Part shown: piece by piece, positions 1 to 64,000 of the stretch
How positions within the stretch are numbered: position 1 is the first letter of the stretch
Layout: every line of letters starts with the position of its first letter
Source: the human T2T-CHM13v2.0 reference genome, Homo sapiens
Direction: 5' to 3'
DNA length: 64,000 nt
Assembly: GCA_009914755.4 (NCBI GenBank)
Contig: CP068257.2
Coordinates: 31,456,001 to 31,520,000, forward strand
Position numbers and translations under genes: made by a program
The notes under the pieces: generated by a model
The model's input: the letters and a program-made list of their open reading frames with translations, nothing else
Told to the model about the DNA's origin: nothing
Databases searched by the model: none

Positions 1-2287
1 CATGACAAATGCAGATTTTGAATTTCTCTAGAAAAATTAGAAGACATGGCCGCACCGGCCCAGCTTCCACATGGCCCAGTAAGTTAGAGCTGAGGGAGGA
101 TAACCGCCTCGGGCCTCGGTCTCCTCTATTCCCTTCTGCACTACCCCAGCCCACCTCAGCTGCTCTCCGACATTCTAGGTTTGTGATTCACACTTGAAAT
201 AAGCAAGCTGACCTGTGCCAAGAGCTCCAGTCCCTTTAAACTCTGCTTCTGTCTTCAAGTAGCTTACAAAATCGTGCCCAGATTAATGGATAAATAAATA
301 GTATGAGTTACAAATGCCAAAATAATACAGACAGATACCAAAAGCCCAATCCTCGCTTTAATTTTGTCACTGATTTCTGAAGCAACGCTGTTTTGCTAAA
401 CTGTAAACATGGGCTGTCACTCTAACATTTAAATTCTTCTTTATTTTTTATTCTTTGTTGATTTAACAGGCGTCAGCATTGAAACAAATTCATAAAGTCA
501 GTCTTGGATCTTATTTACTGAGGTTTCCATTTCAAAGAAACCTGGAATACTCAGATTTATCTTGGCTGGCAGAAGGTGATGGAGGCTTGCGGGGGTTGTT
601 GGGAGAGTGGATATAAAAATCATGAGTCCTTTTTTTTTGAAAAGCAAAATATGGGGCTCCCTCAAGCCACTGCACAATGATCTCAACCCCATCAATAAGG
701 GTGATCATCGAAGCTCCTTCCTGATTTGGGAGCCTGTATTCAGGGAATTACCCTGGGAATATTCACAACGGGCTCAGCCAGGAATAGCTGGAATACTTCC
801 CAGGGGGCGGGAGAGCCATGATGCCAAGTCTCAGACTCTCTTTGACGATGCTATTTTTTCCTCTCAAATTACATCATTTCTAATCATTTCCCATAGGCTT
901 TCTAGATTTAAAAAGAAGGAGAAAAAGGAGGGAATTTGGAGGCCGTGAGGACATTAGTATCCATTTTCTAATTTTTATTTTTCAACTATCACCCTTTTAA
1001 CATGAGATCCCAATGCTGCCTTCCCGTCTGACCTGGAGACATACAGGGACCACAGACACAAGGCCTGAAAAATCAGTCGCTTCAGTTTGGAGGGGCAGCT
1101 CCGGTAGAAAAGATACCTCCGCTTCAAAACCCAATGGGCCTCAAACTTCTTAGCTCGCTTCCTAAAGTCAGCACAGTGCTCACAGTTGGCCTGTGGGCCT
1201 GCACAGTAATCCCATAAACACACGCATGTTTGTCCTAAAGACTGAACATCTCCTCAGGCCACCTGTGGCGGGAGCTTCCATAGCAGCTCTCTGCAGGTCC
1301 ATAGCAGGGCCATAGTGAGAAGCGGCCTGCCAGGAGACTTTCTGATTCCATCTTGAGCTGTCACATGGGGTTCCAGCCGCACAACCCCTATAAGAGCATG
1401 CCAGGCTCCCTGTGGGCCCAGGGACAGTTTCCTTTAGGGAAGCAGGTATTATTTATATCATCAAAGCAGACTAGATTATGCAATGTCATTTCAAATTGGC
1501 ATAAACAGATTCATGATAGCACAAGGTTATCTGTTGAAAATAATCTTCGAGTTTGGTAGAAGTGAAGGGTTTCAACCGTGTGTTTCAACCGTTGTTAGAC
1601 TGTTTGGCTGAATGAAATATGTGACTAATGCCTATACCTAGCTGGCTTCTCCATCTTCCAGCGGGAGCTGGGGAACCTCTCAAAAAAGTAGACATATGAC
1701 CTGTATTAGTCACGGTTCTCTAGAGGGACAGGACGAATAGGATAGATGTATATATGAAGGGGAGTTTATTAAAGGGAATTGACTCATGAGATCACAAGGT
1801 GAAGTCCCACAACAGGCCATCTGCAAGCTGGGGAACAAGGAAGCCAGTCCAAGTCCCAAAACCTCAAAAATAGGGAAGCTGACAGTGCAGGCTTCAGTCT
1901 GTGGCTGAAAGCCCAAGAGCCCCTGGCAAACCACTGGTGTAAGCCCAAGAGCCCAAAAGCTGAAGGACTTGGAGTCCAGTGTTTGAGGGCAGGAAGCATC
2001 CAGCATGGGAGAAAGATGAAGGCCGGAAGACTCAGCCACTCTAGTCCTTCTAACTTCTCCTGCCTGCTTTATGCTAGCCTCCCTGGCAGCTGATTAGATA
2101 GATGGTGCCCACCCAGATTAAGGGTGGGTCTGCCTCTCCCAGTCCATGGACTCAAATGATAATCTCCTTTGGCAACAGCCTCACAGACACACCCAGAACA
2201 ATACTTTGCATCCTTCAATCCAGTCAAGTTGACATTCAGTATTAACCATCACACTACCCAATACATGTGTTGCATTCTGCTGAGTGC

Positions 2288-2610
<323 letters not shown>

Positions 2611-3629
2611 TGATTAACATTTATCAGTCTGGTGAGCAAAATCCCTGTAGGATAGGATATCAAAAACACAGAAATTCCCAATCCCCACCCGTGGCTAGTC
2701 ACCCAAGACCAACCCCCTCAACTTGCCCCCAAGCTTGCTCTATTTCCCCCTTCTTCCCTCAGGCACTGCATTTGCCAACACCGCACTTGCCACTCTCCTG
2801 CCTTCACAGCTGCTCACACTGCCACTCTTTCCGCCATCCAGTCAGCCTCCCTGTGCCCCCTTTGTCCCTCCAAAAGAGTCCTACAAACTCTTCAGACTTG
2901 GCTCCAATGCCGGCCCCATGCCTCTCTGACCACTTAGGCAGAGGCAACCTCCCTCTCCCTTGCATGTCCTCCAGGGCAGGGGTGAGATCTCACTTCACCT
3001 TGCACCCTCCAGGGACCCTGAAAATAGGGCAGACCCTGGATAAACATGGGGAGGAGAGAGGGAGATAGCAGGGGAAGGAAGATAAGGCAGGACAGAGGAT
3101 GCAGTGAGAAAGACAGAGAGGAAGGCAGGTTATTAGAGTCAGGTAGCAGAATGCGATCTTAATCTAACTGCTTCAATTGTGTATTCAAATAGAAAACAAG
3201 ACCATTCCAAAAAGTAAACTCCTTCCCAGATCTCTGAAGAATTTATATAATGGAATTGAAACTTTGAGAACACAATGCCAATAGCTCCTCTGGCTACCAA
3301 TCTTATGCTGTGAAATAAATAAATGATGTGAGGGCTTTGCTTAGGGATACCCAGGGCTACAAAATGCAAAAGAAATGTGCATTTCAAACACAGGAAAGGC
3401 CAGTTCCACAGGCCATATGGGTGCCCGAGGAAGCTCTAGTCTTCTTATTTTATGAACATATAATTCATCTTTCTATTTCCTGGCATCTGCTCTTATTTCA
3501 TTAAGATATTCACTCTTTGGCTTCTCTCTCCCAGGAATTAGAGGTGAAGGATAGGCCATGCCTGAACTAAAACAAACACTTTGTGGAGCTTGCCCCACTC
3601 AATCCATTTAAAATCAACTCCTACTATAG

Positions 3630-4038
<409 letters not shown>

Positions 4039-4127
4039 TAGTTTTAGCATTTTTCTTCTATTTTTCAGCACAACTTTAAAACATTCCTCTTTTATACTTG
4101 GCAAAATGCTTTAGAAACCTTTTCTTA

Positions 4128-4463
<336 letters not shown>

Positions 4464-4758
4464 TCAATAAGGTAGCAGAACCATCATCATGTATAGATAA
4501 TTCAGATACATTCAATTGTAATAAATTCACACAGGCTTCAAGCTCGAAAGTATCCTGGAATTGAGAGCCCAGCAACACAGCAGTAATATGGGCAGTAACA
4601 AGTCCCAGCTCTGCATGAAGAAGTGAAGAGCCTGATGTAACTTACACAAGCTTTGATCTTGTGTGTGTATCTTGAACATGTGATAATTCACAGCAGTAAT
4701 GTGATTTTGAGCCACTAAATGACAATGTGTGATTGCTTCTTTTTTTTCCTCCTATTGA

Positions 4759-5043
<285 letters not shown>

Positions 5044-6623
5044 CCTTATTTTTTATTTTGATCGTCTTTCTGCCAGGTCCTGGGAGGCTTTTTGGGGTGC
5101 TGGTGTCTGTGTTGATTCCCCCACTCCTGTACACACCCGTCTGCTTGCGTGGGATCCACTGGGTAGTGTCACAGTTGACCAGACAGAACTTTCTAATCAG
5201 TTTTCCAAAGCCGTGATGAGGGTTTGGTGTTTTCTTCTGAGAATCTCACTTTCACAGTGTTTCCCCCACCAAATGCAGTGAAATTCAGCGTCTTTTTTTG
5301 GTTTTGTTTTTGTTTTTTTCTGAAGCTCTTGGAAAACAGCACTCAGGAAACGCACCAACTGGGCAACCTCTATCTTACCCACTAATCCTACCTTTGAGGA
5401 TCTTTCCTGAGGAAATAATAAGGCATGTTACCTAGTTACACCCTTTATAATAGGAAAATATATATAAAATGAAAAAATATACAAAGGAAAAAATAATATA
5501 ATGAGAAAAAATCACAGTACCTTTTATAATAGGAAATAGCTGGAAACAACCTAAATATCCAAAAATGTAAGATAGTATCAAATAATTAAGATAAAGTCAT
5601 AGGATAAAATTCTATGCCACCCCCTGGGGTGAAATTTTATAAGAATATTAAATGTTAGAGGAAAATGATTCTAATATCAGTGAAAAAGTAAATTATAAAG
5701 CAGTGTGATTCCAAATACCTAACTACTTGTTGACAGTGGTTATCTCTGAGTGGTTGTGTAAGAATGCTTTATGTTTGCTTCTTTTGTTCTATATACATTT
5801 TCTAAAATTTCTTTAATGAAAACATTCTATCTTCAATGTAATGTTTAAAAAGAGAAGCTGGAAATGATAATGCCTGGACTCCCTTTGCTCACATTCAGAA
5901 TCTCCTTTGCAAAGGCCAGACCCAGGCTCACGGCTGATGCCGCCAAAGGTGTTCAGTAGACCCTGGCATGGATACCGGGGCAGGTTCCTGGCTGGCGACG
6001 GGGTGCCCCTGGGTAAAGCTCCCCTCCAGAGGGTGCCCCCATGACCAGGGCTTTGCTGGAAGCAGCCTTCTGATGAGACGCTACCAGATTAGACAGACAC
6101 TTCCTGATTAGACACTGTATTTTACCTGGAACCTAACTGATTGGACGGTCATACTTATTATCTTAGTTTCTTCTTTTAAAAAATGATAATAAGAATATTT
6201 AGTGACATAGAAAAATGTTTATTTACATGGTGAAGGAAGCAGATTAAGAAAATGTACACTCCTAATTATATATAATATATATAATGATAAATTAATGTGT
6301 TTCTTAGTTCTGACAAATGTATTGTAGTTAGGTAAGCTGTTAACAATAGGGAAAACTGGGTGAGGAGTATAGGGGAGCTCTCTGAACTATTTTTGCAACA
6401 TTTCTGTAAACTTAAAATTATTCCAAAATAAAAGGTTTATTTTAAAATAAGGGAACTTATTCACTGTAGGGCACACATTTCTCAGGGCCTCAATTATTTA
6501 ACATTTAATTTAATAAAACACTTTGGAAATCCAAAAAAATTACGTATGTATTTTTATCTGTATTACAAGTCTATTCACATGTAAGTTATAGAAGAAAGCT
6601 ATTCTAGAAAATACACCAAAACA

Positions 6624-7004
<381 letters not shown>

Positions 7005-8419
7005 TTAAGATTTTCCTATAAGAAAACTCTTCTATAATTATTACCTATATAATTCTGTAGTATATACATTATATTATATAATATATAAAAATAAAATTAC
7101 TTTTATGAGATTGCTTTTAAAATCAGAAAAAATTTAAAATAGCCACGTGGATTTTCCAAGAGTCCCACCAGCAGCTGTGAGGCTGAGAGTGTGTAAAGCC
7201 GGGCAAAGCTATTGGCAGGAGGAGGCAGCTATGCACGGGCTCTGGGTATCGTTCACACTGGAGGTACTATATGTGCTTAATATGGACTAGGCATGAGCAG
7301 CTAATAGTGCTTTTAGAACCACAAAGTCAAATTGATAATGATAGCATTCCTAATTTAGCACAATGAAAAGCCTGGTAACTATTGCCCGAGCTAATGAATG
7401 GGTAAGAGAAAGAAAAGCTTCTTTTCTTTTGTAAAGCTTAACATTAAAATTAGCTGCATCTGTTACCTTTGGTGCAAAAAGCAAAGACGGAAGAAACCCT
7501 GTTCCAGTTGGTATTTTGCCTCTGAGATCTTTATGCCTGAGCTCTTCAAGTCGCAGATAACAGTGAAGGCCCTAAGACTCACCATCCAAAACAGTTTTGG
7601 AAAAAAACCAAAGAAGAGAAAATAATTTCAAACCTTAAAGCAATGCATGGTGATTCTCTGGGGGGTCTAAGAATTTCTCCCAGAGAAATGATAAGGCAGA
7701 CAAATGGAAGATCAATGAAGCAACATCGTGGCAATAATGCAATTGGTCCTGCCGTAGTCATGAACATGTAAATAACAAGACAGCAATAAGAAGACCCCAG
7801 ACTCTGCCTAGAAACAAAATATTCAGCCTGTTGTTGTTGTTTCTTATTGCAGGATTTTGAGTGGAAAAGTAGTTCCACTTGTCAATCAGCTACGTTGCAG
7901 GGGCTAATAGATTCTGGTGTTTAGGGAGGTCAACACGGAATTTAATTTAACATCTCACAATACACCCACATGCCCAGAAAATGTGGACAGCTTGATAGGG
8001 TTCACTGAGCCAAAGAAGCAAGACCCAAACAGTGCATTAATGTATAGGGGAAGAATAGTTGCAATCAGCCCCTTGTGAATTGGACAGAGGGCTTGGAGAT
8101 GAAGCAATTATCAGCCATCGGGGATTAATAGTAAAGTGTGAATACCAAGCTGTATATGTTAGGGGCAGAATATGTTGCCTATAGAAAACAACAAAGGACG
8201 TTTCTTACTATTAAGTGAGATTAAACGTAATGGCCTGATTTAATCACAAAGGCAGAATTAAATTCAGATGGCAACTTCAAAGTGGACACAGGAACACAGG
8301 CCACTGCTTACATTTACATATAGCTGGCATAGCTTGGCCTGCAACACAATAGGATAAAGTTTCTTTGGCCACTTAAACAATTTTCTATTCTTCACCTTTT
8401 TCTTTTTTTCTTTTTTTTT

Positions 8420-8423
<4 letters not shown>

Positions 8424-8452
<29 letters not shown>
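8424..8452. repeat. (GT)n microsatellite, about 14 units, preceded by a poly-pyrimidine (T/C) tract at 8396-8423
   Basis: tgtgtgtgtgtgtgtgtgtgtgtgtgtg read directly. Confidence 0.95.
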
Positions 8453-8455
<3 letters not shown>

Positions 8456-9276
8456 CACTCACTGTATTTATTCCCCAATTGCATTTAGTTAGTAAGAAGG
8501 AGCTAAGTGTTATATTTATTCATGGAGGCTATAACTGTTAATTCTTCCAAATTGTGAAAAAAAAGCCTCATAGGGTCAATAAGAACAGAGTAGTTATAAT
8601 CAGATTGTCACCAAAAAAGAAAAAGAAGAAAAACAATTAAACAAAACAAACAAAACTTTCTAGAGTGAACAGTGTCTTCTAACTTTCTCTCCCTTCAACT
8701 TAAGAATTCAGCTCTTGAGGTCTAAACTTCGCTCCCGGGAAAGGCAGCTTTCCCCCTCCTCGGGTGGAGATTTATGCCACCATCATGGAGCCCAGCCGAG
8801 CTGTTTTTCAATACAAGCCAGTTCCTCTTTCCTTCTTTGTTAATGAAGGCTTGTTTCCTTCTTTGCTCCCCACCGAAAAGGCAGTTCTCCTAAGAGGTTT
8901 GGGGGATAGAAGCCTGTTGCAGGGTTTAGAGGGGTTGAGGCACTTACTGAGAGTGGGTCCCCAGGGAATTTCCAGTACCCACAGGTTGAATGTAAAAATT
9001 AAGTATAGTAACTAAAAGACATGCTGGCCTCTGTCCAATGCCCAAGGACTGAATACATCTAAACTTTTCGGGTCCATAAAAGTCCCTTGCAAATTTTATG
9101 TATTTCTAGTTTATAATAGATAATGTATTATATATTATATACATTATATATTATATAAATGATTAATGAGCCCACCCTTTGAACCTACAATCTTTCTTCA
9201 AATAATTTATTCTTCGTAGGCATAGCAAAAGAGCTTAAAGATCTTTGTATCAGGACATTCATCACAAAGTTTCTCA

Positions 9277-9884
<608 letters not shown>

Positions 9885-10988
9885 AGTTTCTTTTAATATT
9901 AAAACCAAATAGGAATTAGCTAAAATGACTATCCTTATGGGATAAGCTTAACAAACTTTGCTATGAACTTATAATGAAATACTATGCAATCATTATAATG
10001 ATCTGAATTTGAAATAATCTGAAATGATTTGAAATAATGATCTGGAGCTTTAGTTGATTAGAGAGACAGATACAGAAAGAAGCCTATAGCAATTTGTAGA
10101 ATTCAATGTGTAAAAAGAGAAATGTTTGAGAAAATGTCAGCCAAATGTTAACAGTATTTTTCTCCAAATGGTGGGACTTGGTTGATTTTTATTTTTTCCT
10201 TGGTACTAACTGACTTTTTTTTTTTTTTTTTTTTTACAATTAACACAAATTGCTTTTACAATAAAATCTCTATTTTATTTTTTTAAAAAAATTTTTTGAG
10301 AGGCTTTGGTGAGCATTTGGGAAATGACTTTAAAGGGAGAAGATGGGATTTTTCTGAGGCCAAAATGAAGGAAAAGGTATCATAAATCTTTGGTGTTTGG
10401 GCCTCTGCAAGACAGGCATCTCACCCCGTCCTGATGAGCCTGGGTCCCGGGACCACTTGCTTCTGCAACTTGCCTTTTCTCAAAGTCCTACTTTTGGGTT
10501 TAAAGCATTTCTCTTCCTTTTTTGTCATTGCCTTCTTGCGTTGACAGAGATTTTCTGAGTTTGATTTGCCCCTTGAAAAGAATAGATTGATCATCTGTAA
10601 AGACGTTGCAATCAGATGTCAAACCAATCCAATCGAGGAAAAAGGCTGGGAGAGGTGAGTTTGTGAGGGAGAGGTAGAGCATGGATCAACTCCTCTGTCA
10701 CCAGACAAAGCTAATGTGCAATGGCCTGTGGCTTTCTTTTGAGCGATTCACTAATCAATGTAAATGCAGGCTCTAAGGTCGGACAAGCTGAAGTGTCTGG
10801 GGGCCTTGGTAACTTGCCCAACATCCAGTGTGACCAAGAAAAATACTCCCCAACGATAGCCTTCTAGGTTTGCACCGTATCATTATGACACTTAAAACGA
10901 GACTTTTTGATTTCAGTTGATTGCAAATTGCCCGTCTACGTTCTTAGAAGACTGAGGAGGATGTATGAGACGAAGATTTAAAAAACGC

Positions 10989-11121
10989 AGCTGGGTGCGA
11001 TGGCTCACTCCTGTAATCCTAGCGGTTTGGGAGGCCGAGGCGTGTGGATTGCCTGAGCTCAGGAATTCGAGACCAGCCTGGACAACATGGTGAAACCCCA
11101 TCTCTACTAAAATGCAAAAAA
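10989..11121 (+). mobile_element. Alu left-monomer-only element (FLAM-like or truncated Alu)
   Basis: GCTGGGTGCGATGGCTCACTCCTGTAATCC..GACAACATGGTGAAACCCCATCTCTACTAAAATGCAAAAAATT, with no right monomer. Abuts the next Alu. Confidence 0.8.
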
Positions 11122-11124
11122 TTC

Positions 11125-11426
<302 letters not shown>

Positions 11427-11816
11427 CCCGTGAGTTCACTAAGGGTTGCCTGAAACAGCAGAAGGGCCCAGGTTTCTTATTTACCAGAAATGGAAGTGAT
11501 ACTAACCAGAGTTCCACACGTGCCTTCAGTATGTGCTTCTTGGGGCACCCTTGGGCAGAGGGGTCCTCCTGGTGATGATGCAATGAGACCACACTCTCGG
11601 GGCACGAATGGCAACTGCACAAAGTTGAGGCATCTGCACTCACACGGGGACTTATTCTGCCCATTCCCTTAGCACCAAATTAGAAAGAAAAAGATTGCCC
11701 CCTGCAAAACAACTTGCTAGATTATTCCAAGGCAGGATAAGGCACAGAAAATATGCCATGTCTGCCTTTCATCACCTTAGGTAGGAGGAGAGCAAACTCC
11801 AGTTCCTTTCTTGGCC

Positions 11817-12089
11817 CTTTTTTTAGACGGAGTCTCGCTCTGTTGCCCACACTGATCACCGATCACTGCAACCTCCGCCTCCTAGGTTCAAGTGATTTTT
11901 CCCCTCTCAGCCTCCCTGAGTAGCTGGGATTACAGGCGCTCGCCACCACGCCCAGCTAATTTTTCTATTTTTAGTAGAGACGGGGTTTCACCATGTTGGC
12001 CAGGCTGGTCGAACTCCTGACCTCAGGTGATCCACCCGCCTCGGCCTCTGAACGTGCTGGGATTACAGGCGTGAGCCACCGCACCAGCC
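11817..12089 (-). mobile_element. Alu with internal deletion of about 30 bp
   Basis: TTTTTAGACGGAGTCTCGCTCTGTTGCCCACACTGATCACCGATCACTGCAACCTCC.. lacks GGCTGGAGTGCAGTGGCGCGATCTCGGCT. TSD-like TCTTGGCCCTTTTT / TCTTAGCCCTTTTT. Confidence 0.9.
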
Positions 12090-12284
12090 TCTTAGCCCTT
12101 TTTGAAGTTATTTCTTGAAGGTGGATGTGTACGTCAGGTCAGACTTCCTCTCTTAAACAACCTACCCTCGGCTTCTAGGAAGGCAGCAATTGCTTCATTT
12201 TCAAGCAAACAGAAGAGAAATACAGAACATTCCTAGGGTCTTTTACAATCACACAAAATATAAATGAGCATTTTAAAAACTTTT

Positions 12285-12700
12285 ATTTCTAATTTTTGTG
12301 GGTACATAATAGGTGTATATATGGATTACATAAGATATTTTGATACAGGCCTGCAATGCATAATAATTACATCAGGGTAAATAGGGTATCCATTTATCCT
12401 TTGTGTTATAAACAATCCAATTATACTCTTTTATTTAAAAACATACAATTAAATTATTCTTTACTGTAGCCATCCTGATGTGATAGCAAATACTAGGTCT
12501 TATTTATTCTAATATTTGTACCCATTAACTATTCCCCCTTCCCTACTCTCCCAAATGAGCATATTTTTAAAACATTTACTGTTTCTTTCTGATTATAAAA
12601 GACATGCAGGTTCATATCAAATTCAAATACATACTGAAATAGAAAAAGAAACTCTATGTCATGTATAACCCACCTCCCAGGGATAATGACTGTGAACAGT
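12285..12700 (+). mobile_element. LINE-1 fragment (older primate L1, ORF2-3'/3'UTR-like segment)
   Basis: TTTTGTGGGTACATAATAGGTGTATATATGGATTACATAAGATATTTTGATACAGGCCTGCAATGCATAATAATTACATCAGGGTAAATAGGGTATCCAT.. matches a well-known L1 internal segment as I recall it. The extent is approximate. Confidence 0.55.
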
Positions 12701-13024
12701 GAGTAGTGCTTCCTTCCCGTTGTTTATTCTACACATATATAATCGAACACACAACTCAATTTTTCACGTAGCTGGAATTATATGGGCTGTATTATTCCAT
12801 TTCCTTTCCCTTAGTTTTAATATTCCATCAGAGCATCAGGAAATGCAAGGCTCTGAGGAATTCTGAGAATAGTAATAATCATAGTAGGAGTAATGCAGTC
12901 AGTAGTAGCACTCTAGTTTGTATTTATTGTAGTCTGGATTCCACATAGGGCTTTTCTCCAGGGAGCTGAAGGTATTTTATATTTCCTTCCTAATAGACCT
13001 GGAACAAGGAAAACTATGCGACTA

Positions 13025-13720
<696 letters not shown>

Positions 13721-14673
13721 AATGCTGTCATCCGTGTCCGCTCACAGAAAGAGCAGGAAGCCCAATTGCCCCACACAAAGGCCTGAAGTGCTCGTGTGAA
13801 AGGTCACTAAGTGCTGTCATCTGGGCCAGGGAGGGGGCCGAGAAGGCGGCGCCCACTGAGAACAACAGAACCAGGGGCAGGATCTTCACCTCGGCCTGTG
13901 GCCTGGGGTGTCCAGAGAGAGAGAAAGACTCAAGTGGGAGCTGAAGGGACTTGGGAGCGAGGACGCCGGAGGGATGAGAGGCGCCTGGGCCGGTTCCTTA
14001 GGCAACCAGTGGCCCGTGGGCCTCCATAACTCTGCCCAGAGGCTGACAGCTCCCATTCATCCCCCAGGCCGGGCAGGTGGCAGGGCGGCCTGAAAGGAGC
14101 GGGGAAGCAGGAGGACAGGTCCCAGAAGAAGCCCCTGGGACGCTCCAGGCTCTGCGGGGAGGCCCCATCCTCCAGCCTCCTGCTAGGGGGATGGGAGGTC
14201 AGCAGGCTGTTTGTGGAACCCCAAGAAACACAGTTTAATGATAGCAAAAACTACTAAGCATACTATTTAGTGTCAAATTAGATGCCGTTTAATGTCACAT
14301 TTGAGTTTATAAATGTGGCCACGACTACAAAGATTTAAGAAAACAGAGCTTGGAAGTAAAACTGAGCAAGAAAAAAGCCGGGGGGGTGGGGGCTGTTTCC
14401 TTGCCCTCAACAGTCTCAGTGAGCTGGGGGCAAAGACCACAGCCATCCATTTTTCATTAGGACACTTGAGTGTGGCCCAAAGGACGCCAGGGCTCTGGCA
14501 GGACATAATTTAGGAACTGCGGAAGACAGAGCCCCAGCGCAGTTCTCTGCTATCTTGAGGCATGCTGTGCAGTTTCAAATATGGGTCTGAAAATCAAATA
14601 GCGATCTTGAGGTCTTGGGCAATTTATTTAAACTCTCAGTGCCTTGGTTTCCCACCAGTAAAAAAAGGGTTCT

Positions 14674-14954
14674 TGGCTGGGCATGGTAGCTCAAGCCTGT
14701 AATCCCAGCACTTTGGGAGGCCGAGGCGGGCAGATCACGAGGTCAGGAGATCAAGACCATCCTGGCTAACACGGTGAAGTCCCGTCTCTACTAAAAATAT
14801 GAAAAATTAGCCGGGTGTGGTGACATGCACCTGTAGTCCCAGCTACTCAGGAGGCTGAGGCAGGAGAATGCTGGAACCCGGGAGGCGGAGGTTGCAGTGA
14901 GCCGAGATCATGCCACTGCACTCTAGCCTGGGCGACAGAGTGAGACTCCACCTC

Positions 14955-15001
<47 letters not shown>
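14674..15001 (+). mobile_element. Alu (AluY/Sc-like) with long A/GAAA tail
   Basis: GGCTGGGCATGGTAGCTCAAGCCTGTAATCCC..CACGAGGTCAGGAGATCAAGACCATCCTGGCTAACACGGTGAAG.. to tail (A)n(GAAAA)n ending about 15001. Confidence 0.93.
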
Positions 15002-15672
15002 GCAGGGGGTTCTTTTGAAGATTAAGTGTTTTACTACCCATAAAAACTTAGAACAGCACCACATAAAACAGTCAATAAGTGCTAATTATCATCATTTTCA
15101 TCATCTTCATCCTCATTATCATCACCCTGGCTGGTGAAATTATTGGTGAATTTAATTTAGTTCTTTACATTTTTTATTGCCTAAAGCATCTACAATGATC
15201 ATGTATTATTATTACAATGAGAAAAGATGGAACTTTTTTAGAGAAAGAAAACAGCCCTGATGCTGCCTTCCACAACCCCGGGGGGAAGAGAGAGCAGAGA
15301 GATGAAGTCACAAAAGGGAAGGGCCACTCTCCAACCGAAATTCGCCTTCTTTGTAACTAGAAAAAGGTGGAGGTGAAGGTTGGGGTTTTTTCTCCCCCCA
15401 TCTTAGCACACAGAGAAACATGACTTTTGCAGAGCATACAGACCTGGCTTCAGGCTGAGGACGGGGTGACTGACTGTCCCAGTTGGCTTGGATGTGGGAC
15501 TTTGAGTGCAAGTCGATCACTGGAGTTGAGGGAGCAGGTTTTCAGGCACACCTGTGACCCCTCCGGGACACACCAGCTGGAGCTCTAAAATTTTTGCTTT
15601 TCGGCCCAAGATTTAAACCATACCCACAAAGCTAGGCAGGAAGCACTCTCAGTGCTCTAGGGATGAGTTTTA

Positions 15673-16039
<367 letters not shown>

Positions 16040-16610
16040 TCAAGTCTATTCCTGGTCCTTTCTATAGAAGATCAACCTTGCTCTTAAGACAAAGCAACAT
16101 CCTTGGAAACCCTGGCAATGTACTATTCTCTGTGTTGTGGTTTCTAAAAGGACGCTGTCACCAAAGGCACACATAATGGAGTCCCCGGGAAGCTGCACTG
16201 AGCACCCAGAGCCGGGTGGTCCAAAGAAATGCCTTTTCAGCACCTCTGAAATGAATGACGCCCCATGAAGGAGAATGGCAATGAAGAGGTAGGAGCAGCT
16301 TGGGAATTTAGAGCAGAAATCGCAAACAAATTTTACAGAGAAGCAATGTGGGAGCAGTTTTGACTGATCCCTCCAGGAAATCTCCAGGAGCGGGCAGTAG
16401 CTATTTTGTTCCAGTTGCAACTGAATTTGCCCAAGGTCACATAGCTAGGAAACCGGGAGCCAGGAGACAGCAGGGACTTCAGGCCACAGGCCACAGCCTC
16501 TCTCAAAGGAAGCATGGCTTAGGGTTGAAGAACCACCCCAAAAGCAGGGAAGTGGGGAGCAGGAAGGGTGCTGCCCCACAAGCTATAGGAGAGGGTGCCA
16601 TGGAAAGGGC

Positions 16611-17065
16611 TGTGTATCCGTTTCCTTTGACTGCCATAACAAAGTACCATAAATTTGGTAGCTTACACAACACAAATGTATTCTCTCACAGTTCTAGAAG
16701 CGCAAATTGCAGAAGGCAGGGCCTCTTTCCCTCCGAAGGCTCTAGGGGAGGATGCTTCCTTTTCTCTTCCAGCTTCTGGAAGTGGATCCTGGCATTCCTT
16801 GGCTTGTGGCCACATCACTCCAATCTCTGCCTCCACCTTCACAGGGCTTTCTTCTCTTCTCCCTGTGTCTCTCTTCTGTGTATATCTTATGAAGACAATT
16901 ATCACTGGACTTAGAGCCCAACTGGATGATCCGGGAGGATCTCATCTTGAGATGTTTAACTTGCTTATCTCTGCATTATTTTTTCCAAATGAGGGCGCAT
17001 TCACAGGTTCCAGAGGTTGAGACAGGGACATGTCTTTCTGGAAGCCACCATTTCACCCATTATAG
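16611..17065 (+). mobile_element. Ancient mammalian interspersed repeat (MER-class; exact family not resolved)
   Basis: Characteristic ..CTGCCATAACAAAGTACCATAAATTTGGTAGCTTACACAACACAAATGTATTCTCTCACAGTTCTAGAAG..TTCCTTGGCTTGTGGCCACATCACTCCAATCTCTGCCTC..CATCTTGAGATGTTTAACTTGCTTATCTCTGCA..ATTCACAGGTTCCAGAGGTTGAGACAGGGACAT..TTTCACCCATTATAGC. I recognise this as a very common mammalian repeat consensus but cannot name the family. Confidence 0.6.
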
Positions 17066-19177
17066 CCTGGGGACAAGGAGTGTTCGAAAACCAGGCACCA
17101 AGTTGTCTGGGTTTATTCCCAAGAAGGTACACTCTGCTGAGCATGAATCTGATCGGGATTCTGATTTACAATTATCTGCCCACCCCTCAACTCTGCCAGC
17201 AACCCTAAAATGGTTCACTGCTTAGCGAGCACTCTCACTCTGTGCGGTACCTTTCATGACCTTCTCTGCTCTCTGTAAACCACTGCCCCTTACCTCCCTG
17301 TCACTCTCAGCAAATGACCTTTCTGCTGCTTAGTAGAGAAAATAGAAGGCTTCAGAGAAAAACAGCCTCAACGGCCTCATTTTCCCATCCCCAGCCCCCA
17401 GTACTTTCCTGCCTCTGCCCTAGCCTCTCCTGGGTCCCTCCATTTCCATAAGAATGGAATTTTCTCCTCCAGCCCAGGTCAAATGATGCCACCTGGTTGA
17501 GTCCTCAGCCCTCCCATTTCCTGAGGCACCTGCAAATCATCCTAGCTGTCTTCTCTGGCTTCAACATCTCCTGCTTTTGTGGAACCCTCCCCCATCATTG
17601 AAACACAGGCATTTTCTTCCACCTTAAAATCGGAAAAAAAAATAAAAAAATAAAAAAGCAAATGCTCTCCCTTCACCTCACTTCCACTTCCAGCAAGCAG
17701 CTTCCATCCTTCCCAGGCGAGCTTCTCCTTGTATTATCTGCACTTCCTGCCTCCATTTCCTCCCTGTCCACACAGTCCCCTCCACCTAAGTGGCCCACGT
17801 GCTTCCAAGCCGCAAAATCCAAGGGTCTTTCCAGCCTTCATCTTCCCCAGCAGAACTGGCCATTAATAACCCGCCCTGCCTAACTGTAATATTGTATGGT
17901 CTTGAATTCTGTGACTCCACGTTCTCCTGGTTTTCTTCCTACTTCTTTGGCTACATCTTCTCAGGCTTTTGTTCATAAGTTGATTCTCCACAGGGCATGT
18001 AAATATTAGAGCTCAGGATCCCTCCTTTTTCACTCTAGTTCTTTCTGGGCAGTCTCCCTGCTGGGGCTCAAACTGCAGTGTATGTGACCACCACTTGCAA
18101 ATGCTAATCTCCACCTTCAGAGATCAGGTATTCAACAACCTAGCCCACACCTGCTGGATGTTTTAAAGGCAGCTTATACTCAAAATATCCAAAACAAAGT
18201 TCAAGATCATTTATCCCACAAACCTGGGCCCTTTCCATCTTCCCCTGTTTCTGTGGACCAAACTACCACCCATCTAGCCAGCCAGGAAAGTCATCGCCAC
18301 AATCTCCCTCTCACTCCCATTGGATCAGATTCAAAATGATGTTGCCATTGCAGGAAAGCCTCATTCTGTTTTTCTTTGTTTTGAAGAGTAGAAATGATGC
18401 TATGGGTATCTTGAGGCTTAAGAAATCCAGTAGAGAATGGAGTCTGAATTTTTAATAAAATGTTTCCCATTTCTGTGATTAGGATTCTTTTAGGGCCATT
18501 ATCCAACGATCTATCTTGATTTACCTGGTGGCTGGAAACTCCAGGATTTATGATATTTCTTGGATCTTGATTTCACAAGAAAAGATAATTCATGGAAAAC
18601 CCTTAAATCACTGTCAGACTCAGAATGCCTGCCATCCTTTCACGGTATAACCAACTGACTTACAACCTCTGTAAATAAAACCACATAATGGTTACAAAAT
18701 TTTAAAAAGGAGTTTTGGGGGGTGAGAAAATGACAAAGAGATACATGAAATTGAATTCCTAAGGAAGAATACAATTTCAAAATTGTGATTTAAATAGATC
18801 TGAAAATGTTGGCGTTATTGTCATAGGTTTTTAAAAAAATCTATCTGAAAAGGTGTCACCAGAGAGAAGAGCAAGAAAAAGATATGATCAGGCCTGATTA
18901 TAGATAGATACAGAATAATGTATATGTTGGCTTAATTCTAAATGGGATAATAAAATAAAATTTACACTTCTAATTTTGTGTCTCATGCATTACACATAGT
19001 AAAGAAATATTGGTCTACTTTTTCCAAATAATGGTAATAGTCCAATTCTGTGCTAGGTTGTTCTTTATTGGGTCTATTGATCTCAAGTGGCTCTGGCCTA
19101 AAGACTGTGATCACTCTCTGTTCTATCTGGATGCAAGTGCTGAGTTCCTTAGTCTGTTGATCAAAGAATTTCAAGGA

Positions 19178-19596
<419 letters not shown>

Positions 19597-19967
19597 CTAC
19601 AACACAGAAATAGCCAACATGCAAGTATCAACCCCAAATGGCAATCTAGAGTTCCATCACCTCAAGATTCTTTCTTTTTAAAAGGGAAGTGGTATGGAGT
19701 AGGAAGTTTGGGATAATTGTTTTCAAATTTCATTTTCACCCCTTACTAGCCATGTGTTGGGCAAGTTACTGAATCTCTCTGAATTTTCAGTTTTGTGTCT
19801 GTAAAATGGTAATAATCAACCTATATTATAGGTATATTGTTAGGATTACAGGGCATCATATACAAAAAGTACTCGACATAGTGTCAATATTCAAGAAACC
19901 TTAGTTTCCTTTTATTTTACTTTGATTATAGTATTTGAACTTTAATGATTACCCTTTTTGTAAACTT

Positions 19968-20096
19968 TTTTTTCTCTTTTTTTTTAATGAGATGGGTTTC
20001 ATTCTGTTGCCTAGGCTGGTCTTGAACTCCTGGGCTCAAGAGATCTTCCCACCTCAGCCTCCTGAGGGATTGCAGGCATACACCACTGCACCCAGC
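19968..20096 (-). mobile_element. Free left Alu monomer (FLAM-like), about 125 bp
   Basis: TTTTTTTAATGAGATGGGTTTCATTCTGTTGCCTAGGCTGGTCTTGAACTCCTGGGCTCAAGAGATCTTCCCACCTCAGCCTCCTGAGGGATTGCAGGCATACACCACTGCACCCAGC with no second monomer. Confidence 0.8.
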
Positions 20097-21211
20097 TTTC
20101 TGGGTACAGTGTACTTAAACATTTTAAGTATGTTATTGACACTTTGCTAGGAAATGCCCATCATGAAAGAATCGTGAAAACTTCTATCATGTGTATGAAA
20201 CTTTTGCATGTTCACGGCATTTCACAACAGTAACACTCCTCTTCCTTGAAGTCCCATGGGTTTTCTGTAATCCCTGCTGGCTTTATAGTTGAGTTCACCG
20301 AGGCACAAAATAACCCATAAAGTACCATTAACAACAGAACAGCCACCATGCAGCAAAGCAATCCAGTGAGCCAAATTCCTTTGCCAGAATATCTATGCAC
20401 CAGCCCTAAGCCTGAGCCAACAAAATCCAGGTGAATGCAACACTAGATCCCAAAAATGGTTTTTGGTTTTGGCAATAAGAGTGGCGCGTCTTCATAGTTT
20501 GACCAATATTTATTTTGGTCCTACTATGGCCCAAGAGCTGTAGCAATGAGTAAAGAAGGCATGTTTCACTGGATTTCTATGCAATCATGGCTGTGTAGGA
20601 GTAGGACTAGAATGATGAGCACATAACAGGAAGATTTGACGTGGTCTGGGAGGTCTGGAGCTGCTGCCATGGGGGGGAACCATTGTCTAACATAAATGCT
20701 AAACAATGAGCATGTTATCAGTTAGATGAAGCGTGTATGCATCCCATGGTGTGGCTAGAACCCCATGGAGTTCTAGAAGAAGCTGGTGAGGGAGTCCAGG
20801 CCACAGGGTGCAGGACCTAGTTAAGGATGTGCCTCTATCCCAATACCTAGGGGCCCACAATGAGTTGATGCATCCGACTACACTGGTCATGGGAACAGCA
20901 ACTTGCTCCCCTCCCCCATAAAGAACATTCTAGCTAGCACAAGGTTATTTTAGTAAATGGCTGCCCTGCTTAGATGAGCCACTAGTCAAAAAATTCCATT
21001 TTATTAATCTGTAAGTGTAAGCCTAAAGTTAAACCTGCTTCTCAGATGTTTAATGTCGAGTGACACCCTAAATGTCATGCCAGGCTGGCTGTGGAGAGCT
21101 GGTTCATTAGGATACCAGGAGGGCTTCTAAAACTCGGATGCCCAGACCTCATCCTAGATCAATTAAATCACACTCCTGGGGGAGTGGGACCCGGCATCAA
21201 TATATTTCTTT

Positions 21212-21653
<442 letters not shown>

Positions 21654-21829
21654 TGAAACGGATTCGGGACTTTCTTTTAGCTTAAGATGAGAGTAGATAG
21701 TGGAAGAGGAGCCTGTCCAAATACCATCTGCAGACGAAGGAGCGTCTACAAAACACACGAGGGACCTAGAAACCAACAGACCCATCCCATCTCTCTCAGG
21801 TTCAGCAATTCTTTCCTTCCTCGGAGGGC

Positions 21830-22420
21830 GTTTCTGATAGGACAAGCTGGGCCCGGGCGGATTCTCACCCCACCACCCCAACTCCAGGCTTGGGTCCATC
21901 TGCCGCCAGTGGTGACTTGGGTGGCGCCCTCCGCAGCAGACAGCCGTGCGCCCTCGGCGACCCGGTCCCTGCGCTCCGGCGCCCGCAGGTCCTCGCTCCC
22001 GGCTTCTGCACCTCCCGCTCCGGGACATCTGGCTGAGCCGCGCCTCCCTCTCCCCGCAGCCTCCGCCGGCCCCGCCTCCCCTCACCACCCTTCCCTTGTT
22101 TGGGGCGGTAAGGTCAGAAGCGTTCAACAATTCAACGTGGGAAGTCTCTCGGAGGAAGTGCCAGGTCATAAATTTCACCCAACAAGAGGCTCCCATCAAG
22201 CTTGGGCTTGTTAGGAAACCTCCCAGTCGCTAATCGAGGGTTAGGCAGCTCCAGGGCGGGTGGGCTACGGGGCAGCCAGGGAGCAAGGATGAGGGCCTGG
22301 GGCTGCGGGTGCAGAGGGTTGTTGGGGTCCAGGTGTTCAGTGCCTTGCGCGCGTGGCTGTCGCTCTGCCCCTCTGGTATTGCCCGGCTGTATCACAACCC
22401 TTAGATGTGTCCAAACGGTC
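21830..22420. promoter_or_regulatory. CpG island (about 0.6 kb, GC-rich, more than 40 CpGs). Putative promoter with Sp1-type GC boxes and a splice-donor-like GCG|GTAAGG at about 22094-22102.
   Basis: Dense CpGs: ccgtgcgccctcggcgacccggtccctgcgctccggcgcccgcaggtcctcgctcccggcttctgcacctcccgctccggg...ccgcgcctccctctccccgcagcctccgccggccccgcctcccc...ggggcggtaaggtc. The GC box is GGGGCGGGGC on the minus strand. The only Alu-free GC island in the window. Confidence 0.6.
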
Positions 22421-22654
22421 CTTGTGTGTATAAGACACACACCCACGCACATTTGGGAGAAGGGGGTAGTCAGTGTCTCTTTACATTGCAGCGGTACGTT
22501 AAACCCCGTCTGGGTTATTTTAAGCCTGAAGTTCATGAAAGGAAACATTTGAGTAAGTTAAGGCTGTGTTGAATGCCGCGTTCCTTATGACCTTGCCATC
22601 TGAATGTGATGGTGGTTCCCAGAAGAAACAAACAGGCAAGAGGTTAAAGACAGA

Positions 22655-22730
22655 GTTCTAGACCCAGCCCTTGCTGTGTGACCCTGAGTGAGTCACTGTA
22701 TGTCTCTGAGCCCCATTTCCCGCCGCGGAG
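22655..22730 (+). mobile_element. MIR (SINE/MIR) core fragment
   Basis: CCCTTGCTGTGTGACCCTGAGTGAGTCACTGTATGTCTCTGAGCCCCATTTCC matches the MIR core ..AGCTGTGTGACCTTGGGCAAGTTACTTAACCTCTCTGTGCCTCAGTTTCC. Confidence 0.6.
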
Positions 22731-23109
22731 TGAGGGAATTGGAGGGTCGGTGGGCGTGAGGCAGCTCTAAGTCCCCCTGGGCTCTAACGGCCTCTGGTCT
22801 TTGCCCCTCCTCCCTCTCCCTGCAGTACTAACAAGGTGAAAGAAGGGTCTTATCGAATTCAGCCTTTGTCCTGCTGCCATTTGTCATGGGAAATCTTTCC
22901 AGGGACTGGCACTCTGACTTGGTTGGAAAGCCAAGGGTATTGAGCCCACATCAATAGAAGGAAGGTTTGCAAGCCAAGTCTACACCTGCCCTCTGCCGTG
23001 CCCAACAGAGGGGAGACAGTCTGGGGATTATTTACCCCTGGAACTTTTGCTGCAATAAATAAAGCAATGCTGGAGGCTTGAAGGAGTTTAAAGACTAACA
23101 GGGGAGATA

Positions 23110-23310
23110 ATAATTGTTACTATGCACCAGGCAGGGTTCTAAGTCCTTTGCATAAATTAACCCACTTAAGCCTCCCAACAGCTCCCTGAGGTTGGATACT
23201 ATTAGCCCATTTTTACAGGTGGGTAAACTGAGGTACGGGGGGTTAAATAATTTGCCTAAGATCATACTACAGGGAAGCAGTAGAGAGGAGACTCGAACCC
23301 CTGAAAACAC
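23110..23310 (-). mobile_element. MIR (SINE/MIR), about 200 bp
   Basis: ..CACCAGGCAGGGTTCTAAGTCCTTTGCATAAATTAACCCACTTAAGCCTCCCAACAGCTCCCTGAGGTTGGATACTATTAGCCCATTTTTACAGGTGGGTAAACTGAGGTACGGGGGGTTAAATAATTTGCCTAAGATCATACTACAGGGAAGCAGTAGAGAGGAGACTCGAACC is the reverse complement of the MIR consensus. Confidence 0.75.
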
Positions 23311-25802
23311 AAAGAGCAGCCCTGGGCCCTCGGCAAAGACGACGCTTCCTATCCCGGGGACAGAGGGAGACAAGTCCAGGCATCCCAGAGAGCAGGAATC
23401 CCAGAGCAAAGGCCAGGAGTGGGACCACAGGCAGAGTAAGGGGCCCAGGTGGCTGGTGCACCCGCCTGAGGATCGGATGTCTCTCTGGGGCATTGTGTCT
23501 ACTTAAAGCGCTTGGCTCAGGTTTTCCATCAGGCCCAGAAGAGCCATTTTGGGGCAGCACAGAGACCTCAGAGGAATGAGCTCAACTGAGCGGCTGTAGT
23601 TTGCAAAAGCTGCCGACCAGACAAGCTTCACCCTTCAGACCAAAAAGAAAAATCCCCTCTGGAGCCTGAATTGTTCGGCAAAAAAGATAAACGTAGAAGC
23701 CAGTCCCAGATCTTAGAGCACCTCAATGGGACATGTGGATCATTTTCTGTAGTTAACAAGGAACCCTTAAAAGAATAAGCCATTCTTGTTACGGCTTTTG
23801 AATTGTGATGGCTTTTGCCTGCAATATCTGTATGTTTATGGCAAAATCATTATTTTGAGATGAACTATCTGGATAACTGTCGGAGAGAAACTGCAGGCTG
23901 CATTTCACCACTGATGCTCTGTTTTATGCATGTGTTGCATGTATTCCCACCAGTTGGTGGTAAACTTTTGCATTTTTCAAGCCTGTCAGAGGACCGACCC
24001 ACTTTCTGTGCAGTGTCAGAAGCTCAAGAGAGAAGCCAGAAGAAAAAGACACAGTAGCCTGTAGCCTTCGGTGCACATCTGCAAAGAATGCATGCCTATT
24101 GCCACTATTGCATTCTGTCCGGGGCTCTATCATTCATCTTCTAAGCCAAACTTCTGCCAAGTCCTCTCATTTGTCCATCGAACATTTCCGTACCGGCTGT
24201 TTTTCCATCTTACCTCGCCAAAGTTGTTTATATTCTCCCTGAGTGACAGAGCAAACAAAAGCTGGGCAAAAGCAAACAAATAGGGTCTTCTGATAATTGA
24301 ACCACTTTTGAATCTTTCATTGACAACATCTCCACACCGAAGAACACCTGCCATAGGTATCAAGCATAAATGCTTCTTCATCAATGGTTGCTTGCATCGA
24401 AAAGGGCTCAGAAAGATAGGACTCCTGACTGTTCCCTCAGAAAACGTTTGTGTTTCAGCTCATCTGGGATTGGAGAGCCCATTTCTTCCTGATGTGTGTC
24501 ACTTGGAGGCCTCCAACCTGCAAACATCAGGATGGCTGCTTCCCTGCAAAATTAGGCAGCTGCAGGTTGACTTGAGTCTGTGTCTCCCGATCCAGAATGT
24601 GGGACGATGCAATTGAATAAGTGTGGGATGCTTTCTTCATAGCATAATGCTACACGATGACTTCCTACAGACACACACACTGAGAGAGACCAAGGGAGGA
24701 TAAATTTGGGATAAAAATGCCACAATCTCATGGCCTCAACACCAAACTGGTGCTGATCCAATTCTTCCCGAAATGAAATGTGATGTTTCTGAATTCCTTC
24801 TGGCTGCCGCTGAAAGCCCCCACTTTTCCTGGTGACTGTGGGAGGCTGCGATGTGGTGGGGGTGGGGCACGGAGTACTGGGCGCTAAGCTCTCTCCTGGC
24901 TTCACATAAAGGAAGCAAAATCAAAATCCAAGCCTGAAAAAAAAGAAAAAAAGAAAACTAAATTTAATTGGCTAGGAAACAGGATTCCTGGGGCCTCTGC
25001 TTTCCCAGCTTCCAGAGAAGGATTTAGGCTGGGACACTTCCCCGCCCTCAGGACAAAAAGAAAAAAAAAAAAGGATTAAATTCGGGTTGGGTCTGGCTAG
25101 TACAAATTGCATGCAGAGTATACAGTTGCTTTGCATATTGCATGTGCTTTCATGGAGAGGGAAAACGGGGGAAGAGGGAGGGCAGGGACACTAAAGAGGG
25201 GAAAAAACTAAAAACAACTTGCTGTTTTCATATGGTCGGATAGAACTGTTTTGTCTTTGTAACTGTGCAGAATGTCAATGGTAGGCACCGTGTCGTGACA
25301 AGATTTTTTTTTTTTAAGTTAAGCTAAGCTCACACCCGAGCTGTAGCCCCCCGAGGTACTGCAGCTTTAATTGTGTTCAGTATGATCTACAGAACAATAT
25401 GTCTTGATAAATCTGAATGGCAACCCAGCGCACGGTTCCCCTTGGCATTGCTGCAAAGCCAGGCCTCGCTTTAGTGAACCCGTTCAGGAATGTGGGTTAA
25501 TTCGCCGACCCTTTTTACCCCCACAGCTCTGTTTTTGTGAGGTTGGCAGAAACTGACACGTTTTCTTTTGCTTAATTAAGTTGTTCAGTAGAAGGCTGGT
25601 CAAACAGTTGCATCTACGTGGGGAGTCTGGAGATGCACAGAAAGCCGTGGGCGTTTCCAACATAAAAAGGGGGATTCTGTTATTGTTTGGGTGTAGACGG
25701 GTCATTTTTTCAAAGTTACTGCTGCCTGAGTGACCACAACCCTGTGCGCAGCCCTGAAAGGACATTAAAGCTGCTTAAATACAACTACCTTCGGTTTACT
25801 TT

Positions 25803-25825
25803 TTAAAAGAGAGAGAGAGAGAAAG
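25803..25825. repeat. (GA)n microsatellite
   Basis: aaagagagagagagagaaagaggga. Confidence 0.85.
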
Positions 25826-27020
25826 AGGGAAAGAACAAGCAGGAGAGAAACGAAGCGGTCCCATTTATGTAGCATTTTATTTCTTTCCGGACTTTTTTTT
25901 TTTTTTTAAGGCAAAGAGTGGGCTCATTTGCATAAGAGATGCCCATACATTATGAATTACTGCTAGTATGATCAAACTCTCTTTCCAATCAGTAAAACAA
26001 AACTGGTACCATACCCATAGAAATTGCACTGGCCTTCTGAACAGAGGAGTGGGATCTAATCACCCTTATGCCAGACATTGGGGTTAGGAAAATGTCTAAA
26101 ATCTCCATTGATGAAATTCCCGCTTTCGTTCCTTGGTGATATTATGACAACCACACACAGTATCAGTCTCATGGATTCTCAAAGGAACTGAGGGCCTGAT
26201 TGGAGGCCTCCTCCATCACGTCTCTGTCCCTTTTTGAAGCCTCCTATATTTCTAATTCAAATCACCTTTATCATTGATATGCAGATCCCCCCGATTTTCT
26301 GTGGATATTTGGTCCCAGCAAGAGTTTTTCTCATTGCACGTACTGTGTGATATATTTAACCGGAGGCAGGTGGAGGCACTGGCACCTGGGCTTTGGGATC
26401 CTAGTGCTAACAATGAATGGCCTTGGTCTACTGTATGCCCTGAGTTGTTTCTATTGATGCCACTGTGCCTCAGTTTATCCATAACAGCAGATGCTCATTG
26501 TGGGTACTTAACAGGCACCTAATACATACATTTCTGAGTTTAAGCTGCCCTCTTTCTCCCTTGGCAATAAAGCAATAATTAGAAAACTCACTGATTCCGC
26601 AGCACCTGGCACCGTCACTGTGCTGATAATCAACACCATGATTTTCAGCAGTTATGAAGCCCGGGTGCCCATTGGTGAAGCATCAGGCTTGCAGGGCTGC
26701 TCAAGGGATGTTTGTACATACTTGGTCTTGCAGAGAGCCATTATGCCTGTTTGGAAGCCAGGCACTCCAATTTTCCCCCAGGTCCCAGAACTGCAGCTTT
26801 TGGAAAGCCCAAAGATCAGCCTCTTCCTTCTAGAGAGAGAAAAGACTGCAGGGTCAAACATTTCAAGAGACTTCACCATGATTTTTCACTTCTCTTAATA
26901 TACAAGAAACAGTAGGCAATTATTTGACTGATGTTAGTTGCATGAATGGCAAAATGATTCTCAGGCCAAAGAACAATCCATTTTGGAGTATAAATGACTT
27001 GGATCAGCAGTCTACACTGA

Positions 27021-27320
<300 letters not shown>

Positions 27321-28482
27321 CGGTTTTTCATTACAAGCAATACCTGCTTACTCCTCAGATTTTGCCAGAGTTGATTATAGATTTATACTCAAGACACCAA
27401 GCTCCTATATTTAGGTTGTGTATATTCAGGTTCCCAAAAATACACAAGAAGTTGCCCAGATTTCAAGGCGCTTCCAACCTCTAAGTAGAGAGGATGGGGA
27501 GATTTCGAAGACCTGTTTTGCACAACCATTCCCAGATGACTTATTACTCTGAAGAACCAACGCCTGGCTGCACAAAGAAATGCAAAATGCTTCCCCCGGT
27601 TCTGGTGGTCGATGTTTAAGGACCACACAGGACACCAGTCTGCAGTGTCCCTATCTTACTTCTCCCTCACTGATGGCTCGAGGAAGACCCCAGAATCTGG
27701 GTCCGGTCCACCGATCTTCACGGTCTTAGAGCCACGATACTTAGGTCACCTGCCTTACTTTCAAAAAGGCCAAACTCAAAACTACACACAAGTCTCACAT
27801 ACACTTTTAAATCGCAGCTGACGGGCTGGTCTTAGCACCTCTTAAAGAGAGAAGTTGTGGGAAGTGAGAGAAGGCCTAAGCAGATGGGAGCCGAGATGGC
27901 CGGGCGGCAAGTGGCTGCCGGAGTCGTGCCACCTGGCTGTCTTCCCACAGTCTGGAGGGGGTGTGTGTGGCTGGCAGTTCCATTCCTGCTTGAGGTGGCG
28001 GGCCCTCTCCCCCTTTCCAATTCCCTGACAGCCCGGGCAGATTTTCCTTTGGCTTTTGAAAATCCAGGACATATTATTCCTCAAAGTCGCCAAGTTCCAG
28101 CTGCTAGAGAGAGCCAGCCTTTCGCTCTGTTGCCCCACCATCGAGCCTACATCTTTACACCCAGGGAAACAGAAGGCCTTCCTCCATGCGGGCAAGCCCA
28201 CAAGAGTTCGGATGCTGCCGCTCGGGTCCTGCAGACAGAGGGGAGGATTCACAAGGGCTGGCCAGGAGCCATCCCACTAGCCCTGGCACTTGCAGCTCCA
28301 CATGGAGCTCTGCGGCTCTTCAGGACAAAGAGGAGTGTTTTTATCAGCCCAACGTTCTGCTGACAAATGCATAATAAACTGACAGAAAGCGACCAAGCAG
28401 CATTTCAAAACCCCCAGTTACAGGGGAGGCCAAGCCTGAGTGGAGATGGTCACTTTCTGCAGGTGTTCGGCCAGTGTCCCTG

Positions 28483-28500
28483 CATTTGCATGCATTTGCA
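28483..28500. promoter_or_regulatory. Tandem POU octamer motifs (ATTTGCAT x2, direct, 1-bp spacer)
   Basis: tgcATTTGCATgcATTTGCATatac read directly. Surrounding sequence is unique and non-repetitive. Confidence 0.3.
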
Positions 28501-28827
28501 TATACTGTCAAACAGTTGGCTGACAGAAAGTCTGAGGAGGTCTGGACACAGCCCAAACCTGTCAGTGGCTTTCTCCTTGCCAGTCAAGGTTGGCTGTGGC
28601 TGCAATTAAGGCAGGAAACGAATACTTCTGACATTGCAATATACCCAGCCACAGCTGGGCGAAGTTAAATGGAAAAGTGTGCTTTATTTAGAAAGACAAG
28701 ATGCATGCTGGAAAAAAAAAGATGGGGAAGGCCAAGAGTGGTAAATGCTCAGAAAGTGACACTCTACACTCATTCTGCAAAAGGAAACAAATATTTTTCA
28801 GTCCTTCCAGGTTGCTGTGCTGTGGTG

Positions 28828-28858
28828 TTATTTGTTGTTGTTGTTTTGTTGTTGTTTG
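28828..28858. repeat. (TTG)n/(TTGTT)n microsatellite
   Basis: ttgttgttgttgttttgttgttgttt. Confidence 0.85.
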
Positions 28859-30053
28859 GGGTGAGTGAGCAGATTTCCCCACTGAGTGAGGCCAATTCAG
28901 CATGTGAGAGGAGCTTGCCAGACACTACACCTTTTATCTTCAGAGTATCATCTCAGGAAGCAGGGAGGAAGCTCATCCCCAAACCGCATTTCCGTGACAC
29001 ACGTGCTACCCCATAAGGCTCCACTGTTCTGTTCAGTGTTGGCAAATAGGTAGCCATGGCTTGGAGGGGGTGAGAAAATTGGAGGGGGCCGAGCACAAGC
29101 GTCACGTTGTCCCCCCACCACCCCGCACAAGGGTTACAGCTCATATTAGCATATGGATTGCCATGGGAAAGAAACAAAATCAGAGCCTTCACTACTGTAA
29201 GAGTGAATGGCCTCAAGAGATGGAGGGGGCGGGGAAGGAAGAAAGCCAAAGAGAAAGGTTGTTGTTGTTCTTGCTGTTTTTAAGAACACATGAGATTTAT
29301 ATTTTTGGAGGCCTGTGTCCTTCTGAGATGTTGTTTTACAGATTCTTTAAGCGAGACCTAACAATTTATTAAATACTTCATCTCTAAACAGTGGTGGGCA
29401 CTAGAGTTTCATGAGCAGCAAACAATAGATTCTGTTTATTCGCCAACAATACAGACACTGTTTAGCTCCGGACTGCAAGTGGCTGAGCCATCTGGCTCAT
29501 ATCTCCACAGTAAAACATTGTCCGTGACACAAAAAATGACTACATCCCCAGGACAAACTAGTGTGACCTCTAAATAAAGCCTTCCTCTGAAGCTATGATA
29601 TCACACTGCACAGGGGACACCAGCACAATTGAATCTGGTCACCAAAAGCCCAAGTGAGATAGGACTATGTAAATGGAATTTTATAGGAGACTTTTTGTCC
29701 TCCGTGGCAAACCATCCAGATCCGTCCACAGCACTGAAACATCTTTTTCATTCACCCCTGGGACAACAGTGTGGTTCTATTTGGCGATTGGCAGTCCTCT
29801 TTCTCCCGCGCCCTACCCAGGAAGCACACGTCCGTGTTCCCGAGGCAGCACCTGCAGCCTTTGCTTCCAACAACTTTTCACTGATGGGGGCCCCACCTGC
29901 ACCAGCCTTTTTGCTGATATTTCAGAAACAAGCGGCCCTTTCTCCTCCCTGCCAGGGAGAAGGCCCAAGTTTGCCAGCTTCTTCACAAATAGCCAAACAA
30001 GTCACTCTCAGCCTTGCGCCACCTGAATGCCCGCTTCACGAGGCAAACAAGTA

Positions 30054-30106
30054 TACACACACACACACAGACATACACACACAGACACACACACACACTC
30101 CAGCAC
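30054..30106. repeat. Imperfect (CA)n microsatellite
   Basis: tatacacacacacacacagacatacacacacagacacacacacacac. Confidence 0.9.
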
Positions 30107-30798
30107 CCTGTCCAAGAAAGGGGCCATTTCAATGGAAGAAGTGTCATTCTCCGGAAAAGACCCAATTCAGTCTCCACGACCAAGGCATTTGTGTGGCTGT
30201 TTGGTGGGAAAATTTCATTACAGAAATTGAGACATGATGAAGAACAGACCAAAAAGCTGGCTCGGCTTAAGCCTTCCACCTGTTCCAATTCCTGTTTGTT
30301 TTGTTTTTCAGAGCGAGAAACCCTAACCCACCCCTATGCATAAAACATTTTGCACACAGGATGCTTTATAAAATACGATCCCTCAGTGATTTCCCCGTGC
30401 AAGCAGGTATTGGACCATTTTGCGGCCAGAGCCACCTGAGATATGACACACGCAGCACCTTGTTGGAGATGGACAGGGGAGGGTGAATTCCTACGTGAAC
30501 TTTGCCAGCCCTGTCATCTCACACAAACTACTTAACTGCTCAGCACCCATCCTCAGGTGTAAAAAAGGGATAACATTTCCTTCTTCACAGAAACTAAATT
30601 TGGAAAATAGATGAGAAATGCTTATCATAATGCCTTATATATAGTGAGGGTTTAATAAATGGAAGCTTTTACCATAATGATAACAGATAATGGTAACATT
30701 GTTTCTATGACTCCTGGAATTTCAGTGGGAAAACAGCTTCCAGAATACCAGTCACTCATTTAAATAAAAATTGACCCTTGATAATAGTAACATTTATT

Positions 30799-31122
<324 letters not shown>

Positions 31123-31570
31123 TTAGCATTCACCCTTGCCAAATTATTTGGCAAAGTTGGATCAGAAACTGCACTGCTAGTGGGCTTATCCTCTTCCTAT
31201 TTCTGAGGTAGAGCTTTCTTCATGAGGCATGAAAATGGCCAAAATTGTCTATTGTTATTTCTGTAGCAGTCATAGTCATTTGTTTTTAAAAAATGAGAAT
31301 GCACAGTTGCTGTATCTTAAGTATAAAGTCATAGGGATGGCTTGATATCTTAAAATGATTTCTTTCCTTTTGCTTCAGTTCCAATTAATCCCAAGATTTT
31401 AATTGCTTGCAAATAATTTAGGAGTAATCTTTGCACTTACACTGGTGGGTTTCTAGAAATGAAGCTGTTTGGTTGAAATTATGAAAGCTGATTTTTTCCA
31501 GTTAGTTGAGAGAACACAAACTGGACCCAGAGCCTAGGAAACAACTCTTTATAAAATTGTCACAAATGCC

Positions 31571-31900
<330 letters not shown>

Positions 31901-32707
31901 TTATGGGCCCTTGGCAGTCCAAACTTTGTGATAGGTATGTAAATCAATTTAACAGGACATGACGATATGGCTTCAGTTACCATCTATATAACTCCTCCAG
32001 ACATTTTCAGTAGAAATTTAAAGTATTCCCAGGATATCAAAGCTAGTGGAAATTTCCATATGGAAAACCTTCTAGACTTTATATTTTTGGAACAATGCAA
32101 AACACTCACTGTTTACTCACAAATCTCCACCTCTGTTTTGTTAGCTTGTTTCATTTTGGTTTTGCCTTAATGCTTAAATGTGGAAGCTGTTGCAGATATT
32201 GTATTATTTCCATCAATCCTGGTTAATTTCAGCAGGAAAACTGCTCCCAGGGTGACAGTCAACCATGCAAACAAATGCAGCCCTGGGAATCTGGGACCTA
32301 TAAGAAGTCCAGCTAAGGACATATGCGAATCCAATTAAACTTAGAAATACACATTTTGGATGTGAGGGCAAGGTCAAATCCTCTCATATATTGTTGGTGG
32401 CAAAGCAAGTTAAAATAACCTTTGTAGAGAGTAATTTGATAGTCTCTACCAACATGTAAAATGTTTACACCCTCTGATCCAGGAATTCTACTTCTGGGAC
32501 CATATGCTACTGAGCTATTCCTTCAAAGTGTGCAAGAACATATGTACAAGGGGGTTGATTATATTATTCCCAAAAATGAAACATGATAACCTAAGTTTCC
32601 ATCAATAGAGCACTGTTTGAATAACTTACAGTGCATCGGTTAAAAAGAATGATGGGAGCCATATGTATAACATGCCCTATAACTACATCTATATCTGTAT
32701 GTTTCTA

Positions 32708-33199
<492 letters not shown>

Positions 33200-33526
33200 T
33201 CACTGTTCATTGTCAGGCTGCTGATATTCCTTGGCATAGGGGACATGAACTTTACAAGGGAGCAGGAAAGAAGAGCTGGCCAGCAAAACTTCCTGGATGC
33301 CCACTGTGAGAAGGTGTTGACGCCAAAGGCTGAGGGAGTTACAGCCAAAGAGAAAAACTAATTCCTTCCCTTAAGGGACTTACCATGGCATAAGAAGTCT
33401 GTGGCTAAAATAAATATAATGTGGAAGTGCTGAGTGATTTGACTTACCCGATCTGTGGGGTTTTAATTGTTTATGATTTGTTGGTTCTGCAACAATACAA
33501 GCCATCTAATGTAGTGCTCAAGAGCT

Positions 33527-33700
33527 GAGCTCTGGGGTTCGACTATGGCCAGCTCTACACTTACTGGCTGGGGAACTTTGCCACTTAGTATCTCTGGGCT
33601 TCAGTTTCCTTCTCTGTAAAATTCTTGGATTATCTACCTCACAGGGCTGATGTAAAACAACACAGAGCCTGGTGTCTACTGCATACTAGGCACAACGAAT
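33527..33700 (+). mobile_element. MIR (SINE/MIR)
   Basis: ..CTACACTTACTGGCTGGGGAACTTTGCCACTTAGTATCTCTGGGCTTCAGTTTCCTTCTCTGTAAAATTCTTGGATTATCTACCTCACAGGGCTGATGTAAAACAACACAGAGCCTGGTGTCTACTGCATACTAGGCACAACGAATC follows the MIR consensus core and 3' half. Confidence 0.75.
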
Positions 33701-34043
33701 CTAGCTATTGTTTTGTTATTGTTGCTATAATAATATTTATATTATTATTATACAACTAATTTATTTATCCACTGCCCTTCACGCAGAAGGGACAGCATGG
33801 TGTAGTCTGTATTTCTGAGGATTCAGGGACCCACCCAGGTAGGCTCGGGTTTTGAGTTACCCCCGCAACAGGAGGGTTTGTGCTTCAGCAGCCACACTCT
33901 CGGCCCACACCCCGATCTGCATTTTCAACACGGCAGACTGGGGTAGGATCTATGGCCATGGAACAAAGGCAGGTTCGCTTGTAAATGCTGAGGCAGGAAC
34001 AGGCAGTTATTTAAACAAGACGGCATTAAATCTACAAAAAAAA

Positions 34044-34095
34044 TCCCCGCCATGCCCAGAGCCAGCTCCCAGGTGACCCTGGCCCATGGGATGGC
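34044..34095 (+). repeat. Partial copy (about 52 bp) of the local low-copy repeat also found at 35.68 kb and 37.09 kb
   Basis: TCCCCGCCATGCCCAGAGCCAGCTCCCAGGTGACCCTGGCCC is identical to 35678-35719. Confidence 0.8.
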
Positions 34096-34894
34096 GTCTC
34101 CTGCCAAGGACACAGGGCTCCCCTCCCCGGGGCAGTTTGTGGCAAAGCTGGAGCTGGTTTCAGTGTTGAGACACCCCTCCCTCCCCCACTGCTTTCACCG
34201 GATAGTGTTTCCATTTCTTTCTGGGTTCCTCTTCCATCCTCTTGGCTCCACTCCTGCAATTCGCACATGGCCCTCATGGGCCACCGTACCCTGCACCCTA
34301 CATGTCCTTTTGCAGTATCACCTGCCTTCACTTGACTGATTCTCTCACTCTTCCAATTCCAATCCCCACAAGAAGAATTTAGAGGGTCCCACTCATCTTT
34401 TCAAGTTAGGAAAACCAGTCAAAAATTATCAGCAGGTGGTATAGACAGCAGCCATTTAAGCCTATTATGGGGCGGTGGGTGGGCAGGCCATGACTGACAC
34501 CTCTAGCAACCAATGAGATTGAGGAAAGAGACTCTTCTGCCTTCCAATTGGTCAGCACTGCTCTTAAAGGCCCTGAGCTGACCAGACGCTGTCCTCCCAC
34601 CTCGCAGGTGGAGAGGGACCCTGGGGCCAGTGGAATGTTTGGCTCTATTTTCTGCGACTAAAATATAATTGTATTTGTCTGTGATCTAGAAAGTACATGA
34701 CTTTTTTTCCCATAGCTACTTTATTATCAGCTGTAAGTCATAGCAACCATGACCCAAGTCATTTTTGTACGTTTATCTTGTTTTTATTACTAATACCAGT
34801 GCTTTACCTACATACAGTCTCTTACCTTTGACAAATTCTTTCACACATGCTAATTTGGATAATATACGAAATGAAGCGTATCTTATTCTCTCCT

Positions 34895-34995
34895 TTCCAT
34901 AGAGAAAGAAATGAAGCTCAGAGAGGTTGAGTAATTTGCCCAAGGTCACACAGCTAGAAAAGTGAGACCGGGATTAGAACCCAATTTTTTGGACT
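34895..34995 (-). mobile_element. MIR fragment
   Basis: GAAATGAAGCTCAGAGAGGTTGAGTAATTTGCCCAAGGTCACACAGCTAGAAAAGTGAGACCGGGATTAGAACCCAA versus MIR ..GATGAGGAAACTGAGGCTCAGAGAGGTTAAGTGACTTGCCCAAGGTCACACAGCTAGTAAGTGGCAGAGCCGGGATTCGAACCCAG. Confidence 0.75.
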
Positions 34996-35677
34996 CTTAA
35001 GTCAGCCCTCCTTACATGTTTTTGAACGTTTTATGGAGTATTCAGAAAAATATTTCCCGAATAAATGAGATCTCACTTTCCCCTCTCTCTCATGTTTTCC
35101 ATTTTGGAAATCTTTACAGTTTAAGGGTCAAGATAGTAGATAAAGTTTTTTAAAAAATAAACTTTCCACAAGTGCAGAAGTAAAATTTCTTAATAAATAG
35201 GAAAAGATTCAGGACAGATAATATGAATACACTGATGAAACAATAACTTATAAGATGGGCCTGGCAAGAAGTAAAAGTGTCCCACATAAATTCTCACTGT
35301 TGAAGGAATGCCCCATCATTACAGCAGAGGGGGTCATAGACACAGGCTTTATGCCTCGTGCTGAATGTCTAACCGCACGCAGAGTTGGTGCCCCATAGAC
35401 AGAGCCTCTCACCCCTCCCCAGCCTCTGTGCAATGCAGACGGCTGTGTCTGTCCTCTCTGGCCTCTGAGAAGAGATGAGTGACCCAAAAGGATAAGCTGG
35501 CTTTGGACTCTGTCCTCCTCTGGGGTATCAGAACTAGGTAAAAACCCTCCTGCATCTTGAATGTGGTGGCTCTGGGGACACTCTGGGCCCACATCCTTGC
35601 TTCTGGCCACATTTTTATGGTTCTGAAACTTATCACTGTGTGGCAGTTTGCCAGAGAATGAGGAGAACGGGGTCATG

Positions 35678-35930
35678 GGGTCCCCGCCATGCCCAGAGCC
35701 AGCTCCCAGGTGACCCTGGCCCTGTGAACAAAGTTCACACTAAAACAAGGAAGAGCTTTCCTGCCCCACCTCTCTTCTCATATTTGGGGCCAGTCGGGTG
35801 GGGAGAAAACTTCTTACCACATGCAGCCTGTGTACTCCGGTCTGGTGGGATAGCAAGGTCCTGCTGTGCACAGGTCAGGCCCCGGGTGTCCTCCTGCCCT
35901 CCACCCAGCCACTGACAAATAGAGCTTTCC
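35678..35930 (+). repeat. Local low-copy repeat unit (about 250 bp), direct copy. Inverted partner at 37088-37340.
   Basis: About 90% identity to the reverse complement of 37088-37340 by eye. The six-frame track gives the same peptide on opposite strands: ..TKTRKSFPAPPLFSYLGPVGWGE..HAACVL.SGG.ARSCCAQVRP.VSSCPPP.H at 35640-35915(+) and 37091-37402(-). Confidence 0.85.
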
Positions 35931-36431
35931 TTTGTTTTGCCCTGTGACCAAAGTTCTTATATGCCTTAAAGGGGAAAGAGATTTTTTCTTATACAAAATC
36001 ACCCAGAAGCCATTCAAGGCAAACAACTCACCCAAGGGCAATCAGGAAACTGCTGACAGAGGCCAGCCAACCAGAACCAGGGTCCCTGGGCACTGGGTGC
36101 AGAGCCCAGTACCCTGAGGAAGCTGCCATCAAAGGAGTGACTCATCCCAAATGATGTCGGCATTGACCAATGAAAACAAAAGCTGAGGTAGAGAAACTGT
36201 CAGAGGGGCCTTACCTTTCCAAGCCTGGGTACCAACACTCTGAGTCCTCATTGGATCTTCTTTTGAAGACCGACCCCTGCAGGGAGACCCTCGATGAGTA
36301 AAAAATATATAAACAAATATAAACAGGTCAGTGAGCCGACCAATCACATCTTACATCCGATGGGATAAAGCCAGTGTGTCAGGGCTGGCCATGGGCTCAA
36401 AAATGTGTGGGTAAGAATTAATGTGGAATCA

Positions 36432-36769
<338 letters not shown>

Positions 36770-37087
36770 TCAGAAAAATTTTGTACTGCCCTACCTCCCT
36801 TTAGCAAAGGAGGACAGGACAATGAAGAATCTATTGGCAAAGCAGAGAAAACAGGCTATATCGCTTGCCAAGCCCCTGGAATTCTGAGAAGGTGCTTCTC
36901 CTGTGATAGCGGTCACTGGTACGGCAAGAGGTTGACAATCCCTGGCCAAAACTCCGAAGGGGGTGGCATGTTTCTGCAGAAACGCAGCAGAGGGTCAGGT
37001 ACCCCAAATGCACCCTCCTTCCTGGTAGCAAGCAGGGTCCCCCGCTGGAAGAGCTGCCTGTTTGGGGCAGGTTTTCTAAATATTAAA

Positions 37088-37340
37088 ATGTCAGTGGCCG
37101 GGTGGAGGGCAGGAGGACACCTGGGGCCTGACCTGTGCACAGCAGGACCTTGCTACCCCACCAGACTGCAGTACACAGGCCGCATGTGGTAAGGTTTCTC
37201 CCCACCCAACTGGCCCCAAATATGAAAAGAGAGGTGGGGCAGGAAAGCTCTTCCTTGTTTTGGTGGCAGGCAAGTGTCTGTGGTCAGGAGCCATGGAGAC
37301 TCGTGCCACGGACTGCGAAGCCACCCAGCCATCTGGCCCA
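37088..37340 (-). repeat. Inverted copy of the 35678-35930 repeat unit
   Basis: GTCAGTGGCCGGGTGGAGGGCAGGAGGACACCTGGGGCCTGACCTGTGCACAGCAGGACCTTGCTACCCCACCAGACTGCAGTACACAGGCCGCATGTGGTAAG..CCCCAAATATGAAAAGAGAGGTGGGGCAGGAAAGCTCTTCCTTGTTTTGGTG is the reverse complement of the 35.7-kb copy. Confidence 0.85.
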
Positions 37341-39079
37341 AGCTCCTGTGACCGGAAGAGCTTGTTTTGCCCTGTTCCCCCAGAGCCAGCAGCGCAGACC
37401 ACAGGGGGCTTGCATTATGTTAGCAAATGAAGAAATGCTTTAACAGGAATAGGCAAATTGTCATCTATTTTAAAGATTTACTTCTAACATAGAAACACAA
37501 TGAAAATCCAGCTATATTATCCACAGAACAACTACAGGGCTTACAAAAAAAACCCTCTTTCATCATGCATGTCAGCGTGACCTGGCGTGTGAGCCCAGTG
37601 CAAGCAATGGACTATGTTTCTAGAGACCTTATGCGCAGCTGCACTCCAGGAGAGCACCTAAAGTCTAGGTCTGAGGTCTGGGGGAAGTAAGGCCCAGGCA
37701 ATCCCTCTCCTGACCCTCTCTACGTTGGATCTGATGTTTCTTCCACAAACTGGGAAGTTCAGGTTCCCCAGAATCTGGCTTTGGATAAGGGGAAGCAGGA
37801 ACAACTCTACTTTTATATAAAGCTGGACATTTGTCCAAAATTGCTTCCTTGTTGCTGTGCCACTTGGGGACATGAACCAAGTCAGATGAGGCTTCATTTT
37901 GGCATCAACACCCCACATCCATCTCATTCAGCCAAGGTCTGTCTGTCCTCCGGTTCCCAGTTCAGTCCCTGGGAAGAAACTGAATTGTCCTCTCTTCCAA
38001 GTGTGGCCCATGCACTCATCCAGGCCACAGGATCCCCTTGAAGGCTCCCCTGCTGCCCCACACCCACCCCATCTGGAAATTACCAAGTCCTTATGGACTT
38101 TGCTCTTTATTCATTCACAAAGAATGTAAGATTCCATTTTTTTAAGAACTGAATAGAAATCCCCGGCATCACCATATCAGGGCGTCTGTTCCACGCCAAC
38201 TCAGTAATTGCCCCGTTTCTAGTGCTTTTTTTTTTTCTCCACCAAAACCAACTTAAGCTGATTACTGCCATCTCAAACAACCTCACTGGGCTCCAGATAT
38301 ATCCATTTAATATGGCCAAGACAAGCAGCCAACTGCCGTTTTCAAAAGACGATCTGACAGATTCTATTCACTTTCAAAGTAGCTCTCCACGGCTGGAATA
38401 ATTATCTTTCATTTCCCCCATTCTGACACCTTTCAATGATTTGTTGACATCTGAAGAGTTATGGGCAATCTTAGAAGAGGCAGCTGGACTTTCCGCCCCC
38501 AAAGATACAAGCACAAAAAGGATTCCCATACAGCATCTGAAATAACTCTGTTCTTTGCAAATGGATATCCAAATCTGCATGTTAATAGGGACACTTTTAT
38601 CTTTAAATATAACCTCAAAAAAAGAAGGGGGGACAGTATTCATTTAACTTGTTCACCGCCAACTCAAGAAAATGCACCTTTCCCTCAAAACCAGCGTTCC
38701 CTCCCTTGACCCATAAAACCAGAAAAAATGCAGATATGCTGAGTTTTCAAACATCTCATGTTTGCTGCAGTCCTCGTTCGAGGGAGAACAGCAGGAGAAA
38801 TCCGAGCAAATGGCAAGAGGCCTCCACTGTTTCATCTGCTGCCAATGAGGTTTTAAGTGAGCATCACTGGAATAATGTCTATTAATAATTTGCACTTCTA
38901 TAGCCCTTTCTTGAGGGTGTCTCTAAGTGCCCTCCCACGAACACAGGCCTCGCTTGCAGGGAAAGAGCTCGACACAGGAATGAACCTCCTGCCTTTGGGC
39001 ACAGTGCCTCCCAGCTCCTGTCTCAGCACAGAGGCACTTTGTCTTTAAAACTCCAGCAAAATGGGGCCTGGGAGAGGTT

Positions 39080-39080
39080 T

Positions 39081-39112
<32 letters not shown>

Positions 39113-39146
39113 ATATATGTTTTATATATATATATATATGTATACA
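39080..39146. repeat. Poly-T tracts followed by a (TA)n microsatellite
   Basis: ttttttgttttttggtttttttttttttttgg...tatatatatatatatatg. Confidence 0.85.
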
Positions 39147-41424
39147 TTACGCAATTACAAATATAGGTCCCATGACACGCAGGATAAATATGGAATGCAA
39201 TATCTTCAGATTATTTTCTTTCTCTATTTTTTCTGTCTCCTGCCTCCCCAACACACAAAATTTGAGGACTTTCGTTAACTATTTTAGTAGTCTATCAAAC
39301 CAAGTGCCTGGTAGATTTCAGTATGGGGGAGTAGTGACAGTGGCCGCAAGAAAGGATCAGATGCAGCCACGATCGTTGTCAGAGATAAATAAACACGAAA
39401 TAGTGAAGGAAAATGGGACAAGCACGCAGCAGTTTGCAGCCTGGACCAATCACAGTGATGCCTCTTGTGGTGGCCTGGAGCCCTCTGCACAGTCCGGAGA
39501 AAAGACTGCCGTGGGGATCGGTTTCTGTTCCGAGAGTACATAGCAGAGTGAGGCTGCTGGGGTTGAAGCCGCTTGTTTGAGTTTTCCAGCTCTAATCAGA
39601 TCGTCCTCCAAAGAGGGAAGTCTCTAAGGAACCAGGAACACAGACCACATCTGCTGGTCACTTCTTTTCCCCCTCGTAGCTTCCAGCCACAGTCCCTCAA
39701 TCAACAGCGCCCCTTACTGGCCAGAGGGTTGCAAACCCAGAGGGTACTGGGGTGTCTCAGATAACCGCTGGCAACCTGGAAATGGACATATCTGTATCAT
39801 CCATCTCCAGTTATAGAATTTTGAACACACTATCGAGAGCAGCTGTTGCAATCCCAGCTCAAGTCTCACGGCCATCCCTCTGTCTTGAACTTGGTCTTGG
39901 CGAAGTCAGGTCTCTCTGTGGGAGTTTTATCATCAGGGGAGCTGCTTCTCCCAAGAAACCAATAACCACCAATACTGTGTGTGATCTTAGCAGATCCAAA
40001 GCTTCGAGAAGCCTTCATCAAGATCAGACATTGCGACAGGAGAATCCTGTTCCCTGCAAACAGGATGGATTTGGATTCTAAGTGGTTGAAGTCACAGAGC
40101 GGTCATTAAAATAACAAAGAGGCACTGGCCTTTTTCAAGCACCTTTCTGGACTTCTCCAAAGAAACCCTGCTGATGAGAGGGCACAGGGTTCATTAGCAA
40201 TCATCTTGGGTCAGCTGATGACAGGAGTGAAGCCAAGGCTGGCACGGGCGACGACAGAGCAGGCGAGCAGAGTTGACCTGGGTTATTTTAGGTGAGGAGG
40301 TGGGCGCAGAGGGAGACAGAGAGGTGGAGGGAGTTTATTTTGGTTGAGGCACTTTATTTTGCTTTCTTGCTTGTGAGGATTCATTTCCCCTGGGTAATTT
40401 AAAGTTTGTAAGAACCTTGGAATTCCTTGGAGAGAAAGCACCATTGCAAATAAAGAGGCCACAGCACTAGTGATGGTGGAGAAAGTGGCCAATGCCGTAT
40501 CTTTAGATGCTTGGGTTTTGGGTTGGGTAGAGTTTTTCGGCACGTTTGGGAAGTGGCTTCTTATATGCCCAGCTCTAGTTTGGGGGCTTCCCATGTGTTT
40601 TTGTGTCTAACATGTATTGTTCTCAGCACTGTGCTGATTTTCCATGTGTTCATTCATTTAATTCTCACAACAACCAAAATGCGTTAATTCATTCATTCTG
40701 AATCAACTTGTTTAATCAAGAGAATTTGACAATGCCCACCCCCTCTCCCTTGGAAAATAAGGGTTAGCCTAGCAGACTGCTCAGGGTCAGGCTTCTTAAT
40801 CCCTTTCAATGCCATTGTCAATATATTGAACCCTATTCAGGAATCAGCAATGACTTTCCGTGCCTGCTCCATCAAGTCTCATTTCCTCTGCCTTGCTCAA
40901 AAAACCTTTTATAACCCTCTTTATAATGCTCCCACTTCCTCTTCTTCCAGCTGCACCTCTACTTCTCCAAACAAATGTAGAATCCCCATGGCAGTGAGTC
41001 GAGTGTCCTGGGTGAGGTGGGAGCTATTGTTCATAATCCGTGTTGCTATTGCCCAGTAAGACACATTGCACCCCACAGAATATACCCATTGCCTTTTCTT
41101 CAACTTTGGGGGACATACCGAGTCTTCACTATACACAGAGTCTGCAGGTAGATAGAGATCTCTCAGTGGCTTTTCTAGGCAACTTGTTCCCGCTACCCCA
41201 GTAGGTATGGACATAACCTCAGCTCTCGACTCTCGGGGAGCACCATCTGGTCATCCATGTGAAAAGAAGAGACAACTCTACCCTGTTATAAAAACATGCC
41301 TGACACTTGGAAATAAAGTAAGGGAGGACTGCCCTTCAGTGCCAGCCTGGAGCACTCAGGGTCATCACATTCCCCAGGGGATATGCCTTTGCTTGACCCA
41401 TTCATTATTGGGCCCAGATTCTGA

Positions 41425-41802
<378 letters not shown>

Positions 41803-42612
41803 TCCCTTTTGATTTCTAAATAATTTTAAAATTTTAGAAATGTTGCAAGAATAATGCAAAGACCTGTTTTTCCTAATTCACTTGAGTAATAAGTTGCTGA
41901 CATGATGCCCATCACCCTAAAATACTTTAATGTGTATCTCCTATGATTGTGAAAGTCACCCACTTTCATGATCTAAATACAACCACCAAAATGAAGAAAT
42001 TAACATCGGTACATACTATCATCTCATTCTCAAATGCCATCCACACTTCTCTAGTTGTTTCAATCTCACTAAACTTTTATAGGCAAGGGACCCAATCCAG
42101 GATTGCTCATCACACAGAGTTGTCCCATCTCTTTAGTCTCCTTCAATCTAGAACAGTTTCTATCTCTCATGACCTTGACACTTTTGACAATAATAGGCCA
42201 ATTATTCCGTAGATGTTCCTTAGTGTAGGTTTTTCAGGTGATGCCTTATTATGAGGGTCAGGGATGTCTTTGGCAGAAACATCATCATAGAAGTGATGCT
42301 GGGTTCATCTTGTATCTGGCCAAGTGGCACACAATTTTAATTTACCCCAGTCCTGGTGACTTACATGTAAACGAAATAATGAAGGTGATGTTGTCCATGT
42401 GCCTCCGCTGTAAAGTTACTTTTTTCCCCCTTTGTAACATACAAGGATCTTGTGGGGAGGTACGTGAGCCTTTGCAAATATCCCATTCCTCATCAGACTT
42501 CACTCACTGTTTTTAATATCCACCAGTGTTTCTTCGTTGGATGATTATGATGGTTGCCAATAAATGATTTTCTAATTCCATCACTTTCCTAATATTTATT
42601 AGTTGGAATTAG

Positions 42613-42740
42613 TAATTTTTGTGTAGAGATAGGGTCTCACTATGTTGCCCAGCCTGGTCTCAAACTCCTAGGCTCAAGCAACCCTCCCACCTCAGCCTCC
42701 CAAAGTGTTGGGATTCAGTTGTGAGCCACTGTGCCCCGCC
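42613..42740 (-). mobile_element. Free left Alu monomer (FLAM-like)
   Basis: TTTTGTGTAGAGATAGGGTCTCACTATGTTGCCCAGCCTGGTCTCAAACTCCTAGGCTCAAGCAACCCTCCCACCTCAGCCTCCCAAAGTGTTGGGATTCAGTTGTGAGCCACTGTGCCCCGCC, one monomer only. Confidence 0.8.
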
Positions 42741-44044
42741 ATATTAGTTAGAATTCTGCTTTTTCCACTTATACATTCATCTGTTTGTTTATATCGGTAG
42801 GAACTCAAGCGTACTTATTTTACTTATCAGGTGATACTCTGCTCCTATCGTTATTCATTTTTATGCCTCAATTATCCCAGTTCTGGCCGGTAGGAGCTCC
42901 TTCACTCTGGCTTCTGGGTTCTCCGGACATGTGCCTATAATTCTTTGAGCCCTTCTTTACTTCCTGGCACAAGACGTTCTAGCTTCATCTTGTACTTTCC
43001 CTGACTCCTCATCCAGCCTTGGAATTGACCATTTCTCCAAGGAGTTTGGGTTCCTTTAAGTGGGGACTTTAGGAACCAAGATCTGAGCACTGATGTATTG
43101 TCTGCTCCCGGGTGGCACTGTTCCCAGGCCCTCCCAGTGAACGGAACTAGGCTACATTTATATACGAGTTGACACTGACACTTCCAATTCCAGTCCAACA
43201 CCAAAGGGCTTATTCTAGGATTTTTCCCTTCCACATGTGTAACTCCCTTCTTCATTGATGAGAAACCTGGTTCCCTCATCGACCTTAACATACATGATGT
43301 TCATAAGGTCCAGAAACAGTTAAATATATATAATATTATTAAAGCCATCTCCAGTCTGTAAAGTAATAATCATAATGTTGTTTTCTATGCATTCAGAATC
43401 TACAGACACCCCGTATTGGTTATTGGACCTGTCCTTCAGTGTGTATACAGTGCCACCCTGGCACCCCTCGCAGCCTGCACAGGCACTCTCACAGCCCCCG
43501 CCACGCCACATCCTCCTACTCCTACTCCCTGGGAGTATCACACTGCCAAGATGACTCCCCTCTGGCATCGCTCGAATTCACTACTGGGCTAAAAGAGTGC
43601 CTGGATTCTCCTTCCTCACCACGGATTGCACGACCAGATGTCCCAGCTGTTATCAGAGCTTTCATAAGGTCTGGAGTTCAGCAGGAAAGTCCAGGTGAAA
43701 TAGGCTTGTCTTGCCACGTATCCCTGTCAACGCTATTGTTCTTTTTGTCCCTCTCAGTTTAGTAGCTGGACCAGTTTCCATCTGCACACCATTGTTCCGG
43801 TGGCCCCCTCTCCTGGAACACACTCCCCACCTTCTCTGCACCCTTGGGGCACAGTTCAGCCCCATGCTTTCCACAAAGCCTGGTCTGGTCCCACGATCCT
43901 TCTCAGGACTTCTCTTTTGTTCCCTGCCATCGTCCTCTGGATGCTCCATCTAACCCTTGCTTATATGCTGTGACTTACTGTTCTCTGTATCAAAGGAATA
44001 GTGTAGCAGGCTCTGTAACTATTTCACAAGGGCGCGAGGACACG

Positions 44045-44153
44045 ACTACTTTACAGCCCCTTAGCATCCAATCAGAAGCTTGACTACTTTACAGCCCCTT
44101 AGCATCCAATCAGAAGCTTGACTACAGCCCCTTAGCATCCAATCAGAAGCTCG
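44045..44153. repeat. Tandem triplication of a 38-bp unit (third copy lacks 5 bp). Each unit has a CCAAT box (CCAATCAG).
   Basis: gactactttacagccccttagcatccaatcagaagctt x2, then gactacagccccttagcatccaatcagaagctc. Confidence 0.95.
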
Positions 44154-44488
44154 TCTCCTCCATACTCATTAAAAGGGCTACAATAAGAAACAAAACAAAA
44201 CAACCAGAAAATGACAAGTGTTGGTGAGGATAGGGAGAAACTGGAACCGCTGGGCACCATAGGTGAGAATGTAAAATGGTACAGCCGCTAGGGAAAGCAG
44301 TATGGCCGTTTCTCAAATAATTGAAAATGGAAATACCATATAATTCAACAATTCCACTTCTGGGTAAATACCCAAAAGAATAGAAAGCAAGGATTTGAAG
44401 AGATATTTGCACACCCATGTTCAGAGCAGCACTATTCACAATAGCCAAAAGGTGGCAGTAACCCAAGTGTCCATCAAAACAAAATGTA

Positions 44489-44746
<258 letters not shown>

Positions 44747-45029
44747 GGTAGCATAGATATACGTTTAAAGGAAGAAAATTCCAACACATACAACAACATG
44801 GATGAACCTTGTGGGCATTATGCTTAGTGAAATAAGCCAGACACGAAAGGACAAATACTATATGATTCCACTTACATCAGGTATCTAGATGAGTCGAATT
44901 CCTAGACAGAAAGTAGAATGGTGATTGCCAGGGTTTGAAGGGAGCAGGCAGTGGGGAGTTACTGTTTAATGGGTACACAGTTTCAGTTTTACAAGACCAG
45001 AGGAGTTTTGTATGGCTGGATGGTGGTGA

Positions 45030-45357
<328 letters not shown>

Positions 45358-45416
45358 TGAATGTTCTTAATGCCACTGAACTATACACTTAAAAAATGGT
45401 TAAGATGGTAAATTTT

Positions 45417-45723
45417 GGCTGGGCGTGGTGGCTTACGCCTGTAATCCCAGCACTTTGGGAGGCCAAGGCTGGCGGATCACAAGGTCAGGAGATCGAGACC
45501 ATCCTGGTCAACATGGTGAAACCCCGTCCCTACTAAAAATACAAAAATTAGCTGGGCATGGTGGTGTGCACCTGTAATCCCAGCTACTCGGGACCCTGAG
45601 GCAGGAGAATCACTTGAACTAGGGAGTCAGAGGTTGCAGTGAGCTGAGATTGTGCCACTCCACTCCAGCCTGGGTGACAGAGTGAGACTTGGTCTCAAAT
45701 TAAAAAAATAAAAAATAAAGAAA
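45417..45723 (+). mobile_element. Alu (AluS/Y-like) inside L1
   Basis: GGCTGGGCGTGGTGGCTTACGCCTGTAATCCC..CACAAGGTCAGGAGATCGAGACCATCCTGGTCAACATGG.. to an A-rich tail. TSD AAGATGGTAAAT at 45404-45415 and 45723-45734. Confidence 0.94.
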
Positions 45724-46799
45724 GATGGTAAATGTTATGTTACATGTATTTTGTCATAATTTTTAAAAAATCAAAAAGCTTGTCTGCTCATCTGTAAGGT
45801 GGGGAGGTGATGGTTGTGAAAACCAGATGAAGTGAAATACATAAAACACTACAAAGTTTGGTGTGTAGTAGGTGCTTAATAAATGATGATTATCATTATG
45901 GTTTTACAAAGTGGTCAGTAAATAACAGATTAACTGATTAATGGACTAAGAGATATATTGTTTCTCCTCCAAGGAAAACTTTCTTCATTGATATGACAGA
46001 GAATGGAGTGAAGGGGTGGCTTCATCGGAAGAGTTTGGCAGGCTTTTTATGTAGAGGCGAATGGGGTTGACTGACAGCACGTGGCGGCCCATTGCAAGGG
46101 TCCCTCCCACTGCGTCCAAACTTGGCCCATTAGAGTCATTTCTCTGGCATCAGCATCATCTCCAGAAGGCCCCTCTGTAAAAGTGCATATGTTAACCTAG
46201 AGGGAGAATCCATTAGCACCCTAATCCCCATTAGCAAGGAGTGTGTGGCTGGATTATCTTGCTGTCACCTGGCAGGAAGCGGGATCCTGTAGAGAAGGAC
46301 ACCAGTTAGCATATTGTCGCGGGGGAGAGGGGTGGGAAAGGCGAGAGAACAGCATGTGGTCCAGAGGCCATACCCAGATGGAGGCTGCAGTCAGCTCCCC
46401 AGTCAAAGGCAAAGCCCAAGTCAAAGCCATGCTTCCCTCTTGCCCACCTGCTCCAATGCCACCCACAGAGAGTGCGCCACAGCTCACAGGATGCAGGTCT
46501 GGTTGAATCTTAACAATAACTTTGTAAGGGAGGTGTCATTAGCTCCATTCTCCTGGCAGGAGGATGAGGCTCAAGGCAGCTAAAGGCTTTTGCTGAACAT
46601 CAAGTGGTGAGCCAGGACTCAATGCCAGATCTTCTTGTTTCCCTGTTAGGTGTATGTAGCACAACTGGTATCTGCAGACTATGCTGCTGGAAGGGCTAGC
46701 CGTCACTGTTATCACAGCGACTGCTGCCTGAGATATGCCAGGTACTGCTGCAAGAAGTTTACAAATATAAGCTCACTTGATCTTCATAACATACTACCT

Positions 46800-46900
46800 A
46801 GGTACAATCATTATATTTATTTGACAGATACAGAGACAGAGGGGACACAGAAAGGATTAGTAACTTGCCCCAAACCACACAGCCAGCAAGGTGTAAGTGA
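46800..46900 (-). mobile_element. MIR fragment (probable)
   Basis: ATTTGACAGATACAGAGACAGAGGGGACACAGAAAGGATTAGTAACTTGCCCCAAACCACACAGCCAGCAAGGTGTAAGTGAG versus MIR ..TTTTACAGATGAGGAAACTGAGGCACAGAGAGGTTAAGTAACTTGCCCAAGGTCACACAGCTAGTAAGTG. Confidence 0.55.
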
Positions 46901-47251
46901 GCACCTGCAGTCTAGATGAGACACCACTCAAAACGTCATTTTTCTGGCAGCCCCGTGCAGTTACCACAGTGGTCACCCCAGTGGTCAGCTAAAGGCCAAG
47001 CCCACCGTTTCTCACTCCTCAGTGGCACAGCTGCCCACCAACACCCGGCCCCCAGGGTCACTGAGAACAGGTCCCCAGCCTGCTCTGGGTCTTCTAGGTG
47101 GACTTTTCCTTTGAGATGGGGCCAATCCATCATTGCATTGGTTTTGGGGGACAGGGGTCTAATTTCATTGTAATCTTCTCCATTGCTATTCAAGCAATCA
47201 CAAAAATCATATTTGTCTCCTGGGAAGTTTTATTAAAACGGAGTATTATGT

Positions 47252-47555
<304 letters not shown>

Positions 47556-48501
47556 TTATTTTGCTGATTTTAGGAGCTTTTATCTCATCAATTATTTTAT
47601 TGTTTACATTTCTCTTATTTCAATATGTGTATATTATTTATAATATTTACATATAACGAATGGTTGTTAAAATATTTAGACAGTTTCATTTTGTTTGTTT
47701 TTCCTTAGGAAACTTGCTCATAACACTTAAATTATAGAATATTCTCCAAACTTATTATTTGTTATGTGAAGTTTTCTTCTACCATTCAACCACACAGAAA
47801 ATGATAAATTTTTTTACATGTAATGCAAATGTGTAAAAATAAATTTTTAAAATATTTAGGCAGTATATAAAAATTTCACAAATCTGGAGACATCCAGACA
47901 TGGCTTATCACCCTGGTTTTACAAAACCGTGAATTCCTGGCACCCAAGTTCAAGGTGGGCATTTGGCTCATTGTAAGAAGTCCTGATTCAGCACCTTAGC
48001 CCACTGAATTGCTTTGGAATTTCTGGAATAAAACATTCTACTTCACCCTCAATTCTCTATGCCCAGAAACCATCCTGGCAGCAAGGCAGAGGGTCGATTC
48101 ACCACCATTTATTATCTCTGTGTGTGAGGCACCACACAGAATACATAAATACAAACTCTCCTCTTTCAAAAGAATATATCTGGGAAGATCATGCACATTT
48201 AGTTCAAGGACAGTGAGCAAACAGAAGTCAGGTGACTGTGAAGAATGGGAGACTGGTTAAAATCAGGAGCAGGTGGATGGTTCGTTTCCAAGAAGCTGAG
48301 CTGGGCTGAAGCACGCAGCGTGTCCGTTGCTGCTCCACTGAACCTCCAGCTGGATTTCCATGTGGTGGTGCAGGCGAGGGGCCGTGCCGATTCATTATGA
48401 CAAAATGACATATCAAAAAGGTTTTGCTGGCCTGCGAAAGATGCCCAACAGCAGATATGCATTATCTTATAAGTTAAGAATGCTGTCTTTTAGAGGGTTA
48501 G

Positions 48502-48809
<308 letters not shown>

Positions 48810-49719
48810 TAGCTGTTTTTTGACTTTGAAAATAGAAACCATTTCTGACAACAGTCTGAGAACTATGTGATTGGCACATTTATCGATGCTGTGAGTCTGG
48901 CTGTGATTTTTACTGTGCGCACAGCCCAGGACTTCTTGCCTGGAGACACAGGTCTAAACAACACAAAGGCCTTCACTGAGCCTAATTTTATCTCCGTCTG
49001 CACCTCATTACTCTGTGGTAGCTTGTTTCGTGCAAACAATTGCTGGTTTCTAGCATAACAAGGAGGCCCGTGGTGTCTGTATCGAACATATTCCTCAGAG
49101 AATGAGAAATCTCCAACCGGGAAAGAGGAGATTCTTGTTAAGGCCTGGAAATAGGCTGAAATGTAAATGTGTGTTCCCTTCCACAACGTGCCTAATTGCC
49201 CATAAATGTCATTAAGTCAAGAAACATTTTCCACCAAATTAACTTTGACTCATGATGTCTAATTAGCAGGAGAAGCTGGAAGATAACAACTTATCAGTCA
49301 CTGTTTAAGAAAACATGTTTAACGGGTGACTTTTGGCTAGCAGCAATGTTGAACCAGGTATTGTAACTGTCAAAACCATGCCTGAGCCCAGCAATTAAGG
49401 GCAATGTGTTTTTTTTTTGGTGCCAAGAATTTTACAACTCCCTCATGGGTGTTTTTTAAAAATTGTGGTGAGGGCCGGCTTCCTAGGAATCCATTGTGTA
49501 CATAAATGATAGGTTTGGGGTGGAAGGAAAGAAAACATCGGAGCTCAAAACTCTTTGGCAGAAAATATGGGAGCAATGCACTTAAAAGTGTTGATTCAAT
49601 TTTTAGCCCTTCTCAACATGAAAGGCTCAAACTCTACTTTGCAATTAAAAGAACATTCACAGAGAGGTTCTACTGCTTACAGAGGGCTTTGCCACACATT
49701 CATGCCTCCCAGCAACCCT

Positions 49720-49835
49720 ATTAGGTAGTTGCTATTACTGTCTCCATTTTACTAACAGGTAAACTGAGACCCAGAGAGGCTATTACTTTCCCAGACTCAT
49801 GTAGCAGCCAGTGGTGGGAATGCAATTTAAGACTA
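49720..49835 (-). mobile_element. MIR fragment (probable)
   Basis: CTGTCTCCATTTTACTAACAGGTAAACTGAGACCCAGAGAGGCTATTACTTTCCCAGACTCATGTAGCAGCCAGTGGTGGGAATGCAATTTAAGAC versus MIR ..CCCCATTTTACAGATGAGGAAACTGAGGCTCAGAGAGGTTAAGTGACTTGCCCAAGGTCACACAGCTAGTAAGTGGCAGAGCTGGGATTCGAACCC. Confidence 0.65.
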
Positions 49836-49844
49836 GTATTTTAA

Positions 49845-50631
<787 letters not shown>

Positions 50632-51389
50632 TTACGAACGTAGGGCACAAACCACCGTGGTATTTGCAGTTCCTACACCTTCCTCACCAGTCCAAATCGC
50701 TGACATTTTCAAGTTGTGTTACAATTGTTGGAGACCTCCTGAAATACTGTTTGCACTCTTACTTTATCTGCTAGACTTGCCACTCAATCTTGTTATTTAA
50801 TGTGCTTTCAAATAACTGCATAATTCTGCATCACAGATCTGTATCTGTAAAATATTTTCAGCATTATATTTCCATATAATTGGTTTCCTTTTATTCATGA
50901 GTATTTTATTTTATGCATTTAAAAATGTTATTCTGAGGAGTAGTTCGGAGGCTTCACCACACCAAACGGAACAGGGGCAGGGCTTCGGCTCTGGAGCTGC
51001 CACATTTAACAGTGAGGCTCTGTAGCTGCCATATTATTTAGTAGTTGCTGGCTGGCAGAGCCAGAAATCCACATGGAAATTGTGAGTGCATGTGCGTTTG
51101 GGTGTCTTGCAGAAGACAGCAAAGCACCTTTTAAGCATAAGCAGGACATAGCCCTGACCTCGGTGGGACCTCGCACTTTGAGATCTGAGGTGCACTCTGA
51201 CTTCTTGGGAGGAAGGGGAGGCTGAGCCCAGATACTCCTCAGTCTCCCCTACTCAGGCTCGTTCAATCAATGCACTGTCCTGTCCCCTAAGTTAGTCTAC
51301 ATGAGAGCAGTGCTTCCTTTCCTAATGAGAACAAGCGTAGAAGTCACCACTATACATGTAAGCACTGGCAGAAATGCAGGATGTGTTGC

Positions 51390-51590
51390 CAGCGCTGCGA
51401 AGATGCACACCCGCAGAAGAAAGCAACAGCAGAGAGCGCGGCAAACCACAGCCACTGTGCGGAGCTTCGCACCCAGCACGCTCCCAGAACCACGGAGCAT
51501 CAGGCAGCGCCGGCGTTCTAACCCCGCGTGCCCTCGCATGACGGCAGAGGCGTTGGTATTTAGGTTTTGTAATTAATTAACTGCCTTTCT
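51390..51590. promoter_or_regulatory. CpG-dense patch (about 170 bp, about 17 CpGs) followed by a TAATTAATTAA homeodomain-type motif
   Basis: cagcgctgcgaagatgcacacccgcagaag...agagcgcggcaaacc...tgcggagcttcgcacccagcacgctcc...cacggagcatcaggcagcgccggcgttctaaccccgcgtgccctcgcatgacggcagaggcgttgg..tgtaattaattaactg. Unique sequence with no repeat signature. Confidence 0.4.
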
Positions 51591-52399
51591 CTCGGCCTTC
51601 AACCTGGCCTCTGGAAAGCATGTGGGAAGGCACTGCCTAAAAGGAACAGAGAGGATTTGGAGAGAGGCTGGGAATAAGGAGAGAGGCGAGGAGGGAGGGA
51701 GGAAGAACTAGGGTTGTAACGGAAGCTGAAAATACATACTTGAAACCCAGGCAGAGTGGCTACGGTAGTTAGTGGGCTATTTTAATCTTAGGGGTGGGAG
51801 CAGTTGTTCACATGCACCTAAATTAGTGGCTTCGATTTAAGCAGAGTCATTCTATAGTAAGCATTGGTCATTGTCACAGAAAAAGAGCACTTTGAGGACT
51901 CATGAGGAGTTGACTTTGTGGAGGCTCAGAAAAACAGGCCCTCCTGGCAGGTCAGAGAGGAACAAAGAGAATCCCCATTGCTCTGCAGCAAATGTATGTG
52001 GCCTGCTTTGCCGTGGAGTTGTGTGGAGCCAACGTTTCAGCCAGGGAGGGCACAAGCCACAAGACCACACCCTGCCCACCCCCGAGGAGGATGGGACCCC
52101 TTGTGTCCCAAGAGCCTAGGACTGAGTCACTGAACACCAAAGTTGTTTGAAAGAGAAAGAAAAGGGTAGGAAGGCACTTGAGGTTCTATGCAAATGTACC
52201 TCCGAGGCCAGGTGTGTGGAAAGAATGCCCCTCCATGGCTGTGTCAAGAAAAGGAGAGGTGGAGGAAGGGGAGGTTTGTGAAGGCAGTGGGCATGGAAGC
52301 TATGAAAACGGACCCTGGGGAGAGGAGAGGTTCGTGGGACGTGGTGATCCTCAGTCACGCACTCTGTGGGGCAAAAGCCTTGCACACATGGGATCCATT

Positions 52400-52520
52400 T
52401 GTCTCCGAGGTAGGTTCTAAGCCCCTCACTTCACAGATGAGAAGCTGGGGTTCAGAGAGATGAAGTGACTCACCCAAATTAACTCAACAAATAAGCCTCG
52501 GAGCCAAGCAATGGAGCCAG
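52400..52520 (-). mobile_element. MIR fragment (probable)
   Basis: CCTCACTTCACAGATGAGAAGCTGGGGTTCAGAGAGATGAAGTGACTCACCCAAATTAACTCAACAAATAAGCCTCGGAGCCAAGCAATGGAGCCAGC versus the MIR consensus. Confidence 0.55.
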
Positions 52521-53526
52521 CTCTGTGTGTCACTAAGACACACGCTTTTCACCCAGTTCAGGGGGTGTCAGCCTCAGGGAGGCTGGCACCCCCCCAGCGA
52601 AACAACCAGACTGGGAGTACTTTGAGGCAGAGATTGCCCCCTTGGACACCTCTTTACTCTGGTGCCTGCTATAGATTTGGCATATAGTAGGTGCTCAATT
52701 AATATTTGTTGAATTATTGAATTTATGAATTCAATGATTTAAGAATTTTGAATGAATGAGTTTGTGAATAAACCAAATTTGGTTTCTTGAGGTCATAGCT
52801 TAAGAGGCATTCTCAGAAAGTGCTCTATACCCCACTCCACACTCCAGATCCCCAAAGACTTTCTCAGAGATGTTTTCTAGTTGCTAGAAGTGGGAAAAAT
52901 GGGAAACCTTCTGCAGGGCTTGGGGACTGACGAGACCCAAGGAAACCAACAGCACGAGCAGAGACCTCCACAGAGGCAGAAGGACAGCCCAGAGCCCGGA
53001 GTCCTGGACCCCTGTGGGGGCTGCTTTTATTTATTTACAGAATGTATTGATACTTACTTCTTTCCAAAAATGACTTTGAAATGAGTGCCTGCCGCAGTCA
53101 GAGGAGTACAAAATAAGACAGGGGGACAGAATCCACCGGAAGTTCAAGGGCAGGAGGTTTGCTTGGCAAAGATCTGGGTTCTGCATGGAGTTCTCAACTC
53201 ATCAGAGCAAGTGGAAGCTGGGCTCGAGCCAAGAGAGAAATCAGAAAGGGTACATCAAGAAAGAAAGAGAAAAATCACTGGAGATGCAGAAAAAGGAAAG
53301 GAAGAGGTAGTCAATTAAGAGGCTGGAACCTGGGGTGGGACCCGGCAGGTGGTAACCTGAGACTCACTTCCTGCCAGAACAGACAGGTGCAATTCAGATG
53401 GCCTCTTCCAGGAAAAGAGGTGACTGCATGGTTGTGGATATTTCCCTACAGAGCAGGATCTTTTGCAGCGGAGTGTCTGAGTGCATCACCAAAGTCTCTT
53501 TCCTCCCATCCTAAACTTATCATTAG

Positions 53527-53873
<347 letters not shown>

Positions 53874-54227
53874 TTACCACAGTTTCTAAAAATCATCTGT
53901 GAGGGAGTTGTAAAATTATTGGCACCAAAAAAGAGATATTGCACCTAAGTGCTGAGCCCAAGCATGGTTTTGACACATGAGTTCCACAATGGGAAATATT
54001 ACTCCCAAACTCTAGGTTCATAAATAGACCTGGCACTGGTGTCCTCAGAACAGACAACTTTGGATCTGTCATGTCCTTTTGTTACGTTTCCTCCCCCTTT
54101 AATTTGGGGGAATGCAATTGAATATGGCAGACTGGTATTTAGATTGCAAGCTGCCGTCACATTTCAATTGGTGTATGATCTATTTGGGGGCCAGTATTGT
54201 GTGTTCTGGGGCTCTTCTGTTGGAGGC

Positions 54228-54596
54228 TAATATGGTTTGGCTGTGCCCGCACCCAAATCTCATCTCGAAGTGTTGCTCTCATAATTCCCGCGTGTTGTGG
54301 GAGGGACCCAGTGGGAGATAATTGAATCATGGGGGCGGTTTCCCCCATACTGTTCTCATGGTAGTGAATAAGTCTCACAAGATCTGTTGTTTTTAGAAGG
54401 GGTTTCCCCTTTCACTTGGCTCCCATTTTCTCTCTTGCTGCCACCGTGTAAGAAGTGCCTTTAGCCTTCCGCTATGACTGTGAGGCCTCCCCAACCATGT
54501 GGAACTGTGAGTCCACTGAACCTCTTTTTCTTTATAAATTACCCAGTCTGGGTGTGTCTCTATCCACAGCATGAAAACACACTAATAAAGAGGCTC
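54228..54596 (+). mobile_element. Solo LTR of the MaLR (ERVL-MaLR) THE1/MST type
   Basis: TAATATGGTTTGGCTGTGCCCGCACCCAAATCTCATCTCGAAGTGTTGCTCTCATAATTCCCGCGTGTTGTGGGAGGGACCCAGTGGGAGATAATTGAATCATGGGGGCGGTTTCCCCCATACTGTTCTCATGGTAGTGAATAAGTCTCACAAGATCTG..GCCACCGTGTAAGAAGTGCCTTTAGCCTTCCGCTATGACTGTGAGGCCTCCCCAACCATGTGGAACTGTGAGTCCACTGAACCTCTTTTTCTTTATAAATTACCCAGTCTGGGTGTGTCTCTATCCACAGCATGAAAACACACTAATAAAGAGG. Close match to the THE1/MST LTR consensus as recalled. Confidence 0.85.
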
Positions 54597-55506
54597 TATG
54601 CATAATGGTTAAGAGCTTGAGCTGAGGGTCAGATGGTCCCGGTTTCCAAACATCAGAGTGTCCATCTATAAAATGGCATTCATACAGAGGTGATGCACAT
54701 AGATCACCTCACATGCCTAGCACAGTCAGTGCTCAGTAAATGTCACTACTGATGTTATGCCTCATCTTCAGAGCCTCTGGACTTACAGGAGTGGGAAGTG
54801 TAGTATTGCTTAGAGGGTAGGCGTCCCCTTTGCATTGCACTTTCCACAAGAGTGGTGGTTAGGAGGTCACTGATCTCTTTGAGACGCTAATGAAAACTAC
54901 GAACCTTCTTCCCAGAATAGCACATACATGTATGTGTGAGTGCACACTCATGCGCATGTTTTTGCCTTCAAGCTCAGGGAGTTCATAGGACGCCACCCCA
55001 GAGCCTACCCTTGCACCCCTGTCTGGGCACCAAGTTGTGATTAGCCCATTTGGGAGCTGAGATACAGCTATCCAGTTTGTCCAGGAGATGCTACATCAAG
55101 CCAAATGACAGCTGCAAAGACCCAACCCAGGCCCCCATCAGACACCCTCCCTCAGTCTGGGTGGAAAGGACTTTGTACATCGAGTTCATCAGGGAGGTAA
55201 AAGATAAAAGTGTCTGTATGTGACTTGGAGTCTTTATTTCATTCTACTCATATTTGGGGAGAAGGAATTGTCAATAGTATCTGACACAATAAAGTGAAAG
55301 TTAAATCATTTTGTCAACAATCTCCAGATAAACGTACTCCAGCAAAATTAACGAAGGTCCTGATTAACCATGCCCTTTAATTTGGGACGGGGGTAAAATA
55401 CAAATATATGAGTGATTGGTGCTCATACAAGGAAGAGGGGCCTTACTGTTTAAACACATTAGGGCCATATTGATGCCACTGTAGAGCTATGACTATGTAA
55501 AGTACC

Positions 55507-55630
55507 AGCGTGGCTAGGCATTGTGACCTGTACCTGCAATCCCAGCTACATGGGAGGCTGACGCAGGAGGATTGCTTCAGGCCAGGAGTTCAAGGCCAGC
55601 CTGGGCAACATAGCAAGACCCTATTTCTAA
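55507..55630 (+). mobile_element. Alu monomer-like fragment (FLAM/FRAM)
   Basis: GTGGCTAGGCATTGTGACCTGTACCTGCAATCCCAGCTACATGGGAGGCTGACGCAGGAGGATTGCTTCAGGCCAGGAGTTCAAGGCCAGCCTGGGCAACATAGCAAGACCCTATTTCTAAAA. Confidence 0.7.
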
Positions 55631-56700
55631 AACAATTAAAAATGAATAAGTTATAATAATAATTTTAACAATCATTAAATAAATAAGGTACCAGTGTGAT
55701 AACAATGACATCTCGCTTAGATAGTGCCAGTTCTGTAATCCTGTGATCCTCTTTGCCCAAGGTCACACAGCCCCCCAACCAGTGAACTCAACTGGAGAGC
55801 GTTATCCAATATGACTTATGGGATGCACAAAAGTGTGACTTGGAGATAAACTAGTTGAAATTCTCTCCTCTTGTAATCTTTATTTTCTTGGAGAAATAGT
55901 GAAGAAATTAATGTTATAAAAGCTCTGCAAAAGTGAACTGACCACCTAATTAGTCCAGGTGAATATTTAAACCACTGTGGAAAAGTTGATTTTTCCATTT
56001 GCTATTGCTGTGTAATGAACCAAAACCTCAGTGGCATAAAACACTAGTCATTTATCATCACCCACGTATTTGCATGTTTACAGGGCTGGCTTGGTCTTGG
56101 CTGATCTGGACTTGGCGCCTCTGATCCTGGTGTCTCTCATCCTCCTGGACCCACTGGCTGACTGGATATGTTCCTATCATGGCATTGGCAGAAGCACAAG
56201 GGAGAGAGCCCGACCCCACAAGTACTTTCCAAGGTCCTTGACTGAGTTGTGCCCACTAATAGCCCGTTAACCAAAGCCACAAAGTCACCCAAATTCCATA
56301 GGCGCACCCAAAGCCGAATGGCAGGGCAGCTATGGGGGAGGGGAAAGGGGCAAATATTTCTGAACGGTCATCTAATCTTCCCAGCGTGAGAGAGAGAGAG
56401 GGAAAGCTTAAGAGAAATAAGATGTTTTGCAGTGGTTCTCAACTTTGCATATTAAAGCTACCTAGAGATGTTTTTTAAATACCTATGCATGGGTCCAACC
56501 TCAAAGATTCTGAGCTAGGGTGTGGTCCTGACATGGAAGTCAAGTATGAAAACCACTCTCTAAAGATTTCCCAGAGCCCTTCCTCAAGAGCAGTCATCTT
56601 ACCCCTAACTGCGCATCAGAATCACCTCGGGAGCTTTTACAAACTACACATGCTAGAGACCTGCCCCAGACCAGCATGTTATTTTTTTTTTAAGCATTCC

Positions 56701-57073
<373 letters not shown>

Positions 57074-59394
57074 TCAGTTCTTTTATTCATGACACAAAGA
57101 TTATTCAAGGCCTACGGCTATATGTGCTAGGGCTTGGTGACACCCCGGTGAGCCCAAATGGACACAGACTCTTCTCTCCCAGAGCTTAGTGCAGGAAACA
57201 GTCAATTAAATTATTACATTAACGAATGAGGAAGAGGCTCTGGTGGAAAAGAACATGAGTCTGTGACAGCAACAGCAAACCCTGGGGAAGTCATACAAGG
57301 CTTCCTTGAGGAGGTGTTCTGGGCCCGGGCCTGGCTGTAAACGCAAGGAGCCCCTAGAGTTAAATAGAAAGTAGGAGCAGGGTCAGCATCGCCTCCACCA
57401 CATCTCAGTGCTGTTCCAGTGAACAAAGACATACCTTGCAGGAAGATTTGTGGGGGGTGGGGTCTAGGTGCCTCAGCAGACACCAAATGGGCTGGAGGAG
57501 ACAAAGCTGACAGGCAGATCCACTGATCGCCACATGGTAGGAGGGAGATAGAACTCTCCTCGCCTCTTCTCCCCTCCCCAGGGGCAGCTGCCATCAGTGG
57601 ACGCGTTGAAAGGACCAAGCCCCCATCTGGAAGGGCTGGAGGGGAGAGGGATTGGGAACGGTGAAGTTGCAAGGAAGGAGATCTGGGTGATAGAAAGTTC
57701 TGGAATTGTAGGTGTTTGCTGCTAAGAGGTGTCTCAGTTTGGTGGGCAGTTCAGCTCCTAAACTCCATGAGCTTTGGAGTTCTGGAGGTTTGCAGGACTG
57801 GGGGCGGTGGTACAGTGGAGCAGGTTTGCCCAGGTGCCAAGTGTACACATCTCAACTCTGCTTAGTGACATTCTGTCAGGGGCTCAAAATCAGCCACGGT
57901 GGGAGTATTTACACCATGGAAATCAGTAAAAGCCAAAAATCAGGGCTCTCTTTTATCTCCACCTCAGGAGAGCCTGTTGTTAGACTTTTATATCACACCA
58001 CTGGCTGGAAGGAACTTTTAGCTTGGAAATCCTTAATTGATGAGCTCCAGGCCAATCAACTGAGGGTTCAGAAGCAAAGGAAGGGAGCTGACATAGAACT
58101 GAAGCTGCAGGAAGGAAGGCAAAGCTACAGAGAGTGAGCATTTGGCTGGAAATTCCTGTCGGGTCTATCTCCAGAACCCAGGAGGGGAGGACATATGGAC
58201 ATAAGAGGCTGAGGCCGTTTATGTGCAATGAGTTCTTAAGCAGGTCACTTTTCTAGCCCACAGGGCTTGTTTTATTGCAGGACCAGGCAATTTTTTGAGT
58301 TCCCTTCTAATGCTAACACGTATGAGTTTAACTATGTATATCTGTACATAGAAATTTAACTAGCAATATGGAAGGAAACCCACAAGCCACACCACTGGTC
58401 CTGTCCACAAGCATGGGTAACATAAAATGAGGTGGATTTATTCATTCGTCAATTCATTTGTTAAATTCGAATTATTTTTGAGACTTGCTGTGATACAGCA
58501 TCTCTCTTCCTAAGCATTGTGTATGATATTAAGAAAATTTGCCAAAGCTCACTCCCTACCCACCATCCCTACCTCTCCTCTCTCCTGCCCGGTACCTCCA
58601 ACATCTGGATTGCACACCAGAGGGTATGGGAAAGCAGAACAAAACCAGATGAGAAATCTGGAAGTCAGGTGTAGCAGATGCTGTCAATGTCCCATCAATA
58701 TCCCCTGCTCTGCAAAAAGCCCTTCAAGATGCTTCTTTCGCTGAGGTCTTTTTCTGGCCTTGAGGCCACATTTGGCCTGCGTGCACAGTGAACCATGGAG
58801 GTGGTACAGTGTTCACGCCCCTGGAAGCAGCTTCAGGCAGTGACGATGGGAACTGAGGAGCCCAGCCCTGGTTGTTCTTCACTGTCCCCCAGAGTCCCCA
58901 GAGAGCTGAGCTCATTTCCCACAGCAGTAACTAGCTTGATAACCCATTTTTTACTGGCTCTCTCCCCTTCCCCACTCCCCTACCAATGTTTCCTGCTATC
59001 AGCTCCCAAATAAATAATTTGCATTAGAATCTTTGTCTCAGAGTGGGCTTCTGGAGGAATCCAAATGAAAACAGCGGGAGTCTAACAGTGGGCTGGGAAG
59101 CTTCAGAAAACTGCTGGACTTCTCTGAAACTTGCTTTCCTCTTCCATAAAGTGGGTTCCCATAAGACTGTCTGTCCCTTACCCCTCTCACAGAGAGGAGG
59201 CAAGGTGGCATGAGGCAAGAGGTGCGACAGGGCCTGGGAGAAGCCACAGCACCCACGGTGGGGACATCTTATGCTGGTTTGGAAGATGTTAGATGTCTCA
59301 GAGAAAGACAGACTTTATTCCCCGGAGAGCTTCTGAGAGGGTAAAGACATATTTGACCTAAAGTGGTTTTGGAACTGGATCTTACCCCAAAATA

Positions 59395-59470
59395 GAGAGA
59401 ATGAGAGAAAGGCAGGAAGGCAGACAAGAAGGAACGGAGGGAGGGAGGAAAGAAAGAAAGAAAATAGAAA
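59395..59470. repeat. Purine-rich low-complexity (GGAA/GAAA/GGGA)n tract
   Basis: agagagaatgagagaaaggcaggaaggcagacaagaaggaacggagggagggaggaaagaaagaaagaaaatagaaaaatg. Confidence 0.85.
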
Positions 59471-59557
59471 AATGAAATTTGTATGATTTTCTCATTTTAC
59501 AACCCAACAGAGTCACTGGCATTTGGGGACTGTCCTTAAAAGATTTGGAGAATGAAG

Positions 59558-59900
<343 letters not shown>

Positions 59901-60549
59901 TTATGCTGAAAAATTGAAATAGAGTCTTTAATTTTCCAAGTCACAGAGCTACAAACATGTACAGATAAAACTGACAGGATATATAAATGTTAGCAAACTT
60001 CCCCCTTTAAAAAAGAGAATTCTCTTTGTCAACATTTGTTCTCATATCAACAAATTAGGGAAAGGACCTAAACGTTCAATTAAATACTCTTTGGATCAGA
60101 AAACCACGGAGAGAAACGTGTGGCAGTCCCAAGTGTGTTCCTGGTTTACCTCATTGTTTCTGAGCTCTGCAGCCTGACACATACGGTGCGTAATATTATC
60201 CAAACAGCATCACACGCATGTGCCCAAAGGGACAGCCACATCCCCAGTCCCGGCTCTGTGCCTTATTTTTAAAGCTTTGGGGCTTTTTCAACATTATTTT
60301 TGCGCTGTAAGGGAAGAATGAAGGGGCAGGGGGATGGGAAAAGAATTGAAAATAACCAGTTTCAAACATGCCCCTAACTCACACGCCAAAATATGGCTTT
60401 CTAATGAGAGGACTGCACAGCACAAAGCTGTGGCCCCAGGAAAGTGCAGACGTTATGGGTACCCCCGTTCATACCGCAGCAGAACGATGAGTGCACAGCT
60501 GGTGAGACACCCCACTTGCCTCAACTTCTAGAAAAACTGGAGCGATTCA

Positions 60550-60951
<402 letters not shown>

Positions 60952-62469
60952 TTAGGACGGAAGGATTAGAGGGAACAAGAAGCAGGGAATGCACCCGTCG
61001 ACACCACCCTGCTAACACTTTATGCGTTTTTTAAAGTTATTTTCTTTTTTAATTCTTAAAAGTTCACACTGAGCCAGACAAGTTTCAATCCCATATAAAT
61101 TCAGATGATGAATCCACACAAAGCTCCGGAAGATTTGCAATGGAAATGGCCACCGGCCCTTAACTACAGAGCCCAATGCGACACTTGCAGCGTGTCTGAT
61201 TTGGAATTCAAATTCCACTCAAGACAATGGTCCTTTATTAAGTTTCTGACATTCATACCTTGCCTGCTGGCTGGGCCATTTCTCACTGACCACTTATCCT
61301 GGGAGGCATTCTAACTCTTCACCCAAACACGTTAAGAAGGTGAACTGACCAAAGGGAACCACCCAAAGAGATAAAATGCTGTGCAAAACTGAGTCTGACA
61401 AAGCCCCTGCTCTCTGCCTCACGCCATCCTTTGCTGGCCACACCCATTTGCCTTTCCGAGCCATGAAACCGAAAGGGTTGTCTCTGTGGCTGAGCCAGGT
61501 ACCTGTTGACCACCCTTTCCCCCTCTCCAGTTCATATCCTCTGCTGCTGTCAGTGACACATGCTTCCTGGCTCATCTGGGTGGCCCAGCCTCATTAGGAA
61601 GGGATTTGGTGCCTGTTAGTTAATTGAGGCCCGTTCCTGCCACCTGCCACTCGCAGGCCTCATCTGCACACTAACTGCTTCTAATTGTCATCATACGGCA
61701 GGATCCCCGCAACAACTTGAGAACAGATCCCGAGCAGCCCGTGCAGGCTCCACGACGGTCCAGGGAGCTGAGGCTCAGGGAGCATCGGGCACTGTGACGA
61801 TTTAGCAAGGGGCCAGATGTTTGGAAAAGAAAGGCACTTTGCATCAACATCAGTGTGAAAGTTTCTCATTTATTATACTCCCCGGTGCCACTTTATAGCT
61901 AGGATGAATAAAAGGCTTCATCTGTACAGAAACCAACTCAATGGAGAACAAATGGCTCAGCGTCGCAGACTGCACATCACGCAGAAATGGTGCGGCTTAT
62001 CCACGCACAACTGGAGCCGGCGCATTGGCTTAACTTCTCCTATTGAGAAGTCGGAATGTGTTTAGGATATCAGAGCGTACCCCCACACCCTGTTTTGAAA
62101 GAGTTTGAGTAGAAAAAGGTGCAGAGGTGAGTGCCAAAAGCTGATCAGCCCCTTGAGGTTGGAGAGGGGAGTCGGGGAGGAGACACAGGATGACACAGAA
62201 GGAGAAAGTCAAACACACTCAGAGACCTGAAGGGAAAAGAGACGGAGGGAAAATGTACCATCCAGTGGAAGAGTCGGAAGGGGCTTTGGCGTAGGTACAG
62301 AATACATATCTGAGGGAAATGGAAATACATTCAAGACACAAGCTGTGAGGACTAAGGAGAGAGACAGTGAGAAAGGGGAAAGGAGAGTCTGTCATTATAG
62401 GAAGTCACAGGATTTAGGGGCTCAGGAACCACATCTGGAGGGAATCAATCTGGACTTAATAGAAATTAG

Positions 62470-62811
<342 letters not shown>

Positions 62812-63269
62812 CTAGTTTTGGTTTTTAAACTACAATCATAACCCCAGCCCACCTCCCCGGGAGTCGAAGCCCCAGGGTCTCGGGATGCCCCATCACTGGG
62901 GTATTTGTCCGGTCTCTTCCCCTAAAACTGGGAAGTATTTTTTGCCTAGAGATTTCTAAGTCATGTCTGCTTATGAGTCCTTTCCTGCTGGATGAAGGAA
63001 TGGAAAGAAATAAGGAAAACCTGGGATGAACCTAGGAGGGACGTGGCACCAGAGAAAAAGAAACAAGAATGAGAAACGCAACACCCAAAAGGCTCAAGTG
63101 TGGAATTAAGGGTGAGACATATGGCTTCGTCGCCACAGATTTAGCCAATGGATAAAAATATGCCCCGAGACAGGTTGCAGCAATGTCTCCTCACTCCCCC
63201 ATCTCTAAGATTCCAGAAAGAAACCAAAACAAATGGAAAGTCAAAGCCTGCCCTGGAAGGCTCGTTTAT

Positions 63270-64000
<731 letters not shown>

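What the first reader, a model, noticed from the sequence alone, without database searches (positions are those of the whole stretch)
21830..22420. Unannotatable CpG-island promoter with a donor-like GCG|GTAAGG: candidate TSS/first exon of an unidentified (possibly non-coding) transcript
Seen: this is the only sizeable CpG island in 64 kb, about 0.6 kb long with more than 40 CpGs, GC above 65% and no repeats. It carries Sp1-type GC boxes (GGGGCGGGGC on the minus strand near 22070). At 22094-22102 the sequence GGGCGgtaaggtc fits the splice-donor consensus G|GTAAGG. Established knowledge: CpG islands of this kind mark RNA polymerase II promoters, most often housekeeping or bidirectional ones. 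Inference: a transcript starts around 21.9-22.09 kb and exon 1 ends at the GTAAGG on the plus strand. A divergent transcript could run on the minus strand. No downstream coding exon is evident, so a lncRNA, or a first non-coding exon of a gene whose body lies outside the window, is plausible. Both 175-201-aa ORFs overlapping the island (21594-22199 minus, 21687-22214 plus) lie on opposite strands and are proline/arginine/glycine-rich, which is what GC-rich noise looks like.
Basis: partly seen in the sequence, partly recalled or inferred. Interest (0 to 1): 0.55.

Follow-up and report, generated by a model that had tools for sequence, protein, structure and literature searches.

The report
Conserved CpG-island divergent promoter element
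This is a real but ordinary short CpG island in primate DNA, attached to a 200-bp cluster of transcription-factor sites conserved across mammals; it most likely acts as a two-way promoter or enhancer-like start region for non-coding RNA, and the proposed splice donor is probably two conserved factor sites that happen to abut.

Summary
The CpG island is real. It is the only place in 64 kb that passes strict island criteria, it contains no repeats, and its composition is kept in two non-primate orthologues. The donor is about 10 bp off (junction 22107|22108), and the quoted GC-box string does not exist.

New finding: a near-invariant block at 22020-22235 (85% three-way identity at 22060-22209, against about 45% in the flanks). 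It carries a conserved E-box, CACCC box, GC box, AGGTCA, two ETS sites and ATAAAT.

The "donor" GCG|GTAAGG is where GGGCGG meets AGGTCA. A site this strong is expected about 0.2 times by chance. The supposed intron start (85%) is more conserved than the supposed exon (59%).

GC skew flips inside the block: the plus strand is C-rich to the left and G-rich to the right. This fits divergent initiation, leftward through the island (candidate donor at 21869) and rightward about 30 bp past ATAAAT.

I found no coding exon, no known RNA family and no RNA structure. I could not name the locus and have no expression data.

Verdict: a known kind of element. The promoter idea is broadly supported; the specific plus-strand exon is not favoured. 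Low interest.

The parts
21830..22420 (.). CpG island as flagged: 39 CpG, GC 64.8%, o/e 0.63. It is the only Takai-Jones-grade island in the window.
   Evidence: repeat-free
21850..22110 (.). Dense CpG core: 25 CpG, GC 73.6%, o/e 0.76. The plus strand is C-rich, so a minus-strand RNA would be G-rich. Island-like composition is kept in both orthologues (GC 0.71; o/e 0.56 and 0.70).
22020..22235 (.). Near-invariant mammalian block. Three-way identity is 79% overall and 85% at 22060-22209, against 44-47% in the flanks. Inferred to be the nucleosome-free transcription-factor platform of the element.
22026..22031 (+). E-box CATCTG, kept in both orthologues
22085..22090 (+). CACCC (KLF/Sp-type) box, kept in both orthologues
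22103..22108 (+). GC box GGGCGG (within GGGGCGG, 22102-22108), kept in both orthologues. It supplies donor positions -5 to +1.
22105..22113 (+). Donor-like 9-mer GCG|GTAAGG, junction 22107|22108, score 4.5. It is identical in both orthologues but is formed by the adjoining GC box and AGGTCA.
22111..22116 (+). AGGTCA nuclear-receptor-type half-site, kept in both orthologues. It supplies donor positions +4 to +9.
22140..22145 (+). ETS core GGAAGT, kept in both orthologues
22152..22159 (+). GAGGAAGT (ETS, PU.1-like flank), kept in both orthologues
22168..22173 (+). ATAAAT, a TATA-like element (CATAAATTT) kept in both orthologues. It would place a plus-strand start near 22195-22200 (inference).
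22200..22350 (+). Flank that is G-rich on the plus strand (skew up to +0.49). This is the inferred start of a rightward transcript. It is poorly conserved, and the orthologues are not CpG-rich here (o/e 0.33 and 0.22).
21863..21871 (-). Minus-strand donor candidate GGG|GTGAGA (last exon base 21869), score 3.7. A GT is retained in both orthologues (GA|GTGAGG and GGG|GTAGGG). It sits at the left edge of the CpG core.
21869..22090 (-). Inferred first exon of a leftward (minus-strand) non-coding transcript. The start position is not determined; about 22030-22100 is assumed. Three-way identity falls from 81% upstream (22091-22235) to 55% in the exon and 43% in the following intron.
   Evidence: inference

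Best explanation
This is a mammal-conserved, CpG-island-associated RNA polymerase II initiation region with the usual divergent layout. A transcription-factor platform of about 200 bp (22020-22235) carries an E-box, CACCC box, GC box, AGGTCA half-site, two ETS sites and a TATA-like ATAAAT. It keeps the neighbouring DNA unmethylated and nucleosome-free.

Transcription leaves from its two edges. One transcript runs leftward on the minus strand through the CpG-dense, G-rich-in-RNA core, with a candidate first exon of about 22090->21869 ending at GGG|GTGAGA. The other runs rightward on the plus strand from about 22198, roughly 30 bp past ATAAAT, into a G-rich flank.

The products are non-coding: a lncRNA, upstream-antisense RNA or enhancer-type RNA, or a 5' non-coding exon of a gene whose body lies outside the window. 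The plus-strand GCG|GTAAGG is most likely a by-product of two adjoining conserved factor sites rather than the end of exon 1.

Shown: island statistics, conservation, motif retention, the skew flip, and the absence of coding or structured-RNA signal. Inferred: start sites, direction, exon limits and factor occupancy.
For: - The island is real and unique in the window, and its composition is conserved in two non-primate orthologues.
- Three-way identity is 85% at 22060-22209, against 44-47% in the flanks.
- All seven listed motifs are retained in both orthologues.
- GC skew is negative on the plus strand at 21750-22110 and positive at 22200-22350, and the flip falls inside the conserved block. 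In CGI promoters, skew co-oriented with transcription begins at the TSS and tracks first-exon length, with a median of 178-259 bp (PMC3787257). The inferred minus exon is about 220 nt.
- Conservation falls from promoter 81% to exon 55% to intron 43% for the minus-strand model.
- A GT is retained at 21868-21867 in all three species.
- Island-like CpG content is conserved only on the left side of the block.
- There is no poly(A) signal for about 950 nt going rightward.
- No Rfam family matches, there is no significant RNA fold, and no coding signal was found.
- Bidirectional initiation at human promoters is the norm (PMC11230626, abstract).
Against: - No expression, CAGE, methylation or chromatin data could be consulted, so every start site is inferred.
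- Only two orthologues were available.
- The minus-strand donor is modest (3.7 bits) and shifts by 1 nt in L001.
- Seven poly(A) signals lie within 3.1 kb in the leftward direction, which would favour early termination of a leftward RNA.
- ATAAAT is only TATA-like, and no clean initiator motif follows it.
- The locus could not be named.
Confidence: 0.5

Rival explanations
1. A plus-strand transcript starts inside the island (about 21900-22090). Its first, non-coding exon ends at GCG|GTAAGG (22107|22108) and splices to an exon further right or outside the window. The conserved sequence just downstream is then an intronic regulatory element.
For: - The donor scores 4.5 bits and is identical in both orthologues.
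- It is the only conserved plus-strand donor scoring >=3 between 21520 and 22960.
- The CpG core ends exactly at this site.
- There is no poly(A) signal for about 950 nt downstream, and a further 5' splice site lies at 23219.
Against: - The proposed exon is C-rich on its own strand (skew to -0.42), which is not co-oriented (PMC3787257).
- The proposed intron start is more conserved (85%) than the exon (59%).
- The 9-mer is the junction of a conserved GGGCGG and a conserved AGGTCA.
- 0.21 such sites are expected by chance in an island of this size.
- A strong acceptor at 21799/21800 that could make this an internal exon is not conserved.
Confidence: 0.2
2. An orphan (distal) CpG island joined to a conserved transcription-factor-site cluster. 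This would be a poised or tissue-specific enhancer, or a Polycomb-tethering element, acting on a gene outside the window. It would make only short, unstable bidirectional enhancer RNAs, with no spliced transcript.
For: - The layout matches the described module of a conserved TF-site cluster with an adjacent or overlapping short CGI (bioRxiv 10.1101/2020.08.05.237768).
- The island is short and of intermediate density.
- No coding exon was found in 64 kb.
- A second conserved non-coding element with an E-box, AGGTCA and TGACAG sites lies 8 kb away at about 13700-13905.
- Negative skew upstream of the block resembles the developmental, Polycomb-associated 'reverse skew' class (PMC3787257).
Against: - A TATA-like element, GC box and ETS sites form a typical proximal-promoter grammar.
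- Donor-like sites with a retained GT sit on both sides at first-exon distances.
- The distinction from a lncRNA promoter is one of degree and cannot be settled from sequence.
Confidence: 0.25
3. A non-functional GC-rich relic, for example a product of biased gene conversion or an old decayed element, with no regulatory activity.
For: Individual CpGs turn over: only 4 of 25 core CpGs are kept in both orthologues. The island is short.
Against: - 85% three-way identity over 150 bp, against about 45% in the flanks.
- Seven recognisable factor motifs are all retained in two distant mammals.
- Island-like composition is maintained in all three lineages.
Confidence: 0.03

Closest known systems
CpG-island RNA polymerase II promoters with divergent initiation (GC-skew class I and class IV of Ginno et al. 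2013, PMC3787257)
   Same: - Passes the island criteria.
- Has conserved Sp/KLF and ETS sites.
- GC skew flips at the factor platform.
- CpG density extends to one side over a first-exon-sized stretch.
- Donor-like sites lie at first-exon distance.
   Different: - It is short and of intermediate CpG density.
- No start-site, H3K4me3 or methylation data were available here.
- No associated gene was identified.
- It carries a TATA-like element, which is uncommon in CGI promoters.
Orphan CpG islands attached to poised or developmental enhancers (Pachano et al., bioRxiv 10.1101/2020.08.05.237768)
   Same: - A short island directly adjoins or overlaps a highly conserved transcription-factor-site cluster.
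- No coding gene is nearby.
- Another conserved non-coding element lies in the neighbourhood.
   Different: - Distance to the nearest annotated TSS is unknown.
- Polycomb, H3K4me1 and p300 status could not be tested.
- The motif set here looks like a proximal promoter rather than a lineage-enhancer set.
First exon / U1 5' splice site of a lncRNA or a 5' non-coding exon
   Same: GCG|GTAAGG matches the donor consensus, and its GT is invariant in three mammals.
   Different: - Conservation is higher on the intron side than on the exon side.
- The site coincides with two factor motifs.
- The exon would have anti-oriented GC skew.
- No junction evidence is available.

Membership tests
CpG island (Gardiner-Garden/UCSC and Takai-Jones definitions) | Length >200 bp (or >=500 bp), GC >=50% (or >=55%), CpG o/e >=0.6 (or >=0.65) | tested here: met
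   591 bp, GC 64.8%, o/e 0.63. 500-bp windows starting at 21531-21951 pass Takai-Jones, and the best has o/e 0.76 at GC 61%.
CpG island (Gardiner-Garden/UCSC and Takai-Jones definitions) | Not explained by a CpG-rich repeat such as an Alu | tested here: met
   No Alu match inside 21515-22420. No internal repeats. Orthologous sequence is present in non-primates.
CpG-island Pol II promoter | Germline hypomethylation, so that CpG content is maintained over evolutionary time | tested here: inconclusive
   Island-like composition is conserved in both orthologues (core o/e 0.56 and 0.70), but only 4 of 25 CpGs are retained in both. No methylation data.
CpG-island Pol II promoter | Conserved proximal factor sites (Sp/KLF, ETS and similar) | tested here: met
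   GC box, CACCC box, two ETS sites, an E-box, AGGTCA and ATAAAT are all retained in both orthologues.
CpG-island Pol II promoter | Mapped transcription start sites (CAGE or PRO-cap) and H3K4me3 | not testable with these tools
CpG-island Pol II promoter | GC skew co-oriented with transcription downstream of the TSS | tested here: met
Met for a leftward RNA across 22110->21750 and for a rightward RNA from 22200.
   Score 4.5. Sites this good occur 0.36 per kb per strand, so 0.21 are expected in 591 bp.
   The 9-mer is identical in L001 and L002. However, it lies inside an 85%-identical block and is composed of GGGCGG plus AGGTCA.
   Exon side 59%; first 100 nt of the intron 85%.
   No transcript database is available. 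Both orthologous contigs found are collinear, unspliced DNA.
Orphan CGI / poised enhancer module | Conserved TF-site cluster adjacent to or overlapping a short CGI | tested here: met
   The block at 22020-22235 abuts and overlaps the CpG core at 21850-22110. The architecture is as described in 10.1101/2020.08.05.237768.
Orphan CGI / poised enhancer module | Distal from annotated TSSs; H3K27me3 plus H3K4me1 and p300, without H3K4me3 | not testable with these tools
   No annotation or chromatin data.
Structured non-coding RNA gene (Rfam families, snRNA-type genes) | Covariance-model match or a significantly stable fold | tested here: not met
   No Rfam hit at gathering threshold. At E<=10 there are only two noise hits, both outside the block. 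Fold z-scores are -0.5, +0.6, -0.3 and -2.1.
Protein-coding exon | Open frame preserved in orthologues, and homology to known proteins or domains | tested here: not met
   A 1-nt deletion in L002 and non-triplet indels break the frames. The only database matches are ORFs called on orthologous DNA. Pfam, PDB and the large protein collection gave nothing for 113 exon candidates.

The most novel reading that the evidence does not exclude
The island plus block is an unannotated, mammal-conserved orphan-CGI regulatory module. It works together with the conserved element 8 kb away (about 13700-13905, which shares the CATCTG and AGGTCA motifs) as a long-range control unit for a developmental or lineage gene outside the window. 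In this reading the conserved GGGCGG-TA-AGGTCA composite serves both as a factor site and as a U1-binding site that stabilises the rightward RNA.
Probability: 0.1. Interest if true: 0.4.

Novelty: already known. Interest (0 to 1): 0.15.

Why it matters
Its wider importance is small. CpG islands and conserved promoter or enhancer cores in primate genomes are catalogued systematically, and this one behaves as the textbook says.

The useful outcome is a corrected picture of the element:
- The functional centre is the conserved 200-bp factor platform at 22020-22235, not the CpG-dense stretch.
- The likely directions of transcription differ from the one proposed.
- The eye-catching GTAAGG should not be taken as an exon boundary without junction evidence.

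If the locus turns out to be an orphan island, it would be one more example of the CGI-plus-TF-site enhancer module.

Tried and rejected
1. Naming the locus failed by every route.
- Six 18-20-mers from the conserved block occur in no paper.
- A codon-usage scan followed GC content only.
- A splice-site plus codon exon finder gave 238 weak candidates. The top 113 had no Pfam hit, no PDB hit and no hit in the large protein collection.
- I had no positive control showing that human proteins are in that collection.
- A 15,000-aa all-ORF chimera was judged unusable and was not searched.

2. Finding more orthologues. Two metagenome DNA scans gave nothing or a 26-bp chance match, L003, which I discarded.

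3. Structured-RNA or snRNA-type gene. Rejected on Rfam and folding results. PSE-like and ZNF143-like resemblances on the minus strand were judged by eye, were poor, and the ZNF143-like site is not conserved.

4. Coding first exon. Rejected on the minus strand (ATG at CAGATGG) and on the plus strand (ATG at 22289), because of indels in the orthologues and no homologues.

5. Internal-exon reading (acceptor 21799/21800 with donor 22107). Rejected because the acceptor AG is absent in L001.

6. Alternative plus-strand donors at 22334 and 22551. Both are weak and neither is conserved.

7. tRNA scan. Nothing found.

Full report
**Source and context.** The window is primate DNA. It contains 33 Alu blocks, and the single Rfam hit at gathering threshold is an Alu-derived SRP match at 32863-33010. 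There are no tRNAs. I could not tell which locus it is.

**Observation check.**
- Region 21830-22420 holds 39 CpGs at 64.8% GC with o/e 0.63. The window as a whole has o/e 0.30.
- The dense part is 21850-22110: 25 CpGs, 73.6% GC, o/e 0.76.
- The best 500-bp window (21652-22151) reaches o/e 0.76 at 61% GC.
- This is the only place in the 64 kb that passes the Takai-Jones criteria.
- The other patches that pass a loose 200-bp scan are Alus or small fragments.
- The island has no internal repeats. The only repeat feature nearby is the Alu at 21229-21514 with its target-site duplication.

The quoted GC box GGGGCGGGGC does not occur in the window. The minus strand has GGCGGGGC at 22069-22076, and that site is not kept in the orthologues. 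The two ORFs exist as described.

**Comparative evidence.** A protein search using the two island ORFs returned only two hits. Both are ORFs called on contigs that proved to be collinear, unspliced orthologous DNA.
- L001 is a 2.1-kb Logan contig.
- L002 is a 7-kb ENA metagenome contig. It carries a Bov-tA-type SINE, so it is ruminant DNA.

Alignment shows a near-invariant block at 22020-22235. Three-way identity is 85% at 22060-22209, 47% in the rest of the CpG core, 29% immediately to the right, and 44-47% in the flanks.

The orthologous segments keep island-like composition on the left side of the block (GC 0.71; o/e 0.56 and 0.70) but not on the right (o/e 0.33 and 0.22). Individual CpGs turn over: 4 of 25 are kept in both species.

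**Content of the block.** A motif inventory that required retention in both orthologues gives seven sites:
- E-box CATCTG, 22026-22031
- CACCC box, 22085-22090
- GC box GGGCGG, 22103-22108
- AGGTCA, 22111-22116
- ETS GGAAGT, 22140-22145
- GAGGAAGT, 22152-22159
- ATAAAT, 22168-22173

The block matches no Rfam family even at E<=10. Its predicted RNA folds are no more stable than shuffled sequence (z from -2.1 to +0.6). It is not coding: L002 has a 1-nt deletion inside it, and other indels are not multiples of three. It therefore behaves as a DNA-level regulatory platform.

**The donor.** GCG|GTAAGG scores 4.5 bits on a simple donor matrix and is identical in both orthologues. It is the only conserved plus-strand donor scoring >=3 between 21520 and 22960. 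Four observations weaken it as evidence for an exon boundary.
1. Sites this strong occur 0.36 times per kb per strand in this window, so 0.21 are expected by chance on one strand of the island.
2. The 9-mer is the junction of the conserved GGGCGG and the conserved AGGTCA, so its conservation has another explanation.
3. The first 100 nt of the supposed intron are 85% identical across three species, while the supposed exon (21900-22107) is 59% identical. This is the reverse of the usual pattern.
4. The supposed exon is C-rich on its own strand, with skew between -0.17 and -0.42.

**Direction of transcription.** GC skew is negative on the plus strand from about 21750 to 22110 and positive from about 22200 to 22350. 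The flip lies inside the conserved block.

Ginno et al. 2013 (PMC3787257) report three relevant points. At CGI promoters, positive skew co-oriented with transcription begins at the TSS. The length of the skewed region tracks the CpG-dense region and the first exon, with median first exons of 178-259 bp. A developmental, Polycomb-associated class shows negative skew upstream of the TSS.

Applied here, the pattern fits two transcripts.
- A leftward, minus-strand RNA would start near the left edge of the block and run through the CpG core. A minus-strand donor candidate, GGG|GTGAGA, has its last exon base at 21869, at the edge of the CpG core, and a GT is retained there in both orthologues. That gives a first exon of about 220 nt. 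Conservation then falls in the classical order: promoter 81%, exon 55%, intron 43%.
- A rightward, plus-strand RNA would start near 22198, about 30 bp past the conserved ATAAAT.

The U1/poly(A)-signal asymmetry gives only a weak and opposing hint. Going rightward, there is no AATAAA or ATTAAA for about 950 nt. Going leftward, there are seven within 3.1 kb. The asymmetry idea itself comes from my own knowledge of Almada et al. 2013 and Ntini et al. 2013. Bidirectional initiation is the norm at human promoters (PMC11230626, abstract).

I therefore favour a divergent initiation region and do not commit to which direction gives the stable product.

**Rival explanations.**
- A serious rival is an orphan CpG island attached to a conserved TF-site cluster, meaning a distal enhancer or Polycomb-tethering module. 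Pachano et al. (bioRxiv 10.1101/2020.08.05.237768) describe exactly this layout, with conserved TF sites adjacent to or overlapping a short CGI. Such orphan islands recruit Polycomb, lack H3K4me3 and boost long-range enhancer function. The absence of any coding exon in the window fits this, as does a second conserved non-coding element at about 13700-13905. That element has a 40-bp invariant run with AGGTCA, CATCTG and TGACAG motifs. Sequence alone cannot separate this reading from a lncRNA promoter.
- A non-functional relic is very unlikely, given the conservation.

**Coding content and locus identity.** A codon-usage scan only tracked GC content. A splice-site plus codon exon finder gave 238 weak candidates. 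The best 113 had no Pfam family, no PDB match and no hit in the large protein collection. No paper prints 18-20-mers from the block. Two metagenome DNA scans gave nothing usable.

The window therefore probably contains no coding exon. The caveat is that I could not run a positive control for human proteins in that collection.

**Verdict.** This is a genuine, mammal-conserved CpG-island regulatory element of a well-known kind. The promoter interpretation is broadly supported, but the specific plus-strand exon and donor are not favoured. Nothing here is surprising to a specialist, and the element is almost certainly already present in standard CpG-island and regulatory-element catalogues. Interest is low.

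Noticed in passing
window 13700-13905 (GC-rich patch 13541-13850): A second conserved non-coding element, 79% identical to the ruminant contig. It contains a 40-bp invariant run (CCACACAAAGGCCTGAAGTGCTCGTGTGAAAGGTCA), a TGACAG...CTGTCA palindrome, AGGTCA and CATCTG. It looks like an enhancer. It shares the CATCTG and AGGTCA motifs with the island block 8 kb away.
   Followed up: partly
window 18196-18786: A 600-bp stretch that aligns to the ruminant contig at 71% identity. It could be an ancestral repeat, an exon of a leftward non-coding RNA, or another regulatory element. I did not examine it.
   Followed up: no
window 21229-21514 (duplications at 21191-21210 and 21513-21532): An Alu with a recognisable target-site duplication lies about 300 bp to the left of the island. 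L001 has only about 80 nt where the window has about 400, so this is a primate-specific insertion into the path of any leftward transcript. It also carries an Alu-borne 5' splice-site-like AGG|GTGAGG at 21468 on the minus strand.
   Followed up: partly
window 51365-51560: A CpG-enriched non-Alu patch (about 20 CpGs in 430 bp, o/e 0.64) of unknown nature. It has no Rfam match at gathering threshold. It could be an old LTR or other repeat fragment.
   Followed up: no
window 35818-35964 (-) and 37029-37188 (+): Two stretches give near-identical translations (...SVAGWRAGGH.GPDLCTAGPCYPTR...) in opposite orientation, on either side of the Alu at 36433-36729. They are probably two inverted copies of one interspersed repeat family.
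   Followed up: no
window 23054-23063: Overlapping poly(A) signals, AATAAATAAA. These are the first poly(A) signals met by any rightward transcript, about 950 nt from the block. No alignment of this stretch to L002 was reported.
   Followed up: no
window 30055-30100 and 8424-8454: Simple CA/TG-type microsatellites. They produced spurious matches to the end of the ruminant contig.
   Followed up: no
window 21799-21800 (+): A strong plus-strand acceptor (CCCATCTCTCTCAG|G, score 7.4) lies about 300 nt upstream of the donor-like site, which would frame the island as an internal exon. The AG is absent in L001, so it is probably fortuitous.
   Followed up: yes

What the first reader, a model, noticed from the sequence alone, without database searches (positions are those of the whole stretch)
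25100..26000. Alu-free, CpG-retaining unique block with POU-octamer and homeobox-type motifs: candidate conserved enhancer
Seen: the 4.4 kb from about 22.6 to 27.0 kb is the longest Alu-free stretch near the CpG island. Within an AT-moderate, non-repetitive context many isolated CpGs survive (for example cgtgtcgtgacaag, cccgagctgtagccccccgaggtactg, cccagcgcacggttcc, ccaggcctcgctttagtgaacccgttcagg, aattcgccgaccc, cgaagcggtccc). Motifs read directly: ATTTGCAT at 25927-25934, TTGCATATTGCATG near 25128-25141 (MORE-like), and ttaattaag at 25575-25583. Established knowledge: CpGs in methylated neutral DNA decay quickly. Survival of scattered CpGs combined with exclusion of young SINEs is typical of constrained non-coding elements near developmental genes. 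Inference: a conserved regulatory element bound by POU/homeodomain factors.
Basis: partly seen in the sequence, partly recalled or inferred. Interest (0 to 1): 0.5.

Follow-up and report, generated by a model that had tools for sequence, protein, structure and literature searches.

The report
Deeply conserved non-coding regulatory element
Inside the flagged 900 bases of primate DNA sits a real 236-350 base non-coding element that is about 95% identical in a distantly related vertebrate, most likely an ordinary developmental enhancer-type conserved element, but the POU-octamer motifs, Alu gap and CpG pattern that drew attention to it are mostly outside it or at chance level.

Summary
The window is primate (human-like) DNA with 33 Alus. 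CpG o/e at 25100-26000 is 0.54, against 0.29 for non-Alu background (nominal P 0.0045). The Alu-free gap is real (21511-27045) but no longer than chance gives (P 0.70), and it contains MIRs. The octamer and "MORE-like" words are at chance frequency.

The key new evidence is a 12.6-kb vertebrate contig found in a JGI metagenome (locus L001). It is collinear with the window in four blocks and unalignable in between. One block is 25443-25794 (87.7% identity). Its core, 25509-25744, aligns without gaps at 95.3% and includes an 88-base identical run.

The block shows no coding signal (codon phases 16/15/12, pN/pS 0.82), no excess RNA structure and no Rfam match.

TTAATTAAG lies inside the core and is conserved. 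ATTTGCAT at 25926 and TTGCATATTGCATG at 25131 lie in DNA that does not align. A conserved double octamer does exist 3 kb away, at 28484-28501, in a neighbouring conserved block.

Best reading: a conserved non-coding element of the enhancer type, one of a cluster. Enhancer activity, the target gene and the partner species could not be tested here. This is a known kind of element, so interest is low to moderate.

The parts
25443..25794 (.). Alignable conserved non-coding block (the real element inside the finding)
   Evidence: blastn against L001 4982-5336: 87.7% over 357 columns, E 5e-120; alignments.
25509..25744 (.). Highly conserved core: 236 bp, ungapped, 95.3% identical (11 mismatches)
   Evidence: Mismatches fall on codon phases without third-position bias, and pN/pS is 0.82 in the one frame that is open.
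25657..25744 (.). 88-bp run identical between the window and L001
25572..25580 (.). TTAATTAAG palindromic homeodomain-type word, conserved
   Evidence: Lies in the 28-bp identical run 25561-25588.
25661..25738 (.). Array of conserved words resembling transcription-factor sites: CATAAA (CDX/posterior-HOX-like, 25661-66), ATTGTT (SOX-like, 25682-87), GGGTCA (nuclear-receptor half-site, 25699-704), TTCAAAG (TCF/LEF-like, 25709-15), ACCACA (RUNX-like, 25733-38)
   Evidence: Consensus words typed from general knowledge; all are identical in L001. A word match is not evidence of binding.
25544..25653 (.). Further conserved words: TGACA (MEIS/TGIF core, 25554-58), CAGTTG E-box (25605-10), ACGTG (25616-20), GTGGGCG (EGR-like, 25647-53)
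22093..22226 (.). Companion conserved block next to the small CpG island
   Evidence: 81% to L001 7139-7272, collinear, no codon periodicity.
28152..28694 (.). Companion conserved block. It contains the conserved tandem octamers ATTTGCAT-GC-ATTTGCAT at 28484-28501
   Evidence: 79% over 552 bp to L001 2936-3485. The centre, 28440-28560, is about 92% identical with both octamers kept.
29329..30051 (.). Companion conserved block
   Evidence: 79% over 753 bp to L001 1716-2459, stops in all frames, phases 43/38/44.

Best explanation
Window 25443-25794, with its core at 25509-25744, is a conserved non-coding element (CNE) under strong purifying selection. It is one of at least four collinear CNEs spread over about 8 kb (22.1, 25.5, 28.4 and 29.7 kb).

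It most likely works as a distal cis-regulatory module of the enhancer type. On this reading, a dense and order-constrained array of transcription-factor sites is read by a combination of factors and controls a developmentally regulated gene in the same regulatory domain. The array includes a palindromic homeodomain site TTAATTAA and TCF/LEF-, SOX-, CDX/HOX-, RUNX-, MEIS/TGIF- and EGR-like words.

Shown here: conservation, synteny, absence of a coding signal, absence of an RNA-structure signal, and conservation of the motif words.

Inferred: factor binding, enhancer activity, the target gene, and the idea that the mildly raised CpG content reflects selection on 4 conserved CpGs plus local hypomethylation around a bound element.
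For: A pseudo-protein scan of JGI metagenome contigs returned one syntenic contig, Ga0065711_1047034. blastn gives four blocks in the same order and orientation (window 30051-29329, 28694-28152, 25794-25443, 22226-22093). Nothing else aligns, even with word size 7 and +1/-1 scoring.

The core is 236 bp, ungapped, at 95.3% identity, with an 88-bp identical run.

Non-coding: mismatch phases are 16/15/12 and ts/tv is about 1. pN/pS is 0.82 and the ends of the open frame differ between the species. tblastx aligns all six frames about equally.

No structured RNA: fold z-scores are -0.28 and +0.54, and there is no Rfam match at E <= 1 apart from Alu.

Not a repeat within the window and not MIR or Alu.

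The motif words are kept exactly.

Against: - There is only one orthologue, and its species is unknown. The depth of conservation is inferred from unalignable spacers, the absence of Alu/MIR/tRNA-SINE matches and ts/tv of about 1, not from a named taxon.
- No chromatin, expression or reporter data can be reached with these tools.
- The window is Alu-rich (15%), which is atypical of classic gene-desert regulatory blocks.
- No nearby developmental gene was identified.
- Splice-like words at the core edges leave a transcribed-exon reading open.
- Motif words of 5-8 bp are expected by chance in any 236 bp. Only their conservation is informative, and the whole core is conserved anyway.
Confidence: 0.65

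Rival explanations
1. The core is a conserved transcribed non-coding exon on the minus strand (about 25741 to 25519, 223 nt). It could be an untranslated exon, a lncRNA exon or an ultraconserved 'poison' cassette exon, kept for RNA-level reasons.
For: On the minus strand the conserved core begins right after a CAG and ends at GTGGGG|GTAAAA, both present in L001. The L001 acceptor ranks in the top 3% of AG sites. Conservation continues at 66-88% for about 50 bp beyond each edge, as seen around conserved alternative exons. From general knowledge, a sizeable minority of ultraconserved elements are exonic, often in RNA-processing genes.
Against: The splice words are weak. The human acceptor ranks only in the top 14%, and a stronger AG lies 12 nt upstream that L001 lacks. 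The plus strand has a strong acceptor but no positive-scoring donor. No coding exons of a host gene appear in the 8 kb shared with L001. A crude splice-plus-ORF screen of the whole window yielded no candidate that looks protein-like by eye (not checked against any database). There is no excess RNA structure. The neighbouring blocks of 550-750 bp look like enhancer-type CNEs with factor-site words.
Confidence: 0.15
2. The element is conserved non-coding DNA with a chromatin role that is not an enhancer role, for example a silencer or Polycomb-recruiting element, an insulator or boundary, or a promoter-proximal element of the transcript that starts at the 22-kb CpG island.
For: The conservation evidence is the same as for the best explanation. 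The element lies 3.4 kb from a small CpG island (21.65-22.55 kb: GC 0.59, o/e 0.65), and that island has its own conserved block at 22093-22226.
Against: By eye, the core has no CTCF-type consensus. Its word content (homeodomain, TCF/LEF, SOX, RUNX) is the usual enhancer vocabulary. Sequence alone cannot separate these roles.
Confidence: 0.12
3. The 96-codon frame at 25487-25774 (minus strand), open in both species, encodes a conserved small protein or a coding exon.
For: The frame is open over 96 codons in the window and in L001, with 83% amino-acid identity.
Against: pN/pS is 0.82. Within the core, 9 of 11 differences are non-synonymous and only 2 fall on third positions. The start codon is not conserved (M to V). 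The frame's ends differ (176 codons in L001). There was no hit among 5.8 billion proteins. The frame stays open simply because few bases change.
Confidence: 0.03
4. There is nothing functional: a chance fluctuation in CpG and motif content in unique DNA.
For: This holds for the parts of the finding outside 25443-25794. There is no alignment to L001 there, the octamer and MORE-like words are at chance frequency, and the Alu gap is not significant.
Against: For the core it is excluded by 95.3% ungapped identity within otherwise unalignable DNA, in a collinear four-block arrangement.
Confidence: 0.03

Closest known systems
Ultraconserved non-coding elements as defined in UCNEbase (non-coding, over 200 bp, at least 95% human-chicken identity; PMC3531063), and the genomic regulatory blocks they form
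   Same: The core is non-coding, 236 bp long and 95.3% identical to a distant vertebrate. It sits in a collinear cluster of conserved non-coding blocks, as UCNE clusters do.
   Different: The partner sequence is an unnamed metagenome contaminant, so human-chicken identity as such was not tested. The surrounding window is Alu-rich, and no target developmental gene was seen.
Bejerano-type ultraconserved elements (at least 200 bp, 100% identical in human, mouse and rat; definition quoted in PMC3531063)
   Same: Extreme conservation without coding potential.
   Different: No rodent sequence was available. The longest identical run against L001 is 88 bp, and that is against a much more distant species.
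VISTA-type developmental enhancers found by extreme conservation (general knowledge)
   Same: Size, conservation profile, and a dense set of homeodomain, SOX, TCF and RUNX-type words.
   Different: No reporter or chromatin evidence here. Activity is inferred.
Octamer/MORE-dependent POU-factor elements
   Same: The flagged 900 bp contains one perfect octamer and a TTGCAT direct repeat.
   Different: Both lie outside the conserved block and occur at chance frequency. The conserved POU-type site in this locus is the tandem octamer at 28484-28501, in a different conserved block.
Ultraconserved poison cassette exons of RNA-binding-protein genes (general knowledge)
   Same: A block of about 220 nt, highly conserved and non-coding, bounded by AG and GT on one strand, with conservation spilling into the flanks.
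   Different: The splice words are weak, there are no nearby coding exons, and there is no transcript evidence.

Membership tests
UCNE (UCNEbase definition, PMC3531063) | Non-coding | tested here: met
   Codon phases 16/15/12, pN/pS 0.82, all six frames align equally, no protein hit.
UCNE (UCNEbase definition, PMC3531063) | Longer than 200 bp at 95% identity or more | tested here: met
   236 bp, ungapped, 95.3% against L001.
UCNE (UCNEbase definition, PMC3531063) | The comparison species is chicken | tested here: inconclusive
   The species of L001 is unknown. A non-eutherian origin is suggested by unalignable spacers, no Alu/MIR/tRNA-SINE matches, spacers 0.56-0.75 of human length, GC 0.50 and ts/tv about 1. 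No avian CR1 tail word was found.
Bejerano ultraconserved element | At least 200 bp, 100% identical in human, mouse and rat | not testable with these tools
   No rodent genome is available. The longest identical run against L001 is 88 bp.
Developmental enhancer | Reproducible tissue-specific reporter activity; open chromatin and H3K27ac | not testable with these tools
   No functional-genomics data can be reached.
POU octamer / MORE element | A conserved ATGCAAAT or ATGCATATGCAT site within the constrained sequence | tested here: not met
   The octamer at 25926 and the word at 25131 are outside alignable DNA. There is no MORE match within 2 mismatches at 25131. No octamer occurs in the core.
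Homeodomain-bound element | A conserved TAATTA-type site | tested here: met
   TTAATTAA at 25572-25579 is identical in L001. Binding itself was not tested.
Transposon-free region (at least 5 kb without any transposon; PMC2241635) | At least 5 kb free of all transposon-derived sequence | tested here: not met
   MIR fragments lie at 22670-22720 and 23117-23300. The repeat-free part, 23301-27045, is about 3.7 kb. The Alu gap is not longer than chance.
CpG island | GC at least 0.5 and o/e at least 0.6 over at least 200 bp | tested here: not met
   25100-26000 has GC 0.43 and o/e 0.54.
Conserved cassette / poison exon | Functional splice sites on one strand and spliced transcripts | tested here: inconclusive
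   AG and GT are present and conserved on the minus strand, but they score weakly (top 14%/3% and top 11%). Transcripts are not testable.
Structured non-coding RNA | Folding energy beyond shuffled controls, or an Rfam match | tested here: not met
   z-scores -0.28 and +0.54; no Rfam match.

The most novel reading that the evidence does not exclude
The core is an unannotated ultraconserved non-coding exon on the minus strand (about 25741 to 25519). It would be bounded by AG and GT words kept in a distant vertebrate, for example a poison or regulatory cassette exon or a lncRNA exon. Its frame also happens to stay open over 96 codons in both species.
Probability: 0.08. Interest if true: 0.45.

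Novelty: already known. Interest (0 to 1): 0.25.

Why it matters
If the reading is right, this is one more member of the well-catalogued class of vertebrate conserved non-coding elements, clustered with at least three others. That marks the window as part of a regulatory block for some developmentally regulated gene. Such elements are of practical interest for interpreting non-coding variants, but thousands are already listed in conservation and enhancer catalogues for the human genome. This one is very probably among them, though I could not look that up.

The methodological lesson is more useful. The conserved POU-type site in the locus is a tandem octamer 3 kb away.

Tried and rejected
1. 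A six-frame pseudo-protein of 25100-26140 was searched against the 5.8-billion-protein collection as a proxy for conservation. It gave no hits. That collection does not hold spurious ORFs from vertebrate non-coding DNA, so the route is uninformative.
2. Scans of genome contigs and viral contigs with the two-species pseudo-protein alignment found no further orthologues.
3. Rfam at gathering and E-value thresholds found only Alu-derived SRP and miRNA-like matches.
4. RNA folding of both strands showed no excess stability.
5. The coding hypothesis for the 96-codon frame was rejected by pN/pS of 0.82 and the phase counts.
Pfam on the six frames of 23.55-24.95 kb, which looked transposon-like by eye, found no family.
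7. Attempts to identify the locus or gene failed. ORFs of 110 aa or more look non-genic. A crude splice-plus-ORF screen gave 18 unconvincing candidates. Full-text searches for core sequence strings and for the metagenome id returned nothing.
8. Attempts to name the species of L001 failed. There were no Alu, MIR or tRNA-SINE matches, no CR1 tail word and only trivial tandem repeats.
9. The bacterial promoter/terminator scan is irrelevant to this DNA.
Full report
**What the window is.** The sequence is primate, human-like genomic DNA. A full Alu from the window finds 33 Alu intervals covering 9.9 kb, or 15% of the window. The only Rfam match at gathering threshold is an Alu scored as SRP RNA. 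Overall GC is 0.46 and CpG o/e is 0.30. No ORF of 110 aa or more looks like a gene.

**Checking the observation.**

25100-26000 has 22 CpGs and o/e 0.54, against 0.286 for all non-Alu sequence. It ranks second among non-Alu 900-bp blocks, after the CpG-rich region at 21.6-22.5 kb. The excess is modest: Poisson P = 0.0045 before correction for about 60 windows.
- *Alu-free stretch.* It is real and longer than stated, running 21511-27045. With 33 Alus placed at random, the longest gap reaches 5.5 kb in 70% of simulations. It is therefore not a transposon-free region in the sense of PMC2241635.
- *Motifs.* All three words exist, within 1-3 bases of the stated positions. ATTTGCAT occurs 8 times in the window against 4.2 +/- 2.0 expected. 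The 'MORE-like' word fails to match ATGCATATGCAT within two mismatches. TTAATTAA occurs 4 times against 1.3 expected.

**Cross-species evidence.** No vertebrate genome database is available, so I tried two indirect routes.

The first route failed. A six-frame pseudo-protein query against the large protein collection found nothing.

The second route worked. I translated the 96-codon open frame at 25487-25774 (minus strand) and scanned JGI metagenome contigs with it. This returned one 12.56-kb contig, Ga0065711_1047034 (locus L001), with 83% identity over 94 residues.

blastn of L001 against the window gives four blocks in the same order and orientation:

| Window | L001 | Identity |
|---|---|---|
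| 30051-29329 | 1716-2459 | 79% |
| 28694-28152 | 2936-3485 | 79% |
| 25794-25443 | 4982-5336 | 87.7% |
| 22226-22093 | 7139-7272 | 81% |

Nothing else aligns, even with word size 7 and +1/-1 scoring. Four collinear blocks make orthology, rather than a dispersed repeat, the only reasonable reading.

Several features place L001 well beyond primates, and probably beyond placental mammals:

- The spacers are 0.56-0.75 of their human length.
- L001 has no Alu, MIR or tRNA-like SINE matches.
- Its GC is 0.50.
- Transitions roughly equal transversions in the aligned blocks.

The species could not be named.

**Anatomy of the element.**

The core, 25509-25744, aligns without gaps at 95.3% (11 mismatches) and contains an 88-bp identical run at 25657-25744. 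Identity falls to 66-88% over about 50 bp on each side and then to background.
- *Not coding.* Mismatches fall on codon phases 16/15/12. The single frame that is open in both species has pN/pS 0.82, its start codon is not conserved and its ends differ. tblastx aligns all six frames about equally.
- *No RNA-structure signal.* Fold z-scores are -0.28 and +0.54, and there is no Rfam match at E <= 1.
- *Not repeated* elsewhere in the window.
- *CpGs.* Of the 11 human CpGs in the block, four are CpG in L001 (25503, 25617, 25652, 25698). Two L001 CpGs correspond to human TG/CA. Constraint therefore explains only a small part of the CpG excess.

**Motifs re-examined.**

- TTAATTAAG (25572-25580) lies in a 28-bp identical run.
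- The octamer at 25926 and the TTGCAT repeat at 25131 lie in DNA with no counterpart in L001.
- Other exactly conserved words in the core resemble sites for several factor families:
  - TCF/LEF: TTCAAAG at 25709.
  - SOX: ATTGTT at 25682.
  - CDX or posterior HOX: CATAAA at 25661.
  - RUNX: ACCACA at 25733.
  - Nuclear receptors: half-site GGGTCA at 25699.
  - MEIS/TGIF: TGACA at 25554.
  - EGR: GTGGGCG at 25647.
  - An ACGTG word at 25616.
- These consensus words are from general knowledge. A match is not evidence of binding.
- A conserved POU-type site does exist in the locus, but 3 kb away. The tandem octamers ATTTGCAT-GC-ATTTGCAT at 28484-28501 are both kept in L001, inside a stretch about 92% identical that also carries conserved TGACAG-type words. 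This is also the best MORE-like match in the window.

**Mechanism.** The best-supported reading is a conserved non-coding element acting as a distal cis-regulatory module, one of a cluster. [quoted passage not shown] The core meets the UCNEbase length and identity thresholds (over 200 bp, at least 95%), but against an unnamed species rather than chicken. Factor binding, enhancer activity and the target gene are inferred, not shown. I put this reading at 0.65.

**Rivals.**

- *A transcribed non-coding exon.* On the minus strand the core is bounded by CAG| and |GTAAAA, both kept in L001. The plus strand has a strong acceptor but no usable donor. No neighbouring coding exons were seen. I give this 0.15.
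- *A chromatin role other than enhancer* (silencer, boundary, promoter-proximal element) cannot be separated by sequence. I give this 0.12.
- *A small conserved protein* is unlikely: 0.03.
- *Chance* is excluded for the core, though it remains the best description of the flanks of the finding.

**Novelty and score.** Conserved non-coding elements of this kind number in the thousands and are systematically catalogued for the human genome. This instance is very probably already in conservation tracks, although I could not look it up. I rate it as already known in kind, with interest 0.25.

- The element is real but about 350 bp long.
- It is supported by a homeodomain-type site, not by POU-type sites.
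- It is not explained by Alu exclusion.
- It is only weakly related to CpG retention.

**Limits.**

- There is one orthologue, of unknown species.
- There are no functional-genomics data.
- The locus and target gene were not identified.

Noticed in passing
window 28484-28501 (within conserved block 28152-28694): The tandem POU octamers ATTTGCAT-GC-ATTTGCAT are both conserved in L001 (3128-3148), inside a stretch about 92% identical with conserved TGACAG/CTGTCA words. This is the best MORE-like match in the window (1 mismatch) and the real conserved octamer site of the locus.
   Followed up: partly
window 22093-22226, 28152-28694, 29329-30051: Three further conserved non-coding blocks (79-81% identity, no codon periodicity) are collinear with L001. 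Together with the flagged element they form a cluster of conserved non-coding elements over about 8 kb.
   Followed up: partly
window 21650-22550: A small, weak CpG island (GC 0.59, o/e 0.65 over 900 bp; peak at 21900-22099 with GC 0.76, o/e 0.85) abuts the conserved block 22093-22226. L001 is also GC- and CpG-rich just beyond its copy of that block. This may be a conserved promoter of an unidentified transcript.
   Followed up: partly
window 25487-25774 minus strand: A 96-codon frame stays open in both species, but pN/pS is 0.82 and the start codon is not conserved. The frame is a by-product of high nucleotide conservation.
   Followed up: yes
window 25519 and 25741 (minus strand); 25527 (plus strand): Splice-like words sit at the edges of the conserved core: cag|GGTTGT and GTGGGG|gtaaaa on the minus strand, both kept in L001 but weak by crude scoring, and a strong acceptor-like ...acccccacag|CTCTG on the plus strand with no matching donor.
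   Followed up: partly
window 22670-22720 and 23117-23300: MIR (ancient SINE) fragments lie inside the 'Alu-free unique' stretch.
   Followed up: yes
window 35818-35964 (-) and 37029-37188 (+): Two similar ORF-like peptides (…VAGWRAGGH.GPDLCTAGPCYPTR…) lie in inverted orientation on either side of the Alu at 36436-36733. They are probably two copies of an interspersed repeat.
   Followed up: no
window 50560-51600: Another unique stretch with raised CpG o/e (about 0.5) has an enhancer-like look by eye (for example gtaattaattaactgcc near 51565). It was not covered by L001, so its conservation is untested.
   Followed up: no
L001 (JGI metagenome contig Ga0065711_1047034): A public metagenome carries a 12.6-kb contig of vertebrate nuclear DNA, from the host or a contaminant. 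It was useful here as an accidental orthologue. Its species is unknown.
   Followed up: partly
window 23550-24950: This stretch has several medium-length ORFs on the minus strand that looked transposase-like by eye. It has no Pfam match in any frame and no counterpart in L001.
   Followed up: yes
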